DNA of 63,191 nucleotides, counting the filler, from Craspedostauros australis (Eukaryota): the NCBI GenBank assembly GCA_030167865.1. It is 12 parts of 12 records of this genome, joined end to end, with 100 filler letters (N's around TTAATTAATTAA, not from the genome) between each part and the next. Parts side by side here need not be neighbours in the genome. Positions count along the whole stretch, not along the records: positions 1 to 8,323 come from JALAGF010004305.1; 11 more parts are not named here. The stretch is one strand, 5' to 3'. This document shows, in pieces, positions 1-63,191 of this stretch (the stretch's first letter is position 1; the number at the start of each line of letters is the position of its first letter). The notes under the pieces are model-generated. The model had not been told where the DNA came from. It searched no databases and was given only the letters and a program-made list of their open reading frames with translations. A program made the translations under genes and the position numbers.

Positions 1-3000
1 CCGCTCGTTCCGATGAGCTCCAACTCCTCCACGTACTGCTGGAAGCAGGCCTCCCACGCCTGTCCTGACTCCGCACACTGAACCACGTGCACCGCCGTCT
101 CGGATTGCCCACACCATGGACATTGCTCCTCGACCCCGTACTGTTTGAGTTTTGCTCCCACCCCGATGAACCCGGTGGCCATCTTGGACACAAAGACGCG
201 TTGTCGCCAAGACGCCTTGCCTTGCGCCTTGCGGCGCCCTAGACAGGCCGTGGACCCGCGGGCTTGCCTGACCACTCCTAGCTTCCTGCCCCAATAACCT
301 TCTACCGTAGCACCCACGATGTCGTCATGGATGCCCGACGCTGCCCACGAAGACTTGGTGTCCTGTATCCTCAGACTCCATTGAAAGGACCCTTCACCAC
401 GCCACACAGGCTTCGGCTTGCCCACCGAAGCCTCCCAGTATCTCTTGGCCTCTCCGTCGCAGTAGACGTTGAGGAGCGCCCACCGGTCCAACCGCCCTGG
501 TCCATCATCTTGGTGCCCCCGGACCCAGCGGAACCTTACCTCCACTGACAACCGCTCACGCATAGCCTTGATGTGACCGAGCATGTCATAGGACGGCTGG
601 TTTACCTGCGCCACCCCGTCACGACAGTTCTCCATGGCCTTCATCCCGTCGAGACCAACGACCACCGGGCCCTGCCCCAGACTCCCGCCCTTCTCTAGTT
701 CCAGCAGTTCTCGTAGTATCCCAGCCACACCGGCCAACTCACTGCGGTATGCCGACTGCACTGCTGACCCCCCTGGAACCACGTTGCACCCTGTGCTCTG
801 CACGCCGGAGTCCAACACGCTCAGGACGTACGCTGACGTACCAAAGCCCATTTTGAACGACCCATCACTGACGGCCAACACATCGCCTCTTCGCACCGCT
901 GCGCGCAATTCCGAGTCCGTTGCGTCGCCTGATATATGGCCACGCTCCCAACACCGCCCTGAATCGAACGCTACCCTCCTGGGCGTTGAGGGCAACGTTT
1001 CACCCACACGTGGCCGCTCCAATGCCTCGAGCCACACCGCACGATGACCCTCGTTCAGTGGAGAGGTGCGCCGAGCCCTTGCCGGAAGATTCCGTATCGC
1101 CGTGGCCGTAGCCTCAAACTCCGATCGTCGCCCCCGCCTGCCCGGGGGACTTCGCCATACTTGGAAACTCTGACCCACCCGTCGCCATGCCGTGTACTCG
1201 TCGTCAGGATCCCGCCACCACACCCAGCCGTGGTCATCGTGGATCCAAGCTTGCATACGCCGCCGGAGCCTCAGGTGGCGGTCCTCCGTGAAGCCTTCTA
1301 TCCACTCTTGCCACAATAGCCAGTGTCGCCGCGTTAGCCTCCCTGGCATGCGTGGGTGTCCTGCTGACGCTGTGACTCCTCCGTTCTTACCCAGGAACGC
1401 GATCCTCATGACTCTGGTGCCATCCGCCGTCACCATATCCGAAAGTGTCCTGACTTTTAGTAACAAACGACACTCGTTCAGCATCCCTTTTTGCTTGTTG
1501 TTGTACCCCTGGCAGCGCCAACTGTCCAAGAGAAATACGTCTCCCACTCGCTGCTTCCGGACAGATGGCCCCGTCTCTTCAATCGACACGCCAAACTTCT
1601 GTGCGTTCGCCCACACTTGCGTCACCCACGACGCTGTGACGTAGTGACCGCAGGCGGCAAAACTTTGCTTGAACAGAGATCCCCCGCCTGCGGTTTCCAT
1701 CTTTGCTTGCTCTATCGATAGCTCAATCATTCTTCCCGTTATCGACCTTGTGCTGACCTCATGTGCCATGGCTTGGATCTGAGTAGCCAGCTGCCACACC
1801 ATGGGATTTCGCATGCCAATACCCCCATTCGCCCTGGGCCCAAACAGTACCGCACGCGGAAATGTTCGGGCCACACCACCGCGCGGCAGGGCTTTGGACC
1901 ATATTGGTGCGTACACGAAGTCCCACTGACGTTGATTGAGCGTCACAGCCTCCATAGGGTATTCCAGTGTCTTGGTTATCCGCGTGGTGATCGCCATCCA
2001 TACGAGGTCATGCTGCAGCCCACCCGAGACCACCCTGTCTGCGAATTCCTCGGACTTCCGCCGTAGGTAACGGACTTGGGCCTCCGACGTGCCTGTCATG
2101 TTCATAAACACTCCCAAGGTTTGTTCAGACTCGCCGGGATCGAGTCGCCTCAGCTCCCTGCTGACACCGTGTGCGTCGCGTACCTGCACTTGTGCCGGCG
2201 CTGCCCTTGCTGTCTTCATCCTCCATTGCCCGGCTACGTAGTCAAATGACAAGCCCCACCAGAAGCTTTTGGCCGGAACTAAGGCCCCTCCCGTAGACCG
2301 TAGTACCCCTTCCCAATCCTCCAGTGCCTTTTGTGTTCTTTGCGTCACCGTTTCGAAGGACTCACCCGGTCTTGATACCACCAGGTCTGCGTCGTCAACG
2401 AAGCTAAGACCCACCAAGTTCACTTTCTTGTTGCTGAGAACCGAAACGAAGTTCGCCCCATGACGCTGGGCGCGCATGGCCTCGAACATAGGTGAACTGA
2501 TGGCGGCCCAAGCCGCTGGCCCACAGCCGTTGCCCTGGGCTAAGCCCTGCATTGGCACCCATCCCGTGTTTCCGTAGGTCCTGGAGGACACCCCGTATGC
2601 TGTGCGTATGTGATGTTCTGCCTGTTGCAGAGTGCCAAACATGGACTTCACTGCCGATCGCCTTCCGCCTGCATGCACCATGGCCATCGATGCCACACTG
2701 TGAACCACCCTGTCATAGCATGACTTTGCGTCGTTGGAGCATATGGCCCCATTCTGCCGCTTTTGCCTCATGACGTCGACCACCACTCTCTTACACAGAG
2801 CGGCTGTTGACGCCTTGTGGCCTTTACGGCTCCCAAACTGTTCTGTTGCCATTCGGCCGTTGCTTTCAGCTGTCTGCATCAGATCTCTTCCCAGTTTCTT
2901 GTTATTCATGTTGAAGGCGGGGTGGAACAGCTGGATGGTTCGCATCTTCGCGACATCGAACACTCCAGCTTTCTTGAGGATCTGGAAGTCGGTCATCACC

Positions 3001-4970
3001 TTCCACGATGTGGGGGAGAACCCCGTCTCATACGGAATCCTTCGCAGCCGACAGTCGATCGCCGCAAGCCCTTCGTGCTGAGCCGCCGCCTTGAAGTGAC
3101 CAAAGTGGGGGGCCGACGGTTCGGACGATGTTCGTTCCTTCTGTTTTGCCCATCCATCAACGTGGTCTTGCACTGTAAACGAGGTGTTGGGCGTCGCTGA
3201 AGGGGTCGATCCTACTTGCGTCAGCAGCATACGTGGGTACTCGTCCGTCAGTTGCGTGGGCTTCCACTTCCCTTCGCATACTTGGTTGGCGTCTGCGGTG
3301 TCCGCGAGGAAACCAAAGCGACGCCGCAGTTCGCCGGTCATGAATGGGGTACACGATGTTTGGAGGAAGCGTTTCTTGTTCTCCACAATGCACGCCTTTT
3401 CGATGGCGTGCTTCGTATCGCACACTGTCAACTCCCCGTCGTCCCCAGTAACTGTGACCTTTGTGGCTAGCGTTTGCTTGGGCTTGAGGCACGCCTTGAG
3501 ACGCCGGTTGTCTCGAATCTGGCGTTCCCTCATTCTGCGAATATGGCTCGCCGTGTTCTCCAGTGCCGTACCCCACCTTGCTGATTCTTCCACTCCTTTG
3601 TGTAGCATGAAATCGTCCCGCATTTGAGATGCGGTTGGTTTTGCGGCTGCATAGGCCTGCCTGGCGGCATCCATCTTCTCTCTTACTTGCTCCGGGCATA
3701 GCTGGCGTGGCCTGTGGATCCGCAGTCGTTTGGCCAGCCGCTTTATGAGGGACGAGCTGATGTGAATGTTGTTCTGTTTTTTCCATACCGATGTCCAAAG
3801 CCTGACCTCGTCTCTGAGCCGCTTCAGTGTCGGTGACCATTCTAGTGCCCCCATTCTCAGCTTCCTGCATTCCGCCTCTGCTTCTACTCGGAGCTGGTCC
3901 ATCCCCGCATCAATGGCGTTGTACTCCTTGGCCAGCTCTGTGGTGACCCTACCCTGGGTACGGACGGCCTTCTCGAGCTCCTCAATTCTCCAGTGGTACC
4001 CTCTTTGTTGCGCCTTGCACCACAGCGCTTCCTGGTACTTGCCCACCGCCGTTTGGTCCACCATTCGTAGACGTCGTGGCTCCACTCCCACCAGCGGGTT
4101 CAAGATGCCGATGGTGCTTGCCTCTTTGATGTCGGCCCACAGCATCCTGTGGTCGGAGTCAATAGCTTCTCCAAAGCCCAAGTAGCCGGCCTCCATAAGT
4201 TCGACGTCGCTCGTCACGTAAATGCCGTCGATCGGGACATGGTTCCTGTTGCGGTGCTGGGTTGCTTGTCTTTGGAGGTTGGGGTGCATATCCGTGATTG
4301 CCTCACGCATGCCCAGCTCGCTGAACACTTCGGCGCATCTGCCTTCGTTGACATCTTGGTTTGCGTCTATGCCGACTACCACACTATCGCCGTCCTGCTT
4401 CCACTCCCGTATACTCTGCGCGAGGTCGAGCAGCATTGCCTCCCTGGGTTCCCTTGTGTCCCCTCGCCCAAGGAGATAGGTACGCTGCTGGGCCCAAGTG
4501 GAAGTTGGTCGGCTTGATGTGCATGCTCGATAGGCTGCCACCACTCGTATGTGCTTGCCCTTGCGCCCTTCTATCCTCTGCCACACCCATCGTCCCAGGT
4601 TGTCCGGGTCCTCCCCTTCGTCGACCACTCGCTTGGCGAGATATTTTGACGTTGCAATTCCTGTGCCTCCGAACTGCACTTTGTTTGCATGTGGGCTGTT
4701 GCGGTTGTAGGCCGCGCTAGCCTTGGTGTGCCCGCCCCATTTCACTGCTCTTCTGGACCATGAATCCCCGGTCTTCATCGACTTCCAGTTGAGTCCAATT
4801 TCCGCCATCATGAGCACGTGAATGTGTCTTCGTTTTACTTCTTCTCCAATTTGGCCGTTCTTGCGTTTCCATGGTTCCACTGGTAACCTCCCAATGTTTT
4901 GGAACGCGAGCCTGATTGTACCTGCTCGCGGTTGCCTCATTGTGTTGCCGAAAATACCGTCTTCGGGCAT
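1..4970 (-). CDS. LINE ORF2 polyprotein: AP endonuclease, reverse transcriptase, RNase H, CCHC zinc knuckle (>1650 aa, 3'-partial; alternative start ATG 4940)
   Basis: Manual translation. APE: IRLAFQNIG, MAEIGLNW, GIDAN, PIDGIY, SDHRMLWADI (~4150). RT: EQFGSR, SNDAKSCYDRVVH (~2730), QGNGCGP (~2530), SFVDD (~2400). RNase H: AVSDGSF, SAYRSELAG, WVRGHQD (~450-890). Knuckle: CPWCGQSETAVHVVQC (~75-125). Start, FVDD and knuckle share one frame, and the ORF track lists no stop-terminated ORF in it. Confidence 0.93.
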   Translation of the reverse strand, partial: MPEDGIFGNTMRQPRAGTIRLAFQNIGRLPVEPWKRKNGQIGEEVKRRHIHVLMMAEIGLNWKSMKTGDSWSRRAVKWGGHTKASAAYNRNSPHANKVQFGGTGIATSKYLAKRVVDEGEDPDNLGRWVWQRIEGRKGKHIRVVAAYRACTSSRPTSTWAQQRTYLLGRGDTREPREAMLLDLAQSIREWKQDGDSVVVGIDANQDVNEGRCAEVFSELGMREAITDMHPNLQRQATQHRNRNHVPIDGIYVTSDVELMEAGYLGFGEAIDSDHRMLWADIKEASTIGILNPLVGVEPRRLRMVDQTAVGKYQEALWCKAQQRGYHWRIEELEKAVRTQGRVTTELAKEYNAIDAGMDQLRVEAEAECRKLRMGALEWSPTLKRLRDEVRLWTSVWKKQNNIHISSSLIKRLAKRLRIHRPRQLCPEQVREKMDAARQAYAAAKPTASQMRDDFMLHKGVEESARWGTALENTASHIRRMRERQIRDNRRLKACLKPKQTLATKVTVTGDDGELTVCDTKHAIEKACIVENKKRFLQTSCTPFMTGELRRRFGFLADTADANQVCEGKWKPTQLTDEYPRMLLTQVGSTPSATPNTSFTVQDHVDGWAKQKERTSSEPSAPHFGHFKAAAQHEGLAAIDCRLRRIPYETGFSPTSWKVMTDFQILKKAGVFDVAKMRTIQLFHPAFNMNNKKLGRDLMQTAESNGRMATEQFGSRKGHKASTAALCKRVVVDVMRQKRQNGAICSNDAKSCYDRVVHSVASMAMVHAGGRRSAVKSMFGTLQQAEHHIRTAYGVSSRTYGNTGWVPMQGLAQGNGCGPAAWAAISSPMFEAMRAQRHGANFVSVLSNKKVNLVGLSFVDDADLVVSRPGESFETVTQRTQKALEDWEGVLRSTGGALVPAKSFWWGLSFDYVAGQWRMKTARAAPAQVQVRDAHGVSRELRRLDPGESEQTLGVFMNMTGTSEAQVRYLRRKSEEFADRVVSGGLQHDLVWMAITTRITKTLEYPMEAVTLNQRQWDFVYAPIWSKALPRGGVARTFPRAVLFGPRANGGIGMRNPMVWQLATQIQAMAHEVSTRSITGRMIELSIEQAKMETAGGGSLFKQSFAACGHYVTASWVTQVWANAQKFGVSIEETGPSVRKQRVGDVFLLDSWRCQGYNNKQKGMLNECRLLLKVRTLSDMVTADGTRVMRIAFLGKNGGVTASAGHPRMPGRLTRRHWLLWQEWIEGFTEDRHLRLRRRMQAWIHDDHGWVWWRDPDDEYTAWRRVGQSFQVWRSPPGRRGRRSEFEATATAIRNLPARARRTSPLNEGHRAVWLEALERPRVGETLPSTPRRVAFDSGRCWERGHISGDATDSELRAAVRRGDVLAVSDGSFKMGFGTSAYVLSVLDSGVQSTGCNVVPGGSAVQSAYRSELAGVAGILRELLELEKGGSLGQGPVVVGLDGMKAMENCRDGVAQVNQPSYDMLGHIKAMRERLSVEVRFRWVRGHQDDGPGRLDRWALLNVYCDGEAKRYWEASVGKPKPVWRGEGSFQWSLRIQDTKSSWAASGIHDDIVGATVEGYWGRKLGVVRQARGSTACLGRRKAQGKASWRQRVFVSKMATGFIGVGAKLKQYGVEEQCPWCGQSETAVHVVQCAESGQAWEACFQQYVEELELIGTS

Positions 4971-5392
4971 GGTCTGTGTTGTGTTTGTTGATGTTGGGTC
5001 CTTTTCCGTTGGGGCCTGAATGTTGCTGACCTCTGTTTCGCGTGTCTCTTGCCTTGTCCCGTTTGTTCGCCTGTCGTGGCCTTCTCGGGCGGACTGAAAC
5101 GTTGTCGCTCTCTGTTTATTTTTTTCTTGTTAGGTATTTTAACCCTCTGTAACGGTCGATGGTTCTCACGTACGCCGGTCTCCGTTCGTTCCTCGGTGTG
5201 CAAGGTCTCCCTACTTGGCTCCGTGCCTTCCCGTTCGTCCTCCCTTGTCTGAATTTCTTGTTGGCCTTCTTCCTTTGATTGCTGCCTCCCTTTGATTAGT
5301 GGGGTTCCTACCCCATTCGTCCTCCCTCTAACCAGTTGGGTGGATTCCGGTCTTGGTTCACCACCCTTGGTTTGCCCTGAGGGTACCCTCAT
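4937..5392 (-). CDS. LINE inter-ORF small ORF (151 aa, R/K/E/Q-rich, probably disordered)
   Basis: Exactly fills the gap between ORF1b and ORF2, with ATGA overlaps at both ends. No recognisable domain; could be open by chance on this T-poor strand. Confidence 0.45.
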   Translation of the reverse strand: MRVPSGQTKGGEPRPESTQLVRGRTNGVGTPLIKGRQQSKEEGQQEIQTREDEREGTEPSRETLHTEERTETGVRENHRPLQRVKIPNKKKINRERQRFSPPEKATTGEQTGQGKRHAKQRSATFRPQRKRTQHQQTQHRPCPKTVFSATQ

Positions 5393-6057
5393 TCTTGGCC
5401 TGCGATCTTCGAGTCGCTGGCGGTTGAACTGTTTGTGGGTGCAGATAGTTCTGTCTGCTTTGTTGGCCGCACGAGTGGCCTGTTGTCGTCTGTTGCTGGG
5501 ATGTCAGTTCTGGGTCTGGCCTTCTTCATCGGGCTGACCGCGCGCTTCATGGTTGCATCACTATGGTGGCGCTCCTTTACCTTGGAGATACACTCTTCCT
5601 TTTCTTTCTTTTTGGCTTGCGCTCTGGTCCTCATTTTCCTGGTGGTCAGTCGAGGGAACGGGGTCCCTGATTCATCGTCTGACGAAAGGTCGGCCAGGTT
5701 GACCACTTCGGCGGGGGTGACGTTGTTCTGCACCTGATAGGAAGGACCTGATCCCATCGACACGTCGGACATTGACCCGTCGTCCTCAGTTTCCATAAAG
5801 TCCTTGGCTTTGCTCCTGCCCTGCAGTTCCTCAAGTGTCTGGGTGGCCCGGTTGACGTCCTTTCCTTCCGGGGGGTTATCGGTTCCGTCGCTGTTGGGTT
5901 GAGATGCCGCTGTACCTGTCGCGGATTTGGTCTTGCCTGCCGCACCGGGACCAAGAATAGCTTCCATCCATTGGGCCCTGGCCTCCGGGTCGATCACTTC
6001 TAGTTTTTTCATTGCTTCACTCACCACTCTCATTGTCTCTTTTTTGCTTCTGGACAT
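5389..6057 (-). CDS. LINE ORF1b (214-222 aa, low complexity; likely start ATG 6033)
   Basis: Open frame overlapping the ORF1a stop (ATGA at 6033-6030). Helical N-terminus followed by acidic and basic tracts. Confidence 0.6.
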   Translation of the reverse strand: MSRSKKETMRVVSEAMKKLEVIDPEARAQWMEAILGPGAAGKTKSATGTAASQPNSDGTDNPPEGKDVNRATQTLEELQGRSKAKDFMETEDDGSMSDVSMGSGPSYQVQNNVTPAEVVNLADLSSDDESGTPFPRLTTRKMRTRAQAKKKEKEECISKVKERHHSDATMKRAVSPMKKARPRTDIPATDDNRPLVRPTKQTELSAPTNSSTASDSKIAGQE

Positions 6058-8276
6058 TGTGACTTCATTGAAGTGATGGCGGATCTCAGGGACGCGTCAT
6101 CGCAGTTGTGCCACCTTCGCATCACTCCCACGGATCCGTGGTCTCTGTCCATGGTTTTGGGTATGGTACCAAAGTCGATCGCAAAGGTCATCTTGGGCTG
6201 TTTGTTTTCAGGTTCCTCTTTGTCATCTTCTGGGCGTTGCAGTCCCATGCTGGCGTACCATTCGTCGTCCACTTGCTTCTTAAGAATGTCCCGCTCCCAA
6301 TCCGCTTTGATTACCTCGCCGTGCATGTTCATCTTGTAGCTTGTGTTGGCATCCCAGATGTAATCTGTGAACCAGGTGGCTGCTTTGCCGCCACAGTACT
6401 TGTACACCACCGTGGGCAGCAGTGGGATTATCATGCTGGCTTCCTCAGCGACGTCCTGGCTGTACACAAACACTGTGTCGCCCCAGTTCCTGCCGTTCTC
6501 AACGGCCAGGAATAGCGCTGACCCGTCCTTGTCTCCTGAGGTCGACATGAGCTTGGCAAGGACGTTGCGCAGGGATACCTTGTTCTTGGGTTCGACGTAG
6601 TCGAGGCTGTGGATGAAGGAAACGATGGTGGTCTTCGTGTTCTCCAGGAATTCTTTCTGTTTCTTTTTGTACAGCATCGCGTTGCACCTGTCCTCGTGTG
6701 TTGCTGGGCGTTGTTCATCGGTGAGGTCGGATATGAAACGGAGGCGCTTGCCCAAGATCCTGTTCTTGCCTGCCGCAAACAGTTTCCCCATGAGTTGTTC
6801 ACACTTGATGGCATCTTCCTTGCTTGCAAGGATGTGCGCCGCGTAAATCTGGTCCTCTTTCTTCACCTTTTCGTACTTGTCCAGTTTGATTGACTGCATA
6901 CGTATGCCCACCTTGACTTTTGCCTTCACCATATCCTCCAGGTTGTTGATGGCCTCGGTTAAGTCATTACAGTTGGTTGATCTGTGGCTGGCGCAGAACC
7001 ATCCTACTGGCACTTCTTCTCTTGCTTGTACTGTGCACTTGGAAAGTATGATGTCGTTGTCCTGGAGGTGTCCGTCGTCCTGCAGCTCTGCCCACTCCTT
7101 GTTGTGTGAGAAGTAGAACTGGCACCATGTCTGCTTGCCTGCCTTTGTGTACATCTTGTTCACGTAGTTCCTGATTTTGGAAACCGAGGTCACTTTGTCA
7201 CTGTCGGCTGTCAAACCTTGGCCTTGTCCGTCCCATCGGTGTATGATCAGGTCTGGGTCTTGCGTGAATAGGTGCGCCATTAGGGTGGCCATTGCCTCGG
7301 TCACTTCTTTCTCCACGGATTTGTCTTTCCCTTTCAATGTGGGGCTACGGAAGGTGCAGTAGGTGCTGAACTTCCGTCCCAATGCCTCGTTGACGTTGCG
7401 CTTGTGGTCTTTTTTCACCATTGGCTTGCTGAGGAAGAACTGGCTGGCTGGGAGGAGCGTTGGCCCATCTTTGCCTGCTGTAATCGGGGTTGATTTCAGG
7501 GCTTCTGCGAACGTTGGAGAGTTTTTCTTGTATGGGTTTGTGGCCGTGCTCTCTTGCTTCTCCTTACCAGTGGTGTTGATTGGTTGGCGCTGTGTATCCT
7601 TGTCAGGCTTGGGCTGTGACTTTTGCTTTTGCTTTGTTTTGCTTGTTTGTTGGGTTCCTGCTTTGGTTGGCTTCGTAGCGGTCGTTTTCGGCTTGTTGTC
7701 TCCGCTGATTCTGCGTCGCTTCTCCGGTGATTCGGTCGATGTGGTTTTGTTGACTACTCGGGCGGCTATCCAAGGGTTGGTCATGATGCTACCCATGATG
7801 TTCCCTTCTTCCCAGAATACTGGTGGGAACATATCGGCTTTCGTGGCCAGGAGTCGAGCCTCCATCTGTTGCACCTTCTGGTTCGTGGCTGCGTCCCAAT
7901 GGCAGGCTTTCCCTTTCTTGAATACCTCGGTCCATTCCTCCATTGTCTCTAGATCTCCTCTTTCGCATTCGAGGTAGTTGCGGACCACCTTCCATGCTGT
8001 GTTGATAGAGTCTCCTGCTCCCACGCACTCCGGGTACGGCTTGGCGTTGCTCATCTCCATCTTCCTCTTGACTTCCTTCTCTTCCGCTTCCGTCCACGTT
8101 GCCTGCTTTTTGGCGATACCGTCGTTGGGTGTGCCCGAGATTTCAACTCCTCCGAAATTCACTTGTTTCTTCCGCTGTTTGTTGCGGGAGGGGTCACCAT
8201 CGTCGTTCTTTGTCACTGGCGTCATGCTGGTCTTGTAAACGCTCTGCTTCTTTTTAAATTTTATGTGTTTTGTCAT
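6030..8276 (-). CDS. LINE ORF1a (748 aa), gag-like position, K/T-rich linker plus globular core
   Basis: Long ORF upstream of pol on the same strand. The VQA..EVPVGWF..SH-type core resembles ORF1 proteins of diatom LINEs. Confidence 0.8.
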   Translation of the reverse strand: MTKHIKFKKKQSVYKTSMTPVTKNDDGDPSRNKQRKKQVNFGGVEISGTPNDGIAKKQATWTEAEEKEVKRKMEMSNAKPYPECVGAGDSINTAWKVVRNYLECERGDLETMEEWTEVFKKGKACHWDAATNQKVQQMEARLLATKADMFPPVFWEEGNIMGSIMTNPWIAARVVNKTTSTESPEKRRRISGDNKPKTTATKPTKAGTQQTSKTKQKQKSQPKPDKDTQRQPINTTGKEKQESTATNPYKKNSPTFAEALKSTPITAGKDGPTLLPASQFFLSKPMVKKDHKRNVNEALGRKFSTYCTFRSPTLKGKDKSVEKEVTEAMATLMAHLFTQDPDLIIHRWDGQGQGLTADSDKVTSVSKIRNYVNKMYTKAGKQTWCQFYFSHNKEWAELQDDGHLQDNDIILSKCTVQAREEVPVGWFCASHRSTNCNDLTEAINNLEDMVKAKVKVGIRMQSIKLDKYEKVKKEDQIYAAHILASKEDAIKCEQLMGKLFAAGKNRILGKRLRFISDLTDEQRPATHEDRCNAMLYKKKQKEFLENTKTTIVSFIHSLDYVEPKNKVSLRNVLAKLMSTSGDKDGSALFLAVENGRNWGDTVFVYSQDVAEEASMIIPLLPTVVYKYCGGKAATWFTDYIWDANTSYKMNMHGEVIKADWERDILKKQVDDEWYASMGLQRPEDDKEEPENKQPKMTFAIDFGTIPKTMDRDHGSVGVMRRWHNCDDASLRSAITSMKSQCPEAKKRQ

Positions 8277-8323
8277 TGTTGCAACGTACGTTCACGAGTT
8301 CCGAAACCGTTGGCGATAACCGT

Positions 8324-8423
8324 NNNNNNNNNNNNNNNNNNNNNNNNNNNNNNNNNNNNNNNNNNNNTTAATTAATTAANNNNNNNNNNNNNNNNNNNNN
8401 NNNNNNNNNNNNNNNNNNNNNNN
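8324..8423. other. Artificial contig linker (N44-TTAATTAATTAA-N44, stops in all six frames)
   Basis: Identical 100-nt linkers also at 10904-11003, 16346-16445, 25917-26016, 28387-28486, 30104-30203, 42448-42547, 47667-47766, 52886-52985, 57107-57206 and 58975-59074. A plain 120-N scaffold gap lies at 16861-16980. Adjacency across linkers is not biological. Confidence 0.99.
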
Positions 8424-9775
8424 TTGCGTCTGTAGCGTGCCAAGTTTTTTGCTGTGTGTGTCACAGGATTTGTGCTGTACACCGGCACCAAGCGAACAAT
8501 GAGCAGAGGCGCATCAGTGCGCACATCGCTTTCGCGGTCGTTGATGTTCAATGATGGGTTCAGAAAGTCGATCCCGTGCATGGCATTGTCGGGGGTCATC
8601 TCAAATCTGTCGCTCACTTGGATGGGGAGGAGCTCCTTGTGTACGCGAACAGGCTGCGAGCATCCGCGGCACATGTTGCGGACGGCAAGCGCGTACGACT
8701 CGCTCCGCTCGCGTTGCCCGCGAAAAGACCGAACATGAGCAAGGGAGGGACGCGACTCATTTAGGAGGTCAACCAGCTCCTTGTCAATAGCCCTGGATGA
8801 CCCAAGTTCTTGGTTCTGACGGATCCTGACCTCCAGCACTCGCCCGCGCTCCTTGATTGCCACGTCTACGTCACCGTAGCATGTCCCTCCTGGGAGTTCG
8901 AAAGTGATTTCGAAGACCTCACCAAGTCCTTCTGGACAGTAGGCATGACATACAGCAGGCAAGAAAATGTCACTGTTTCTGTTCATCCAAGCTGAAATCG
9001 CGTGCCCATGACTGGGACCCTCTTGCAAGGGTGTCCCAGTGGCAGCGTTGTTCATGAGCATGCGGCCTGCAGCAGAGGCAGAAAAAGCAGCAGCATGGGG
9101 AGAAGGCACGGGTGGCGGAAGAGCAGGAACAGATGAGGGCTCAGGAGGAGCAGCAGTCATCCTGTTCACTGCATTGTACACAGGTCTGGGGGCTGGGGAC
9201 AGATGGGTGGGGATGTGCGCCGCGATCGGCGGGGCGGGCGGAGAGACAGTTGTCGCCATCGGGATTTCGTTGGATGGTTCCCGGTCATAAGCCATACGAG
9301 AGAAAGCGCTCATTGTTTCCTTCGCTTCTTCCGGCTTTTGCTTTGCGACTTTCGTGATGGTTTCGTCGAATCGTTGGTTGAATTCAGTGGCGTTGGCAAC
9401 AAGATCGGAAACGTTGGGGGAGAATTTCGTGTCCATGCGCACTGAGAAAGATGAGTGACGGGTGATGAGAACTCCTGCTTCATGGTTGACATTCTGCATG
9501 GCGATACCACCCAGACACGTACTGTCTTTGGTGGCCTTCTTCGCGCGATTCCTCTTCACAGAGTTCCGGAGGTTCCGAAGGTTGCGAGGAAAATTGCGCT
9601 TCGACAAGAACCGCAACTCCGAGTTTTCCTCCCAAACGACTCTTGCCGGTGTTGTCATGGGGATCGCCCCGCTCTCGATCTTCGCCCGCAGGTCACGGAT
9701 CTGCGAATACAGTCGCTCGCTCCATTCGGCTCCATCGCTGTCATCCAGCTTTGCAACACAGGCCTTCCTCGGCAT
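8424..9775 (-). CDS. Hypothetical protein (>450 aa, 3'-partial): basic helical N-terminal domain, Pro/Ala linker, C-terminal beta-rich domain reminiscent of the HSP20/ACD fold
   Basis: Uninterrupted ORF from ATG 9775 to the contig edge. Motif FEITFELPGG..DVDVAIKERGRVLEVRI. Confidence 0.7.
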
Positions 9776-10429
9776 GTTTGACTGTTACTTACTGGCGAAA
9801 GGCAGGGGAGTGTTTGCGACAGTTATGCAAATGCTATCTGGATGTGTGTTATGAAACGAAGAGTGTTGCTTCATTCCGAGGCTTCCTCCTGTGTTCGTTT
9901 TCATCATGTGGTGATCAACAAGCTTGTCATGCACAGCATCTGCACTATCCATCACCGTGTTGCAGCGTGATCATCCCATGTGGAGCTACTCCCCTCCACT
10001 AGCGTTCAACGCATGCTACGAGCCTGGTCGATCCCACGTTCGAGGAGGAATGATTATATATTATAAAAGGAATAGATATTTTATAACAATATGTACATGT
10101 CTATTTGTACGTTACATAAATATACACCTTCGAAGATGAGTGTATGTACAATACTAGGCTAGACCCAACGCACAACGTACGGTTTGGGACAGCTCCTATG
10201 AGTCGAAATTTTGGGATACACATGGTTCTCTTTGCCTGCGCCACACTCGCTCGGAGCATGCACGTGTCACTAACACTGTGACGCTTTGGCTCTTCACCAT
10301 GTGCTTCGATCCGTTGAGACAATGATGTGAGGCTCGCGTGCTTGTCGCCATGTGCCTCTAAGTGGAATGTGTTTGGATAGACAACGACACGACATGTATG
10401 TGCGACACGCATGAGACAGGATCAGCGTA

Positions 10430-10545
10430 GACGAGCAAACTTGGGGAATCGACGAGCAAACGAGGGGAGTCGACGAGCAAACGAGGCGCGTCCGACGAGC
10501 AAACGAGGGGAATCGACGAGCAAACTTGGGGAATCGACGAGCAAA
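10430..10545 (+). repeat. Tandem array of ~5.5 x 21-22-bp units with invariant core GACGAGCAAA(C)
   Basis: Cores start at 10430, 10451, 10472, 10494, 10515 and 10536, separated by TTGGGGAATC / GAGGGGAGTC / GAGGCGCGTCC / GAGGGGAATC / TTGGGGAATC. Confidence 0.95.
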
Positions 10546-10861
10546 GGACACTAAATCAGCCCAAAATACCGCGGATTTGGCACTGCGACATGGGGGTGAT
10601 AGTTGATCAAGCTAATGCATCGGGTATAGTTGTCTTTTTACCTGCAGTATGATGCAGAAATGAAAAATTGATAAGACAGATGAGACATGCAGCTTGTGTT
10701 GTTCAGCTTAAGTGGTTGATGTTGATTGAAAGCTGCGTTCGGAAACACAATTGACATGAGAGTTTTGCATCGCAACCTTGTCATCTACGATACTGCGACA
10801 TGTTGCTGTAAATGATTTTGTCGTATGGGACGTGTCGAAAGTACAGAAATAGTCCACACTT

Positions 10862-10903
10862 GAGGGGAATCGACGAGCAAACTTGGGGAATCGACGAGCA
10901 AAC
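10862..10903 (+). repeat. Second block of the same 21-bp repeat, cut by the contig end
   Basis: GAGGGGAATCGACGAGCAAACTTGGGGAATCGACGAGCAAAC. Confidence 0.95.
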
Positions 10904-11003
10904 NNNNNNNNNNNNNNNNNNNNNNNNNNNNNNNNNNNNNNNNNNNNTTAATTAATTAANNNNNNNNNNNNNNNNNNNNNNNNNNNNNNNNNNNNNNNNN
11001 NNN

Positions 11004-11556
11004 CTTCAGCTTCAGCCGGGTCACCCAGCACCACATGGAAGGGATCAGTTTCAGGAGTAACGAGCGTTGCCCAATGTTCCGGGCCCATCTCGAATTCCTC
11101 GTCAGTGAGCAAGCATGCGTTAAAGGCAGCCATAACGGTTTCCTTGTCTTTCAAGTGTCCAATGATGACAAGCTCTTGTCTTCGATCACCATAGGGGTCA
11201 ATCCAATAGGGGTCGACGGCATCGTCCACGCCGTCGGGCCAATCATCCTCGTCTATTGCCGCCCACCATGGATCGCCAAGAGTGACCGCGTACTGATTGC
11301 CAGCCAGAGAGAAAATTGAGCGATATTCGGCACGGTTTACCAACCAACAGAATCCCTTGGCTCGCAAGACAATAGACTTGTCAAACGGAGGTTCGTCGCT
11401 GTCCAAGATGACTTGGAATAATTTTCCCAGCTTGGCAGGATGGAAGGGCTTGCTGGACTGGAAGGTCAAGCTGCTGATGCCGTACTCTTCTGTCTCGGGA
11501 GTGTGCTCGCCGATGGGAGAATTGATTCCAATTCTACCATCTGAGAGTACGGACAT
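11004..11556 (-). CDS. CobW/COG0523 metal-chaperone C-terminal domain (fragment; no GTPase domain visible upstream)
   Basis: GEHTPETEEYGISS, KPFHPAKL, VLRAKGFCWL, YGDRRQELVIIG, ACLLTDEEF are CobW_C signature motifs. Confidence 0.85.
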
Positions 11557-13074
11557 GGTGATAGCACAAATGGAGGGATCCAGTCATGTCAAGACATCAA
11601 CCAGTTGGGCTTGGGCTTGGGCTTGGTACTTCAGGCAATCCTCGCACACTCCACATGGTGATTCTCATTGTCTAGCCCTTGCTCACTCACGTTCGTTGCT
11701 GCCTTGCCTTCCTTCTCTCTTGGCATGATTCTCTCATTTTCGGAATAAGTTGGGACAGAAGGATCAACTTCAAGAGTACGTACCCACGAGTTGTCATACT
11801 TTGCCCTCTATTTCACATTCCAATCGACAGACACAAACACTTTATCGCACAAATAGTTGAAGGTCAACAGCGAAAGGGTACACGTAAAACAGCCGCCTCA
11901 TACTCTGGTACAGTCAAGTATTTAGTGTTTGTCAGGAATCGAGGGTACGACTATGTCGTGATATCCTAGATTGCCGCACCTCACATAGTACCAAAAATAG
12001 ACTAGTCGATCTACCAAAGTCGGACACACTCCCAAGTCGATTGTGAGCCATCCTCCTCTGTGTGTCAAGAGTATGACGGACAACGGACGGACGAATGACA
12101 TGATGTATTCGTGATGACTAACGGACAAAGATGGCGAACCTTGGATGTAAAAGGGAGACTGGAACACCGAAGTGTTCCAAGCACGATGGTTGACCGGTGA
12201 AACAAACATCTATGGAGAAGCGCTATCACAGTTGAGTCGCTCGGAACTCAGAACACAATCGTGTGAATGACGGAGAACCGCGAAGGAGAACAAAGTGCGG
12301 ATCGGAACATCATCAAAGGATTGGACTGATTGTGCTAGAACATCATGTTCTGACCCAAGTGTGATCGTTGGTGAACATGTGAGAAAAGTGAGTGAACAAC
12401 ATGAAAGAGTGCACTGAATGGGTGATTGATGTCGGATCAGAAGAGAGTGAAACTCGACATCAGCATGCATGTACTGCAGGAGTGTAGAAGGGAATCACCA
12501 TGGATGAACATGATGAAATACACCTGGAATGCATGATGAGATGTGCATGATGAACAAGCTTTGCAATGATGAATACAAGAGCAACTAAAGGGTGCTACTG
12601 CTATTATCATGGGCAATGGATTTGAAGATGCAAGAAATGAAGATGTTGTTCTCACAGTTCCAACAATGCAACAACAGGAATAGGTAATCAGATACTACTA
12701 CTAACTAGAGACTGGGTTACCCCGGATTTCCAACAAGTGTTGTAATGTTGTTCATGTAATAGATGTATTGTACGTTGCAAGGTGCTCACTATGTTCTGGT
12801 CGAAGAATAGAGACCTTCCGAGGCAGGTGGTGGTGATGGTGATAGACGTGTAAGCAGCACCTCCATGTACCATCCGTACCATCCACTCGTTTTGGTTGTC
12901 AATCCATTCATCGATAGCGAGTGTGCAATGAGAATGATCGGGGAAACCATCAAGCTCAAGCAGGGTGATCAACCATCAGAGCACTATCCTCTCAATGACT
13001 GAGCATTCGAGATGGTGTTCCCTTTGAGCCGTTTCTGGATGCCTCTTCCTGCACACGCCTTATCTGTGAACACC

Positions 13075-14271
13075 TCAAGAGCAGGCAGCTGAGTTTGGCG
13101 TTGGGCAGTCCATCGTTGGATCATCGATGGTATAGGTAGAGTTGGGGGATCCGGGACACATGTCTGTGTCGACACAGTTTTGGCAGCTGCGTGCAAAATC
13201 GCAAGCAACTGGAGCAATGACAAGGTCATGAACAGCATCGTCACTGTTAGCAACACCATCGCAGCTAATTGTCGATCCGCACGCAAACTTCCGAATAAGA
13301 AGGCTTCCAAGATTCTTGTCATCACCTCTGTGGGCATTCTTGCACGCATCTTTTCCTTGGCATGCGTATATCCCGATGGTGATGTCGGCGATGACGGGCA
13401 ATACCACGTCTTCTCCCTGGTTGGAACGACGTCCGAGATTCATGCAGCTGCGCAACCCACTGCATGCTCCAGCCTGAACTCTGATAGAACCGTATATGTT
13501 CTTTCCAAGATTATGGCAGCTGGAAGCACCTTCGCATGCCTGTCGTCCAATAATCTTGTTACCGATAACAGCGCGGCTGTGTGGACGAGATGGGTGGAAA
13601 ACTCCAAAGGTTCTGCAGGAGTTCACCCCAGTGCAGCTATCGAAGATCATGACTTCGGGAGCGACGTTGACGCAAGAGCCAATTGCCGCGCAGGAATCTG
13701 GGGTGATGGTGAACGGCCCACCGTTGGATGAGCAACCTCCGGATGGACAGCAATCGTATCCTTCGGCACTGCATGCTGCAGTGAGTGCGTCGCCTCGTCC
13801 GGTCATGATGATCCTGCTGCCTTCGACAGCATTCAAGATGGTGGCGATAGCATCGTCATCATTCTTCACACGGTCAAAGAGTTTTTGGGAGTTGCCTCGC
13901 GAGTTTGCCTTGTTTTTTGCGTTGCATGCGAAGATGCTCTTGACGAGCCTGCCCTTTTTGTTTGGGAGCCTCTTGATGTCCGCCACAAAGTCAGCGCACG
14001 TACCATTGGCCTCGTCGCAAAAAACTCTGGACGGACGCCCTCTTTTGTGGAAGGTGCTGTTGACATCTCCTGGCGTTTCGAGGCAACCGACGATCATGAA
14101 AGGTAGAACAGGGGCCTCAGCCGGCTCCTCTGGTGACATCGGCGGCGGCACATCCCCTTCCAATGATCTTCGCGGAGCGAACACCGAGTCTTCAGCTGGA
14201 TCCAAAGCCAGCGTCATTGCCATGTTGGCAAGGACGAGAGCGCTGACAATAGTTGCCTTGATCTTGAACAT
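13075..14271 (-). CDS. Secreted cysteine-rich protein (~398 aa) with C-x-G-x-x-(S/A)-C repeats
   Basis: Signal peptide MFKIKATIVSALVLANMAMTLA. Repeats SCTGVNSC, ACEGASSC, ACSGLRSC, ACQGKDAC, ACGSTISC, ACDFARSC. Confidence 0.8.
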   Translation of the reverse strand: MFKIKATIVSALVLANMAMTLALDPAEDSVFAPRRSLEGDVPPPMSPEEPAEAPVLPFMIVGCLETPGDVNSTFHKRGRPSRVFCDEANGTCADFVADIKRLPNKKGRLVKSIFACNAKNKANSRGNSQKLFDRVKNDDDAIATILNAVEGSRIIMTGRGDALTAACSAEGYDCCPSGGCSSNGGPFTITPDSCAAIGSCVNVAPEVMIFDSCTGVNSCRTFGVFHPSRPHSRAVIGNKIIGRQACEGASSCHNLGKNIYGSIRVQAGACSGLRSCMNLGRRSNQGEDVVLPVIADITIGIYACQGKDACKNAHRGDDKNLGSLLIRKFACGSTISCDGVANSDDAVHDLVIAPVACDFARSCQNCVDTDMCPGSPNSTYTIDDPTMDCPTPNSAACS

Positions 14272-14949
14272 GGTTGCTATCGGTTGGTTGATTGTTTTGT
14301 CAGTGTGCGTCGTTATCTGCATGGAACGAAACAGTGCGCACGCAGATGCAGATGCATCGCAAACGTGTTGTATCATGCGAAGAATAGGTGGAAACGAACC
14401 ACATCATTGACCGCAGCCAGATCAGACAGGAGTTAAGATGCAATCCGTCCAGCGATTCGTTTGTTGAGAGAAGCGTCGTGGTTTTGGATGGTCGAACAAG
14501 TGGACAATGTGATGAGCGAGGATGTGAGAATGAGGGAGAACGAGAACGAAGGCTGCTGTTGCCGAGCGTGGTGGTGAAGTGGAGTGGCATGGCATGGCAT
14601 GCCTTTGCCACATTGTGACATCGACGAACCACCCATGAGAACAGTTCGCAGGTAGAGCAGAGGACGATTCCGAGAGTGTGTAGGTGGCTGGCAAGCTTGA
14701 GCCGGAAACGACTCTTCACGCCAGTCACATTGGTGCGTGGGCACCTGCTGCCTTGTGCCATGGTGTTGTTATGGCCACGGCCATGATGCACACGAATGAA
14801 CATACCGTTTGCTTCGTTCTGTTTCGGTTTCCGATCAGTTGGTGTTGTGTTTCGGGATGGCCGTGGTTGTGTTTTGCTTGGAGTTAGGTGTTGTACGCTA
14901 CTACAATAAAAGATATCGCTGTTGTTGCTGTTGTGAGGCAGTTGTTTTT

Positions 14950-15470
14950 ATGAGATGTGAAAAGGGATCCAAGATCATTCGAAGTGGGTATGGGTACTTT
15001 CGTGCGGAGAAGTATGGTGCGATGCATAGGAAGAGGACGATGGCTCTGCACAACACGTCCTTGATAGGTGACATGCCTCTCCTCCATGTTGGTTGCTGAG
15101 AGGCAGCGATCTTCGGTGGTCCTTGAGGGTTCTGCAAGGTGGAAGTGTGTTCAATTGGTTGGCACGCAACAGCCAAGAAGAAGAAAGCACGCTCTTGATA
15201 ATTCTGACTGTTTCTTCCAAATGAGAAACACGGAAAAATGCATGCGATCTTCGGGGCGACCCAACAGCAGACATTCTTGGCCTTCCACTCCGTACACAGT
15301 TCGGGTGCCGATACTGCACATAATACGAAAGCAGGAGCGGAGACTCATGTTGCAGCTCGATAATAATCATAACTCAGGGATTACATTAGAAATGTGTCAG
15401 TTGCCTTTACACTCGCCACTGCCAGCCCTGTAGGGCCTGGCATTGAGTGAGCTTTCAGAGTGTCTGTCAG
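14950..15470 (-). pseudogene. Possible decayed relic of a diatom RNI-like/LRR gene
   Basis: Fragments in different frames (VEGQECLLLG; SSSWLLRANQL; RAIVLFLCIAP) loosely resemble the C-terminal cap of diatom LRR proteins. Frameshifted and weak. Confidence 0.25.
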
Positions 15471-16445
15471 AAATCGGGTGTTCTGGAACACTGGATTGCC
15501 GCACCTCCCACGTATGCCAGAGATTGAGAGTCGTGAAATTCGAGATTACCGCACCTCCCTCTTTGGAACTTTATGTCACACCAAAAATGTGAGCTGCGTG
15601 AAAGAGGCAGAGAACACTGTGTGACAAGTGTGAATTGGATTGTGATGTTCATGGCCTCAATGCAGGAATGGAAGTCACATGTGCATGTCGCAGGGGGCAG
15701 CGATGTTGGATTTGTGGCCAGCATCATGATACCCGCGACTACGGCCCCCATGTCGCGACGAGCAAGAAAAGAGTATTCGAGACAGGCTGGCGTCACAAAG
15801 TGTGAGATGGCTTGTGAATGGGTCCTTGATGACAAACTGGTGAATGATCACAGAGGATCAGAGTTGTCCCAGGATGAGAAGTCAGAGGAGGAAACATCCA
15901 AGCTGTTCTAGTGAAACATGGAGACTGTGATCTGATTGAATGGAACGAGTCAGGTGATGCCTGTGATTCAACAATGCCTATGCCAACAACACTATCGGAG
16001 GCAAGATAACATGATGAGTGCATGGACATGGGAAACATGGTAGTGCATGCATGTCCATGGTGAATTCAAGATGAATGCAAGATGAATGTATGCAAGATGA
16101 ACAGAGGGACCTGTGGAGATCTCAGCAGGAGATCGAACTTTGAAAAGTTGAGAGCTGTTAGAACGAAATCAAGGATGGGATTCCGCACCAAAACGTAGAG
16201 TGATCAGATCGTTGTTGGGGTGAGGATGAGTGTTGTTATTGAGTATTATTCGTATGAGTAGTGGAATGCGGGCGAGCTCACAAGATGGTTTCTTGAGAAC
16301 TGTGAGCATGAGAGAGGCATGACATGATCTCATGCAATTGCAAGTNNNNNNNNNNNNNNNNNNNNNNNNNNNNNNNNNNNNNNNNNNNNTTAATTAATTA
16401 ANNNNNNNNNNNNNNNNNNNNNNNNNNNNNNNNNNNNNNNNNNNN

Positions 16446-16860
16446 CATCGTTTGGGACAAGGCTGCTGTCTACTGCCTGCATGGGCTTCACACCAACAAC
16501 TTGCTTGATGGTGATCGGCTTGCGCAACACAGCAGACGGCTTGTCAAGCAACAAATGCTCCGTGGCAGGAAGCAGATTCCCCTTGGAGTCGAAGGGAGGA
16601 TCAGACGCAAGTTGAGCGGAACGAGGTTTCTTCCTTGGCGAGGGGTTGACATCCTTGGAAAGGGCTTTCGGGGTGGAGGAGGTGAGCATGATGGCGATGA
16701 TAGTGGAGTAGAGGAGTTGGTGTGGTGGGGTGGATGGCTTGCACGAGTCTGAGGAAAAGTGACCATACAAGATCACGCAGTGATAGGTAGACAATGGAGT
16801 AACAACAACGACGACTTCCGTAGTCGGAACCAGTAATGCTACTCATGCTATTTGTGCAAC
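16446..16860 (-). mobile_element. 5' fragment of the Sola3-like transposase gene (third copy; ATG at 16689)
   Basis: Reverse complement of 26017-~26431 and 28487-~28901, starting at the same base (GTTGCACAAATAGC). Confidence 0.85.
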
Positions 16861-19233
16861 NNNNNNNNNNNNNNNNNNNNNNNNNNNNNNNNNNNNNNNN
16901 NNNNNNNNNNNNNNNNNNNNNNNNNNNNNNNNNNNNNNNNNNNNNNNNNNNNNNNNNNNNNNNNNNNNNNNNNNNNNNNNCATCTTTGTGATGTGTTCAG
17001 TTTGTGGAGGCTCAAAACGCCGATTGTTGTTACCAGTGCTAACGTGGGATTAACGCGTTTCAAACGATCGAGTTAGGAGGAAGCAGCCGAAACACCAGCG
17101 TGAATAGATACCTTTTGTATTTTGCACAGAACATCATAGAACATTCCAAAATAAAAGGCGACGTATCGTTGACTTCGACTCATAGGACCACAAAAACATG
17201 AATGATCCATAAAACTTAAAACATAAACTATAGCAATATGGACTTTATTTTTTCGTCATACCGTGATGGTTAGTATTCTTAATTTGTGGGTGGCTTTCCA
17301 TATATCCAGAAAAAGTTGACATGCCTGATTACGGACTGCAGGTCGACTCACTCGAGGGGGTCATATCATATTGCAATACATGCCTGTGGAGTGTAGAGTA
17401 TTCAGAATTCATTGTGGATATGCTCTCTGGGGGGAAGCGTGTGGGAAGCAGAATGCAAGCCAATGAGTATGAGATGAGTACGAACCATTACAGAGTGTCG
17501 CAAGTGAAATAACCATACTCCCTGTGGAGGAGATGTGTGCGCTGATGATCTCCGCATGAACCACGTAACGTGCTGAATGAAGTCAAGTCCGAATTGGAGC
17601 TACACAAGGGACATCCTAGTATCTATTGGGAATACACACGATTATTGTCGAACACACTAAATTTTACAGGAGCCGCGGCATAACAATCAAATATTTTAAT
17701 TGTTGAACAGTAGCGGATGCGATGTGAAAGGAACATCTAAGAAACGGTAATACATGGTACTCATTTTGTCTCTTTTTTAGACATCAGTCTAATTGTTCGC
17801 ATTCTTTTCTGTAATGACCTCGACTTTATCCCCCAACGTAGTCACGGACGGCGCGACTCCACTTAACCACGTTGTTAACGACCATCAAAGAGATCGAAAA
17901 CACGATGAATGCCATAAATAGAAAAGCGTTTCAGGAGTGACATCGAGCTTATTGGAGCCGTGTCATTTTCAGCACCCCAGAAACGTCAATATCTTCCCCA
18001 GGGCCAAGCAGTCTGGGCCATATTTTTTCACCGTATATTAAATAGAGTAGCACTGTTCGTAGCTGCGCGAAGAAATTTCTTTGCGACCGATTCCAACGAC
18101 CATCACCGCGATGGCTGATGCCCAGATCGCATACTTCGTCAACAAGCTCTCCTGTTCAACTCTCACCACGCTTCTGCATCAGACGCCAAGTTGCGTTGTT
18201 GATGGCCGTCTTATAGTACTGCGGTCGCGCAACTTGAAAGCGGATGAGCAGCAACATAGTATCATGTAGTACCTCGTCTTGTGGTTTAGTTCAGTGTAAA
18301 GTCGCTTGGTGTGGTGTTCACGGTTGACTTGCCTGATGGCACTTGGAAGAAGCAGGCACGAGAAAAGGGCGAACGAGGAGGCGAAGGGGCGGTTCGTTGC
18401 AAGAACAACAGCAGCAACAGCAGCTGGATGACGGTGTCAACTCATCGACAATGGCATTCCTGCGACGGCAGCCAGGACTCCAACGCAAGCGACGTCAACC
18501 GAAACGAGCATTGAAGCGCCATCGCAGACATGAGTGTGCGATGAAACTGTCGGCAACACGTTGCCATGGTGTCGGTGCTCGCGTGATGAAGTCGACACCA
18601 GCGAAACGCAAATGCAACCGAATCCATCATCGTTGCCATTGACGATGTCCTTCTTTCGCTTTTTGCTGCTCCAGCGCTGTTCGTCGCAGAACTTTACCTT
18701 GTGAACGGAGTCGTGCGCCATTGCTCGTCTCCGCATTGTTTCGAAGTCTCGTCAACGCAGATCACATGGCATGAGCCGGATGTTGTGGTTGTGTTCACGA
18801 GAGTGTAGCTTCCGGATTGCCATGCGCTATGTTGCTTGAGAAATTCGCTCAGTTCGATAGATCGCCATGGCGCATCAAGAACTTGTGGACACGGAAACGA
18901 AATTGCGTGGAAGGCACAGGATGGCACAGGGAATCGTGTCGTCGATGTCGAGACGAGCCATTCCTTGCCAGAGAAACAACAAGAAGCCAGATGGTGTGCG
19001 ACCTGGTAACTTTCGACGCGCTGCGTTCTGTTCCTGTGCGCGTAGAATCTTTCGTTCAAACTTGTACCAGCATGAAGCATCAGCAAGGAATCAACAGAAG
19101 AACAAGGCAACAGTGTCAACGGCGCAAATGTATCCAACACATCATAATAAAGAAACAGCACCGACAACAGCACCAACAACAACACAAACAACAACACAAG
19201 CACCCTGATTCAACTCACAACCAACGTGCAAAG

Positions 19234-22200
19234 ATGCAACCCAACAACACCCAAGCCGCCGACCCTCGCTCATGGCAACACAACAGAGCGGCGCCGGCAG
19301 CAGCGCCCAACAACGCGGCGAGGGTCCCGTCCTTCGCCGTAGCCTACACCAATCCTCCTGCTGGAGATGCCACCCCTTCGGTGGACGAAACACTGGCGCA
19401 AGCCATGGGACGGCTGTCTGTGCAACAGAAACGGATGTCCGAGCAGGAGATCATGGGCAAACTTGGGGTTCCTCCCGAAAATCCGCAACACATGAACCTC
19501 CTGTCGCAGCAACTGCGTGCACGATTGCTGTCCATCAGGCACAAACCGGCCTTTGACCTTGCTATGCGACAGAATCCTGCCTTCGTGAATAGTCCGCAAT
19601 TCCTTCGCATGTTTTTGCGCGCAGAAAGGAACGATGTCAACCACGCAGCAGACCGACTTGTGCGGCACTTCGAAGGCAAGCGAGAGATCTGGGGTGTTGA
19701 CAAGCTCACCAAGAGGATCACCATGGACGACTTCACTGCAGAAGAGAAACAGTTCTTCACCAAGAGCGGGGGCAGCACCCAAATGTTGCCAATACGGGAT
19801 CATGCGGGAAGGGCCGTATTCTTCTCCCACGAGGGAGAACTCGCTGAAAGCCTCATGGACCAGAACCCTGAGATACACAACGTAAGTTCCGTACTTCTGC
19901 ATCGGTCAATGTCTCCGATGTCCATCGATGGACGATGTCTGTGAAGCTCGTGTGATTAGCTCGTAACAGGTGTTGCAAAAGGACCACGTGCACCCGCCAA
20001 CGCGAAGTCCAGTTGGCATGTATTCTGATATATGCAAGTCAATCCGCTGCTCACCCCATCTTTCCATCACTTCCTCCGACTCTGCTCCAACCCTGTTGCA
20101 TTCGTGCGTACCCTCCTCTCTCCCAATTCCATAGACTCGCTTTCTGTGGTACCTTATCATGGCACACATGGAAGACGATGATGAAACACAGATCAATGGA
20201 ATTGTGTACGTGGGATATGGAGTGGACTCCAAACCCAAAGGAACCAAAGCCGAGCGCGATGTGTGGTGGGCTACATGCAAGGCTCTCAACGCCATGCCCG
20301 TCCGAATTACAGCCTTCCACTACTGCTACCAGGGGGGCCTGATGAAACCGTTGGTCGGCCTCGTGGCGTGGGGCTTGAGTCCCATCACTCGTTGCCGGAT
20401 CCAAGCAGTCTGCGGTAAGTCAATCCACCCATGCATGCCTACATGTATTCATGTATGGATGCTTTAGCGTTCAACCATTCACGTAGAGTTCGAACAGGCA
20501 TCCGTTCGATTGAAGCGCAACCAAGTTCTCATCTTTCTCCACGTTTCAAGTGCACCTTCACTCACTGATCGTTCTGTGTTCGTTCGTGCTGTCCCTGCTG
20601 TTTGCTTTCAAATCAACGTCACATTGCAGGAAACCATGCCACATGCGTCGGTCACTTGAAGACGTTTGGCATCCCCGTGCACGTCCTCCCCCTCGACGAG
20701 GACTACGCCGCATCATTCAAGCAGAGAGGCCAAAGCAAGAAGAAGCACCTTCCCATGAAGCTCAATCGTAAGGAATTCGAGAAGTTCCTGAGGCGCCGCA
20801 AGCAGGTTGAAGGGCATCCGATGGAGTATGCTCGCCGCATCGAGCTGCTGAGACAGACCGACATCATTGTTGGAAAGGGACAGAACCATCAGAAGCATCA
20901 CGGAAACCTCCGATTCGGCAGGCTTGTGACTGAGAGCGTGACAAGATTGGGCGCGGGGCGAAGCAACAAGGAGAAGGCTGATATTGGCATGAAGGTAGCC
21001 ATTCAGGTGAGACAGAACGGCATCCGATTCGTCCAACAGGTGGAAAAGTGTGGGATCTGGCGGCTTGCCAACTGGCAAGCAGTCGAGAACAAAGTTCGGA
21101 ATCTTACAAATCGCATCAAGATCAAGGCCAACAAGAACGAGGGCGAGGGCAAAGAGGAGGATGGTTCAACTAGCGTTGCTTCCAAGAGAGCGAGAAGCAT
21201 GCCACCACATCCTGGCTCATCACCAACTGCAGACAATCTTGAGACTGCCGGCATGCCCGTTGCCAACGAGGACGAAGATGAGGATGACGGCGACGAAGGG
21301 CGCGTCGCCACCACGAGCAGCCACCAAACCAGTGCGGGCGGCGACCAAGATGCCAAACCAGCCGCCAAACGAAGAGCGACACCGGCAAGCGCACCCGCAA
21401 CAGTTCCGGCTCCCGCTGTATCGTCGCCAGCGATGCAAGCAGGAGCCGTTGACGATGACGAAGTGCAAGTAGTCCAAGTCACCCGGGCTCCGACTTCCAT
21501 GCAGCTCACTACTTCTGCTGCCGGTGCCATTGCCCCACAAGCACAGACTCTAACGCCATACGGAGCTGTGCCTTCTCCCAACTTCCCCCAATATCCGGCT
21601 CATCCGCGAGCTCCAACCTTTGCCGCCTACCAACAAGCGGCAATCCAAAGAAGAGGCGTGCAGATGGGTCAGGCTGGAATGCCAGCAGGCATCGCCCCCA
21701 ACGCCCCGCAGCCACCACAGAACCTGCAAGCACAACAGGCGAGACCCAACCAACAGGCGTTTGGTCAGCCCCAGCAGCTCCTGGCAGGTCCAGCCAGTGG
21801 CCTCCCGAATTTCACCATGCCTCAGAACCTTGGCTTTCAGGGCACTGGTGCCGTGCCGTTCCAGAGTAGTGTCGCGGGAGCGAACATGGTCGGTGGAATG
21901 CCGGTGCCAACCAATCTATATGCAGCTTCGGCCGCGCAACCGAATCTGACCGCAACCGTTGCTCCCAATACCGTCATGATGCCAGCAAATGCTGGGACCG
22001 TTCCCAACCTCATGACAGGAGGTGTTGGTGGAGCGACAGCATTCAACCAAGGTACACCAAACATGCAGCTCCCACGGAATCTCACACCAAATCCCACCCA
22101 AAACTTCACGCAGAACATGCAAGTGCCCATGACATCCGCACAGGCGCAAACGCCGACAATGGTCGCCGAGCAGATGGGCATGCGAATGGGAAGGCAGCTG

Positions 22201-22998
22201 GCCTTGGAGATGGCTATGGAACGGGGAGTGCGGATGGGATTCAACCAAGCGATGGCGCAAGGAACCATGCCGAACGCAAACATGGCGAACGCGAGCACGA
22301 TGCATACTCCGACCATGCCTCCACAAGGAATGATGCCAGCCCCAGATGCGAACGCGAATGCTGCTCCCACGACTCACTTGTCGAACCAACAGCCACCAAT
22401 AACTGGCAGTAGTGGAGCACCGAGCGATTCTTCAACCACCCACGGACTTCAGCCAGCGTCCACTGCACCGGGCCAACCGCAAGCAGCGGCGGCCAACCAG
22501 CCAAAGACGGCGGCTCCAACCGCACCAGAACCTCCCGCTGTCGCGCCATCCGAAGACACCCCCGAGATCACGGAACGAGAGACGGACATTTTGTTCGGCA
22601 GGAGCAGAACCTTTCACAAGCATTCGGGTAACATATACATGCACTCTCTTGTGACTGAGCGCAAGCACCTCTTCGAGGCCGCAGCTAGAACCGAACGAAG
22701 ACAATTCATCGCGGGCGTGGTGGATGAATTGGTGGCCGAGGGGAGACGATTCCTGACAAGGCATACGAAGGGCACCGACGGGACTTGGATCTGGGTCGAG
22801 GTTTCCAAGGAGAGGGCGGCCGAGAAGCTGGGGCACGCCTTCCGCGATAAACGGAAGGTGGCCGAGAAGAAGGAGAAGGGTGGAAAGGCTTCCAAAGCCG
22901 GCGATGAAGACTCGCAGGCTGGAGCATCATCCAGCGGCAAGCAGATCTCAGAAGAAGCCGCTGCTGTCGAAGGCCTGGTCAACCTTAGAATGAAGTGA
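19234..22998 (+). CDS. CRAL-TRIO-like domain plus two DUF6824 domains; 3 exons (19234-19881, 20135-20414, 20630-22998), ~1098 aa
   Basis: GTAAGT donors at 19882 and 20415 and AG acceptors keep the frame. FLRMFLRAE..AADRLVRHFEGK, RDHAGRAV, ETQINGIV, LKTFGIP. DUF6824 motifs DIIVGKG..HHGN and DILFGR..HSGN...EKLGHAFRD. Confidence 0.88.
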
Positions 22999-23619
22999 TT
23001 GCGTCGGAATAGAGGGGTTGGAACTCGTATCACGGGCATCGTCGTGGTACGCGTGGTCACATGTTGGCAGGCACATACCATCCCATACGGGATGAAATGG
23101 TGCGGTTACTCTTGACCGTCGGTATTGTTCATGGCTTTAACGATGATTATTGAAGCGAAAGTGGGTGTCAAGTGATGATGAAAGGATCGTCTGAACGGAT
23201 TATTACCGAAGTCTTTGTTTTTGTTTTGGGCGACCTCGTTTGTGTTTGCCTTTTCTTCGTTTCGCTGCTGCTTTGGTCTGTGCGTGGTCTGTGTGTGGTC
23301 TGTGCGTGGTGTGCGCGTGGCCTGCGCGTGCCTTCGATCTTTGACACGCTCGGTTGCTGTTCTGCTTCCCGACCGGTTTGTGGCCGACCCGCTTGACCAC
23401 TTCTCTTCATTAACGATCTGGTTCTCCTCGGCTTCGGTCATCTCGGTTTGCTGGCGACGATCAAACGTCGTGGTCACCGGCACGGATGTGGTACAATGCC
23501 GTTCGTTGGGTTTGGTATGGCGTGGCGAGGCAAGACAGACGTAAGATACGATGTGATGAATACACAGGTCGAGAAAGGAACCGCCGACACGTCCAATCAA
23601 GTTAACACACACACGCACA

Positions 23620-25142
23620 AACATAATAATAAGAATAACTCACAATGACTATACCCCGAAAGGGAATGCCCTGAGGGCTTTAAGCTCGCCCGCCGGCGCC
23701 ATGAAGGCAAACGCAGGGTCGAGCATATCACAAACATGGACTATCGGAACCAGCCACCAGCGCCCCAGCCCGCGAGGCCAGCCAAGCGCCGCCACGCCGT
23801 ACCCCACACACGGGCTGCCGCAGGCGGCCCGTGTGTGGGTTAATCTGGTTCCACGCCCCTACCGACCGCACAAGAGGCCAAAGACCCCTGGGCCGCACCA
23901 ATCGTCATCACCTCACCCGGCCGCATTGTTGCCTTGCACCTCTCCGTCTCCTTCACATGCCGTCCCAGCCGCTCTCGCACCATCGGCTTGACCTGCTCGG
24001 TGGATCCTGACTCCGCGAACAAACCGCAGCCACGCCTCACGCTTGCCAGGGCACTGGGCATCAGCCCCCGTCCCCAGACTACGCTCGGCAACCGCCTTGT
24101 CACAAGGTACCCAGCCACCAAAGCCCACTTGTCTCTGCGCGGCCTCTTCGTCTTCAGCACGACGCGCCTATTCCTCGGCCCGCGCAGCCTCGGCTCTGCA
24201 TTTGGCCCGGTTGCGGTGCTTCCAGACACCATGGACAGATCACCTCCCTGCCAGTACCATGTCACATGCCCATGCCTCGACTGTATAGTAATGCCCACGC
24301 AACCCGTTCTCCTCGAACCACTGTTGCTGTTGTGAACCCCAATCCGGTGGCAACCACCCCATGAGCACCGTCCACCATGCCGTCTCTGCTGTCTGCCAGA
24401 AATCATGCCTTGCAGCCCGACCGCAGAAACGGCGTAGGCCGTTGTAAATGAAACTGACCAACGGCCCACAAGTCCCGATTAACTCGATCTCGTCCATGTA
24501 CGCCTCAAAGCACGCGTCCCAGCCAGCACCTGACGCTGGACACTGCACCACATGCCTGGTGGTCTCGGTACCGCCACACCACAGGCACGGTTCTTCCGAG
24601 CCGTACTGCCGCAACTTAGCTCCCACCCCTATAAATCCGGTAGCCATCTTAGCGACAAAAACTCGCTGTGACCACGATGCCTTCCGATGCGCGCTCCACT
24701 TGCCCTGACACACCACTGACGCTTCCGCAGGCGCCCTGTGACCCATTTTCTCGGCCCAGTAGCTCCCAATGACCCGCCCTGTAATGTAGGTATGGATACC
24801 CACGGCCCCCCATGAGGACCAGCGCTCTCCCAGCGACAGCGTCCACCGGAACCGGCCGTCCCCTTGCCAGGGCGGCACCGGCCTGTCCCGCCTGGACACC
24901 CAAAACTTCTTGGCCTCCGTATCACAGTGCACATTAATTCTTGCCCATACGTCCAGATGGGCCCCGTGGTCATCCTGGTGCCCTTTCACCCACCGAAACC
25001 TCACCTCCACCTTCAACCGCTCCCGCAAGGCCTGGATATGATCGCGCAGGTCGAATGAGGGGTGGTGAACACAAGCGCCCCCGTCCCGGCAGTTCTCCAT
25101 GGCTCTCATGTCATCCAGTCCAATAACCACTGGCCCCGGGCC
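23620..25142 (-). mobile_element. Decayed 3' portion of a related Ambal-like LINE (RNase H end, CCHC, C-terminus, 3' UTR, TTA-rich tail)
   Basis: GPVVIGLDDMRAMENCRDG...WVKGHQDD...CLWCGGTETTRHVVQC aligns with ORF2 at ~1-680. In-frame TGA (24242-24240) and TAG (24170-24168) flank the VWKHRN motif. The frame continues to 23913. Confidence 0.88.
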
Positions 25143-25563
25143 TGTTGGCAAGTTCCGTGATTGGTAGCCTACAATCGTGGAGGGTGGTGTTGGTTGATAG
25201 TCGTTCGTTTGCTATTTCATTACTTGGCTACTCTGATCCTCTCGGTGTACGCCGTTCTCTTGCCCGATGCTCTCGGCGCTTCAATCTGTCTTGTAGATTC
25301 GATCGTCCGACTATGAGTCGGTACGCAAGATGCTCTCTTGCTCCTCTCTGTATTCTCTCTCTCTCTCTCTCAATATCGTGTGTTCGTGCTACACGATACT
25401 CCGTGTTGATGCGTACTCCACATTCGACACTCCGTTCATTCAGTACTGGCTCCTACTCCATGAGTACTTACCATTTGAAGTTCACCTTCAGTATCCATGA
25501 TGTTGATCCTCTTCGGTCATCGGATCTTCGCCTTCTGCTCTGACTTGGAGACAGATGTCAACG
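25143..25563 (+). mobile_element. Putative LTR of an LTR retrotransposon inserted into the LINE, followed by a PBS-like TGGTGACAC
   Basis: Begins TGTTGGCA exactly where LINE homology stops and ends TGTCAACG (imperfect inverted terminus), followed immediately by TGG. No gag/pol within the contig. Confidence 0.45.
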
Positions 25564-26187
25564 TGGTGACACTGATAATCAGCAATTACACACAGGACAA
25601 GAGGGGAGCACCAAACACTGCACTTACGACGCCGCCTGGGTGATCAATCCAATAGGTGAAGTTGGAGATGTTTGGTGTATTTGGTTGCTAAGTTATTGGT
25701 GTGTCAATTGATGATTGAGTTTGGATTATGAGATGATGATCTCCTATTTCTAATGATGGTGCCTATTGCACGGTATTAGCTCAAACTAGTATTCCTATTA
25801 GTCGTGTTAAGATTTAGTCGAGTTAATCAAATGACCAACTGCTCAGAGTTTGAGCGGGATTGAAGCGTGACTCGATGTCGGTGGGATGGGGTCCCACCCT
25901 CGAATCGTGCTCTACTNNNNNNNNNNNNNNNNNNNNNNNNNNNNNNNNNNNNNNNNNNNNTTAATTAATTAANNNNNNNNNNNNNNNNNNNNNNNNNNNN
26001 NNNNNNNNNNNNNNNNGTTGCACAAATAGCATGAGTAGCATTACTGGTTCCGACTACGGAAGTCGTCGTTGTTGTTACTCCATTGTCTACCTATCACTGC
26101 GTGATCTTGTATGGTCACTTTTCCTCAGACTCGTGCAAGCCATCCACCCCACCACACCAACTCCTCTACTCCACTATCATCGCCATC

Positions 26188-28386
26188 ATGCTCACCTCCT
26201 CCACCCCGAAAGCCCTTTCCAAGGATGTCAACCCCTCGCCAAGGAAGAAACCTCGTTCCGCTCAACTTGCGTCTGATCCTCCCTTCGACTCCAAGGGGAA
26301 TCTGCTTCCTGCCACGGAGCATTTGTTGCTTGACAAGCCGTCTGCTGTGTTGCGCAAGCCGATCACCATCAAGCAAGTTGTTGGTGTGAAGCCCATGCAG
26401 GCAGTAGACAGCAGCCTTGTCCCAAACGATGTGGATGCACATGCTCATGAGCTCCACGTCTACGTACACATCGTAGACGATAAGGGAGGCATCATCGAAG
26501 ACTCAAACGTTATTGTGCATTCGGAGGGACGAGGTGTCAGTGATGCGACATTGGTTAACGTTGCCGTGAACGTACCGCCTCCTGCTGTGCCTCTCTCCAA
26601 CCCACCCAGCCCTGTTAGGGTTGTCCGGCACCCTCGCCCAGTTGCATTGGAGGCAGATTGCAACGATGGCAGTGACGAAGACTACATGGACGGGCGCAAT
26701 CGCAGGAAGAAGCAACCAAGCAGGAAGTGCAAAGACGGTCGCTCGACGTCAGGCAAAAAAGATGCAGAGAAGTGGTGCCGCAATGCAGTAGTTGCTGCCA
26801 TGGATGCACTTAAATCTGACATTGATCCTTCCGTTTTGAGGCTGATGCCGAAGAGGGGCTTCGTGCTCGGGAGTCCATACGACAGGCAAACATGGAACAA
26901 AACCAAGAAGGTGTGGGTTGTGGTTGCCTGTGCACTTTGGGATGTCCTCCTCCCTGGAGAGGAGGCGCCCGCTCGCCAGATGGAGCAGGTGGTGCCATTC
27001 GTTCGCGCTGGAGTGGACCTGACGCCGCTAACACTTGGACCTAACTTCTACAACATATGCCTTCGTGGCGAAAAGGCGCTGGCCATCGCTGCAAGAGCCA
27101 TTCTCGCGGCGTCTGCGTCGCCAACATACTGCTCCGCTGTCCTTTCAAAGCACTTGGAGGGATTGTCGGAGGAGCAGCGGGGTCGTGTGGAACCAAAACG
27201 AGAATTTGTTACACGCAGCCAACTCACTACATTGCGCCGCTACTATGGCATGCTGTCCGAAGGGGAGGTGTTGCCACCCAGAGTTCTTCAGTATCGAGTG
27301 AGCGCATGCGCTCTTTCCGGCGTGGTCTCATTTCTCATCACCACGACAACATACAAAGCTGGCTTGTGCCACACAGTACAGTGGGATGGTGTGGAGTTCG
27401 AGAATGTGCCGGTGTTCGATCGTGGTGGTACTACGATCAAAGAATTGTTCGATATGTATTCGGCCGCGACCAACAACCCGGTTGGAATGCCCGCATTCAC
27501 TGACATCACAAAGCTACTCACACGCAAGAGCAAGATCAAGACAGGGTTATCTTCTTTCGACAGTCATTTTTGGATGGCGATGGAGACACTGAACCGCGCA
27601 GTCTCCCGCATCGCCGTCCTTTTGAAGACTAAGTATCCTGCATCAAACACTGACAAGGAACCTGACGACGTCATCTCGCAGCATGTGCGCACAGCCGATT
27701 CCCTCTTGCATGCGCTCGAGCTGCTTGTCATCTTCGTGAAATGGGAATCCCCTGCATCACATGTGCAGCGCGATTGCGATGACCCGATGCATTCGGCCGC
27801 GTTCGCGCTCACCACCGCAAAGGAAAAGCAGGCCACAACCACATCAACCAACCAACGCAAACCATGCACTAACAAACACAAACGCAAGAAGAAGACCACC
27901 GCCACAAAGGATACTCCCAATTCCTTGGACAACGCTCCATCTATCACAAATGACAATTCTGCGACCACCACAAATGACCAACCCTGTAAAGTATGCAACC
28001 GTTGTGGAGCAGCAATGCGATTTGTGGATGATCGTTTTGTCCCTTTCGTCACAATGCTTAAGGACAACGAACTCGTGGAACACAAAGACGAGTTGCAGTC
28101 AATGATTGAGGCCGCACCAGGGTTTGCCAACGAAATTGTTAAGTACATGGCTCACAAAGTGCGTGCCAAAGTTCAATTCCAAAAAATTGACTTCTATCAA
28201 CACAATATCAATGACAATGAAAAACAAGCTTATGTGGCACTTGACCATAAGCAAAAAATTCTACTGACAGGCCAAGGCGAAGCCCAACAAGAATATTGGG
28301 GGAAAAAGGGAATGTCACTGCTTGGGGCGATGGTCATCACATGTCGCAATGACATTTTTACTTATCGGTTCATCGACATTGTGGTC
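26188..28386 (+). CDS. DDE (RNase H fold) transposase, Sola3-like; 3'-partial
   Basis: RKSKIKTGLSSF, HSAAFAL, CKVCNRC, YMAHKVRAKVQ and VALDHKQKILL..QGEAQQEYWGKKGMSLLG match the D..MK.LP..RE.Q..WFGKRG.SW-type first catalytic block. Multicopy in the window. Confidence 0.7.
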
Positions 28387-28657
28387 NNNNNNNNNNNNNN
28401 NNNNNNNNNNNNNNNNNNNNNNNNNNNNNNTTAATTAATTAANNNNNNNNNNNNNNNNNNNNNNNNNNNNNNNNNNNNNNNNNNNNGTTGCACAAATAGC
28501 ATGAGTAGCATTACTGGTTCCGACTACGGAAGTCGTCGTTGTTGTTACTCCATTGTCTACCTATCACTGCGTGATCTTGTATGGTCACTTTTCCTCAGAC
28601 TCGTGCAAGCCATCCACCCCACCACACCAACTCCTCTACTCCACTATCATCGCCATC

Positions 28658-30103
28658 ATGCTCACCTCCTCCACCCCGAAAGCCCTTTCCAAGGATGTCA
28701 ACCCCTCGCCAAGGAAGAAACCTCGTTCCGCTCAACTTGCGTCTGATCCTCCCTTCGACTCCAAGGGGAATCTGCTTCCTGCCACGGAGCATTTGTTGCT
28801 TGACAAGCCGTCTGCTGTGTTGCGCAAGCCGATCACCATCAAGCAAGTTGTTGGTGTGAAGCCCATGCAGGCAGTAGACAGCAGCCTTGTCCCAAACGAT
28901 GCGGATGCACATGCTCATGAGCTCCACGTCTACGTACACATCGTAGACGATAAGGGAGGCATCATTGACGACTCACACATTGAGGTGCATTCGGAGGGAC
29001 GAGGTGTCAGTGATGCGACATTGGTTAACGTTACCGTGAACGTACCGCCTCCTGCTGTGCCTCTCTCCAACCCACCCAGCCCTGTTAGGGTTGTCCGGCG
29101 CCCTCGCCCAGTTGCATTGGAGCCAGATTGCGACGATGGCAGTGACGAAGACTACATGGACAGGCGCAATCGCAGGAAGAAGCAACCAAGCAGGAAGTGC
29201 AAAGACGGTCGCTCGACGTCAGGCAAAAAAGATGCGGAGGAGTGGCGCCGCAATGCAGTAGTTGCTACCATGGATGCACTTAAGTCTGACATCGATCCTT
29301 CCGTTTTGAGGCTGATGCCGAAAAGGGGCTTCGTGCTCGGGAGTCCATACGACAGGCAAACATGGAGCAAAACCAAGAAGGTGTGGGTTGTGATTGCCTG
29401 TGCACTTTGGGATGTCCTCCTCCCTGGAGAGGAGGCGCCCGCTCGCCAGATGGAGCAGGTGGTACCATTCGTTCGCGCTGGAGTGGACCTGACGCCGCTA
29501 ACACTTGGACCTAACTTCTACAACATATGCCTTCGTGGCGAAAAGGCACTGGCCATCGCTGCAAGAGCCATTCTCGCGGCGTCTGCATCGCCAACATACT
29601 GCTCCGCTGTCCTTTCAAAGCACTTGGAGGGATTGTCGGAGGAGCAGCGGGGTCGTGTGGAACCAAAACGAGAACTTGTTACACGCAGCCAACTCACTAC
29701 ATTGCGCCGCTACTATGGCATGCTGTCCAAAGGGGAGGTGTTGCCGCCCAGAGTTCTTCAGTATCGAGTGAGCGCATGCGCTCTTTCCGGCGTGGTCTCA
29801 TTTCTCGTCACCACAACAACATACAAGGCTGGCTTGTGCCACACAGTGCAGTGGGATGGTGTGGAGTTCGAGAATGTGCCGGTGTTCGATCGTGGTGGTA
29901 CTACTATCAAAGAATTGTTCGATATGTATTCGGCCGCGACCAGCAACCCGGTTGGAATGCCTGCATTCACTGACATCACAAAGCTACTCACACGCAAGAG
30001 CAAGATCAAGACAGGGTTGTCTTCTTTCGACAGTCATTTTTGGATGGCGATGGAGACACTGAACCGCGCAGTCTCCCGCATCGCCGTCCTTTTGAAGACT
30101 AAG
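28658..30103 (+). CDS. Second copy of the Sola3-like transposase (roughly 98% identical by eye), 3'-partial
   Basis: Collinear with 26017-27633, about 35 substitutions, no stops or indels. Confidence 0.7.
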
Positions 30104-30203
30104 NNNNNNNNNNNNNNNNNNNNNNNNNNNNNNNNNNNNNNNNNNNNTTAATTAATTAANNNNNNNNNNNNNNNNNNNNNNNNNNNNNNNNNNNNNNNNN
30201 NNN

Positions 30204-30577
30204 CTTACTTCACCCGAGCAATGGAGTTCTATCAGGCCTGGGGTGCAGCTGCCAAGTGTGACGACTTGCGCACCAAACGTGGTAACTACATCAACGAGAG
30301 GCAGATCAAGAGATCCGCGATGAACACTACGTGTGGAGGCAAGATGGTTGAGTTCGATCCCCAACATGGAATGGCGACCAACTTTGATCTGGCGACTGTA
30401 CATTCCCTGGAACATGCTGGCACGCCCACGATTTCGGGTAGGCACTCAACAACAAACGGCACAAAGGCTTCGACGGTGAAGGAAAGTGTTGATGGAGGAC
30501 CGCACAGCCTCCATGGTGAGCGTGCGGAGGATGTGGATGATGGTGACGAGGATTCCGTGCTGACGGACATTTCATAA
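30204..30577 (+). CDS. C-terminal tail of a STAND AAA-ATPase/TPR-family protein (5'-partial)
   Basis: YFTRAMEFYQAWGAAAKCDDL matches HFNEAVRLYQEWGASQKAALL at the end of the 52987-56649 protein. Confidence 0.75.
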
Positions 30578-30676
30578 AGCGAAGCAATTCTAAACGATAG
30601 AATAATGCAATACCCAATACAAACAGAGTCAGCCCCAATGTGTATTCTCATTCATCGGTGCCGACACAATCCAATG

Positions 30677-31810
30677 TCACGGCCACCTGGAAAGATCCAA
30701 ATTCGGCCAACCCAATCCAGGTCGCGACCAACATTCGATCGTGTCAACTCCCGATGGTATGCTGCCAAGGCGCTCCAACCCGCTTTCTCGGAACACCTCA
30801 TGAGATAGCCCAGATTCTTGCGAATGCTCAAAGGCAAACGGAGCCTGTACCAGGATGGTCCGATCGACAAGACCGCTCTGCAAAAACGAGATCGCCGTCC
30901 TTGGGCCACCTTCCACCATCACGGATGTGATGCCAAAGTGATCTGCCAAGTGCTGGATGATTGTTTCTGGAGGCAGAATCGAAGGAAAAGGAGACTGCGT
31001 CGGTACGAATGACGATGATCCTGCCGCTGCTTTCGCTGCTTTTGGTGATGTTGGGATCCCAACAAGGTGAACATCTGGATATCCATCCACTTGGGTAACT
31101 TGGCACTCCGACAACGATGGTGTTGGTCGATCGTCTGATGCATTGAATGCCCCTGGAGAAGAAGAAGAATAAGAAGAAGAATAGCAGCCATGATACACGA
31201 TCGTTCTATGTCCATCTTGAAAGATGTGATACCGCGACATGTCCAACGACTGCCTCGAGTCCAATATCACGCGATATGGCTGTTCCGTAGCTGTCACACG
31301 ACGGACCGTCAGACTGCAATCGTCATCCTCAACCGTCTTGCGACCCACCAGCACTGCTTGGCAGTCACGTCGCAATCGATGCACCATGTCCAGGCTATCG
31401 CTGCATGTGAAGCGCACGGACACTTCTGCCGATGTGTCCGCCACCGCCCAATTCTGATCAACGGCGATCTTCAACGTGACACCTTGAACGAAGCGATTGT
31501 CAGCATCGTTGGTGTCGCTTTCGTCGTTGTCGCTGTCACTGTCGCTGTGATCCTCATCGTTGGGAATGGCGGCTGCGCGAAGCAAAGAAGCCGTAGATGG
31601 GATTGGACGGACCACCGGCAACACATGCGACAACGAGTATGATCGTCTCTGTTTGTGCGGCGAGAAGCGAGCGACTGTCGGCCATGCATTAACGTTGATG
31701 CTCGTACTTCTGCTCTGCCATGGTGACAGATGTAACGTACGGATGATGATGCAGAAGGAAAAGTAGGCAGCAAGGCAGGAAGAGGAACGCATACGTGCCC
31801 TCAGTGGCAT
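30677..31810 (-). CDS. RibD C-terminal-type pyrimidine reductase (riboflavin pathway family), no deaminase domain, probable plastid presequence
   Basis: VTLKIAVD, VHRLRRDCQAVLVGRKTVEDDDCSLTVR, PYRVILDSR, GITSVMVEGGP, FLQSGLVD. Confidence 0.88.
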   Translation of the reverse strand: MPLRARMRSSSCLAAYFSFCIIIRTLHLSPWQSRSTSINVNAWPTVARFSPHKQRRSYSLSHVLPVVRPIPSTASLLRAAAIPNDEDHSDSDSDNDESDTNDADNRFVQGVTLKIAVDQNWAVADTSAEVSVRFTCSDSLDMVHRLRRDCQAVLVGRKTVEDDDCSLTVRRVTATEQPYRVILDSRQSLDMSRYHIFQDGHRTIVYHGCYSSSYSSSSPGAFNASDDRPTPSLSECQVTQVDGYPDVHLVGIPTSPKAAKAAAGSSSFVPTQSPFPSILPPETIIQHLADHFGITSVMVEGGPRTAISFLQSGLVDRTILVQAPFAFEHSQESGLSHEVFRESGLERLGSIPSGVDTIECWSRPGLGWPNLDLSRWP

Positions 31811-32116
31811 GATTTCAGCAGCAAGAGTGGCAAGAGTGATTGTGGGGGATCGTTGACGATGGATGTTGCTTCACGACTTGCCTTGCTTGATTGATCGATT
31901 GATTGATTGATTGATTGATTGGTGGATTGGACCTCCCAAACAATGATGTGATCTGTTGAGTTTGTGTGTGAGAAAATTGGAAGGAGAATTGGATGGCGCC
32001 AATCATTGGGGGTGACGAACGATCCATCTTCCACGCCCCCTAATACTAGGGGTGGATGTCATTCACCCCCTTCAGTTTTGGCGCGAAACGCAAATCGCTC
32101 ATTCATCACACACAAC

Positions 32117-32164
32117 AACACCAACACCAACACCAACACCAACACCAACACCAACACCAACACC
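32117..32164 (+). repeat. (AACACC)8 microsatellite in the divergent RibD_C/FucT intergenic region; (ATTG)n at ~31889-31920
   Basis: Direct reading. Confidence 0.95.
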
Positions 32165-32233
32165 AACAAGAACAAGAACACTCTGCGATGCATGGCGACA
32201 CATGAGCATCCGTACGTATTATGACACATCGCC

Positions 32234-33868
32234 ATGGTGCTCCGAAAACGAGACGGCACCCTGCTGAGCTCTGCAGTCAATGAATCACCATCCATGATCA
32301 ACCCTCCAGGTGGTGATGCCGAGCGCACGGATAATGACGACGACGGTGGAGACGGACGAAGCAGCAGATGCGAATACACGCGTGGTCGTGAAAGTGGCTC
32401 CGATCATCAACGCAACCAGCAATCCCAACGATGCAAGTGCAGAAACAGAGGCAGAGGAGGAGGAGGCAAACGTACAAGCTTCATCGTGGTCTTCATGATC
32501 ATCGCTGCGCTCAATCTTCGACTGATGTTGTCGTGTCTCATCCATTTGAAGGATTTCCTTCACATTGACCCTTCGACGACATTCAATGCAACGCAAAGAG
32601 ATGCGGCGACGGCAGAGTCGGAATTGAAGCACATTCTGCTGTACACCAAATACTGGGGCGAAGATGGCTTTCAATTTGGGACGAACGGGCAGGAGCCATT
32701 CCTTCGATATGGTTGCCCAGTGGATGCGTGTTCTGTTACGCACGAGCGCAGCCTCTTGGGTGCAACGGGAGATTTCGACGCTGTGCTATTTTCGGGCGTC
32801 AGCTCCGACTGGAATGAACAACGAGACGATACATCTCAGTGGCGGCAGCCTCACCAACGATTCGTGCTCTTTGCGATGGAATCACCAATTCACTTTGGTC
32901 TGGACTGGCCAAAGTACAATGGGTTCTTCAACTGGACGATGACTTACCGCACGGACAGCGATTTTCCTCGTCCCTACGGTTGGATTGGAGCCAAGAAGGG
33001 CAGCATTATCGAAGGCGATCCTCGACACAACGGCATAGGCGGCAGCAGCACCCCCGAATCGCCCAACTGGATTCCGTACGATGCAGGCCAATTCATCCAA
33101 CAGGTTCTCCCAACAAAGCCACAATCCTTTCGTGACCTGGCCTGGCGTCCCAAGATGGTGGCCTGGATCGTTGGCAACTGCCGCCCGACAGCATCCATGA
33201 GGAACGAGTACGTCCAAGAACTTTCCAAGCACATCCCGGTGGACATCTTCGGTTCCGCCAAGCGTTGCATCGCGCAAACCCCCATCCCCTGCGACAAGTC
33301 GTATTCCGTGCACAACCATGGCGTTGACAATTGCACCCAGACCGTGATGCGAGACTACAAGTTCTACCTCTCCTTCGAAAACTCCCTCTGCATCGATTAC
33401 GTGACCGAGAAGTTCTTTGGTCGGATGCAGCAATCCATACTGCCCGTCGTGCTCGGCGCGGCGAACTACTCTGCCATCGCACCACCGCATTCGCATTTGA
33501 ACGTGTTGGACTTTGCAAGTCCGAAGGCATTGGCGGACCATCTTTGGTATTTGCATGATCATCCTGAGGAATACTTGTCATATTTCTGGTGGAAGGATCA
33601 CTACGACGCTGTCGCACCGTGGACTACAACTGACATGGGTGTCGATCGCCAGCAGCATATTTCGCAAACGCCACCCGCGTCCCAACAGGAAGGTAGAAAC
33701 AATTTTGGTCACGCCATGTGCAGCCTGTGTTCGAGGCTCCATGGCCCGGCGCAGCAACGCAAGACGTATGAAGACTTGATGGATTGGTGGCAGACGCAAT
33801 CCCAGTGCGGTAAGGGGCTGCGCAAACTCCAATCCAGACTGATGCAAGGACGTGGCCCATTCAGATGA
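32234..33868 (+). CDS. Alpha-1,3/4-fucosyltransferase (GT10), type II Golgi membrane protein
   Basis: TM segment FIVVFMIIAALNL. MESP, FNWTMTYRTDSD, VAWIVGNC and the GT10 motif YKFYLSFENSLCIDYVTEKF...PVVLG. Confidence 0.95.
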   Translation: MVLRKRDGTLLSSAVNESPSMINPPGGDAERTDNDDDGGDGRSSRCEYTRGRESGSDHQRNQQSQRCKCRNRGRGGGGKRTSFIVVFMIIAALNLRLMLSCLIHLKDFLHIDPSTTFNATQRDAATAESELKHILLYTKYWGEDGFQFGTNGQEPFLRYGCPVDACSVTHERSLLGATGDFDAVLFSGVSSDWNEQRDDTSQWRQPHQRFVLFAMESPIHFGLDWPKYNGFFNWTMTYRTDSDFPRPYGWIGAKKGSIIEGDPRHNGIGGSSTPESPNWIPYDAGQFIQQVLPTKPQSFRDLAWRPKMVAWIVGNCRPTASMRNEYVQELSKHIPVDIFGSAKRCIAQTPIPCDKSYSVHNHGVDNCTQTVMRDYKFYLSFENSLCIDYVTEKFFGRMQQSILPVVLGAANYSAIAPPHSHLNVLDFASPKALADHLWYLHDHPEEYLSYFWWKDHYDAVAPWTTTDMGVDRQQHISQTPPASQQEGRNNFGHAMCSLCSRLHGPAQQRKTYEDLMDWWQTQSQCGKGLRKLQSRLMQGRGPFR

Positions 33869-34094
33869 AGTATGCTTGAGAAGGCCTGAGAGTAGAATAG
33901 AGGAGAGCAGAATGGACTACCTATTCGATTACCTGCCAAGCGGTGACTGCACAAAACGGTGACCGGCAGTGCAAGACATAGTTACTGAAGTTCATCGCAG
34001 TGTATTGCATTGCATTGCATTGCATTACATCCACATGAGTGTACGTGAGCGTGGCGGAATTTACTCGTTGAAATGCGGCGGTGGGATTTGAAGT

Positions 34095-37000
34095 TCAATC
34101 CATAAGTATTGCTTTCGTTGTTCCTTCGCTGCCGTTCGTCAATTGGACGAATGAGTTCGAGATTGCCCCGGCCATGCTGCGGCAGGACGGGTCAGGATCA
34201 TCGTGTGCGATATCTGCTAGCTGCCTTGCAAAAGAGCCATTCTCCAAACCTGCTGCTAAGATTTGATACAGCTTGTCTTGTGGGAGTCGCACGATGGCCG
34301 TGGCACAGGCCATGAGAACTCCCATGCGGACATCTGCGACTTCGGCATCTCGGAATGGCCACGCCAGTTCCAGCAAGTCCCACGCCATGACGTTCGTGCC
34401 TGGGGCATACCCAGATCCTTCGACCACACGCCCCAACGTCACGAAGATGTTGGCGAGGAGCCGAGATCCGCTCGGGCCTGTCCACATTGCTTCGTTGTGC
34501 TCCGCCGCAGGTAGATGCGGTGGCGTTGGTGGTGATGGCGCTGATGATGGCGTTGAGGATGGCACCACGGATGATTTGGTCGATTTCATGAATTTCGAGA
34601 CGATTGAGTAAAACCAGATTGGTGCGACTGGACCAAGCTTATTGCTCTGGCCAGAGGCTGTTGCTGTTGTTGTCGTTGCTGTGCGCGATCGCTTGCGGCG
34701 TGTCTGCGACTCCAGCTTGGCCACCTGGAACGAGGAAGATGTCGATGAAGTCAGCGAATGTTGATTCTGCGCGTTTCGCGGGGCGGCCTCGTCCGCCTGC
34801 AGCGAGAGAGTTCCGCCCACACTCAGCTCAGCAGCCGATGCCTGCAGTGCGGAAAGAATGTTGAGACGGTCGCTGAGCGACATGTTGTCCTCGAATAGTT
34901 CGTCGATCAATCGATTTCCCACGATCAAAGGTGTTTGCGTGGTCAAGGCAACCAGATTGGAATGGAGCATGTCGGTGAAGTTGTCCATGTCGTACATGTT
35001 CTGCATGCGCAAGAGCTGCATCGCAAGCGATGTGGCGATATCCGGGAGATTCAACGGTTGGGACCGTATGAGTCTGGGGAGCTCCTGTAGTGCCATGCGA
35101 TGCTGGCTTGATGCGGTCTCATCCTTTTCGCTCGCGCGCAAGTACTCCAGACACTTCTCCAAGTACAGCGGCCTTGCAACTTCCAAAAGATCCTCTTCGT
35201 CATCTTCGATATCATACGGCACCAAACCGGGATCATCGCTCCAGATTGACTCCTCGTCACCATCAGCATCGTCACGCGCGCTCGTCTCGTCGTTGATGTT
35301 GGTAAAGCTGTTGCTGCGTCCGTCCGGAATGGTCGGAGTAATTGTATGGCTGGTGGTTGCATGTTCGTTGTTCAGATCATCATCTTCATCGTCAGACTCC
35401 ACCACAGCATCCGGGTCCAACAACGAGAGGCCGCTCTTCTTTGCTGGCTTGGTCCGTTGCGAGCTCTTTCGTGTCACTGGCGGTTCTTCTTCTGCCGCAG
35501 CTTTTTGTCGCGCTTCTGACGGCATTGGCTTCGATTCCTGCAATGATCTTTGCAGGGGTTCCTCGCGTCTTTCATCGCTTTGCATGCTCCCGATGCGACT
35601 GATGAAAAGCAGCTCCACGTCGCTGTTTTGTGACACTTCCTCAAATTGGATCGGCTTGCCCAAGTGCCCAGAAAGGAGAATCGCAGCACGTATCCCATCC
35701 CTCCTCACGCTGGAGACTGCTGATTCCAACCGATGCGTTGTGCCGTGCAGCACGCATTCCGTGATTTTGTGGTTGATTTGCTGCAGCAACTTGAGGCCAA
35801 TCAGGATCAGCCTTGTAACATGCTGCTGCATGCGAAGATCGGTCTGCTGCACAAACATGCTCGTCGACCACGTCTCAAGCAACGTCGTGAGGTGCCGTTG
35901 GAAGAGAGGATCTGCGGATTGCGTTGACGAATCCACAGCATTCCCAGTTGCGTTGATGCCTGAGCTATGAGAGATCCCTTCGTACTCATCGTCTGAATCG
36001 TCGCTGGTGTTGTCGCTGTTGTCGTCGCTCCCCGAGATTGCCGGTCCATGCGTCGAATTGGCCTTCGTTCTTTGTGAACCACTGATCGTGAACAGCAAGT
36101 TCATGACCTGCGCACAAAGGTCGCGATCCTGGGCATCGTCAGATGGAATGGATGAGGAATGAAATGCCATCAATCGCAAGAAGGCGCTTTGCTGGTCTGC
36201 GGATTCCTTGAGCACATGCTTTGCGATCTGATTGCAGCTTTCACGTTGATACGAAATGCACGTGGTAGTGATGGAGTATTGGACGAATGATCGCACGAAG
36301 GTGGCTGTTTCTCTTGGGGATATCGATGGAATCATTTTGTTGAGGTTGGCCAAGAGGAATGCTTCGCAAGGCTGATCGCTCGTGTGGATATGCTCCAAAG
36401 ATGCGACGAAGGACATGGTCCCGCTGATCGCATGATCGCATCTGTGCGTGCGGATCAATTGAACGAGGAGCGTCTTGAGAAATGCCTCTGCAAACGCAGC
36501 CTCGCTGCAGCTTCGGCGGCTACTGTTGTTCTTCCTGCTGATCCACTTGTCTCCTCGTTCAAGGTGGTATACGCGCTCCAAGCCACAACGAACGATGCGA
36601 GGAAAGAATCGGTTGCCCGTGCTCCATGTGGGAACTGCGAGTTTCCCGGCGAGACAAGCGTTGGAGATGATCCTTGGCAAGAGAAGTATCCCCGTATGTA
36701 CCAAGGAATCCAATTCGATCTGATCCGAACTCGTTGAGGTATGTCTTGCAGCACTGAGAGCACTATTTGCTTCGCTGTTGCTAACATCCTGAAACTGCTG
36801 CGCTTGCTTCCGCCGTCGTCCTGACGTGCACAGCATTCGGTAGATTGTGGACAGGGAGTTCCGCAGCAGGTTGGTAGTTGCGATGGCATCCCCTTGCTTC
36901 CCTTTGTGTTTGATGCCACCATCTTCTTTCTGGTTGAGGGAGCTGACATGATTGAGGCATATGATGGAAGCTGTGACGCAAGGAATGATCCCCAATCCAT

Positions 37001-37403
37001 CCAGGATTTCCTTGCAAACCTGGTTGAGCTCATCATCCATGCCTTGCACAGTTACTGCTTCAAATAGCGAACGCACAATGCCTTGCCTTTCCGCGGATGG
37101 TAGCGGTCGAATTGTGCCGTGCGTAGATGCTCCTTCGCCCACTTGAGCACCATCCTCCAGTTCCAACCCCGACTTCGACTCCAACTCCAGCTTCAACGTT
37201 CGCTGCAGATGAGCGTCCAATTCGTGGAGTGCGCGGAGCTGATCATCTCGGGTTTGTGCGGAACAGCATGTTTCCATCAGCGCAGTCAGACCTTCCAGCT
37301 TGTCTGTCCCATCGTTTGACGATTGCGCATCATAGCCGCATGAACGTGATCTCTCGGCTCCGCTCGATGCTTCTGTCGACGCAGTAGGATGCATTGTTGT
37401 CAT
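34095..37403 (-). CDS. TEL2: Telomere length regulation protein TEL2 (TTT complex), ~1102 aa
   Basis: GTTHRLESAVSSVRRDG, acidic SDD..L.PYDIEDD motif followed by PLYLEKCLEYL, LSDRLNILSAL, NKLGPVAPIWFY. Start at ATG 37403 is inferred. Confidence 0.85.
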   Translation of the reverse strand: MTTMHPTASTEASSGAERSRSCGYDAQSSNDGTDKLEGLTALMETCCSAQTRDDQLRALHELDAHLQRTLKLELESKSGLELEDGAQVGEGASTHGTIRPLPSAERQGIVRSLFEAVTVQGMDDELNQVCKEILDGLGIIPCVTASIICLNHVSSLNQKEDGGIKHKGKQGDAIATTNLLRNSLSTIYRMLCTSGRRRKQAQQFQDVSNSEANSALSAARHTSTSSDQIELDSLVHTGILLLPRIISNACLAGKLAVPTWSTGNRFFPRIVRCGLERVYHLERGDKWISRKNNSSRRSCSEAAFAEAFLKTLLVQLIRTHRCDHAISGTMSFVASLEHIHTSDQPCEAFLLANLNKMIPSISPRETATFVRSFVQYSITTTCISYQRESCNQIAKHVLKESADQQSAFLRLMAFHSSSIPSDDAQDRDLCAQVMNLLFTISGSQRTKANSTHGPAISGSDDNSDNTSDDSDDEYEGISHSSGINATGNAVDSSTQSADPLFQRHLTTLLETWSTSMFVQQTDLRMQQHVTRLILIGLKLLQQINHKITECVLHGTTHRLESAVSSVRRDGIRAAILLSGHLGKPIQFEEVSQNSDVELLFISRIGSMQSDERREEPLQRSLQESKPMPSEARQKAAAEEEPPVTRKSSQRTKPAKKSGLSLLDPDAVVESDDEDDDLNNEHATTSHTITPTIPDGRSNSFTNINDETSARDDADGDEESIWSDDPGLVPYDIEDDEEDLLEVARPLYLEKCLEYLRASEKDETASSQHRMALQELPRLIRSQPLNLPDIATSLAMQLLRMQNMYDMDNFTDMLHSNLVALTTQTPLIVGNRLIDELFEDNMSLSDRLNILSALQASAAELSVGGTLSLQADEAAPRNAQNQHSLTSSTSSSFQVAKLESQTRRKRSRTATTTTATASGQSNKLGPVAPIWFYSIVSKFMKSTKSSVVPSSTPSSAPSPPTPPHLPAAEHNEAMWTGPSGSRLLANIFVTLGRVVEGSGYAPGTNVMAWDLLELAWPFRDAEVADVRMGVLMACATAIVRLPQDKLYQILAAGLENGSFARQLADIAHDDPDPSCRSMAGAISNSFVQLTNGSEGTTKAILMD

Positions 37404-40095
37404 GGTGCTCTTGTCCGAACTCGTATCTTGTTGTTGCTGCGAGAGTTCTGTTGGTGTTGCCGCCTCCTTCTGTTCTCGTGGGTGTGTGTTGTTCGCGATG
37501 CGTCCGCCTCGTCGCGTTTCGCTTCGTTTCGTTCTCCATCCACAAATTGACGAACAGTTTGTCCTCAGAAAGACGACCAATTGGACCATACTTATTTTGG
37601 CAACAACAATGCATTTTGATACGAAACACAGTCGAAAATGAAGAAGCACAAGTGATCTGTTGAGTCCGTGACTCCTTCGGTCCCGGTTTTCTGTCAAAAT
37701 TGCTTGATACGATTCGGCAACAAGAACAACACCCACAGATCCAGCAACAGTCGATGTTGCCGTTCGAGGAGCCACCTGCGCTACCGAACGCTCAATCTCG
37801 CACTCTCTCTCCTTGCTCATGGACGGACCACTCCGCATACTTGACAAATCGATCGCGCCGAAGGCTGCCTTGTCGGAACTCACCGACTCATCAGAAGATT
37901 GCAAGAGATCTTTACCTTTCATTGAGACGAGTCCGTGCAGATGTGTGATTGAAATGCTCTCTTGGACCAAACGGCATCTTGGAAGAGGAGCTCTGCCTTG
38001 AATGCGGTTCATGGATGGAGCGCGCCCTTTTCTCCTCACTGCTTCGAGAAGTCGCTCATGTATGCAGCACTGATTCACTGCCAGGGACGACTGATGAGGT
38101 CGTTGCCTTCTCCGGCTGGTTGGGAATGAATAATTTGCTTGTTGTCCGATGGAAGAAGATGAAGCGATTCCTCTGATTTGTCTGGCTTCGTGTTGTTGAG
38201 TCGCAGACAACAAACATGACTACGTGGCAGTGGTCGCTGGATAGATCAGTAGGCCACATTCCTATCCATCGCAACATCGTAGATATGCTCCTCACGCAAA
38301 AGTGTTCCCCTTCCACTGTTGAGGCGCAACTGTCGCAAAGAAACCGAGGGAAGCAAATTTTGTCTCCAGACCACCAATCATCCTTCGAGCACGAGCCACA
38401 TCTCTGTGGAATTTGTCAGGGACGTCTACTCCAGTGGCGTTCATCGTCACAGATCCAGCAGGATTCACGACCCCAAAAGGTCTGCAAAGGCCTTTTCATT
38501 TTATATTCTCTCCACAAGAATGCAAGGAGAGAGTTATGTTGGAGCTTAACGATGAACCGCGACAAGTGCTCAGAAAAAGTGAGCTATCAGAGGGTACATT
38601 GGCTTGAATCTATCGTCACACGCTAGAGCTGTCCCCCAGCTGGTGTGAAATGCGATGGAGAGCATGATCGTCTCTGATGTCATCCGTTGATGTGTTGAGT
38701 TTGGGCATGGGAAAAGTGTCTGGGAAGAAGATTGGCGCTAGATTCTTCGTTTTAAGTGTAGAATTGAATCCATGGAGTCAATGCCTTTGAAGGTTCCGGT
38801 CGATATTGATTTGTGGTTGCATTTGGACCAATGTCTGTTCGCTTCTCGTACGTTTGTGGGGTTGCGTCTGTTTCTCAAAGCTACTTGTGTGTCTGTCTGT
38901 TTGTTTGATCATCCAACAGACACAAAAACTCAAGAAATCCGTGACATACAGTCACGACATCAAACATTTCATCACTAAGCTGTGAAAGGGACATCACGTT
39001 GACACTTTCGATAGGGACAGAATGTGGATAAGCGCTTTGTGCGTATCGTGCCCGACTTCGGCCGCGAGGTGACCATCGGCGGTTCCACTTCCCGTCCGCG
39101 AGAGTATCGTGGAGTAATCGTGGTCGTTTGTTTCCAAACGAATGGGAACATGAAATGATGGTACAAGAGAAGATAAGTAGTGGGATTTTGTTTTTGATGG
39201 TCGCGAGTTCGTTTCTTTTGCGGCTGCCTTCTGTCCACGGTTTTCTGCGGTGTTGCTGTGGTGATAGCAGGCATCGACATGGGTCAATAGCAGGCATGGA
39301 TGTGGGTTGGATGTAGGCATCAGCACGAGTTGAATGCAGGCTGTGTTCACGATGCTCCGTGGCCTTGCACTCCATGGCCTTGCGCTCCGTTGTCCATTTG
39401 CATTTCGTTCATCCATTCGGTGTTGTTGTGGGTTACGGTCGATAATGTCTTGGGATCGTGTGGATGATTCTTTGCTTTTGGAGAAGCGCACTGTGTCAGC
39501 TCAAATCTCGTTATGACATGGCGTGGACAGAATACACGCAGAACGTCTTTCTTTGGCGAAGGCACGTGTCTGCGTCGTCACAGACCCACCACATAGCAGG
39601 AATGTGTCATAAACGCCACACAGGGTGAAAATGGATTCCCAGATTGCGTTTGGTGGGGCATTTGGAGCGTGGTTGGGGCTATTAGTTCGCAAACCTTCAC
39701 AATGAAAGAGTGGAATCGCCTCTGTAGATAAAAAGGAGGCGCTATGCTGAGTTCTCCCTCCTCAAAACCAAACAAGAAAACACACAAAGGGCGTCAAGCG
39801 CTCCAACCGTGTTAGCGCACGCGTCCATCATGGAAGCGGCCTGGCCGAGCTTGGTGAAGGCTTGTTGACAATTTCGATGTCACGCTTCACGCAAACATTC
39901 ACCTCACAGCCCGCACAGTTACGGCTATGACACGATGATGGTGGCCAAACAATTCTCTTCTGCTTTCTTCAGACACAAAGGTACATGCATACCCAAAGCT
40001 CGTACGAGCTACAGCACCGCAACAATTGTTTCAGAGTGACCGAAGCAAACAAGGGAGGCATCATAATTTCATTCTCTATGCGTACTCCGCTTCCC

Positions 40096-40140
40096 CAGAC
40101 TCGACTCAAGCCGACTCAAGCCGACTCAAGCCGACTCAAC
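40096..40140 (+). repeat. Short tandem repeat (GCCGACTCAA)x~4 upstream of the AAA-ATPase gene
   Basis: Direct reading. Confidence 0.85.
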
Positions 40141-40173
40141 GATACCAACTCACAGCCTGATCCGCCGGCGACA

Positions 40174-42447
40174 ATGGCGACAATGACAACAATGGCAAGC
40201 ACTGTGAACTGCATTGATGATGCCTCCTCGGTGTCATCAAAGGCCAAGTCATCCGCGGCGACTTCCACGATGCACGACGCCACAGCGTCGCCCAGCAACA
40301 TGTCGGATCATGATCACTCTCGGCAACATGACATGGAACCGAGCGCTGCTGCGGCCCCCAGCCTTTTCGAGAAGAACCATGGAGGTGGCAACACCACAAG
40401 TTGCTATGGCAGAGACCAAGAATTGCAGATCCTGCATCAAGTCTTCAATCAGATGATGCACAAAGGCACCGCGACTTCCCCAGCACCATCGACCGTTACG
40501 GCCCAACCATCAACTGCAGCATCTTTGTCAACATCATCAGCATTGTCATCCTCTGTCCCTCCCTCCACGTTCACGCCCACCTCCACCTCCACCTCCACCC
40601 ACAAAGCTAGATCGAACAACAATGACGCTTCACCATCCATCCCGGCTGCATTCGTCTGGGGTGGAAGCGGAACCGGCAAGTCGCATCTAGTGGATGCCTT
40701 CTGCGATCAGATTCGCAATGGACAGCAGAACAAGAACACAGGCATGGGCGTGCACATCCTCAAGGGCAAGTTCGAAAAGCACCAGCAGAACGATCCCTAC
40801 TCCGCCATCACGCAAGCATTTTCAGGATGGTGTGCCGCGCTGGCCACATCTACCGCCACGCATACAAACATCGGCAAATCCAGCACCTCTGCTCCTGCAC
40901 ACAGGATGGATTTACAGCGGTTGCGAGCTCGGATCAAGGCAAGCACGTTGACATCCGAACAGATCAACCTCCTGCTGTCTTTCGTGCCATCACTCTCCAT
41001 CCTCATCAACAACGATGCCAACAACGTCAACGACAATACCGACTGGTCGCCAAAGCCGCAATCCCAGCCACAACCCGAAGCGACTTCCTCTCAGATCACT
41101 GCCAATGACACTGTCTGGAACAGATTCCAGTACGCCTTCTCCCAGCTCTTGACCTCCATCTCATCGAAGGCATCCCCAATGATACTGGTGCTCGATGATC
41201 TGCAATGGGCATCCCAGCAGAGCATGGATCTCATGTCCACCACGATGAGCCATCCCAACTTCCTGTGGCTCGGTACGATCCGACAAGACTACAATCCCCA
41301 CTCACCAACTGAGCTGCTGGATCTGGATCCCGAAGTCCCGTTCATGAAGCTGCTGAGCGAGATGCGTCAAGCACAAGCACAAGCACAAGCACAAGAGGTG
41401 GAAGATGATGCATCGCAGTGCGTTGACCATGACGACGGCACTCTCACACCACCATACACCAATATTCATGTCGCAAGCTTCACGAAGCAACAGCTCCACT
41501 CATGGATCACTCAACTCCTTCACCGGCACAACTCCATCGATGTCGACATACCCGTAGCGAGTGGTGACGAAGAAGATGGGGAAGATGAGGAAGATGATGC
41601 TCTCACCAAGATCACCGACTACCTCTTCAAGCGCACAAATGGCAACATCTTCCATTCTGTACAGTTGCTACAAGAGATGGAGCGCAAGAGCATCCTCCAG
41701 TATGACCGCATCATGTCCCAATGGGCGCTGAATGATGAGCTCGATACCGATGAGCTCTCCCAGTTCAGTTCATCATCAACCAATTCAAGGGGTGTCCTCC
41801 GTCTCATCTCATCCCAGATGAAGGCTTTGCCTGTCGCCCTGCAGAAGGCGCTGGCCATCGCATCGTACATCAGATCATCGTTCGATTCTGACTTGCTGCA
41901 GATCGTGCTGGACTACGAAGAGAAACACAACCGGGCCAGTGACGAGATCATCGAGCACTCCAGAGACCGTGCCAATTCCCACCCTGCACTTGTTGCGGAC
42001 GAACGCGGCAGCGATCTTTCCGAGCTGCTGGAGCAAGCCGTGCTCGAAGGCCTCCTGCACAATGCCATCGGCGGAACCACCTACCGCTTCGCTCATGATC
42101 GCATTCAGGAGGCAGCCCGGGGACTGGTTCCATTCGGAGAGGTCCGCACCAAGCTCCGGCTGCGTGTCGGCCGATGTCTGTGGGAGTTGTGCACGGATAC
42201 ATCACTCAGCCACAGTCGTAGTCTGCAGGACTCTTCCTCCACAACTCATGCGCGCACTTCGGCTGGCAACGACACCAGTTTCATGTTCATAGCGACGGAC
42301 CATCTGAACTGTGTGGCCAGCAAGGATCATTTGGAAACGTTGCAGCGCAATCTTCAAACGGGCGAGCATGCGCTGCAAATGGCCGCTCTATCGCCTGCTG
42401 CGACGTACCTCCGGCATGCATCGACAGCCCTCCGCAAGCTGAAGGGC
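40174..42447 (+). CDS. STAND-class AAA ATPase (AAA_16-like) protein, 3'-partial
   Basis: YGRDQE, Walker A GGSGTGKS, GKFE, Walker B LVLDDLQW, TNGNIF, YRFAHDRIQEAA. Confidence 0.9.
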
Positions 42448-42547
42448 NNNNNNNNNNNNNNNNNNNNNNNNNNNNNNNNNNNNNNNNNNNNTTAATTAAT
42501 TAANNNNNNNNNNNNNNNNNNNNNNNNNNNNNNNNNNNNNNNNNNNN

Positions 42548-44159
42548 CAGATTCTGACGGTCTCAGCTCTGCTGCTGATGTCCTCGATGGTGATGGAATG
42601 TGCCGATGCATTCATCGTCAATCCATCCAGGGGCCCTGAATCAGCCACGATGCTGCATGCCAACCAGAACGAATCGGCCGACGTCACATCCAGACGTTCG
42701 ATGCTGCTCTCCACAGCTGCCGGTGCTGTGGGTGCAGCAACCGCCTTGATGGTGTCACCACCTCAACCAGCACACGCCCGCCTCGAGGCTGTCAACCGTC
42801 CCGATCTACTCCCAACAGAGGCAGGTCTCAACGTCATCCAAACGGAGAAGTTCCTCACATCGGGACAGGCCAAGCGACTCGATGGCATGCTGACCAATCT
42901 GGAACGTGACACCGGCTTTCGTTTGCGTCTGCTCTGTCAGAACTACCCCAACACACCTGGATTGGCCATCCGCGACTACTGGGATTTGGGCAAGGAAGGG
43001 CAGAAGGATGACAAGTACATCGTTCTCGTCGTTGATCAGTTTGGCGGACGTGGTAGGTCCCATCGTTTGCAGAGTGGCGTGTTGCACCACGTGAGCATCG
43101 AAGTGCTTCTTTGAGATCATACTCGTACGCATGGTCTAAGAACGTCCGGGGTACCAACCCATCGATCAAAGCAGGCATGCGCCTTTGCTCCATTCGGTTT
43201 GATGCAACCACGCCTCCAGCTTTCATGCCAGATGTGGCCACCCTCGGTCAGTCCCTTTTTCATTCGTTCTCACCATTCCTCTCTCATCGCTTCGTACCAA
43301 ATCCATGTGAATTGCAATGCTGGTGGCGCCCAAAACAACGCTGTATCATAAACGATGGCGGCATCGCACATGCACAATTCAAATGATGATGCAACCCAAC
43401 GTATGTACACAGGCAATGTATTGAACTTCAATGTCGGAGACGGTGTGAAGGTAAGGGACAGCGCATGGTGTGCAAAGTTGGATGTCGTGTAATGATTTCA
43501 TTGGCATACCGACGCGAAGGGAGTTTGAGAGTACGCCACCGCTACACCAACATGAGAAGCTCTCCTGCAGGCTGGCCTTCTGATGATCAGCGCAACCGAT
43601 CATTCAACCGCAATGTTTCTCACAAATTCATCTTGCCCCTGTTCTTTTCTGACACTTGTTTCTGTTACAAACGTACCTGTAGTTTGCTTTGCCAAATGTG
43701 TTCTGGACTCGGCTTTCGGGAAAGTATGGAACGGTGAGTAACTGCTGAATCATTGTGTTTCCGTTTGCGAGCGAGAGGATGGGGTGGTCGTTCATCGGCA
43801 TGCTGATGCATTGCAGGGCGTGTAGATAGTATTTTGGCGTCTCTCTCATGTGTACATGACAGTCACGCCACATGACAGTCACGCCACATGACGGTCACGC
43901 CATACGAACAGCACTCACTGATATCCTCTGCCTTATTTTTACGCAACTACATGTTCCACTCTTCTCCATGATGTGTTGCTCGCTCTTGTTGCTGGTCGCT
44001 GTTGCTGCCACACAGACATTCTACGTTCGTGACAACGGCATCGACCTGGCCATCACGAACGCTGTGGAAGCAATCGTGTCCTGCCTGAGATCCGAGGATG
44101 GCTTCTGCACCAGCCCACCAGACGAGGCACAGAGTCTGAGAGGGTTGGGATTCAAATGA
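42548..44159 (+). CDS. Thylakoid lumenal TPM-domain protein (15.0 kDa protein 2-like); exons <42548-43052, 43413-43450, 43683-43733, 44016-44159
   Basis: Signal ...CADA|F, Tat motif SRRSMLL...AHA|. Mature RLEAVNRPDLLP, ERDTGFRLRLLCQNYPNTPGLAIRDYW, GNVLNFNVG, FWTRLSGKYG, AVEAIVSCLR. GT-AG introns restore the frame. Confidence 0.9.
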
Positions 44160-44625
44160 GTCAAGGTTCGGGATAGCGTTGATTTCATTTCTTGGATCAT
44201 GTGGAGTCAAACCCGACATGACATGCACTCTCGTGTTGTGGAAGCATAGACGCCACAGCAGCAACTGCATGAGGCTAACTCGATGAATGGCTACTGCTAC
44301 TGCTATTACAACTACTACAATTCACATCTTTGCCCACCTTAAAGTGTGTCCGGCGAAAGGGCGAAAAGGCAACAGACATTCTGTCTTCGTTCTTTTTTCA
44401 TCATGCAGTGTGTATTAGTACTGATACTTATTCTATGAAATGATTGATCTCCGATATTGGACGGTAGGTGGTGGAATGCACCGGAGCGCGACGAGTTCCA
44501 AGAGTGTCGTGTTCTTGAATTACAACTTGGTCACCATGGAGCTCCTCGAATTGTGTGAGCATTGTACTCGATGACGGCATCCTTCCGTTGATGTTCACCA
44601 TTCGACATCAAAATCGACTTCAGCG

Positions 44626-47217
44626 TCAGTCGAACTTGGACAAGAAGCCTTTTCGGAATGCAATCTCCAATGCGAGAGCTGCAGCACCGAACAGCACGGC
44701 TGATTCTACCCCATTCACAAAGATCTGAGATAGCATTCCCCAGTCCAGGTACTCCAGTGGCTCGCCGCCTGTGTTTAGTGGCCAGCATGGAATGATGAAG
44801 TGGCGGATTTCAGTTGTCGAGGAGCAATGGGCAGCAAAAGTGGTGGCAAGGTGACAGAGATGGGTCAGATGCGCTGGATTGGAGAAAGCGGGGCACAAAC
44901 TCGGATAACTGCCATTGATGACGCTTCATTCCGCACACGTGCAACGCTGTAGCGTGTGTGCACCATACTCACAGCTCAATGGCAACGCGGAGCAGGTTGG
45001 CGATGTCTGGACATTGGCCAGCGTCCGTGTCAGCACGAATGCGCCGATGACACCTTGGTTGAGCATGGGATTGTTATCTCCTTCTCGCACTGCGTATCGA
45101 TAGACCAAGGCGAACAAGGCAGCTTGGACGGCTGACATGTCCGTTGCGAATTCCCATTGCGGCAACCCCCCACTGCCCGTGATGGATAACAGAGCATGGT
45201 GAATGAAGATGATCGGCGTGGCCCCCACAGCGCCACCCACTCCCCCGATGGCGGCCGCCTTGGTGGATTCTATTCGCTGGGCCATATCGAACTGCGAGCC
45301 TTCGTTCTTTTGATTTTTCGTGCCTTTTACATCATCCTCGTCGTCACCACCATCATCATTCTTATTGTTGTTGTTGTTGTTTCCACCGAAGTTGTTGAAA
45401 ACGCCGAATCTGTTGCCTTTTCCAGATGCTTCTGTGGATTCGGTTGCTTCCTTGGTGGCAACGCCACCGAATGGATTGATGTTCATGAGGAACGTCTCGG
45501 CTTGAGCTTGGAATGATTTCATCGGATTCGTGCTCCTCTTGTCACTCGCAGGGCTGGAAGTGCTACCAGCCTTGGGTGGGGGTTCGAAAGAGCGCTCGAA
45601 TCGGTCGCCTTGCCGAGAGGTGACTTCTGCGCCGCTTGCAGTACTGGTAGGTTTGCCACCGGCATTGACACCGGCGACGGTATCCACGCCAACGTTTCGA
45701 GTTGCTGGCGAGGAGTCAAAATCGAGCTCAAATCGGTGAACTTGCGGGTCGCTAGCTTGAGCGCTCTGAGCATTGACATCAACGCCAGCATCAACGTCGG
45801 CAGTTGAAGCCATGCTTGCAACAGGTTGTTGCTGTTGCTGCTGTTCCTTGTCGATATCGGCCTGCACCTGATGGCGCAATTGATCCCGCGACTTGGCGGA
45901 ATATCCCGGCAGCATGAGTCGCTTGAGGGTGTCCTTGACGGCCGCATAGAAGAGCTTCTTCTCCATGAGCTTGGATATGGAGGGATGGTCCTCCGTGAAG
46001 ATATTATTGAAGTATGACTCCCACTGGCGTTGCTGTGGCGCCATTTCCATCTGGACCTGCTGTCGCAGTTCATCTTGCGACATGGAAGAGTATCCAGGGA
46101 TGAGGGCAGTCTTCACAGAGTTCTTGATGTTGGCATAGAAGAGCTTCTTCTCGACCAGCTTGGCCTTGGTGGCTGGGTCATGCTGTTGCTGCGTATACGA
46201 TTGCTGATGTTGCTGGCGTTCGGCCGGCGGATCGTTCGCAATGGGAAGAGCCCTGCCTGTCGCAGGTACGTTCGCTCGTGTCGCTCGTGCTTGCGTTTGT
46301 GCCGTGAGCACCGACAATGGCGATTGGTTGGAGAATGCCGCTGTCGCCATCGTGGGATGCATGTTGGCAATGGATGTCGCATCATCGTCAGAAGTCAGCG
46401 TCGGCAAATTGATGGCGCCGGTTCCGAGCTGAAAGATGCTGCCGTCCACAACGAGCGCTGTGGTGTCGATGACGTCATGAATGAGCTTGTTGAATCGGCC
46501 TTGGGCAGTCGAGAGATCGTCCTGTGGGACACCAACTGCGTTGCCGTTGGGTTGTCGCGTGGCTGATCTGTAGAGATCTCGCGCACTCCCCAAGGATATC
46601 GTGGAACGAACGAGAAAGTCGTTGCTCGTGAGCGCAGCCTGCAGCGGACCCACGTTGCCGCCTCTGCGCGCGTTGTTGTTGGTGATGTTCCGGATCGTGC
46701 GGCGCACTCGTGATGATCTCCCAATGTTGAAACCAAAGTGCGATGCGGGCGGTCTCGGGGTGGATCGCAGCGATGGCAGATTGTTGGCACTGGCGCCAGT
46801 GGCATCGCCGTTCCCCATTACGGCGATTGAGAATGTGGAGAGGTTGTTGGCCGACCACGCGCCCATTCCTCTGCTTCTGGCCGGATCAGAAGCTCGCGTG
46901 CTTGCCCTCAGCATGCTCGCAAAGGTGCCCGGTGCTTTGAGTTGCGACGGCATGTTGCCGGCGGTGGTGGTGGATACGGAACCGGAGGTAGTACGAGGCG
47001 CAGTTGAAGATCCAGATCCATATTTGAAGGCGGACGGGAAGGAAGATGCGGACGCAGAAGCAGAGGCAGGATCAGAATGCATGATCTTGACCTGGAAGGC
47101 ACCATCCTGCGCAGCTTGAACGACCGCTGATGGGCATCCCCATGGCAATCCGAGATCCAAAGCTCCGCAGACGAGGACGGCCGCCAAGGCAATCAATCTT
47201 CTGGTGATGACGCCCAT
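44626..47217 (-). CDS. Membrane protein (~795 aa; exons 47217-44973, 44768-44626): signal peptide, long unique N-terminus, C-terminal multi-TM domain of a cyanobacterial/plant plastid family (At4g24090-like)
   Basis: RIESTKAA, LFALVYRYAVREGDNNPMLNQGVIGAFVLTRTLA, then after a GTGAGT...CAG intron CGEPLEYLDW...ESAVLFGAAALALE. Confidence 0.78.
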
Positions 47218-47766
47218 CGTTGATGCTTCGAAATGCCAGATCGTGATGTGATGATGTCTGATGTAATGTGATGGATGGAGCGTGATGGAATGTGGCACTT
47301 GAGGTTGCGGCTTGTGCTCTGCTCTCAGATGATTTGTGATCAATGTCGACTTCACATACCAAGACCCCGAACCCTTGGGAACTTGGTGGCGGTGGTGCCC
47401 GCACATCACACCACCACCATCCCGCCCTCGATTCTGTTCGGATTCCCATCCGTGACAACGGCAGTGTGAAGCATCTTGTTTCGGTCGCGACTTTTGTGGG
47501 TTTCTGTTGGTCATTTCCACGATGGAGTCGTTGTGAACATTTGTCACGGGAACAATAACCACGGAGTTTGAAATGGGAACCCCCATCACACCCGACTCTC
47601 TGATTGGCCAATCAAGAAAGAGAAGACACCAAGACTTCAATTGCTGACGTGGGGCACGATCTGATCNNNNNNNNNNNNNNNNNNNNNNNNNNNNNNNNNN
47701 NNNNNNNNNNTTAATTAATTAANNNNNNNNNNNNNNNNNNNNNNNNNNNNNNNNNNNNNNNNNNNN

Positions 47767-49378
47767 CAGATTCTGACGGTCTCAGCTCTGCTGCTGATGT
47801 CCTCGATGGTGATGGAATGTGCCGATGCATTCATCGTCAATCCATCCAGGGGCCCTGAATCAGCCACGATGCTGCATGCCAACCAGAACGAATCGGCCGA
47901 CGTCACATCCAGACGTTCGATGCTGCTCTCCACAGCTGCCGGTGCTGTGGGTGCAGCAACCGCCTTGATGGTGTCACCACCTCAACCAGCACACGCCCGC
48001 CTCGAGGCTGTCAACCGTCCCGATCTACTCCCAACAGAGGCAGGTCTCAACGTCATCCAAACGGAGAAGTTCCTCACATCGGGACAGGCCAAGCGACTCG
48101 ATGGCATGCTGACCAATCTGGAACGTGACACCGGCTTTCGTTTGCGTCTGCTCTGTCAGAACTACCCCAACACACCTGGATTGGCCATCCGCGACTACTG
48201 GGATTTGGGCAAGGAAGGGCAGAAGGATGACAAGTACATCGTTCTCGTCGTTGATCAGTTTGGCGGACGTGGTAGGTCCCATCGTTTGCAGAGTGGCGTG
48301 TTGCACCACGTGAGCATCGAAGTGCTTCTTTGAGATCATACTCGTACGCATGGTCTAAGAACGTCCGGGGTACCAACCCATCGATCAAAGCAGGCATGCG
48401 CCTTTGCTCCATTCGGTTTGATGCAACCACGCCTCCAGCTTTCATGCCAGATGTGGCCACCCTCGGTCAGTCCCTTTTTCATTCGTTCTCACCATTCCTC
48501 TCTCATCGCTTCGTACCAAATCCATGTGAATTGCAATGCTGGTGGCGCCCAAAACAACGCTGTATCATAAACGATGGCGGCATCGCACATGCACAATTCA
48601 AATGATGATGCAACCCAACGTATGTACACAGGCAATGTATTGAACTTCAATGTCGGAGACGGTGTGAAGGTAAGGGACAGCGCATGGTGTGCAAAGTTGG
48701 ATGTCGTGTAATGATTTCATTGGCATACCGACGCGAAGGGAGTTTGAGAGTACGCCACCGCTACACCAACATGAGAAGCTCTCCTGCAGGCTGGCCTTCT
48801 GATGATCAGCGCAACCGATCATTCAACCGCAATGTTTCTCACAAATTCATCTTGCCCCTGTTCTTTTCTGACACTTGTTTCTGTTACAAACGTACCTGTA
48901 GTTTGCTTTGCCAAATGTGTTCTGGACTCGGCTTTCGGGAAAGTATGGAACGGTGAGTAACTGCTGAATCATTGTGTTTCCGTTTGCGAGCGAGAGGATG
49001 GGGTGGTCGTTCATCGGCATGCTGATGCATTGCAGGGCGTGTAGATAGTATTTTGGCGTCTCTCTCATGTGTACATGACAGTCACGCCACATGACAGTCA
49101 CGCCACATGACGGTCACGCCATACGAACAGCACTCACTGATATCCTCTGCCTTATTTTTACGCAACTACATGTTCCACTCTTCTCCATGATGTGTTGCTC
49201 GCTCTTGTTGCTGGTCGCTGTTGCTGCCACACAGACATTCTACGTTCGTGACAACGGCATCGACCTGGCCATCACGAACGCTGTGGAAGCAATCGTGTCC
49301 TGCCTGAGATCCGAGGATGGCTTCTGCACCAGCCCACCAGACGAGGCACAGAGTCTGAGAGGGTTGGGATTCAAATGA
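47767..49378 (+). CDS. Thylakoid lumenal TPM-domain protein, duplicate copy
   Basis: Same as 42548-44159. Confidence 0.88.
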
Positions 49379-49844
49379 GTCAAGGTTCGGGATAGCGTTG
49401 ATTTCATTTCTTGGATCATGTGGAGTCAAACCCGACATGACATGCACTCTCGTGTTGTGGAAGCATAGACGCCACAGCAGCAACTGCATGAGGCTAACTC
49501 GATGAATGGCTACTGCTACTGCTATTACAACTACTACAATTCACATCTTTGCCCACCTTAAAGTGTGTCCGGCGAAAGGGCGAAAAGGCAACAGACATTC
49601 TGTCTTCGTTCTTTTTTCATCATGCAGTGTGTATTAGTACTGATACTTATTCTATGAAATGATTGATCTCCGATATTGGACGGTAGGTGGTGGAATGCAC
49701 CGGAGCGCGACGAGTTCCAAGAGTGTCGTGTTCTTGAATTACAACTTGGTCACCATGGAGCTCCTCGAATTGTGTGAGCATTGTACTCGATGACGGCATC
49801 CTTCCGTTGATGTTCACCATTCGACATCAAAATCGACTTCAGCG

Positions 49845-52436
49845 TCAGTCGAACTTGGACAAGAAGCCTTTTCGGAATGCAATCTCCAATGCGAGAGCTG
49901 CAGCACCGAACAGCACGGCTGATTCTACCCCATTCACAAAGATCTGAGATAGCATTCCCCAGTCCAGGTACTCCAGTGGCTCGCCGCCTGTGTTTAGTGG
50001 CCAGCATGGAATGATGAAGTGGCGGATTTCAGTTGTCGAGGAGCAATGGGCAGCAAAAGTGGTGGCAAGGTGACAGAGATGGGTCAGATGCGCTGGATTG
50101 GAGAAAGCGGGGCACAAACTCGGATAACTGCCATTGATGACGCTTCATTCCGCACACGTGCAACGCTGTAGCGTGTGTGCACCATACTCACAGCTCAATG
50201 GCAACGCGGAGCAGGTTGGCGATGTCTGGACATTGGCCAGCGTCCGTGTCAGCACGAATGCGCCGATGACACCTTGGTTGAGCATGGGATTGTTATCTCC
50301 TTCTCGCACTGCGTATCGATAGACCAAGGCGAACAAGGCAGCTTGGACGGCTGACATGTCCGTTGCGAATTCCCATTGCGGCAACCCCCCACTGCCCGTG
50401 ATGGATAACAGAGCATGGTGAATGAAGATGATCGGCGTGGCCCCCACAGCGCCACCCACTCCCCCGATGGCGGCCGCCTTGGTGGATTCTATTCGCTGGG
50501 CCATATCGAACTGCGAGCCTTCGTTCTTTTGATTTTTCGTGCCTTTTACATCATCCTCGTCGTCACCACCATCATCATTCTTATTGTTGTTGTTGTTGTT
50601 TCCACCGAAGTTGTTGAAAACGCCGAATCTGTTGCCTTTTCCAGATGCTTCTGTGGATTCGGTTGCTTCCTTGGTGGCAACGCCACCGAATGGATTGATG
50701 TTCATGAGGAACGTCTCGGCTTGAGCTTGGAATGATTTCATCGGATTCGTGCTCCTCTTGTCACTCGCAGGGCTGGAAGTGCTACCAGCCTTGGGTGGGG
50801 GTTCGAAAGAGCGCTCGAATCGGTCGCCTTGCCGAGAGGTGACTTCTGCGCCGCTTGCAGTACTGGTAGGTTTGCCACCGGCATTGACACCGGCGACGGT
50901 ATCCACGCCAACGTTTCGAGTTGCTGGCGAGGAGTCAAAATCGAGCTCAAATCGGTGAACTTGCGGGTCGCTAGCTTGAGCGCTCTGAGCATTGACATCA
51001 ACGCCAGCATCAACGTCGGCAGTTGAAGCCATGCTTGCAACAGGTTGTTGCTGTTGCTGCTGTTCCTTGTCGATATCGGCCTGCACCTGATGGCGCAATT
51101 GATCCCGCGACTTGGCGGAATATCCCGGCAGCATGAGTCGCTTGAGGGTGTCCTTGACGGCCGCATAGAAGAGCTTCTTCTCCATGAGCTTGGATATGGA
51201 GGGATGGTCCTCCGTGAAGATATTATTGAAGTATGACTCCCACTGGCGTTGCTGTGGCGCCATTTCCATCTGGACCTGCTGTCGCAGTTCATCTTGCGAC
51301 ATGGAAGAGTATCCAGGGATGAGGGCAGTCTTCACAGAGTTCTTGATGTTGGCATAGAAGAGCTTCTTCTCGACCAGCTTGGCCTTGGTGGCTGGGTCAT
51401 GCTGTTGCTGCGTATACGATTGCTGATGTTGCTGGCGTTCGGCCGGCGGATCGTTCGCAATGGGAAGAGCCCTGCCTGTCGCAGGTACGTTCGCTCGTGT
51501 CGCTCGTGCTTGCGTTTGTGCCGTGAGCACCGACAATGGCGATTGGTTGGAGAATGCCGCTGTCGCCATCGTGGGATGCATGTTGGCAATGGATGTCGCA
51601 TCATCGTCAGAAGTCAGCGTCGGCAAATTGATGGCGCCGGTTCCGAGCTGAAAGATGCTGCCGTCCACAACGAGCGCTGTGGTGTCGATGACGTCATGAA
51701 TGAGCTTGTTGAATCGGCCTTGGGCAGTCGAGAGATCGTCCTGTGGGACACCAACTGCGTTGCCGTTGGGTTGTCGCGTGGCTGATCTGTAGAGATCTCG
51801 CGCACTCCCCAAGGATATCGTGGAACGAACGAGAAAGTCGTTGCTCGTGAGCGCAGCCTGCAGCGGACCCACGTTGCCGCCTCTGCGCGCGTTGTTGTTG
51901 GTGATGTTCCGGATCGTGCGGCGCACTCGTGATGATCTCCCAATGTTGAAACCAAAGTGCGATGCGGGCGGTCTCGGGGTGGATCGGAGCGATGGCAGAT
52001 TGTTGGCACTGGCGCCAGTGGCATCGCCGTTCCCCATTACGGCGATTGAGAACGTGGAGAGGTTGTTGGCCGACCACGCGCCCATTCCTCTGCTTCTGGC
52101 CGGATCAGAAGCTCGCGTGCTTGCCCTCAGCATGCTCCCAAAGGTGCCCGGTGCCTTGAGTTGCGACGGCATGTTACCAGCGGCGGTGGTGGATACGGAA
52201 CCGGAGGTAGTACGAGGCGCAGTTGAAGATCCAGACCCGTGTTTGAAGGCGGACGGGAAGGAAGATGCGGACGCAGACGAAGAGGCAGGATCAGAATGCA
52301 TGATCTTGACCTGGAAGGCACCATCCTGCGCAGCTTGAACGACCGCTGATGGGCATCCCCATGGCAATCCGAGATCCAAAGCTCCGCAGACGAGGACGGC
52401 CGCCAAGGCAATCAATCTTCTGGTGATGACGCCCAT
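49845..52436 (-). CDS. At4g24090-like membrane protein, duplicate allele
   Basis: Same as 44626-47217 with four amino-acid differences (A/S, Y/H, T/A, A/G). Confidence 0.77.
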
Positions 52437-52986
52437 CGTTGATGCTTCGAAATGCCAGATCGTGATGTGATGATGTCTGATGTAATGTGATGGATGGAGC
52501 GTGATGGAATGTGGCACTTGAGGTTGCGGCTTGTGCTCTGCTCTCAGATGATTTGTGATCAATGTCGACTTCACATACCAAGACCCCGAACCCTTGGGAA
52601 CTTGGTGGCGGTGGTGCCCGCACATCACACCACCACCATCCCGCCCTCGATTCTGTTCGGATTCCCATCCGTGACAACGGCAGTGTGAAGCATCTTGTTT
52701 CGGTCGCGACTTTTGTGGGTTTCTGTTGGTCATTTCCACGATGGAGTCGTTGTGAACATTTGTCACGGGAACAATAACCACGGAGTTTGAAATGGGAACC
52801 CCCATCACACCCGACTCTCTGATTGGCCAATCAAGAAAGAGAAGACACCAAGACTTCAATTGCTGACGTGGGGCACGATCTGATCNNNNNNNNNNNNNNN
52901 NNNNNNNNNNNNNNNNNNNNNNNNNNNNNTTAATTAATTAANNNNNNNNNNNNNNNNNNNNNNNNNNNNNNNNNNNNNNNNNNNNC

Positions 52987-55900
52987 AGAAAGCTGGCGGA
53001 ATTCTCCCAAAGCTCTCTCGACTTCTCGCGCATCAGTCTCATCGGACGAGAAAAGGAGAAGCGCGTCCTTGACCGTCTATTCCAGCAGATCCTCAAGAAG
53101 CCAACGTCCGCAGCCTCACCACCATCTTCATCTTCATCAGACGAAGAGAGGTCAACGGGTCCGAATGACGAGGAAAGCAACGCAATCTATGCGAGCAATG
53201 CGACCAACCCAGACAATCAAAACGCTCTCGGCCAACATGTGACAGCACAAGCTATCACCGTCCGATCCCTCGTGTCCATCTCCGGATACTCGGGCACTGG
53301 AAAATCGGCCCTGGCCAATACGCTGCAACCGAAGTGCAAGGCGAGCAACGTCTTCTTCGTGTCCGGAAAGTTCGATCTCAAGCAGATGGATGAGCCGTAC
53401 TCCGGCTTCCGAACCGCGATAGCCGATCTCTGCTCACAGATCTGCGCTCTTCCGCGCACCAACTCCGCCGGCGTTATCGTCACCCCCGGCAACTGGCAGA
53501 GTGGAGGACAGGATACCCGAAGCTTCGATGTGATCAGGCAGCGCATCACAGATGGTCTCAACGTCGACGAGCTGCAGGCACTCACCAAGATCATTCCCAA
53601 CCTCGTCGACGTCGTCGGCAGTGATGCCCTATGCCACGCGCACGCGCAAGACAACGACGGCGACGAAAGTACCGTCCTTTCTGCCAGCCAACGTGCGCAA
53701 ACAACGGAAGGCTTCAAGGAGCAGTCCATTCGACTCAAGTTCGCCTTCCGGCGATTCATCAAGATCATCTGCAGTTGCTGTCCCCTCGTGTGGGTATCCG
53801 ACGATGTCCAATGGGCAGACAAGGAATCACTCAACATGATCGAGTCATGGATGCTTGATACCACCATCTCCTCTCTCATGGTCGTCATCTGCTTCCGATC
53901 CAACCTCGTCAACATGGAGGGAGCCAGCAACGGCCGTGCTTCGGACTTGGCTTCAGTAGCCACATCCCACACAGCCGATCTGGTTGGCCAGATGCTGTCA
54001 TCCATTCAGAAGAAGAAGCGCCAGCGCTTCATCCGCTACGTCGATCTCGAGGTCAACAATCTATCTCTGGACAACGTCCATGGAATGGTCAAGCAGCTAT
54101 TGGGGATCTACGCCGATGGCGAGGAAGGTAGCGAGGGCTGCGATAACGGCACTGCTGAGACTGCCAACAGCAGCAGCAGCAGCTACGGACTAGCGGAAAT
54201 TGCGTACAAGAAGACGGATGGAAACGTCTTCTTTGTCCAGCAGTTCATTCGGATGCTCGTCAAGGACACCCAGCTGTCATACGACATCGCATCGATGAAG
54301 TGGGTGTGGGACAACGATCAGATCAAGCGAGAGACTCCAGCAACCATCAACGTGGTGGAGCTGATGGAGCTGAAGCTTCAGCAGATCGATACGGCGCAGT
54401 ACCTGCTGCCGCTAGCCGCTTGTCTTGGATCTACGTTTTCGTGGCTGCTGTTGCGAACGGCGCTGGAGGGATTTGTGGCGAACGATGCAGCGGGCGAGGA
54501 CGGGCATCGTGCATTGTACGAAATGCTGTTTGGTGGGCCACCACCGGCAACCGAGAATGAATGGTTGGGCATCCTGAAGATCTACGAAGAGGAGGGACTC
54601 ATCGAGGCTCACACTACTACTGACAAGGCCCACGCCCACTTAGCCGATGAATCCTCGCTTGCGGCACAGACCTCCACAGCAGCTGCGTATTCGTTCATCC
54701 ACGACAAGGTCCAGGAAGCAGCGCTTGGAATGATCGCATCGAAGGTGCACCTTCTGGAGCTGCAGCACCGCATCGGACTCATCCTGATGGATAGGTTGTC
54801 GCTGGATGACTTCGAGTCGTCGTTGTTCGTGGTGGTGAATCTCCTCAACAGTCGCTTGGACATGGTTCCACTGTACCCATCGTCACTGCAGTCATCAGCA
54901 TCGTTGATGTCAACGGAAGGTACTGATATCACACAAACACGACGTTTCCAGGTTGCGAAGCTCAACTTCGACGCTGGTACCATTGCTGCATCGCATGCAG
55001 CCTTCCGACCGGCTTTCAAGTACTTCCAAAACGCCATCGATATGATGCCAGCTGATCACTGGCGGTCCCAATACGACATGAGCCTCCAACTCTTCTCGTC
55101 AGCCGCAGAGTGTGCTTATGTGAGCAACAGGTTTGACAAGATGAAGAAGTACGGCAATGAGGTGATCAAGCAAACGGACTCTCCATTGATCGACAAGATG
55201 AGGGCGTATCATGTCCTGATGGAGGGAGACCTCGCCATGATTCAGCAAACCAAAGCGAGCGATGTGTTGAATCTGGGCACCGAGTTGATGGCCAAGCTTG
55301 GGTATCGATACCCCAAGAACAGCACCATGAGGCTATTCACAGTCATCACAAAACTCATGAAGCTGAAGGCATCCGCAAAGAAGTGGACGGTTGAGTACTT
55401 GGATTCCATGCAGCCGTCTGAAGATCCCATGGACGAACTCATCAGGAACACCATCAACAGGCATGCGTGGAGTGCAGCGATTTGCGATCCAGGGATACTC
55501 GCTCTGATCACCATCGATTCTGTCAATAGTGCGATGACGACAGGAAGGACCAGCCTCACGCCAATTGCCATTGTAAGCCTAGGTCTGTTGCTCGGCCCCA
55601 TTCTGGGCGATATGGAAGCCGGAGGGCTGTACGCTAACTATGCAATGAAAATGAACGAAACAAACAGCAATTCGGCAGCGGCTCGCGCGACTATGGTCGC
55701 GTACGGCATGGTGATCAACAACCTCATTCCGTATGAAGATTGCAAGCAGCCATTGCTGGATGCCCACCCACAAGGTATGGCTGGTGGCGATACTCAGGTC
55801 GCGATGGGTGCCATCCTCTTCTACCTGGACCTGTGCCTTCTAACTGCGAAGCCATTGGAAGGCTTGGACGCAGACTTTTCCACATACACGAAGGTCTGCG

Positions 55901-56649
55901 AAGACTACAGCCAGCACAAGTCAGCTGAGCAGCTGTCCATTAGATGGCAAATGGTCTTGAATCTAAGAGGGCGCTCCGACCAACAAGCGCTCCTTGTCGG
56001 CGAAGTCTTCAATGAAGCATTGGCCATGGAGCGCATCAAGCAAACCAAGGATGAAGCGCTATGGTCTGGCGTGCTTCAAATTAGACTGTTCACAGCGACA
56101 TACTTCGGTGAGTACGAATATGCTGTCAAGATTGTGCTCGAGATACTTGACAATGGCATAAAGTTTACGCCCGGATACATTTTGTCAACAACCACGAGAT
56201 TCCTTTCCTCTTTGGTTGCAACAATTGTTGGGCACCAAAACAAGCAACTTTCAAGAAGCAAACGCTCCAAGATCAAGCAGCTGGCCCATACATCGCGCAA
56301 AGCTCTTCGCCTTGCTGTGAAGCAGAAGAACCCAAATGCCGTGCATTGTCTCGCCATCCTCGAGGCAGAGAGAGCCGCATGGAAGGCACACAAGAAGAGA
56401 AAGCGAGACAGTGAATTCCGGGCTGCCGTCAAGCTGTACCAAGACGCAATCCGGATTTCTGCACGGACGGGATCCTCCCAAAATCAAGCACTGGCAAACG
56501 AACGGCTGGGCGAGCACATGTTGTTGGAGAGCGACACAGAGGGGGCGGTCTATCATTTCAACGAGGCAGTTCGGCTGTATCAGGAATGGGGTGCCAGTCA
56601 GAAGGCGGCGTTGCTACAAGAGCGCAGTGAATTTATCGGGCGTCCATGA
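52987..56649 (+). CDS. STAND-class AAA ATPase with C-terminal TPR-like helical repeats (>1220 aa, 5'-partial)
   Basis: Open from the contig edge (LDFSRISLIGREKE). Walker A GYSGTGKS, FVSGKFD, Walker B WVSDDVQW, TDGNVFF, YSFIHDKVQEAA, ALANERLG...YQEWGA. Confidence 0.92.
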   Translation, partial: RKLAEFSQSSLDFSRISLIGREKEKRVLDRLFQQILKKPTSAASPPSSSSSDEERSTGPNDEESNAIYASNATNPDNQNALGQHVTAQAITVRSLVSISGYSGTGKSALANTLQPKCKASNVFFVSGKFDLKQMDEPYSGFRTAIADLCSQICALPRTNSAGVIVTPGNWQSGGQDTRSFDVIRQRITDGLNVDELQALTKIIPNLVDVVGSDALCHAHAQDNDGDESTVLSASQRAQTTEGFKEQSIRLKFAFRRFIKIICSCCPLVWVSDDVQWADKESLNMIESWMLDTTISSLMVVICFRSNLVNMEGASNGRASDLASVATSHTADLVGQMLSSIQKKKRQRFIRYVDLEVNNLSLDNVHGMVKQLLGIYADGEEGSEGCDNGTAETANSSSSSYGLAEIAYKKTDGNVFFVQQFIRMLVKDTQLSYDIASMKWVWDNDQIKRETPATINVVELMELKLQQIDTAQYLLPLAACLGSTFSWLLLRTALEGFVANDAAGEDGHRALYEMLFGGPPPATENEWLGILKIYEEEGLIEAHTTTDKAHAHLADESSLAAQTSTAAAYSFIHDKVQEAALGMIASKVHLLELQHRIGLILMDRLSLDDFESSLFVVVNLLNSRLDMVPLYPSSLQSSASLMSTEGTDITQTRRFQVAKLNFDAGTIAASHAAFRPAFKYFQNAIDMMPADHWRSQYDMSLQLFSSAAECAYVSNRFDKMKKYGNEVIKQTDSPLIDKMRAYHVLMEGDLAMIQQTKASDVLNLGTELMAKLGYRYPKNSTMRLFTVITKLMKLKASAKKWTVEYLDSMQPSEDPMDELIRNTINRHAWSAAICDPGILALITIDSVNSAMTTGRTSLTPIAIVSLGLLLGPILGDMEAGGLYANYAMKMNETNSNSAAARATMVAYGMVINNLIPYEDCKQPLLDAHPQGMAGGDTQVAMGAILFYLDLCLLTAKPLEGLDADFSTYTKVCEDYSQHKSAEQLSIRWQMVLNLRGRSDQQALLVGEVFNEALAMERIKQTKDEALWSGVLQIRLFTATYFGEYEYAVKIVLEILDNGIKFTPGYILSTTTRFLSSLVATIVGHQNKQLSRSKRSKIKQLAHTSRKALRLAVKQKNPNAVHCLAILEAERAAWKAHKKRKRDSEFRAAVKLYQDAIRISARTGSSQNQALANERLGEHMLLESDTEGAVYHFNEAVRLYQEWGASQKAALLQERSEFIGRP

Positions 56650-57206
56650 TGCGCCAACGACATCAGCAATAGAGCTAAATCAACACTGATTCTACCATAC
56701 ATACGTAGACAAGTAAATTTGATAGACCGTGAAACCTTCGCATGTCCTCATTCCCGCAAGATCCGAACACGAAGATGCTTGGAAGCTAGAGCGGTTTGGA
56801 AGTTAGAGTCTCCTTCATGCAGCCCTTGGATCTAGGTCTAAGCATCCTATGGAGCTCAGACGACACCCGCACTCTCCTCGGAATCAGATAAAAGGGTCCC
56901 ACGAGTATGACCAACGTCTTTCTCAGACGCAAACAACAGCGCGACCACCCTCACAGACAGCACAGCAGCAAGGAAACAGATAATCCGCGCATCAAGCTCT
57001 GCCAGGTATCAGCTACTACGACCACAGGTTTAAGCCGTCCCATTGGGCTCTATAATAGTGTGTCTAAACTGTTCTATCCGATCACTGTCAAGGTTTATGT
57101 TCAGCGNNNNNNNNNNNNNNNNNNNNNNNNNNNNNNNNNNNNNNNNNNNNTTAATTAATTAANNNNNNNNNNNNNNNNNNNNNNNNNNNNNNNNNNNNNN
57201 NNNNNN

Positions 57207-58974
57207 CAATGCCCACCGCGACAGATCCTTCGCATGTCAGGCTTGTGAGGAAGGTTGTTGCGGGGGAGGCTGGGGAGTGGGTGGGGGTTGATTCTGCCCC
57301 ATTGCCGGAATCGTCATCTTTGCATTGCTTCAGCCCGGGAAAGAGAGAGCATGCACTTGTGAGCATGACGATGCCGACGATGATCGAAAGGACAATACAC
57401 GCGCACATGGCTGTCAGTCCGGACGAGCGCTTCTGATCATGATGCAATGGACCAGCTATACCAGCGCTTTCTCCATTGTCCTCTCCGTAGCTTTCATCTG
57501 CACCATGTACACCATTTGCACCTCGAGGACCGGGTTCGTAATGGATGACATTTCCATCATAGTCAACCACTGCGCGTTCCATCTCTTCGGCGGTGACAGG
57601 TTCGCCGAGGGCAGGATCCACCACGTTGGTGATTCTGTTGCCTCTTCGGCCATTCCTTCTCCTCCGATTGCGAGGAGCATACGACGCATGGGCGTCCATG
57701 ACGCTGTCACCTTGGCGCTGTCGGAACTGATCCCCTTCAACCATTGAGGATTCGTCGATGATTTCGCCTTGAGCAGTGTACAATCCCGCATGCATGGCAG
57801 GGTCGTACTGTTGTGGAGCCAGGGCTTCCTGAACCCCTGACCGCTGTCGGCCTTGTCCCGAAAGAGACGTAGGTACTTCCCCAGAAGGACGGGGCGATGG
57901 AATCGTTCCAGCAACCCCTCGCGTATCCATACTGCTGCCGTTGCCGTTGCCGTTGCTTTGATGGTTGTTGGATGTTGTGGCACTTGGCTGGTGCGAATGG
58001 TGACGGCCAGATTGGATACGCATCGATGCCGGTAAAAAGGCACGCGGGAGTGAAAGATCGTCACTCCCGTCGCCGTCGTGGAGCTGCGGACCAAGTGTGT
58101 CGTCATCGACGAAGTCATCGTACAGGTGAGCGGCGTACATGCGTTCGTCTTGGGGGCGGGGGCCAACATGCGCCGTCGCCGCATGCATGCCATGCGTATT
58201 GGATCCTGGAGCCTCGTCTTGCCCGCGCCGCATCCGATCATCTAATGGCGCGCTAGCGGGTGCGTCGAGAACGCCCGTGCCAACACCGTCCAACGAGTCT
58301 CGCGCCACGATAGGGTTGAGTCTGCCATGCCGTGAATTTTGGTGATAATTGTTGTTGGTGTTGCGGACCTGTTGCGAGATGGTGTTGTTCTGCCTTGTCT
58401 TTGGGTCTGCCTCGACATTGTCGACATTTTGAATTGCCGCCAGGTCCTTCTCGTGCTTTCTATCGAATTCTCTCTCCGCCGCTGCGCGAATGTTGCTCTT
58501 GTTCTGTCTCTCGCCTTCGTAGGCCAGTGTTGCCTGAGGATCATGGTCGCAGCGTGGATACGCCTGCTTGGAATCGTGCCGGCGTCCGGACTTCTGACCG
58601 CGGTCACGTCCGCTCGTGATCTTAGTACCGCCGTCGTTGTCACCTTTGTCGTGCCTGGAGTTTTGGTGGCTTGCATCTGCAGTGTGGGCAGTCGTGCTGG
58701 CGACCTCGCCGAGACGGACGCGCCTTCGGCTCTCGCTATGTTGCTCTGTCGCATCATCAGGATTGTCGTTGCCATGGCCATCGCTGCTATCATCATTGCG
58801 TGTTCGCAGATGGTCGTTTTGGCCGAGGCTTGAGACACCGGAAGTGGATACCGTCTGCTCATCTTTCTTGTTTTGGGTGGTGTCGCTGTCGCCGCTTGGC
58901 TGGCTCATCGCATCCACTTCGCTGTTGCTCGCGCCATCATGCTGGTGGCCACCCGAAGCGACGCTGCATGTACC
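57207..58974 (-). CDS. N-terminal disordered region plus TM helix of a large type II membrane protein (same gene as 59075-63191)
   Basis: Open through the whole contig. 57207-57869 is the reverse complement of 59075-59737. Confidence 0.85.
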
Positions 58975-59074
58975 NNNNNNNNNNNNNNNNNNNNNNNNNN
59001 NNNNNNNNNNNNNNNNNNTTAATTAATTAANNNNNNNNNNNNNNNNNNNNNNNNNNNNNNNNNNNNNNNNNNNN

Positions 59075-62000
59075 CGTCTCTTTCGGGACAAGGCCGACAG
59101 CGGTCAGGGGTTCAGGAAGCCCTGGCTCCACAACAGTACGACCCTGCCATGCATGCGGGATTGTACACTGCTCAAGGCGAAATCATCGACGAATCCTCAA
59201 TGGTTGAAGGGGATCAGTTCCGACAGCGCCAAGGTGACAGCGTCATGGACGCCCATGCGTCGTATGCTCCTCGCAATCGGAGGAGAAGGAATGGCCGAAG
59301 AGGCAACAGAATCACCAACGTGGTGGATCCTGCCCTCGGCGAACCTGTCACCGCCGAAGAGATGGAACGCGCAGTGGTTGACTATGATGGAAATGTCATC
59401 CATTACGAACCCGGTCCTCGAGGTGCAAATGGTGTACATGGTGCAGATGAAAGCTACGGAGAGGACAATGGAGAAAGCGCTGGTATAGCTGGTCCATTGC
59501 ATCATGATCAGAAGCGCTCGTCCGGACTGACAGCCATGTGCGCGTGTATTGTCCTTTCGATCATCGTCGGCATCGTCATGCTCACAAGTGCATGCTCTCT
59601 CTTTCCCGGGCTGAAGCAATGCAAAGATGACGATTCCGGCAATGGGGCAGAATCAACCCCCACCCACTCCCCAGCCTCCCCCGCAACAACCTTCCTCACA
59701 AGCCTGACATGCGAAGGATCTGTCGCGGTGGGCATTGACGGAGAGGTGGTCGATCTTGTGCGTGAGAAATCTCCAACGGTCACGTCATCTCAGACGTCTG
59801 GTGGAGCATCGCGCAACATGACGCAAACCACAATAGGTTGTGACGAGCAACAGTCATGGACCGGATATCATTCATGGATAGCAATTGATGGGCTTGAAGC
59901 CGATGCCAACGGCGGTGGCGAAGCCATCAACATCGAAATGGCGTTGGATTCTCCGCTCGCAACATGGATGGTCGCCTTCGATGGAGCAAGTTGCGACGAT
60001 CTCGGTTGTGCGATAGCATTGAGCAAGTGTGCAACAAGACAATGCGCGTTGGTGATTCCACCGGCGAAGAGAGAATCTGTGACTGTTGCGATTGGCGGAA
60101 TGGAGCCATTCGATTACACCATACGATCTCAACTCATCGCGTCAAACGATAGATGTGAGATCGCGAGGTCTCTCGATATCATCCTGGCCACCACATCAGA
60201 GTCCGAAGCATCGATGCCATCCATCAAGCCAGCTGTTGTTGTGACAGGGTCATACGAATATGCGACACCGGCAGACACATCGTTGGCATCTTGCGGTGTG
60301 AAGTCTGGAGTTGCCACGTGGTACTCAGTGAAGACGAACGTGTCGGGCATTGTGACTGCATCCACTTGCACCGACAACGGCAGTGGCAACGGCAGTGGCA
60401 ACGGCAGTGGCAGTGGCAGCAGTACGAGCAGTAGCAACGCCAACCCAAGTTCCATCCAAGGCAACGCCCCAGCTTACATCACTGTGTTCAATGGGGATTG
60501 CGGCAGTTTGCAATGTGCCACGGAGACGAGCAGCGTTTCGTGTGGATCTCGCAATCAGGTGACGTGGTATTCAGAACATGACGAAGAGTATTTCCTCGCC
60601 ATTTCCGCTCCTCCTGCTGGCCATCCCGATTGGAATCCTGCCGACGGATTATCCACATCCAGTACCAACGGCAACGGTAGCGCCGAAAATGGTAGCAAGC
60701 GCAACGGACTGAGATCGTCGGCATCAGCATCAGCACCTGCAGCAATTTCTACTTCTGCATCCACAATTGACCCTGAGAATGTCGACTATCAACTGTCGAT
60801 TCGCCAAACGGCTGACAATGACATCTGTCACAAAGCGCAGTCGATCGATGGGTTGTCATCATTCTCGTTCCGCAAACTGTATGCTTCCCATCACACCGCG
60901 ACCAGCGACAACGCACCATCTTGCGAGCTATCCAGCGTACAGGATGTGGTGGATAGGAAGGGAACGTGGTATGCAGTGAATGGAACAGGATCGTTGATGA
61001 AGGTCTCCACTTGTCTGAATGATAACTTTGGCGATGGTGGCAGGGACTCCGGCGATGATGAGATTTCATTCCAATCTGTCAAAGCGCAAGTCTTCAAGGG
61101 ATCGTGCGACAACCTGAGGTGCCTCGATGGTGCGGAGACCGTCTTCAACCGAGGATGCAAATCCCCCCACGAAACTCATGCGGAATTCGACAGCGACTCC
61201 AACTTCAACGAAGTTGCGTGGCAATCCAATCTCGACGAGACGTACTTCGTGCACATCTCATCCAAGAAAGTTCGCGGCAAAGAAGGGACGAATGGCATTG
61301 CGCCGGCCGATCCAAATGTAAGCACAGGCATCAATATCAATACCAGCACAACGACGGTCGTCGGTCCTTTGTCGAGCCCCGAATTCGCCTTCTCGATCCA
61401 ATCGGCAGTGCGCAATGACTTGTGCGAATCAGCCGCTGTTCTAGATCTGCGAGGAGGCAACGTGTCCATCCATGGATCAACGATGGAAGCAACCTTCCCA
61501 ACTGAATTCACATCAAGCTGTGACCTTGCATCCAAAGTGGTATCTCCGGGTGTGTGGTACACAGTGGTCGGAGATGACTCATACATCGATGTCGATACAT
61601 GCAAATCTAACGATATGACACCACACGAGTATGATGCCTCGCTCCGGCTTGATCTCCCAGCTCCGCCACCTTTACCGAATGAGACGACCTTCCGACTTTT
61701 CGACAATCAAATTACGATTCTCAGGGGGAATGACTGCCATTCGTTGGAATGCGTCACTGGAAATGATAGAGTGAACGATCGCTGCACATTCCAAAGCGAA
61801 ACGGCGTGGTTCGCACAACGGAACCGACGGTACTTCATTCTCGTCCACAGTACACTCGGCGGACAAGGCGAATTCGTATTGTCAACCACCAAATCAGACA
61901 AAGGTGCATACGATTATCGGTGCGATGCTCCGCAATCTATTGCAATTGGAGAAGTTGTCGTCAACTACAACTCTGCCTTACCGGGGACGTTCGGGCCCTT

Positions 62001-63191
62001 TTGTGGAGGCCTTGGTACAACAGCTCCTGCTACATGGCTCACATTCGTTGGCAATGGCAAACGGCTTGTTGCCTCCACCTGCAGCACCCGCACATCCTAC
62101 AGCTCAAGGGTTACTGTGCTCGAAGGTGATGACTGCGGCTCACTGAACTGCAGGCTGAACCAGCGCTATGGCTCTTGTCCCTTTCAAGATGTGACTGGCG
62201 AAATTCTCGAGCAAGCCTACGTCGAGTTTGACTCCAAAGTTGACGTGATGTATCGTGTAATCGTGCATGGTGCCTCAGGTCAATTTGGTTGGTTTAGTCT
62301 CAGTATCAATGAAGTCGTGCCGAATGACCAGTGCGATAAGGCGGTGGAGTTGGAATTGGGCGACGAACCAATCCAATTCTCAGCCACGGTAACGAGGTCG
62401 AGCTCGGTAGCAGGATGTTGGGATACGAGCAGCAATCCCCCCACTATGGACGCGGTTTGGTATCAGGTCACGAGCCCAGCAGAAAGATCTCAGCTGACGG
62501 TCCACGTTTGCTCTATCAAAGACTTCCGATTCATGGATGTGCGCGTGCTTGACGGGAACTGCACCAGTTATCTGTGTTCTGCAGTCTCCGGATTCGACCC
62601 ATTAACGCATGGCATTTGCGGTGATGACACGATGTTAACTCCCACGGTGAGTTGGATTGGTGAGGCAAATTACACGTACCGCATTGCAGTAGGGGCAAGA
62701 TCTCGGTCGTCCGACGACTTGCCAGATTCCTCATTGCTCAACATCTCTGTGTCAAGCGATCCCCTCGAGGGCAACACTGTGTGCGATGAGGCAGAATTCA
62801 TCGGAGTTGGCGAATCCTTCAATGGATCATTCAAGCTGGCCGCACTGGACGAGAACGCCATGGATTGCTACGTCCAGGACGATTATTCGTATCAAAGGAG
62901 AAACGTGGCTCTCGTGGGTTCATGGTATTACACCATTGGCACCGGTCGGCAGATGATCGCATCCTCATGTCTCGATCAAGTCCAACTAACGCCAACAATC
63001 GTGATTGTGATGGCAGGAGAATGTGGCAATCTCACTTGCATCGACTCCAGCACTCACTTCTGTGGGCTGAATGGGCAAGTGATGTGGGAGAGCGAGATCG
63101 ACGCAATCTATCATGTATGGATCGGGACAGAAGGATTCTCAAAGAGCAACTACTCGTTGCACGTGGCAGACAGCTCATCGGTGTCATCATC
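59075..63191 (+). CDS. Type II membrane protein with at least 6-7 extracellular Cys-containing beta-sandwich repeats (ND.C..A...GVWY...STC...G.C..L.C); partial at both ends
   Basis: Frame starting at 59077 is open to the window end (hence absent from the ORF track). TM at 59536-59604. Repeat starts NDRC 60145, NDIC 60817, NDLC 61414, DYRC 61912, NDQC 62323, NTVC 62773. Confidence 0.88.

Follow-up and report, generated by a model that had tools for sequence, protein, structure and literature searches.

A LINE copy in the genome of Craspedostauros australis raises the question of whether its reading frames form a chain of four cistrons or a two-ORF element with broken frames. The preliminary description of this locus had proposed a three-step reinitiation relay across three consecutive ATGA stop/start overlaps, which would progressively lower the dosage of the reverse transcriptase. 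In this study, we analyzed the window, the whole stretch of 63,191 nucleotides, which is a chain of contigs separated by spacers of the form N44-TTAATTAATTAA-N44. The LINE lies on a separate contig of 8323 bp, and both contig ends truncate it.

Results

The element is an APE-type LINE whose coding side is the minus strand, which is A-rich and T-poor (9.6% T). All four ORFs and all three overlaps that had been claimed were present at exactly the positions given. ORF1a (8276..6030, minus strand, 748 aa) is the body of the LINE ORF1 and includes the conserved domain of the family. ORF1b (6033..5389, minus strand) starts at ATG 6033 in a frame open from 6096, and the 151-aa ORF (ORF3; 5392..4937, minus strand) lies in a frame open from 5503, its 3' part overlapping the ORF2 frame. 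ORF2 (4970..3, minus strand) encodes APE, RT, RNase H and a Zn knuckle; it has 1656 aa from ATG 4970 and is still open where the contig end cuts it. At the first junction (J1, 6033-6030, minus strand), the ORF1a stop overlaps an in-frame ORF1b ATG in the context ACA-ATGA-GAG. The ORF1b stop overlaps the ATG of the 151-aa ORF at the second (J2, 5392-5389, minus strand; AGA-ATGA-GGG), and the stop of the 151-aa ORF overlaps an internal ORF2 Met at the third (J3, 4940-4937, minus strand; ACA-ATGA-GGC). The sequence bore out the A at -3 in all three contexts, the additional upstream ATGs of ORF1b (6057) and ORF2 (4970), and the place of the ORF2 Met at 4940 eight residues ahead of IRLAFQN. The frame changes by -1 at every junction, and ORF2 returns to the frame of ORF1a. 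The earlier statement that no nucleotide is non-coding stands for the tiling of ORFs but not for actual coding, as the 151-aa ORF gave no codon-usage signal (log-likelihood ratio, LLR, -5.3 and +3.2). Outside the frame changes, ~2760 codons of the element contain no in-frame stop, which is unusual for a decayed copy, although it agrees with a very young copy or with errors in the assembly.

Relatives of the element are encoded in 343 metagenome stretches, and 80 loci were kept. No near-identical copy was found, the best ORF2 relative being only 40-46% identical (46% at most for the closest relatives, 40% for the best database match). Because no close copy was found, we judged between break and design from base rates and from relatives that are distant. 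None of the relatives had more than ORF1 and ORF2. In 48 of 58 loci, many of them near-identical to one another, the stop of ORF1 overlapped or abutted the start of ORF2 (ATG, CTG or GTG). An ATG lay at most 8 nt from the ORF1 stop in 31 of the 58 tabulated loci, and one further locus, L072, has the junction ATGnnTAA. CTGA stood in the place of the junction in 4 loci, with the N-terminal peptide kept, and a GTG 5 nt ahead of the stop was present in 12, invariant in all 9 that were aligned. The junction forms of the family were UAAUG, AUGA and AUGnnUAG, and also CUGA and GUGnnUAA.

Broken ORFs were present among these relatives as well: ORF1 was broken in 8 of 33, ORF2 in 7 of 36, and either of them in 14 of 36. 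Comparison of six pairs of copies yielded three informative ones, which were 98.8-99.8% identical and differed by gaps. Many of their gaps were 1-nt indels at short base runs, and one pair (L007/L008) differed by exactly two such indels at base runs, each breaking one ORF. Wherever near-identical copies were comparable, the ORF breaks traced to 1-nt indels.

Hairpin stability was scored as the rank of a segment within its own element, the upstream segment being a stretch of 40 nt whose end lies 5 nt ahead of the stop. In the relatives, this segment ranked in the top 5% for stability in 26 of 34 loci and in the top 10% in 31 of them, and the downstream segment (+6 to +66) reached the same ranks in 21 and 29 of 35. 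The downstream hairpin of one subfamily was 93.6% paired compared to 26-44% in slid controls; 4 of its 11 pairs changed on both sides, a covariation score reached by 0 of 500 shuffles. These results suggest that the family junctions are flanked on both sides by hairpins predicted to be unusually stable.

On sequence comparison, J2 corresponds to the ORF1/ORF2 stop-start junction of the family, and it is the only one of the three ATGAs so matched. The longest word in common with the relatives' junctions was 12 nt at J2 compared to 7-8 nt at J1 and J3; in the null, a 12-nt shared word occurred at 21 of 1143 positions. A pattern derived from the L072 junction (a 9-nt block, 5-15 nt and an 11-nt block) had a single match in the window, at 5421-5393, abutting the J2 ATGA. 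This pattern matched 0 of 100 shuffles and L072 alone among the 80 loci. The ORF1 C-terminal ends read ASDSKIAGQE* in ORF1b and ASDLDQAAGQDE* in L072. A hairpin upstream of J2 (5398..5421, minus strand; GCC.GCGA / TCGC.GGC) ends 6 nt ahead of the ORF1b stop, and its arms are identical to those at the junction of L072. Its stability was modest (-9.7 kcal/mol, rank fraction 0.10-0.23), and J2 was not matched by a covariance model built on the upstream hairpin of one subfamily. Downstream (5330..5372, minus strand), the +6 to +66 segment reached -19.8 kcal/mol; its rank fraction was 0.097 when all of the element was used and 0.034 for 8200-4900 alone. The only modest stability of the J2 hairpins speaks against J2 as the family junction. 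Because the equivalent junction of the relatives is flanked by conserved hairpins, we infer on well-founded grounds that ribosomes ending ORF1 would restart on ORF2 at the middle ATGA. At this ATGA, the termination-reinitiation proposed earlier is supported by the family's stop-start junction and the relatives' flanking hairpins.

The third junction lies within the conserved part of ORF2. ORF2 matched Pfam RVT_1 at E 4.9e-8, was 28-36% identical to ten relatives of ~1850-1980 aa (alignment A1), and had invariant catalytic-type columns when aligned with relatives. By this comparison, the J3 ATG is an internal Met position of ORF2. The F-G-N (4952-4944) upstream of ATG 4940 is the conserved FG[DN] motif, its Gly nearly invariant in the alignment, and the equivalent residue is a Met in six relatives, within G[DH]xM or ADxM. 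The ORF2 frame opens at 5129, beside an A7 run (5119..5125, minus strand) that is the longest homopolymer of the element. Codon usage over 5129-4940 gave +5.1 and +9.4 for the ORF2 frame versus -5.3 and +2.2 for the ORF3 frame, and preferred the ORF2 frame from ~5070 on; no frame gave a signal in 5392-5130. This test is weak for such regions, as it was null or negative in 3 of 11 genuine ORF2 extensions of relatives. The 151-aa ORF had no homologue in the 80 loci or by database comparison, and its protein homology to the relatives' ORF2 N-terminal extension was insignificant in every test. Going by the position of its start, we lean slightly towards the start of the 151-aa ORF being the family's ORF2 start. 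The implied N-terminal extension is ~145 aa, which exceeds all those listed for relatives (~28-90 aa) and counts against this reading. A second -1 break in this extension, somewhere in ~5129-4955 and with the A7 run as a candidate site, would turn the beginning of ORF2 into the 151-aa ORF.

Predicted RNA structure was also found around J3. A 7-bp GC hairpin (CGCGAGC...GCUCGCG; 4905..4930, minus strand) begins 7 nt past J3, with z -3.22, 1 of 200 shuffles as stable and a rank fraction of 0.016-0.052, and of 26 relatives only one had structure (z <= -2) in the equivalent region. On the upstream side, a 9-bp hairpin ends 6 nt ahead of the stop, the spacing seen at J2. Such features would suit an element in which J1 is a break or error and both J2 and J3 restart. 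Its products would be ORF1, a small basic 151-aa protein that was formerly the ORF2 N-terminal extension, and an ORF2 restarted at AUG 4970 or 4940 after the UGA at 4939-4937. The former AUG, 30 nt upstream of the stop, would retain F-G-N in ORF2, and the 151-aa frame is open beyond expectation, although marginally so (529 of 20,000 Markov sequences, p 0.026). A need for downstream structure in SART1, as described in PMC5972666 and PMC10275272, also agrees with such restarts. However, ATG 4940 stands at an internal Met position past a nearly invariant Gly, and the 151-aa ORF has neither coding signal nor homologue, on which the third step of the proposed relay also failed. Moreover, a third ORF is absent from all relatives, the J3 region shares nothing with their junctions, and the upstream hairpin is unremarkable (rank 0.28-0.46). 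Because six junction sides were tested, one rank as low as 0.02-0.05 is close to what chance would give. We regard three cistrons as unlikely, with respect to both the restarts and the proposed products.

The downstream hairpin at J3 is strong and lineage-specific, and it counts against frame breaks, which do not predict it.

It is more doubtful that ORF1 ends at 5389 and that 5388-4971 is a T-poor, purine-rich non-coding spacer, open by chance. ORF2 would then start, equally doubtfully, at AUG 4970, which ribosomes would reach by scanning, by reinitiation or through internal entry, as suggested for mammalian L1. The low T content and the silence of the codon test in 5392-5130 agree with a spacer, and most non-LTR elements have one between their ORFs according to PMC3894237. 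However, J2 is the point where the relatives' ORF2 begins, the ORF2 frame appears coding upstream of 4970, and a run of 151 open codons is expected only at the above p value, while the codon test is weak here.

At the first junction, the frame change falls inside ORF1. ORF1a matched a profile of the ORF1 of 14 relatives (E 6.1e-84) but only over positions 167-808 of the 907 in the profile, and tblastn gave 22-29% identity to the relatives' ORF1. Its stop, ~27 aa past the 'SVG' motif, comes far earlier than in the ORF1 of any intact relative, with 110 residues past the conserved domain compared to 148-254 in the 14 relatives. ORF1b is clearly coding: its own frame gave LLR values of +40.9 and +42.2, and only 38 of 20,000 Markov sequences were open over 214 codons, which is well beyond chance. 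No homologue of ORF1b was found in 1.84 billion representative proteins or in the 80 loci, and its protein homology to the relatives' ORF1 tail was insignificant in every test. ORF1b is most likely the ORF1 C-terminal tail shifted into the -1 frame. The frames of ORF1a and ORF1b are both open for 67 nt (6096-6030). Inside this zone lies A_AAA_AAG in ORF1a phase (6039..6045, minus strand), whose A6 run (6045-6040) ends 6 nt upstream of J1. J1 had no hairpin upstream or downstream (rank fractions 0.84-0.91 and 0.79-0.89) and no sequence similarity to the relatives' junctions. These results suggest a first -1 break within 6096-6030, likely in the A6 run, which would have split off the ORF1 tail as ORF1b.

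The same run could also serve recoding, in which A_AAA_AAG (6045-6039) and A7 (5125-5119) would be sites of programmed -1 ribosomal frameshifting or of polymerase slippage; ORF1a and ORF1b would then be made as a fusion, and ORF2 at full length. We consider both this recoding and its products improbable, even more so than a spacer. A canonical X_XXY_YYZ heptamer in ORF1a phase does lie within the double-open zone, and the frame moves by -1 both times, with one of the few long A-runs in each of the two zones. However, no stable, stimulatory structure was found 3' of the heptamer (z +1.14 and +1.55), the other two zones have no in-phase heptamer, and no recoding is needed inside the ORF1 of intact relatives. 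A6 and A7 are also short for polymerase slippage, which counts against this reading. A non-LTR precedent is HeT-A, the Drosophila telomeric element whose gag ORF is described as requiring a frameshift (PMC5009743). As in that description, the frame changes here fall within an ORF1-like gene; unlike HeT-A, intact relatives have ORF1 in a single frame, and stimulatory structure is absent here.

On this strand, 41 of 176 stop triplets (23%) are ATGA, and the ATGA share of stops in first-order Markov sequences was 17.6%. The preliminary description had called for a simulation of the chance of three such overlaps; because ATGA already makes up 17.6-23% of stops, three of three junctions being ATGA has p ~0.005-0.012. 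The ATGA overlap in itself is weak evidence. Only 8 homopolymers of at least 6 nt occur in the 8323 nt, 2 of them in the two proposed break zones, and the J2 zone has none of at least 4 nt. Two observations count against frame breaks: two of two junctions are ATGA by chance at p ~0.03-0.05, and the 151-aa frame, if non-coding, is open at p 0.026.

The full relay, with all three ATGAs reinitiating and four cistrons of stepwise falling output, was not borne out and is very improbable: the low joint chance of three ATGAs in three junctions, the A at -3 of all three, the four frames open end to end, the coding ORF1b and the family's use of stop-start coupling favor it, but all relatives stop at two ORFs, none of the family's junction features is present at J1, which lies by the A6 run, ORF1 would have the shortest tail in the family if ORF1a were all of it, comparable splits occur only in evidently broken relatives, and the objections to J3 hold here too.

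Discussion

The explanation that we favor, at somewhat better than even chance, is that this copy, taken to be young, belongs to a two-ORF LINE and has a single genuine stop-start junction (J2) and two frame breaks (J1 and J3). Past each break, the old frame would read on to its first stop, which is ATGA about 1 time in 4, and the ATGAs at J1 and J3 would be by-products. The breaks, most probably in the A6 and A7 runs, may be either genuine 1-nt indels in a copy that is dead or homopolymer errors introduced by the assembly.

The junction of this family can be compared with known systems, as far as these are described in the articles cited. Mammalian LINE-1 ORF2 is translated by unconventional reinitiation over a 63-nt spacer (PMC5972666). 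Both are bicistronic LINE RNAs, and LINE-1 ORF2 follows ORF1 with a low output; in the present family, unlike the LINE-1 described there, ORF1 and ORF2 meet at an overlapping or abutting stop and start. Calicivirus and influenza B depend on TURBS for termination-reinitiation, with stop and start likewise close and an upstream cis element required in the account of PMC5972666. Unlike in these viruses, UGGGA motif 1 (TGGGA) did not occur within 100 nt upstream of the junction in any of 45 relatives, compared to 1.52 per kb elsewhere in ORF1.

The victorivirus HvV190S has an AUGA stop/restart site with an H-type pseudoknot immediately upstream (PMC6631646). The AUGA (or UAAUG) overlap, a structured element a few nt upstream and an Ala/Gly/Pro-rich end of the upstream protein are shared with that description. 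In contrast to this dsRNA virus, the element is a retrotransposon with predicted simple hairpins, the upstream one being weak.

The closest likeness in element type is SART1, a Bombyx mori non-LTR element with UAAUG coupling of ORF1 and ORF2 (Kojima et al. 2005, as cited in PMC5972666, PMC3894237 and PMC10275272). Both are LINEs in which the ORF1 stop overlaps the ORF2 start, with no intergenic spacer and with RNA structure near the junction. Unlike SART1, the junction of this element is AUGA, and some relatives use CUG or GUG. The structure reported as required in SART1 is downstream only, whereas the family would have hairpins on both sides, as judged from sequence. The UAAUG pentanucleotide itself is the junction of one subfamily of the relatives.

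Open Reading Frames of the Element

A LINE-like element fills the first contig of the window (1-8323, minus strand) and is cut at both ends, the contig end falling inside ORF2. It has a LINE layout, with ORF1 preceding ORF2 on one strand. The four ORFs and three ATGA overlaps of the preliminary description exist just as it had them, and all coordinates were reproduced on the minus strand: ORF1a (8276-6030, 748 aa), ORF1b (ATG at 6033 or 6057, ending at 5389), a 151-aa ORF (5392-4937) and ORF2 (ATG at 4940 or 4970, running to position 3 and open at the contig end), with overlaps at 6033-6030 (J1), 5392-5389 (J2) and 4940-4937 (J3). The ATGs at 6057 and 4970 are the alternative upstream starts that had been claimed for ORF1b and ORF2, and the earlier caveat of a T-poor strand also holds (T 9.6%-17% by segment). 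Every frame step is -1, and ORF2 returns to the frame of ORF1a. A stop-start pair was defined as an upstream stop overlapping the downstream start or lying within ~14 nt of it, and such a pair was found at all three sites.

Reverse transcriptase was the sole Pfam domain recognised in ORF2 (RVT_1, residues 667-886, E 4.9e-8), and the FVDD motif was invariant in the ORF2 alignment with relatives. No Pfam match to an APE-type endonuclease was obtained in ORF2 at E <= 0.1. The N-terminal region could be aligned with relatives bearing PF03372, and N25, E57, D202, N204, D273 and H274 were invariant; these are putative catalytic endonuclease residues. The conserved part of ORF1, residues 300-650 of ORF1a (6327-7379, minus strand), was modelled with a mean pLDDT of 81 as predicted alternating strands and helices. 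A Foldseek search with this model returned nothing at E <= 0.001. Its best weak rows were proteins with an ACT domain or RRMs, among them Prp24 and SFPQ/NONO (best E 1.6e-3), a hint that this part may contain RNA-binding modules. An Rfam search of the window gave no match.

Relatives Have Two ORFs Joined by a Stop-Start Junction

A protein search with ORF2 returned 70 proteins, with identities of up to 40-41% and a length of ~1850-1980 aa for most full-length members. One distant match (26% identical) came from the diatom Mediolabrus comicus. Scanning of metagenome contigs yielded 343 relative-encoding stretches, from which 80 loci were kept (identity <=46%), and scanning of genome contigs yielded 8 further loci (<=35% identical), all filed under bacterial MAGs. 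No copy more than 46% identical in ORF2 was found in the protein, metagenome, genome-contig or viral-contig collections, and a 22-nt junction word had no match in viral contigs. The distant relatives on genome contigs (L081-L088) were binned as Alphaproteobacteria, Chitinophagales, Acidimicrobiales, Nitrospirae and others; bin contamination most simply explains eukaryote-type LINE relatives in bacterial MAGs.

None of the kept loci had more than two ORFs, ORF1 being ~800-1120 codons long. An ATG in the ORF2 frame lay <=8 nt from the ORF1 stop in 31 of the 58 tabulated loci, as TAATG, ATGA, ATGnnTAG or a stop followed by ATG after 2-5 nt; L072, with ATGnnTAA, is additional to these. Other junctions have CUG or GUG at the site of their sisters' AUG. 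CTGA is present in L026, L030, L031 and L079, where the sister locus L035 has ATGA, and these four loci retain the conserved following peptide, ~58 codons ahead of the first in-frame ATG. Codons of L035 and L030 were also compared without gaps, a comparison discarded on account of indels. GTGnnTAA defines a GTG subfamily (L051-L065, L077). GTG stands 5 nt before the ORF1 stop in 12 loci and is invariant in 9 aligned sequences despite differing ORF1 codons around it. With the CTG and GTG forms counted, a stop-start junction was found in 48/58 loci, the other 10 being broken or unclear; these counts are of loci and not of independent lineages, because many loci are near-identical copies. A database protein from a subfamily without a junction AUG (P0012) begins at a later Met, which by the junction reading lies inside ORF2.

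Predicted Hairpins Flank the Junction of the Relatives

A 40-nt segment whose end lies 5 nt upstream of the ORF1 stop was predicted to be among the most stable 5% of such segments in its own element in 26 of 34 non-redundant loci and among the top 10% in 31, with a median rank fraction of 0.006. The arms of this upstream hairpin are wholly different between subfamilies and keep the same distance from the stop. Downstream, the predicted stability of the +6 to +66 segment was in the top 5% in 21/35 loci and in the top 10% in 29/35. In L051-L065 and L072, a hairpin at +3 to +50 after the ORF1 stop has the invariant loop GA.GGCACGGC and compensating changes in its arms. In the GTG subfamily this downstream hairpin, with its invariant loop, was 93.6% paired (slid controls, 26-44%), 4 of 11 pairs were changed on both sides, and the covariation score was reached by 0 of 500 shuffles. 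The loop codes for the conserved 'HGV' of the ORF2 N-terminus; therefore, conservation of this peptide may reflect an RNA constraint. The TURBS motif TGGGA was absent upstream of the relatives' junctions. From the overlaps and the predicted hairpins, we infer that ORF2 of this LINE family may be translated by reinitiation.

The Middle Overlap Matches the Family Junction

We compared the three overlaps with the junctions of the relatives. In L072, ORF1 ends in ...ASDLDQAAGQDE before the stop and the ORF2 ATG lies 5 nt before that stop; in the window, ORF1b ends in ...ASDSKIAGQE. A pattern taken from L072, a block of 9 nt and one of 11 nt with 5-15 nt between them, had a single match in the 63-kb window, at 5421-5393, abutting the ATGA of J2. 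None of 100 shuffles had a match, and L072 was the only one of the 80 loci to have one. A looser arm pattern was matched in 12 loci with a constant distance of 36 nt from its start to the ORF1 stop; in the window the distance is 30 nt. The looser pattern was set aside, being partly shaped on the window and also matching an unrelated site at 22897; the assignment of J2 therefore rests on the L072 pattern. The longest word in common with the relatives' junction regions was 12 nt at J2 and 7-8 nt at J1 and J3, and 21 of 1143 null positions reached 12 nt.

The hairpin predicted upstream of J2 has the arms of L072, including an A-A mismatch, and is modest in stability (-9.7 kcal/mol, rank 0.10-0.23), as is the one predicted downstream (rank 0.03-0.10). 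A covariance model of the upstream hairpin of the GTG subfamily matched none of J1, J2 and J3 (best E 1.2, elsewhere). By this comparison, only the middle ATGA is the family junction. The interpretation in the preliminary description, a three-step relay of termination and reinitiation, appears right for one of the three junctions: J2 is borne out by the L072 pattern and the shared word, whereas J1 and J3 have no counterpart in any relative.

The First Overlap Lies at the End of ORF1a

ORF1a matched the profile of the relatives' ORF1 with an E of 6.1e-84, ending at profile position 808 of 907, and has 110 aa after the conserved domain versus 148-254 in 14 relatives. Coding carries on past the end of ORF1a in the -1 frame, that of ORF1b. 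The openness of ORF1b was far above chance (38 of 20000 simulated sequences were open as long). Its codon-usage log-likelihood ratio in its own frame was +40.9 and +42.2 over 213 codons, with stop codons left out, similar to the values of ORF1a and ORF2 control stretches. Only between 6096 and 6030 (67 nt) are the two frames open together, and this zone contains the A6 run at 6045-6040; the element has eight homopolymers of >=6 nt in all, this run included. The ORF1 tail would thus have been cut off as ORF1b by a -1 break in 6096-6030, probably at this A6 run.

No hairpin was found on either side of J1 (ranks 0.84-0.91 and 0.79-0.89). A slippery heptamer X_XXY_YYZ in the upstream phase is present at J1 only (A_AAA_AAG, 6045-6039), the zones of the other two junctions having none. 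No stimulatory structure was predicted 5-9 nt past the heptamer (z +1.14 for 6038-5950, +1.55 for 6045-5960).

The Third Overlap and the 151-aa ORF

An F-G-[DN] motif lies upstream of the ATG at 4940, its Gly being nearly invariant in the ORF2 alignment, and six relatives have a Met at the same ORF2 position as this ATG. The ATG at 4940 therefore looks like an internal codon of ORF2. The ORF2 frame is open from 5129, adjoining A7 (5125-5119), which is the element's longest homopolymer; the zone around J2 has no homopolymer run of >=4 nt. A second -1 break would probably lie at this A7 run.

It is improbable, in our judgement, that the element has three cistrons and a working third junction. 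A 7-bp GC hairpin is predicted 7 nt after J3 (z -3.22; 1/200 shuffles as stable; rank 0.016-0.052), and a stable structure (z <= -2) was found at the equivalent place in only 1 of 26 relatives. This hairpin speaks against the break reading and keeps the three-cistron reading alive. The predicted structure upstream of J3 is weak (rank 0.28-0.46). Against three cistrons, the 151-aa ORF lacks a codon-usage signal (-5.3 and +3.2) and has no detectable homologue. Over the second half of the 151-aa ORF, higher scores are given by the ORF2 frame (+5.1 and +9.4). The openness of the 151-aa ORF is only marginally unusual (529 of 20000 simulated sequences). The codon test is weak for such regions, genuine ORF2 N-terminal extensions being null or negative in 3/11 relatives and wrong frames reaching up to +12. 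Short direct repeats lie inside the 151-aa ORF region, at 5230-5245/5312-5327 (82 nt apart) and 5019-5038/5098-5117 (79 nt apart), the latter pair giving similar KQRxxTF peptides from two frames. As evidence of a duplication these repeats are too weak, and 5500-4850 contains no tandem repeat, just short dispersed repeats with a weak self-comparison signal.

Homology of the small ORFs was sought at the protein level. ORF1b had no match among 1.84 billion representative proteins, a word search of proteins with ORF1a gave none, and the 151-aa ORF had none among proteins of similar length (<=265 aa). When the 80 loci were searched by tblastn with ORF1b and with the 151-aa ORF, nothing was found at E <= 0.01. 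Non-significant results were also given by the profile of the relatives' ORF1 tail against the three frames, by profiles of the ORF2 N-terminal extension, and by four short motifs compared between the relatives and ORF1b or the 151-aa ORF. A helix-motif matrix scored highest on ORF1b at the site that had been chosen by eye, but its score there was reached in 1556 of 5000 shuffles. Since all of these tests were non-significant, the by-eye matches QHQQTQ, RTNGVGT and TNGTRQETR were rejected as evidence of homology.

A Probable Two-ORF Element with Two Frame Breaks

Broken ORFs are present among the relatives: ORF1 is broken in 8 of the 33 loci that extend far enough upstream, ORF2 in 7/36 and either in 14/36. 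Six pairs of copies were compared. One was without gaps, two at ~91-93% identity had many gaps of mixed length, and in three gapped pairs at 98.8-99.8% identity many gaps were single-nucleotide indels at short runs of a base. Across 6.2 kb, L007 is separated from L008 by just two such indels, and each of them disrupts one ORF in one of the copies. For this family, it is thus ordinary that an otherwise open copy carries two 1-nt breaks. We lean towards reading the element as a LINE with two ORFs, whose AUGA junction is typical of the family and flanked by hairpins, and with two -1 frame breaks, probably at A-runs. Neither ORF1b nor the 151-aa ORF has significant homology, so we infer the exact break points, and likewise their cause, be it mutation, assembly error or programmed recoding.

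ATGA is common on this strand, making up 41 of 176 stop triplets in any frame (23%; 17.6% in first-order Markov sequences). For the chance estimate proposed in the preliminary description, this means that three ATGAs at three junctions have a chance p of ~0.005-0.012, and two at two ~0.03-0.05. It is doubtful that the copy is intact and read as written, with at least J2 and J3, and possibly all three, as restart sites; the basic ORF2 extension of the relatives would then have become a separate small protein in a three- or four-cistron LINE translated by serial termination-reinitiation. The full relay, which would use all three ATGAs as restart sites, including J1 with neither flanking hairpin nor counterpart in relatives, is highly improbable in spite of the low chance p.

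Comparison with Known Systems

How LINEs produce their second protein is still poorly understood. The layout of the family junction resembles that of victoriviruses, described in excerpts of PMC6631646 as AUGA with an upstream pseudoknot, and that of SART1, described in excerpts of PMC5972666, PMC3894237 and PMC10275272 as UAAUG with a downstream structure. In the excerpts of two reviews, PMC5972666 (2017) and PMC10275272 (2023), SART1 is the retrotransposon named for stop-start coupling; in the former, mammalian L1, which has a spacer, is given as a further, unconventional case. Among retrotransposons, just SART1 and mammalian L1 surfaced in this limited set of literature.

The main value lies in the family more than in the four-ORF copy, as these LINEs are widespread and mostly from marine metagenomes. 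Most worth pursuing is the family-wide stop-start module: its overlap forms are interchangeable, CUG and GUG are candidate restart codons, and the hairpins hold their position although their sequence varies. The family is a natural variant series for what a restart site needs. Gene callers that demand AUG place the ORF2 start wrongly in these LINEs. Genome scans also call for caution, since about one frame break in four passes for a stop-start overlap when the strand is T-poor.

Other Parts of the Window

The window is not one molecule and consists of at least 12 contigs joined by N44-TTAATTAATTAA-N44 spacers (8324-8423, 10904-11003 and nine further sites), with a run of 120 N at 16861-16980. 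A second, related LINE fragment lies at 24240-25151 on the minus strand, and its translation (tblastn 25142-24468) is 58% identical to the last 225 aa of the window's ORF2. The upstream part of this fragment was not detected, as expected for a 5'-truncated insertion. On the plus strand, 20602-22998 encodes a Q/P/A-rich ORF of 798 aa without similarity to the LINE, and the chance match of the degenerate hairpin-arm pattern at 22897 falls within it.
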